Assembly: GCA_048939465.1 (NCBI GenBank)
Contig: JBHLPL010000097.1
Coordinates: 1-7,385 of the forward strand
Source of the DNA: Promethearchaeota archaeon
Lineage (GTDB): Archaea; Asgardarchaeota; Odinarchaeia; Odinarchaeales; JBHLKK01
DNA length: 7,385 bases
Direction: 5' to 3'
Position 1 is the first letter of the stretch. Every line of letters begins with the position of its first letter. The translations under genes and the position numbers were made by a program. The notes beneath the pieces are model-generated. The model worked only from the letters and a program-made list of their open reading frames with translations. It was not told the origin of the DNA and did no database searches. Positions 1 to 7,385 of the stretch are shown piece by piece.

Positions 1-1
1 G

Positions 2-502
2 AATCAGAAAACCGTGTTTTTTACCGTCAGGGGCAAGAAAATCGGCTACTGCCGTCACTGCGATTATTGTATAAAGAACAAAGAATGCGCGCTTAAGGAC
101 GATATGTATGAGCTCTATTCCTTGCTAGAGAACTCCAAAGGGATAGTAATCGCTACACCAGTATATAATGGAGGAGTCAGTGCACAGACCAAAGCAGTAA
201 TGGATCGGTGCAGAGCCTTGGTCGCTGCAGACACCGGGTTTTTTAGATACAAAGCTGGCATGGCAATTGCAGTTGGTGGGGACAGAGTGGGTGGACAGGA
301 ACTTGCAATACAGCAGATTATAACATTCTATGTTCTGAACGGAGCAGTCCCGATAAGCGGTGGCTTCTTCGGTTCAAACTTGGGAGCAACTTTTTGGTCA
401 AAGGATACTTTAGAAGGTGTCAAGGAAGACAAGGAAGGTTTTAGGAGCCTGAAAAAGACTGTAAAGAAATTCGCCAAGTTCCTGGGTAGGTTCAGTATTT
501 AG
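2..502 (+). CDS. Iron-sulfur flavoprotein (Isf)/NADPH-dependent FMN reductase family, flavodoxin fold; 5'-truncated by the window edge
   Basis: The frame is open from base 2 (NQKT-VFFTVRGKKIGY), so the GTG at 14 is probably not the true start. It has the compact Cys motif CRHCDYCIKNKEC (CX2CX2CX5C) followed by LKDD, the FMN-binding IATPVYNGGVSAQTKAVMDR and AIAVGGDRVGGQE, all typical of Isf-like proteins. Confidence 0.9.
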   Translation, partial: NQKTVFFTVRGKKIGYCRHCDYCIKNKECALKDDMYELYSLLENSKGIVIATPVYNGGVSAQTKAVMDRCRALVAADTGFFRYKAGMAIAVGGDRVGGQELAIQQIITFYVLNGAVPISGGFFGSNLGATFWSKDTLEGVKEDKEGFRSLKKTVKKFAKFLGRFSI

Positions 503-535
503 GTTCGGAAGCGAGAGGTCAAGAATTGCCGAGAG

Positions 536-1120
536 ATGATTGTTGTGAAAGAAGAAAGGAAGAAAAAAAGGAAGGTTGCCTGGGGGATCTCGGGAAGTGG
601 TGATCTATTAGCTGAAATCGTTGAGATTATGAAAGAAATCAAAAGGGAGTATGATACTGAAGTAGATATTAGGCTATATCTCTCCAAGGCTGCAGACAAA
701 GTAGTTAAATGGTATAAATTGGGAAATGTCCTAAAGGAGAGTTTTGACAGAGTCTTTGTTGAAGTAGATTCAAATTCACCGTTCTTGGCGGGCGAATTAC
801 AGTTAGGAAAATACGAATTCTTACTGATAGCTCCTGCGACATCAACTACTGTCGCAAAGATTTCATTGGGAATAGGAGATACCCTGCTTACCAACTCAGC
901 AATTATGGCCTTGAAAGCGTTCATTCCTGTTTACATAAAACCCTCTGATTATAAGGAAGGAACAATGGTTACTCAACTCCCTAAAGGAAAAGAACTGAAG
1001 ATCAGGATTAGGAAGGAAGATGTGGAACACGTAGACAGGTTGAGAGTAATGGACGGCGTTCACGTGCTAGAGGAGCCCAAAGAGATTCGTGAGGTTTTCA
1101 GAAAGCATTTCAGGCTATAG
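536..1120 (+). CDS. afpA: Archaeoflavoprotein AfpA (HFCD-fold flavoprotein; DmrX/DmrB-related, no ferredoxin domain)
   Basis: Motifs KVAWGISGSG, LYLSKAADKVVKWYKL, VEVDSNSPFLAGELQLGKYEFLLIAPATSTTVAKISLGIGDTLLTNS and PVYIKPSD match the AfpA family as I recall it. The protein has no Cys, so no Fe-S domain. Confidence 0.85.
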   Translation: MIVVKEERKKKRKVAWGISGSGDLLAEIVEIMKEIKREYDTEVDIRLYLSKAADKVVKWYKLGNVLKESFDRVFVEVDSNSPFLAGELQLGKYEFLLIAPATSTTVAKISLGIGDTLLTNSAIMALKAFIPVYIKPSDYKEGTMVTQLPKGKELKIRIRKEDVEHVDRLRVMDGVHVLEEPKEIREVFRKHFRL

Positions 1121-1196
1121 GGAAAGGCGAGACATTCCTGAAGACTCTGATTGCAATATCTGTCTGAAGAATGATTCCGAATTAAGAAGACAATAG

Positions 1197-1204
1197 TTAT
1201 AAAT
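1197..1204 (+). promoter_or_regulatory. Putative archaeal TATA box for the ferritin-like gene
   Basis: TTATAAAT preceded by purine-rich AAGAAGACAATAG, about 35-50 nt upstream of the candidate starts. Confidence 0.55.
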
Positions 1205-1240
1205 GCTAACTCTTAAAAACTCATTAATCCAAGATGTTCA

Positions 1241-1735
1241 GTGGTGATCTTATTGACTCAAGAGAAGAAGGAAATTCTAGGTTTTCTAAAAGAGCAAATC
1301 AAACTGGAGGGGAGGATTGTCAAGATAGCCGAAAAAACAGTAAGTAAGACGGAAAATGTATTAGTAAGAGAGATGATAAGAGGCATAGCGTTAGACTCCA
1401 GGAAACACGCAAACCTGATAACTGCGATGATTGGGATCTTACTGAGCAAAACTCCATTTTTGAGCGTTAAGGAGAGGAAGGATATAGGGGAGGGCATCAA
1501 AGAGCACATCAAGCTTGAGGAGAAGGCTATAGAAACCTATACAGATTTGCTGAAACAAGTTGAGAATGAATATATGAGGCTACTTCTTAAATATCTAATA
1601 GCTGATGAACACAGACATCACGAGTTGCTGACAAGAATAGACAAGGAGATAGTAGAGGCTGAGACCTTCACTGATGAAGATGTCTGGGATATAATGTGGA
1701 AGGACTCGGTCTTTCACGGTTCACCTGGTGGATGA
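1241..1735 (+). CDS. Ferritin-like/rubrerythrin-family four-helix-bundle protein (true start may be TTG at 1253)
   Basis: Two tandem helix pairs carry E23...D52-S-R-K-H56 and E93...D122-E-H-R-H126. An SD-like GGTGAT at 1243-1248 lies just before the in-frame TTG at 1253. Confidence 0.8.
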   Translation: MVILLTQEKKEILGFLKEQIKLEGRIVKIAEKTVSKTENVLVREMIRGIALDSRKHANLITAMIGILLSKTPFLSVKERKDIGEGIKEHIKLEEKAIETYTDLLKQVENEYMRLLLKYLIADEHRHHELLTRIDKEIVEAETFTDEDVWDIMWKDSVFHGSPGG

Positions 1736-1874
1736 AGAAAAAACAGGCAACTTCATTTGGATATGTATCCCCCACGCCAGCAAGAATGCGGGCTGAGATG
1801 GCTATTTAACATCACCCCAGAATGATTTTTGCTGCAATGTTGAAAGTCTCGTTCTACGAACTCAACACCAAATA

Positions 1875-2573
1875 CTATATTGGCAAGATCCTAGTTTCAA
1901 AGATAGAAAAGATCACGAAGTCCAGGCCAAAGATGACCAGGGCTATGCCAATTACTGTGAGCAGAACTTGATATCCTCGAGTCTTCATGATCTCGTATCC
2001 TTTCTTAGAGAAATAGGATATTGCTGACAGAAACGCATAATCCATCCAGACATGAGCCAAATACATGATGACTACACCCAGGAATCCTGCGTAAGAGAAG
2101 GCCTGTATGGCTAGTGATCCCCCGACAAAAAGCCACCATATAACAAAATAGGGATTCAGACCCGAAAGTACAATGCCAACAACAGTTGGTGATTTTAGGA
2201 TTTTGTCAGAGGATTCTCCGTCATTCGAGCCACCTCTAGAGTCTGCTGTTATCTCTTTGTCTTTGCTATTCTTCCTCTTATCAAGACCGAGGGCATCTTT
2301 TGCCGTGAAGAATCCCAAGAATACGAGTATGATACCGCCTATAAGACCTATGACCTTACTAATCAGCGGATCAATGAGGGCGGTTGCAATTCCTAAAGCT
2401 ATCAGGACGACGTAGGGGAATTCTACGATTGTGTGGCCAATGCTGACCAACACTCCCCCCCATACTCCCCTCTTCGAGCCTATCATTATGGTTGAGGCAG
2501 TCAAAGGCCCGGGAGACAACGCTCCAGAAGAAGTCACTACCATGATTTTGAGGATGAAGTCGAGGGGGAGCAT
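1875..2573 (-). CDS. LysE/RhtB-family amino-acid exporter
   Basis: N-terminal SSGALSPGP motif, GHTIVEFP and NPYFVIWW motifs, about six hydrophobic segments and a charged central loop. Confidence 0.88.
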   Translation of the reverse strand: MLPLDFILKIMVVTSSGALSPGPLTASTIMIGSKRGVWGGVLVSIGHTIVEFPYVVLIALGIATALIDPLISKVIGLIGGIILVFLGFFTAKDALGLDKRKNSKDKEITADSRGGSNDGESSDKILKSPTVVGIVLSGLNPYFVIWWLFVGGSLAIQAFSYAGFLGVVIMYLAHVWMDYAFLSAISYFSKKGYEIMKTRGYQVLLTVIGIALVIFGLDFVIFSIFETRILPI

Positions 2574-2575
2574 GA

Positions 2576-2609
2576 ATTAAAGTTGACAGGGAGAACTTTT
2601 AACTTTAAT
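2576..2609. promoter_or_regulatory. Perfect 9-bp inverted repeat (putative operator) overlapping the LysE promoter
   Basis: ATTAAAGTT (2576-2584), 16-bp spacer, AACTTTAAT (2601-2609). It starts 3 bp upstream of the LysE ATG and overlaps a TTAAAA TATA-like element on the minus strand (2597-2602). Confidence 0.5.
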
Positions 2610-2917
2610 GGTGGATTGATTGCAGCTTATGATTAGAAATTGTGGGTTCTTGAGCATCAACAGAAGGACAAATGTACCAGATAACTCCTAATACTATCGA
2701 TCAATAGGCAAGACGAGAAATTCTCTCTTCCTATTCTGCAACGGCCCAATACCTCTGTCTCTGAAGACTGAAATCCTTATAGATTAGTAACGGTACTAAG
2801 GTAGGAACAACAAGCCCGAACCTTGAAGGCATTCAAAACCGAAGATTCCCCAAAACCAAGCTCGCGGATCATCTATGTTAAACAGAATAACTTCAAAATC
2901 CGCTCACGTAACGGGGG

Positions 2918-3817
2918 TTGATCGCTCTGGAGGGAAGTGAATCACTTCAAGAGAAGAGCAAAGCATATTATGTATGGAACACCGTTCTGGCAAGTTTGAT
3001 ATGGGGACCGAGTTTTATCGTCAACAAGATCGGGCTTGAGTACGTGGATGCATTCAACTTCTCATTCCTGCGTTTCCTGATTGCTTCTATTACAATCATA
3101 CCCGTAGCCTTTTCCTTGGGGAGAATTCGATTATCGTTGTTTAAGAATAAGCTGATCTGGTTAGTCGGAGCCTTTAATGCAGCAGGCTTCCTGTTTCAGT
3201 ACCTCGGCATGACGTATACTACAGCTTCGAAGTCCTCACTCTTGGTAAACTCGAGTGTCATAATTGTTGCTATCCTAAGCTTCTTGATCTTCAAGGAGAA
3301 GTTTTCAAATCAGAAGAAGCTCGGCGTCTTTGCTGGTTTCTTAGGTTCTGCACTACTTGCAACGGGAGGAAATCTGACTGGCTTGATGAGTGGTGAACTC
3401 ACTGGGGATATTTTGGTATTTCTTGCAGGGGTCTTCTGGGCCTTTTTCATGGTATCCAACAAGAAAATGGTTTCGGAGGAAACAGACTTGACGGAAATGA
3501 CAGTTTGTGTCATGATCATAACAGCGATAGTCCAACTTCCATTTCCATTCATATTTGGAACCACAAATATAATGACCATGACGTGGCAAGGATGGGGTGC
3601 CATAGTCTTCACCGGGGTCTTTTGTTCAACAGTAACTTACTTCCTTTGGAGTGAAGGGCTAAAGGGTATAACAGTGACTACTTCAGCAATTACTCTTCTT
3701 CTTGAGATCGTGTGGGCCATGATTCTCGCATTTACCCTGTTAGGTGAAGGATTTACAGTAGTAGGAAGTATAGGGGCCATTCTTATAATGGCATCAATAT
3801 TTCTGGCCTCAAAATAA
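2918..3817 (+). CDS. EamA/DMT-family transporter (two EamA repeats); exact start uncertain
   Basis: IWGPSFIVNKIGL...FLRFLIA, YLGMTYTTASKSSLLVNSSVIIVAILSFLIFKEKF, and in the second repeat W..GLKGITVTTSAITLLLEIVWAMILAFTLLGE; about ten TM segments. Confidence 0.92.
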   Translation: MIALEGSESLQEKSKAYYVWNTVLASLIWGPSFIVNKIGLEYVDAFNFSFLRFLIASITIIPVAFSLGRIRLSLFKNKLIWLVGAFNAAGFLFQYLGMTYTTASKSSLLVNSSVIIVAILSFLIFKEKFSNQKKLGVFAGFLGSALLATGGNLTGLMSGELTGDILVFLAGVFWAFFMVSNKKMVSEETDLTEMTVCVMIITAIVQLPFPFIFGTTNIMTMTWQGWGAIVFTGVFCSTVTYFLWSEGLKGITVTTSAITLLLEIVWAMILAFTLLGEGFTVVGSIGAILIMASIFLASK

Positions 3818-3828
3818 GAAGGCAATTC

Positions 3829-3855
3829 GTAACCTGTCCGAGGAGGAGGGGTTAC
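3829..3855. terminator. Stem-loop between the convergent EamA and ATP-grasp genes (possible bidirectional terminator or stabilising hairpin)
   Basis: GTAACC (3829-3834) pairs with GGTTAC (3850-3855), extended by an inner TCC/GGA stem around a GAGGA loop. It lies in the 58-bp gap between the two stop codons. No long U-tract follows. Confidence 0.4.
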
Positions 3856-3875
3856 ATCCAGCAATTATCTTCAGG

Positions 3876-4742
3876 TCAGTATTTCTCTAGGTGGTTAACA
3901 ATCATCCTCGCTATATTCTCTTTTGGACCCTTGAATCCGAACAGAGCATTGATTTCTAGAAAATAGAGTTCTTGCTCGGTAGATGGTAATGTATCAATAG
4001 CAAACATCTCAAGTGAGAAAATCTCTTTGGCTTTGAGGGCCAGCTCTTTTGACTGCTTGGCGTATTCTTCGACTTTCGTATCAATCTCCTTTGCTCTCCC
4101 TACGGTTAAAGGGACAGCTCCCTGATAGAGGTTATGTCTGAACGCTTCTGGATTGTATCTGACATATTGGGAGGCGATGTCCTCTCCTATTACCAACGTT
4201 CTGATATCGTAGCCAGGATTCGATATGAATTTCTGCAGGTACAAAATGCCGTGCTCCTTATGCAATAATTTGAGGTTTTCTTCTTCATTCTCCTGGATCA
4301 ATTCTATCCCTATCCCTCTTCCGCCAATTATTGGCTTGAAAACGACCGTCTCACTCCTTTTGAGAAATCTTAAGGCAACATCTAGATTAAGAGTAGTAAT
4401 TGTCTCTGGCATCTTGACGTGATGGGCCAGGTGCCTCTTCCATAGCAGATACGTACTCAGCTTATCACATTTAGACAGGGCTTTGGACGACGGAATTGTC
4501 GCACAATTCTGCCTCTCTAGCTCCTCCATCACAGATAGCATGTAGGGAACATATAATCTCCTTAACCCTGGAGGCGGTGCTCTGAAAAGGCACAGTCTGG
4601 GTATTTCCTCAAAAGGCAGGATTACGTCGTTCCAACCAAGGAATCTGTAGTCAATTCTTGATCTATTCAATTCTTGAAGAATTCTTTGGGTTTCGTAAGT
4701 GGTTTCTACTCCTATTATCCATATCAAGATGCATTCTTCCAT
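3876..4742 (-). CDS. RimK/LysX/MptN/CofF-family ATP-grasp ligase, substrate unknown
   Basis: Motifs CDKLSTY, MPETI, VVFKPIIGGRGIGI, YLQKFI...DIRTLVIG, R....FRHNLYQGA, AIDTL and LEIN form the ATP-grasp signature set of the RimK family. Confidence 0.88.
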   Translation of the reverse strand: MEECILIWIIGVETTYETQRILQELNRSRIDYRFLGWNDVILPFEEIPRLCLFRAPPPGLRRLYVPYMLSVMEELERQNCATIPSSKALSKCDKLSTYLLWKRHLAHHVKMPETITTLNLDVALRFLKRSETVVFKPIIGGRGIGIELIQENEEENLKLLHKEHGILYLQKFISNPGYDIRTLVIGEDIASQYVRYNPEAFRHNLYQGAVPLTVGRAKEIDTKVEEYAKQSKELALKAKEIFSLEMFAIDTLPSTEQELYFLEINALFGFKGPKENIARMIVNHLEKY

Positions 4743-4828
4743 ATCAGGCTCGTATTACGTAGATAAGGTAAGGTTCTCTAATTAAGGCTTGTTTTCTCTA
4801 ATCCTGAAGATATCGAGTAGGTGGAAGA

Positions 4829-5044
4829 ATGAAAAACACCAAGGACGTTCGATTCTCGACGGTTTGGAACATATGTTCTAAGAATTCCGCAGGACGTTCT
4901 GAATTTCATAGGAAGCAGGTACCGCTCTTTGGGCTCCGGATTACGCTCGTCCGGATGATTGTTGGCCACAAAAAGCAACATTTTTTAGTCAGAGAATTAT
5001 TGTGGAACCTGCGAGACTTAACTCGTCCTTGTGGGACGTTCTGA
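4829..5044 (+). CDS. Doubtful 71-aa hypothetical ORF upstream of the RtcB-like gene
   Basis: ATG start with SD-like AGGTGG at 4819-4824, in the same orientation as the RtcB-like gene and ending 36 bp before it. No recognisable motif, and the DNA is rich in palindromes and repeats. Confidence 0.2.
   Translation: MKNTKDVRFSTVWNICSKNSAGRSEFHRKQVPLFGLRITLVRMIVGHKKQHFLVRELLWNLRDLTRPCGTF
4842..5044 (+). repeat. Three dispersed direct copies of GGACGTTC
   Basis: Copies at 4843-4850, 4892-4899 and 5034-5041. Copies 1 and 2 share AGGACGTTC; copies 2 and 3 share GGACGTTCTGA (11 bp). Confidence 0.55.
4867..4878. promoter_or_regulatory. Perfect 12-bp palindrome GAACATATGTTC (putative operator)
   Basis: Directly visible GAAC-ATAT-GTTC in the divergent spacer between the ATP-grasp and RtcB-like genes. 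Confidence 0.4.
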
Positions 5045-5080
5045 GACTGTCTTCAAATAGCCTTTACAGGGGGCGTATGG

Positions 5081-6304
5081 ATGAGCAGCTCAAACCTTGC
5101 AAGCATGGACAAGCAAGACCTATTAAAACGAGCGAAAGATCATATCTTCTCTCTCGGTCTTAAAGACGCCGCTTCCCGCCTTTGCCAAGCAAACATGCAG
5201 TATGGGCTTGCGAAGTTTCACATAGTCCAAGAGAGGAACGGTATCAGGCCAGATGCTACCTTTATTTCCACACCGGATGAAACGGTGACTAGGAATACTG
5301 AGAGGTGGAATGGGGGAATAGGCTACGGAGGTAAGATTGCTTGGGGGAACGGCAGAGAGAAGTTGGTAATTCTGGACGTCATGCCCAACGCTTGCGGCAT
5401 GCTCGTTGGAGGATTAGAAGAACTGCCTGAATCCAAGGACATTATTAACAATATAGCCAATCTCGCAGAGGAAGAAGTTGAGGTCGACGGTATTCCAATT
5501 AACTGGGATTTTGGGGTAGGCAATCACTTCATAGACGTTTTTAAGGTTTCAAGAGTTTTACCTGTTGACTTACCGAATTATGCATTCATAATCCACTCTG
5601 GCACAATTGAGCTCAAAGCTGATAACCCGAAGGGGTTTGGTTTGTACATTGAAAGAAGCGCAATACTGCGGGATATGGCCGAAGTTGCCAGCACACCATT
5701 TGGAAAATGTCACTTTCTGTTGGGTTCCGATGCCAGAGAATATTACGAGTTTTCCAAATACGCCGAAGGATTCAGTGCAAGGAGGAGATCATTAGCAGCA
5801 GAGAGAATATTTGGGGAGTATAGAGAAATAGCAAACGTCTGTCACCAAGGCCTAGATAACATGAATGAAATTCGTCTAGGAGTTCAGGATACCACGGGAG
5901 GAGACCGTCCGGAATCTCTGCTTCCGATAGCATTAAGAGACGACTTGCCCGCTTATCTTGTCAAGGGGTTGCCCAATCTTTCTGAGGAAGTAATCAAGAC
6001 TCAAGGCTTCAAAGATAGAGCTGAGAGATTGGGGGTTATGGAAAGACTTACTGGAGCGAATATCGCACCACACGGCGGAGGCTATGCCTTCCCTGATTTG
6101 TTAAATGTCGGAAATATCGTAGAGACGTCATCAGCAAGGTACTTCGTTATTGAAATGGACCATACAGATGGACAGAAGATAGTATCAAATCTTAAGGGAC
6201 TTCGATTCAATTACAGGGGAAGGACTATCATAGTTAGTTCTCTTGAACTTGGACTAGTCAAGATAGCTACAAGGCTCATACCTGAGTATATTCTTAAAAT
6301 CTGA
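5081..6304 (+). CDS. Highly divergent RtcB-fold protein (GTP/Mn-dependent 3'-phosphate RNA ligase superfamily)
   Basis: Manual alignment to Pyrococcus horikoshii RtcB from memory: TPD66 (MPD65), NAC105GM (INC98GV), GVGN148H149FID (GSGN202H203FLE), IIH172SG (VH234TG), CH255Q (AH329N), PH331GGG (CH404GAG), Y378 (Y451), and C-terminal GLVKIATRLIPEYILK (GIAKLVARMRPIGVAK). The helix EYYEFSKYAEGFSARRR matches RYFSAMKAAANFAWANR. SD-like AGGGGG at 5068-5073. Confidence 0.8.
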   Translation: MSSSNLASMDKQDLLKRAKDHIFSLGLKDAASRLCQANMQYGLAKFHIVQERNGIRPDATFISTPDETVTRNTERWNGGIGYGGKIAWGNGREKLVILDVMPNACGMLVGGLEELPESKDIINNIANLAEEEVEVDGIPINWDFGVGNHFIDVFKVSRVLPVDLPNYAFIIHSGTIELKADNPKGFGLYIERSAILRDMAEVASTPFGKCHFLLGSDAREYYEFSKYAEGFSARRRSLAAERIFGEYREIANVCHQGLDNMNEIRLGVQDTTGGDRPESLLPIALRDDLPAYLVKGLPNLSEEVIKTQGFKDRAERLGVMERLTGANIAPHGGGYAFPDLLNVGNIVETSSARYFVIEMDHTDGQKIVSNLKGLRFNYRGRTIIVSSLELGLVKIATRLIPEYILKI

Positions 6305-6368
6305 TCTGCCATTCAGGAGTAGGAACCACAATATTGTATCCATAGCAAAGGAGAAGGAGAATTCGTTC

Positions 6369-6764
6369 CTAAATCTTGACCTTTCCTATTTCCAACAGAT
6401 TTGATCTCGAGAAAACACCGATGGGTTCTCCCTTGCTTTCCACCACTAGATGATCTATGCCTTTCTCAGTCATTGTTGTTAGTGCTTCCTTAACTGTGGC
6501 GTTTTCAGAGATTTTTACGATCGGGCTAGCGATTATTTTTCCAACGGGCATATCGGGGTCAGTATCGCCAATAACAGTCTTAAGAAGAATGTCCTGCTTG
6601 GTAATCGATCCCACTGGCTTCTGTTTTTCGGTCACAACCAGAATGGGAGTACCAGTTTCAATCATCATTCTGGCAGCTTCCTTTATTGTGACTGAGCTTT
6701 CGATGGAAATCATTCCTCTGCTTGCATATACTCTTATAGGCTTATTGATGTCTAGTTTTAGCAT
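6369..6764 (-). CDS. Stand-alone CBS-pair (Bateman domain) protein
   Basis: Two CBS repeats: ISIESSVTIKEAARMM...LVVTEKQKPVGSITKQDIL and IVKISENATVKEALTTM...HLVVESKGEPIGVFSRSNLL. SD GGGGAG at 6778-6773 on the minus strand. Confidence 0.92.
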   Translation of the reverse strand: MLKLDINKPIRVYASRGMISIESSVTIKEAARMMIETGTPILVVTEKQKPVGSITKQDILLKTVIGDTDPDMPVGKIIASPIVKISENATVKEALTTMTEKGIDHLVVESKGEPIGVFSRSNLLEIGKVKI

Positions 6765-6778
6765 GATACGTTCTCCCC

Positions 6779-6808
6779 TAACTATAAGTTTCTCTTTAAC
6801 TATAATTA
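6779..6808. promoter_or_regulatory. Divergent promoter region for the CBS and phosphoesterase genes, with a 9-bp direct repeat
   Basis: TAACTATAA at 6779-6787 and 6797-6805. TATAATTA (6801-6808) lies roughly equidistant (about 35 bp) from both start codons. Confidence 0.45.
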
Positions 6809-6841
6809 TGATGGACTTAAAACTATTGTGAGGTGCGAGTC

Positions 6842-7385
6842 ATGAAGGATTTGGTCATAGCACACATATCAGATTCTCACATATCTAACAACCGTGCAGA
6901 GTTCAAGAAAGACTTTTTCATGAAAGCGGTAAATGAAATAAATAGACTATCACCCGGCCTGACAATCCACACAGGCGACCTAACGGATAATGGGCTAAAA
7001 GAAGAATTTGAGATGGCAAAAGATCTTGTTTCTTGGTTTGAAAAAAAACCAGTAATTTTAATGGGAAATCATGATGCCAAAAACGTGGGCTACAGGCTTT
7101 TTGAGGACTACATAGGGCCTCGTGACGTAATCGTGGAAAATGAGCATTTTCTCCTCGTAGGCGTCGATAGTAGTATACCTGACCGCAATGAGGGGAAGTT
7201 TGGTAAGATGCATATGAAATGGGTTGCGGACGTGTTAGGAGAAAAAGGGGATGGGAAAATAAAGATAGTGGCATTTCACCACCATCTTGTGCCGGTCCCA
7301 AATGCCGGAAGAGAAAGAAGCATGATTTATGATGCTGGCGACGTACTGAAGTTAGTTCTGGACCACGGTGTTGATATTGTTCTTA
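6842..7385 (+). CDS. Calcineurin-like metallophosphoesterase (CpdA/Icc-like), 3'-truncated by the window edge; absent from the supplied ORF track
   Basis: My translation from ATG 6842 is open to the window end: MKDLVIAHISDSHISNN...IHTGDLTDNG...LMGNHDAKN...VDSSIPDRNEG...AFHHHLVPVPNAGRERSMIYDAGDVLKLVLDHGVDIVL. It shows the DxH, GD, GNHD and HH motifs; the final GHxH would lie just past the edge. SD GAGGTG at 6830-6835. Confidence 0.93.
   Translation, partial: MKDLVIAHISDSHISNNRAEFKKDFFMKAVNEINRLSPGLTIHTGDLTDNGLKEEFEMAKDLVSWFEKKPVILMGNHDAKNVGYRLFEDYIGPRDVIVENEHFLLVGVDSSIPDRNEGKFGKMHMKWVADVLGEKGDGKIKIVAFHHHLVPVPNAGRERSMIYDAGDVLKLVLDHGVDIVL

Follow-up and report, generated by a model that had tools for sequence, protein, structure and literature searches.

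To our knowledge, RtcB is the sole known fold that joins 3'-phosphate ends via a covalent His-GMP. The family (PF01139) includes P. horikoshii PH1602 (PhoRtcB), E. coli RtcB, and human RTCB, and the PhoRtcB residue numbering is used here for all canonical equivalents. In PhoRtcB, the first metal (M1) is bound by His234, His329, and Cys98, the second (M2) by Cys98, Asp95, and His203, and the nucleophile is His404; Asn330 contacts the γ-phosphate, and the guanine-specific contacts are made by Lys480 (O6) and Glu206 (N1/N2) (PMC9745838). Asn202 contacts the GTP phosphates as well as the 5'-OH (PMC9745838, PMC8051266), and the 5'-OH strand is held by Arg238, Arg190, and Gln194 (PMC8051266). The reactions covered in PMC10630183 are RNA ligation, DNA3'pp5'G capping, and capping by Myxococcus xanthus RtcB3.

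The window analyzed here is the whole 7,385-nucleotide stretch of contig JBHLPL010000097.1 from an Odinarchaeales genome (assembly GCA_048939465.1). An RtcB-like gene lies near its end, and the genes around it, one of them on a second contig (C12) of the same genome, are as follows.

Positions 5081 to 6304, plus strand: RtcB-like gene (P0001), 407 aa, supported by the ORF list, translation, homologues, AlphaFold2 (AF2) model, RtcB fold, and hhalign
Positions 6369 to 6764, minus strand: CBS-pair protein (Pfam CBS), between the RtcB-like and metallophosphoesterase genes
Positions 6833 to 7385, plus strand: first 184 aa of a tandem (double-domain) calcineurin-like metallophosphoesterase (Pfam Metallophos), cut by the contig end
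Contig C12, positions 7155 to 6532, minus strand: YpgQ/YedJ-like HD hydrolase, after the metallophosphoesterase gene and in the same order in the closest relative, locus L088
Positions 3876 to 4742, minus strand: divergent RimK/MptN-like ATP-grasp ligase (Pfam and similarity), doubtful as a member of the module

Judged by its 863 homologues, the RtcB-like ORF is a genuine conserved gene; most of these homologues start at a position corresponding to the second methionine (M9, 5105), which may therefore be the real start. Every homologue is unnamed or labeled "hypothetical," as the earlier note had guessed. Neither Pfam nor NCBIfam gave a relevant match by hmmscan even at an E value of 10, PF01139 included, and phmmer against the PDB returned nothing relevant; a 36-sequence family profile listed RtcB weakly at the corresponding region (E value of 1.2). 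In the papers that we found on RtcB-like proteins, the RtcB superfamily, and RtcB together with HD or calcineurin-like proteins, the family is not described. The family is compact and unannotated, a sister to RtcB, and no database model covers it. The word "minimal," which had been applied to it, holds in a relative sense, since E. coli RtcB is of about the same length.

The relationship to RtcB is clear at the level of structure. The AF2 model (pLDDT of 93.2) retrieved RtcB structures as all of the best 16 Foldseek matches in the PDB (E values of 3.5e-8 to 6.6e-6, probability of 1.00), and VIA superposed residues 11 to 407 of the model on residues 16 to 481 of the RtcB chain with Z scores of 19.3 to 22.4 (301 to 320 residues, root mean square deviation of 3.2 to 4.1 Å, about 12 to 16% identity), compared with 5.2 for the non-RtcB runner-up fold. 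Profile-profile comparison by hhalign of 88 family members with 30 canonical RtcBs aligned 345 columns (probability of 90.8, E value of 1.2e-6); this succeeded after the family alignment had been widened to 88 sequences and not with a shallower one. The modeled protein therefore has the RtcB fold, which had been proposed from the sequence and was to be checked by such a superposition, across its whole chain, and the order of the motifs and the majority of their spacings are alike in the two families. The residues paired by the profile alignment, with conservation among the 88 diverse members, which reach down to about 27% identity, are all encoded on the plus strand of the window.

Positions 5276 to 5278: D66 of the PD motif (97%), aligned with Asp65
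Positions 5384 to 5398: P102-N103-A104-C105-G106, opposite the canonical D-I-N-C-G; C105 (95%) aligned with the metal-bridging Cys98
Positions 5522 to 5530: N148-H149-F150 (98, 100, and 98%), aligned with Asn202-His203-Phe204, the His being the M2 ligand
Positions 5594 to 5596: H172 (100%), aligned with the M1 ligand His234
Positions 5843 to 5848: H255-Q256 (H255 100%), aligned with the M1 ligand His329 and Asn330
Positions 6068 to 6085: P330-H331-G-G-G-Y335 (P330 99%, H331 100%, G332 98%, G334 99%); H331 aligned with the GMP-accepting His404, Y335 replacing Arg408
Positions 6212 to 6217: Y378-R379, aligned with Tyr451-Lys452
Positions 6296 to 6298: penultimate K406 (Lys in 58% of the wider family), aligned with Lys480

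With four invariant histidines and D66, C105, N148, and F150 conserved in at least 95% of the members, this motif series lies beyond chance. The RtcB-like family shares with RtcB the bridging cysteine, the three metal-binding histidines, the Asn-His-Phe motif, and the nucleophilic histidine in its H-G-x-G loop, and the protein itself also keeps the Tyr-(Lys/Arg) motif and the penultimate lysine. All three M1 ligands are matched (C105, H172, H255). In these respects the manual alignment of the earlier note was accurate: C105, H149, H172, and H255 are retained in order, H331 takes the place of the GMP-accepting histidine, N148, F150, Y378, and K406 have their expected counterparts, and the HN pair has become HQ. 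Tyr451, the counterpart of Y378, stacks on the base in RtcB. From the full-length superposition, we infer that C105, H149, H172, H255, and H331 would meet at one site.

However, the further claim that all metal ligands are kept, D66 among them, is not borne out, because Asp95 has no aligned acidic equivalent. D66 pairs with Asp65, part of the canonical PDGH motif, and not with the M2 ligand Asp95, whose position is occupied by P102/M101 here and by Lys or Arg in most of the family, or else by Pro, and so is non-acidic in the RtcB-like family. D66, or N103 beside the Asp95 position (91% conserved), might stand in for Asp95. The second metal site, whose role is to hold the β- and γ-phosphates of GTP, may be altered or absent.

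The substrate side has been rebuilt. The residues after H172 replace the SRG of HTGSRG, so that I176/E177 occupies the Arg238 position and this strand contact is lost. The segment that bears Arg190 and Gln194 is deleted, and the spacing from the Cys to the GNH motif is 44 aa compared with 105 aa in PhoRtcB, close to the shortening from about 100 to about 40 aa noticed earlier. As also noticed, HGAGR reads HGGGY and the PGSMG loop has given way to ALRDD; D339 is at the Arg412 position, and PIALRDD stands opposite the canonical P-V-L-I-PGSMG. The proposed change of HRKG to IRLG holds to the extent that Lys351 has no conserved basic counterpart in the family; the pairing itself is aligned with low confidence, and residue R265 varies. 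Among the insertions that had been listed, those behind the PD motif (about 7 aa, TVTRNTE) and ahead of H331 (about 21 aa of helix) were recovered, whereas the one placed after H331 was not, since the distances from H331 to Y378 and from His404 to Tyr451 are both 47 residues. The family-specific insert after D66, TVTRNTERW, carries the conserved R71, N72, R75, and W76 (T-R-N-x-x-R-W), and a three-helix insert before the nucleophile is likewise specific to the family. The RtcB-like family is also acidic (median pI of 6.1, net charge of -5), whereas RtcBs of the same phylum are basic (8.6 and +5). Because the 5'-OH strand contacts as well as Lys351, Arg408, and Arg412 are absent, the suggestion of a different acceptor is well founded.

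A different nucleotide is another matter. Some of the residues described as lost had been assigned to the guanine pocket, but K406 and D152 of this protein match Lys480 and Glu206, and a change of nucleotide is not indicated here. Across the 88 members, position 152 is Asn, Asp, Glu, Gly, or Ala and position 406 also varies, which makes the nucleotide used by the family as a whole uncertain.

Beyond the window, the metallophosphoesterase gene resumes on contig C12, where it runs from 8143 down to 7127 on the minus strand; the two contigs are joined by a 13-nt overlap of their ends and by tblastn continuity. Locus L088 retains the order CBS-metallophosphoesterase-HD, with a 56% identical CBS-pair protein in the same place. 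An HD gene lies near the RtcB-like gene in 29 of 84 loci and accounts for 25 of the 76 tight same-strand neighbors, on either side and in more than 10 phyla. This HD partner resembles YpgQ (5dqv) and YedJ. Its phyletic profile is unspecific at an E value of 1e-25 (139 of 201 phylum genomes), and only its top score class is informative, with 17 phylum genomes, 16 of which carry the RtcB-like family; these make up 16 of the 83 carriers in the phylum, so the linkage is frequent but not universal. A complex prediction for the RtcB-like protein with the HD partner of its own genome scored 0.00, which is uninformative either way on binding. Tandem metallophosphoesterase genes, PHP or PolX-PHP genes, and AP_endonuc_2 genes each occur in 8 of the 84 loci, and a 936-aa Metallophos cluster bears an RtcB-like domain itself (TM score of 0.73). 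The RtcB-like gene usually has phosphoesterase genes as neighbors and is genomically coupled to them.

Some other associations are narrower. One member (P0146) carries a fused small-molecule kinase of the APH type and keeps all core residues; the fusion is known from one cluster, at 39% identity. Long fusion proteins were sought in the phylum to which locus L094 (a MAG labeled Bacillota) belongs; 2 of 401 genomes gave a match, neither of them fused. Proteins of 412 and 458 aa encoded downstream of family members were considered as one family and rejected as such; one begins with a PHP-like H-x-H and matches PHP_C weakly, and the other has weak ATP-grasp matches. An Rfam search of the window found no RNA family.

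Could the protein be an RtcB of the usual kind, serving tRNA splicing or RNA repair, that has merely diverged in sequence? The identical fold and catalytic His/Cys series would fit, but we regard this as very improbable. Even at an E value of 10 PF01139 does not reach it, the strand-contact residues are absent, and a genome-wide PF01139 search, with matches on contigs C31 and C78 only and none on the contig of the window, found an intact, intein-split canonical RtcB on C31 (506 bits), so that the protein stands apart from ordinary RtcB. Its distribution differs too: canonical RtcB is present in 41 of 41 phylum genomes, and the RtcB-like family is patchy (83 of 201). Carriers of the family are common among Asgard archaea, Bathyarchaeia, DPANN, and many phyla of anaerobic bacteria. 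That the protein is an inactive relic or serves as a scaffold is equally hard to credit. The missing Asp95 equivalent speaks for such a reading, as does the clearly degenerate RtcB paralogue on C78 of the same genome. Yet that paralogue, which is far nearer RtcB in sequence, has lost Cys98, His329, and His404, a pattern opposite to that of the RtcB-like family, whose catalytic residues are strictly or almost strictly kept in 88 members as distant as 27% identity.

The neighborhood bears on two further explanations. Pairing with the ATP-grasp ligase for the tailoring of a cofactor or metabolite is suggested by the head-to-head arrangement of the two genes in the window, by the likeness of the ligase to MptN, CofF, and RimK, and by ATP-grasp genes that lie no more than a few genes away from family members in about 8 of the 84 loci. 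Their subfamilies and positions vary, however; no homologue of the ligase emerged in L088 when ORFs were clustered, and ATP-grasp genes are far rarer than HD genes as tight neighbors (3 versus 25), which leaves this pairing improbable. A more serious rival, possible if still doubtful, is nucleic acid end repair, in which the enzyme would ligate or GMP-cap RNA or DNA 3'-phosphate ends, with strands bound unlike in RtcB and partners that heal or de-cap them. Metallophosphoesterase and HD domains are known from RNA end-healing, in Pnkp and the CCA-adding enzymes. RNA or DNA end-healing just as typically involves HD, metallophosphoesterase, PHP, and PolX partners, which therefore favor this rival, as do the nearby AP_endonuc_2 genes and the PolX gene (polymerase beta plus PHP) directly downstream in four Planctomycetota loci. 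Moreover, all characterized RtcB-fold enzymes work on polynucleotide ends (PMC10630183). Against it stand the loss of the 5'-OH strand contacts and of several basic residues, the acidic character of the family, the closeness of the HD partner to the nucleotide pyrophosphohydrolase type, and the APH kinase fusion; the four PolX loci are not independent, because they come from closely related genomes.

Taken together, the RtcB fold and catalytic residues, the missing strand contacts, and the phosphoesterase neighbors suggest that the protein probably carries out RtcB-type phosphate-activating chemistry. It is likely an active RtcB-superfamily enzyme with a new acceptor. As the best explanation overall, which we put forward tentatively and at slightly less than even confidence, we propose a competent sister-family enzyme that would pass an NMP from His331 to a nucleotide-sized, small, or short acceptor. 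With Mn2+ or a similar metal, H331 would attack the α-phosphate of an NTP to form His331-NMP; the NTP would probably be GTP in this protein, because the equivalents of Lys480 and Glu206 are kept. The NMP would then be passed to a phosphomonoester, and the resulting X-p-p-N intermediate would either persist as the end product, a cap, or react with a hydroxyl to yield a phosphodiester. The acceptor would most likely be nucleotide-sized, or a small phosphorylated metabolite or a short oligonucleotide end, rather than a long RNA strand held in the manner of RtcB. The HD hydrolase and the tandem metallophosphoesterase would make the phosphate end ready, for instance through the opening of a cyclic phosphate, or would hydrolyze the pyrophosphate-linked product or an abortive intermediate.

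A bolder extension of the proposed NMP transfer, which we consider rather unlikely but worth stating, is that RtcB-type chemistry has been recruited outside polynucleotide repair altogether. A nucleotide or small phosphorylated metabolite would be activated to an NDP-X, N3'pp5'G-like, or phosphodiester product, which dedicated HD, metallophosphoesterase, or PHP hydrolases would feed or turn over, and in some members the fused APH-type kinase would supply the phosphorylated substrate. If true, there would be a previously unrecognized nucleotide-metabolite or signaling pathway, common in Asgard archaea, Bathyarchaeia, and anaerobic sediment bacteria. The identity of the substrate would either add a new system of enzyme and partners to RNA/DNA end repair or show that His-NMP activation of phosphates also serves small-molecule or nucleotide metabolism.

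Known systems resemble the RtcB-like family in part. RtcB is accompanied by RtcA, archease, or PrfH, whereas the conserved partner here is an HD hydrolase. RtcA itself, the RNA 3'-phosphate cyclase, offers a functional analogy alone, with a covalent His-NMP, transfer of the NMP to a terminal phosphate, and attack by a hydroxyl; it has an unrelated fold and uses ATP. LicA choline kinase and LicC form a kinase/nucleotidyltransferase pair that activates small alcohols, and the APH/choline-kinase-like fusion in P0146 suggests a comparable order, in which a phosphate is first added and then activated with a nucleotide. However, LicC-type enzymes have another fold and no covalent His-NMP, and the likeness rests on one fusion cluster. 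The M. xanthus RtcB paralogues are ordinary PF01139 members acting on polynucleotides, whereas the RtcB-like family lies outside PF01139. Among them, RtcB3, which caps 5'-phosphate ends (cited in PMC10630183), provides the precedent for an RtcB fold that halts at NMP transfer and serves another acceptor.

The window is the complete contig C28 (7385 bp) of a 152-contig, 1.96-Mb genome, and two of its genes are considered together here:

3876-4742, - strand, RimK/MptN/CofF-like ATP-grasp ligase, divergently oriented to the RtcB-like gene
5081-6304, + strand, RtcB-like gene (ORF, 407 aa)

In a 90%-clustered protein collection, the RtcB-like protein has 863 homologues at E <= 1e-3, typically of about 400 aa and 50 to 57% identity, and all named ones are called "hypothetical protein." When 1.84 billion 50%-cluster representatives were searched exhaustively, 264 clusters matched, with identity down to about 27%; no Pfam or NCBIfam model matched even at E 10. 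This is a genuine, conserved gene that lies outside all searched family models and source names. Most homologues begin at the equivalent of residues 9 to 11 (the stretch concerned is window 5081-5107), and the true start may be the second Met (M9, nt 5105).

The AlphaFold2 model, built on an input alignment of 36 sequences, reached a mean pLDDT of 93.2 and a pTM of 0.92, with lower confidence in the first ten residues. In a Foldseek search of the PDB, the 16 best hits were all RtcB chains (E 3.5e-8 to 6.6e-6, probability 1.00), with no credible match beyond them. VIA-align superposed model residues 11-407 on residues 16-481 of P. horikoshii RtcB (PhoRtcB), and also matched Thermus TTHA1785, human RTCB and zebrafish RtcB (Z 19.3-22.4, 301-320 residues, rmsd 3.2-4.1 A), while the best non-RtcB fold reached only Z 5.2. 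The AlphaFold DB clusters and ESM Atlas concurred. The RtcB fold claimed from sequence in an earlier note is confirmed.

Profile-profile comparison of 88 diverse family members with 30 canonical RtcBs from genomes of the same phylum aligned 345 columns (14-407 versus 5-483; probability 90.8, E 1.2e-6), with PhoRtcB numbering taken from the PH1602 sequence.

Residues of the RtcB-like protein and their PhoRtcB equivalents in the profile alignment
C105: Cys98
N148/H149/F150: Asn202/His203/Phe204
D152: Glu206
H172: His234
H255/Q256: His329/Asn330
H331 (P-H-G-G-G-Y): His404 (H-G-A-G-R)
Y335: Arg408
D339: Arg412
Y378/R379: Tyr451/Lys452
K406: Lys480

In Shuman's PhoRtcB structures, metal M1 is held by His234, His329 and Cys98 and M2 by Cys98, Asp95 and His203; His404 is the nucleophile, Lys480 and Glu206 make the guanine-specific contacts, and Asn330 contacts the gamma-phosphate (PMC9745838). 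Among the 88 members, H149, H172, H255 and H331 are invariant, and conservation reaches at least 95% at C105, D66, N148, F150, P330, G332 and G334. Because such constraint persists at overall identity near 27%, the sequences argue for a working active site, and a pseudo-enzyme is unlikely. The earlier note held that all metal ligands are kept, which is true of C105, H149, H172 and H255; D66, which it counted among them, corresponds to PhoRtcB Asp65, in the canonical P-D-G-H motif, and not to the metal ligand Asp95. The Asp95 column is non-acidic (M101/P102 here; K/R or P in most members) and N103 alone is a conserved polar residue nearby (91%); therefore, the M2 site may not be intact. The proposed change of nucleotide is not indicated for this protein, since the guanine contacts K406 and D152 are present, both positions varying across the wider family. 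The insertion that the note placed after H331 is not borne out, the net length there being unchanged. As for a "minimal" enzyme, the total size is unremarkable, and the true contraction is the Cys-to-GNH subdomain, with a spacing of 44 residues versus 105 in PhoRtcB and, from published residue numbers, 90 in E. coli RtcB (PMC9745838).

Two proteins of the Pfam RtcB family (PF01139) are encoded elsewhere in the same genome:

contig C31, ~2961-5708 (L001/L003), - strand, canonical RtcB, single 973-aa open frame
contig C78, L002:1342-2790, second PF01139 paralogue, 482 aa

The canonical protein (506 bits) has every catalytic motif intact and is apparently split by an intein: about 1.4 kb separates PF01139 positions 1-57 from 45-426, which suggests an intein located roughly where P. 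horikoshii RtcB has its own. The paralogue (327 bits), still highly similar overall to PhoRtcB (E 1e-103), looks catalytically dead from its motifs: DINCG became HCNSG (Asp95 and Cys98 lost), AHN became GYN (His329 lost) and HGAGR became FDSGR (His404 lost). Canonical RtcB occurred in 41 of 41 sampled genomes of the phylum, and the RtcB-like family in 83 of 201 (52 of 86 high-quality ones). Its occurrence is patchy from one taxonomic family to the next, and some genomes carry two or three copies. The RtcB-like protein is not the housekeeping ligase, and an ordinary RtcB is an unlikely reading of it. Beyond the phylum, record labels place the family in Bathyarchaeia, Methanocellales, several Asgard lineages, Woese- and Nanoarchaeota, Spirochaetota, Desulfobacterales, Anaerolineae, Planctomycetota, Atribacterota, Clostridia and others, the carriers being MAGs almost throughout; in the phylum of one MAG labelled Bacillota (locus L094), 2 of 401 genomes carry it. 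The closest relative (67% identity) belongs to a Hodarchaeota MAG (locus L088), which makes an Asgard archaeon the probable source of the window. In L088 a frameshift or assembly error has left the orthologue (5971-7234) as two ORFs, 5971-6366 and 6374-7234, that are not in frame with each other.

A metallophosphoesterase gene runs off the 3' end of the window, whose last 13 nt (7373-7385) are shared with the end of contig C12 (L117 8131-8143) in reverse complement; the gene continues in frame there and is followed by an HD gene with a 29-nt overlap, and therefore the two contigs are adjacent in the genome. L088 has the same gene order, with the RtcB-like gene, a CBS pair on the opposite strand, the tandem metallophosphoesterase and HD, and the two CBS proteins are 56% identical. 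No L088 homologue of the window's ATP-grasp ligase emerged from ORF clustering. About 8 of 84 loci have ATP-grasp ligases, of assorted subfamilies, in the neighborhood of the family member, and functional pairing with such a ligase is unlikely. Among these are weakly ATP-grasp-matching proteins of 458-460 aa directly downstream of the family member in Loki- and Helarchaeota loci (L035, L046). The window also carries a redox run (2-1735, + strand: FMN reductase cut at its 5' end by the contig, PF02441 flavoprotein, rubrerythrin-like), then LysE and EamA transporters, all probably unconnected to the RtcB-like gene.

When ORFs were called and neighbors clustered in the 84 loci, the sole widely recurrent neighbor was a roughly 210-aa HD protein (29 loci), accounting for 25 of 76 same-strand neighbors within 200 bp on either side, in more than 10 phyla. 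Its nearest known proteins are B. subtilis YpgQ (5dqv), a Mn-dependent NTP pyrophosphohydrolase, and E. coli YedJ. The tandem metallophosphoesterase, CpdA/Rv0805-like in its N-terminal half and YfcE-like in its C-terminal half, accompanies the family in 8 loci, and an RtcB-like domain (TM 0.73, 356 residues) is present in 936-aa Metallophos proteins that form an ESM Atlas cluster. PHP-type proteins or PolX-PHP adjoin the gene in 8 further loci. A 743-aa member (P0146) carries an N-terminal APH/choline-kinase-like small-molecule kinase domain and keeps all core residues; its gene cluster encodes two radical-SAM enzymes, an aminotransferase, an SDR and two HAD hydrolases.

The analysis establishes the fold, the conserved catalytic residues, the missing strand contacts, the acidity, the presence alongside a canonical RtcB and the gene linkage with phosphoesterases. 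We propose that H331 would self-nucleotidylate in a metal-dependent reaction, probably with GTP in the RtcB-like protein, and pass the NMP to a phosphomonoester, after which the pyrophosphate-linked product may persist or be resolved by a hydroxyl. Our tentative preference, held at somewhat less than even confidence, is that the acceptor is nucleotide-sized or a small phosphorylated compound, because strand contacts are lost, the family is acidic, its partners resemble YpgQ and CpdA, and one member is fused to a kinase. End repair of polynucleotides that are bound in another way is a competing reading to be taken seriously, held at lower confidence, since HD, metallophosphoesterase, PHP and PolX enzymes are classic end-healing activities too. 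In four Planctomycetota loci (L075, L080, L085, L087), a conserved string of TetR, DksA/TraR zinc finger, RtcB-like and PolX (polymerase beta plus PHP) genes gives a hint of a role at DNA ends within this lineage. The interest of the family lies in this substrate question.

The searched literature yielded no description of the family, whose novelty is that of an enzyme of the RtcB superfamily that falls outside PF01139, has its acceptor site rebuilt and comes with partners of its own. In PhoRtcB, the 5'-OH strand is contacted by Asn202, Arg238, Arg190, Gln194 and Ser200 (PMC8051266). The RtcB-like protein retains Asn202 as N148, whereas Arg238 is replaced by I176/E177 and the Arg190/Gln194 segment lies within the deleted subdomain; meanwhile, Lys351, Arg408, Arg412 and the P-G-S-M-G loop lack conserved counterparts in the family. 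New conserved residues are found in family-specific inserts, namely, R71, N72, R75 and W76, which follow the PD motif, together with D29, D143 and E177. Unlike the basic RtcBs of the same phylum (pI 8.6, +5), its members are acidic, with a median pI of 6.1 and a net charge of -5, as is the RtcB-like protein itself (pI 5.7, -7).
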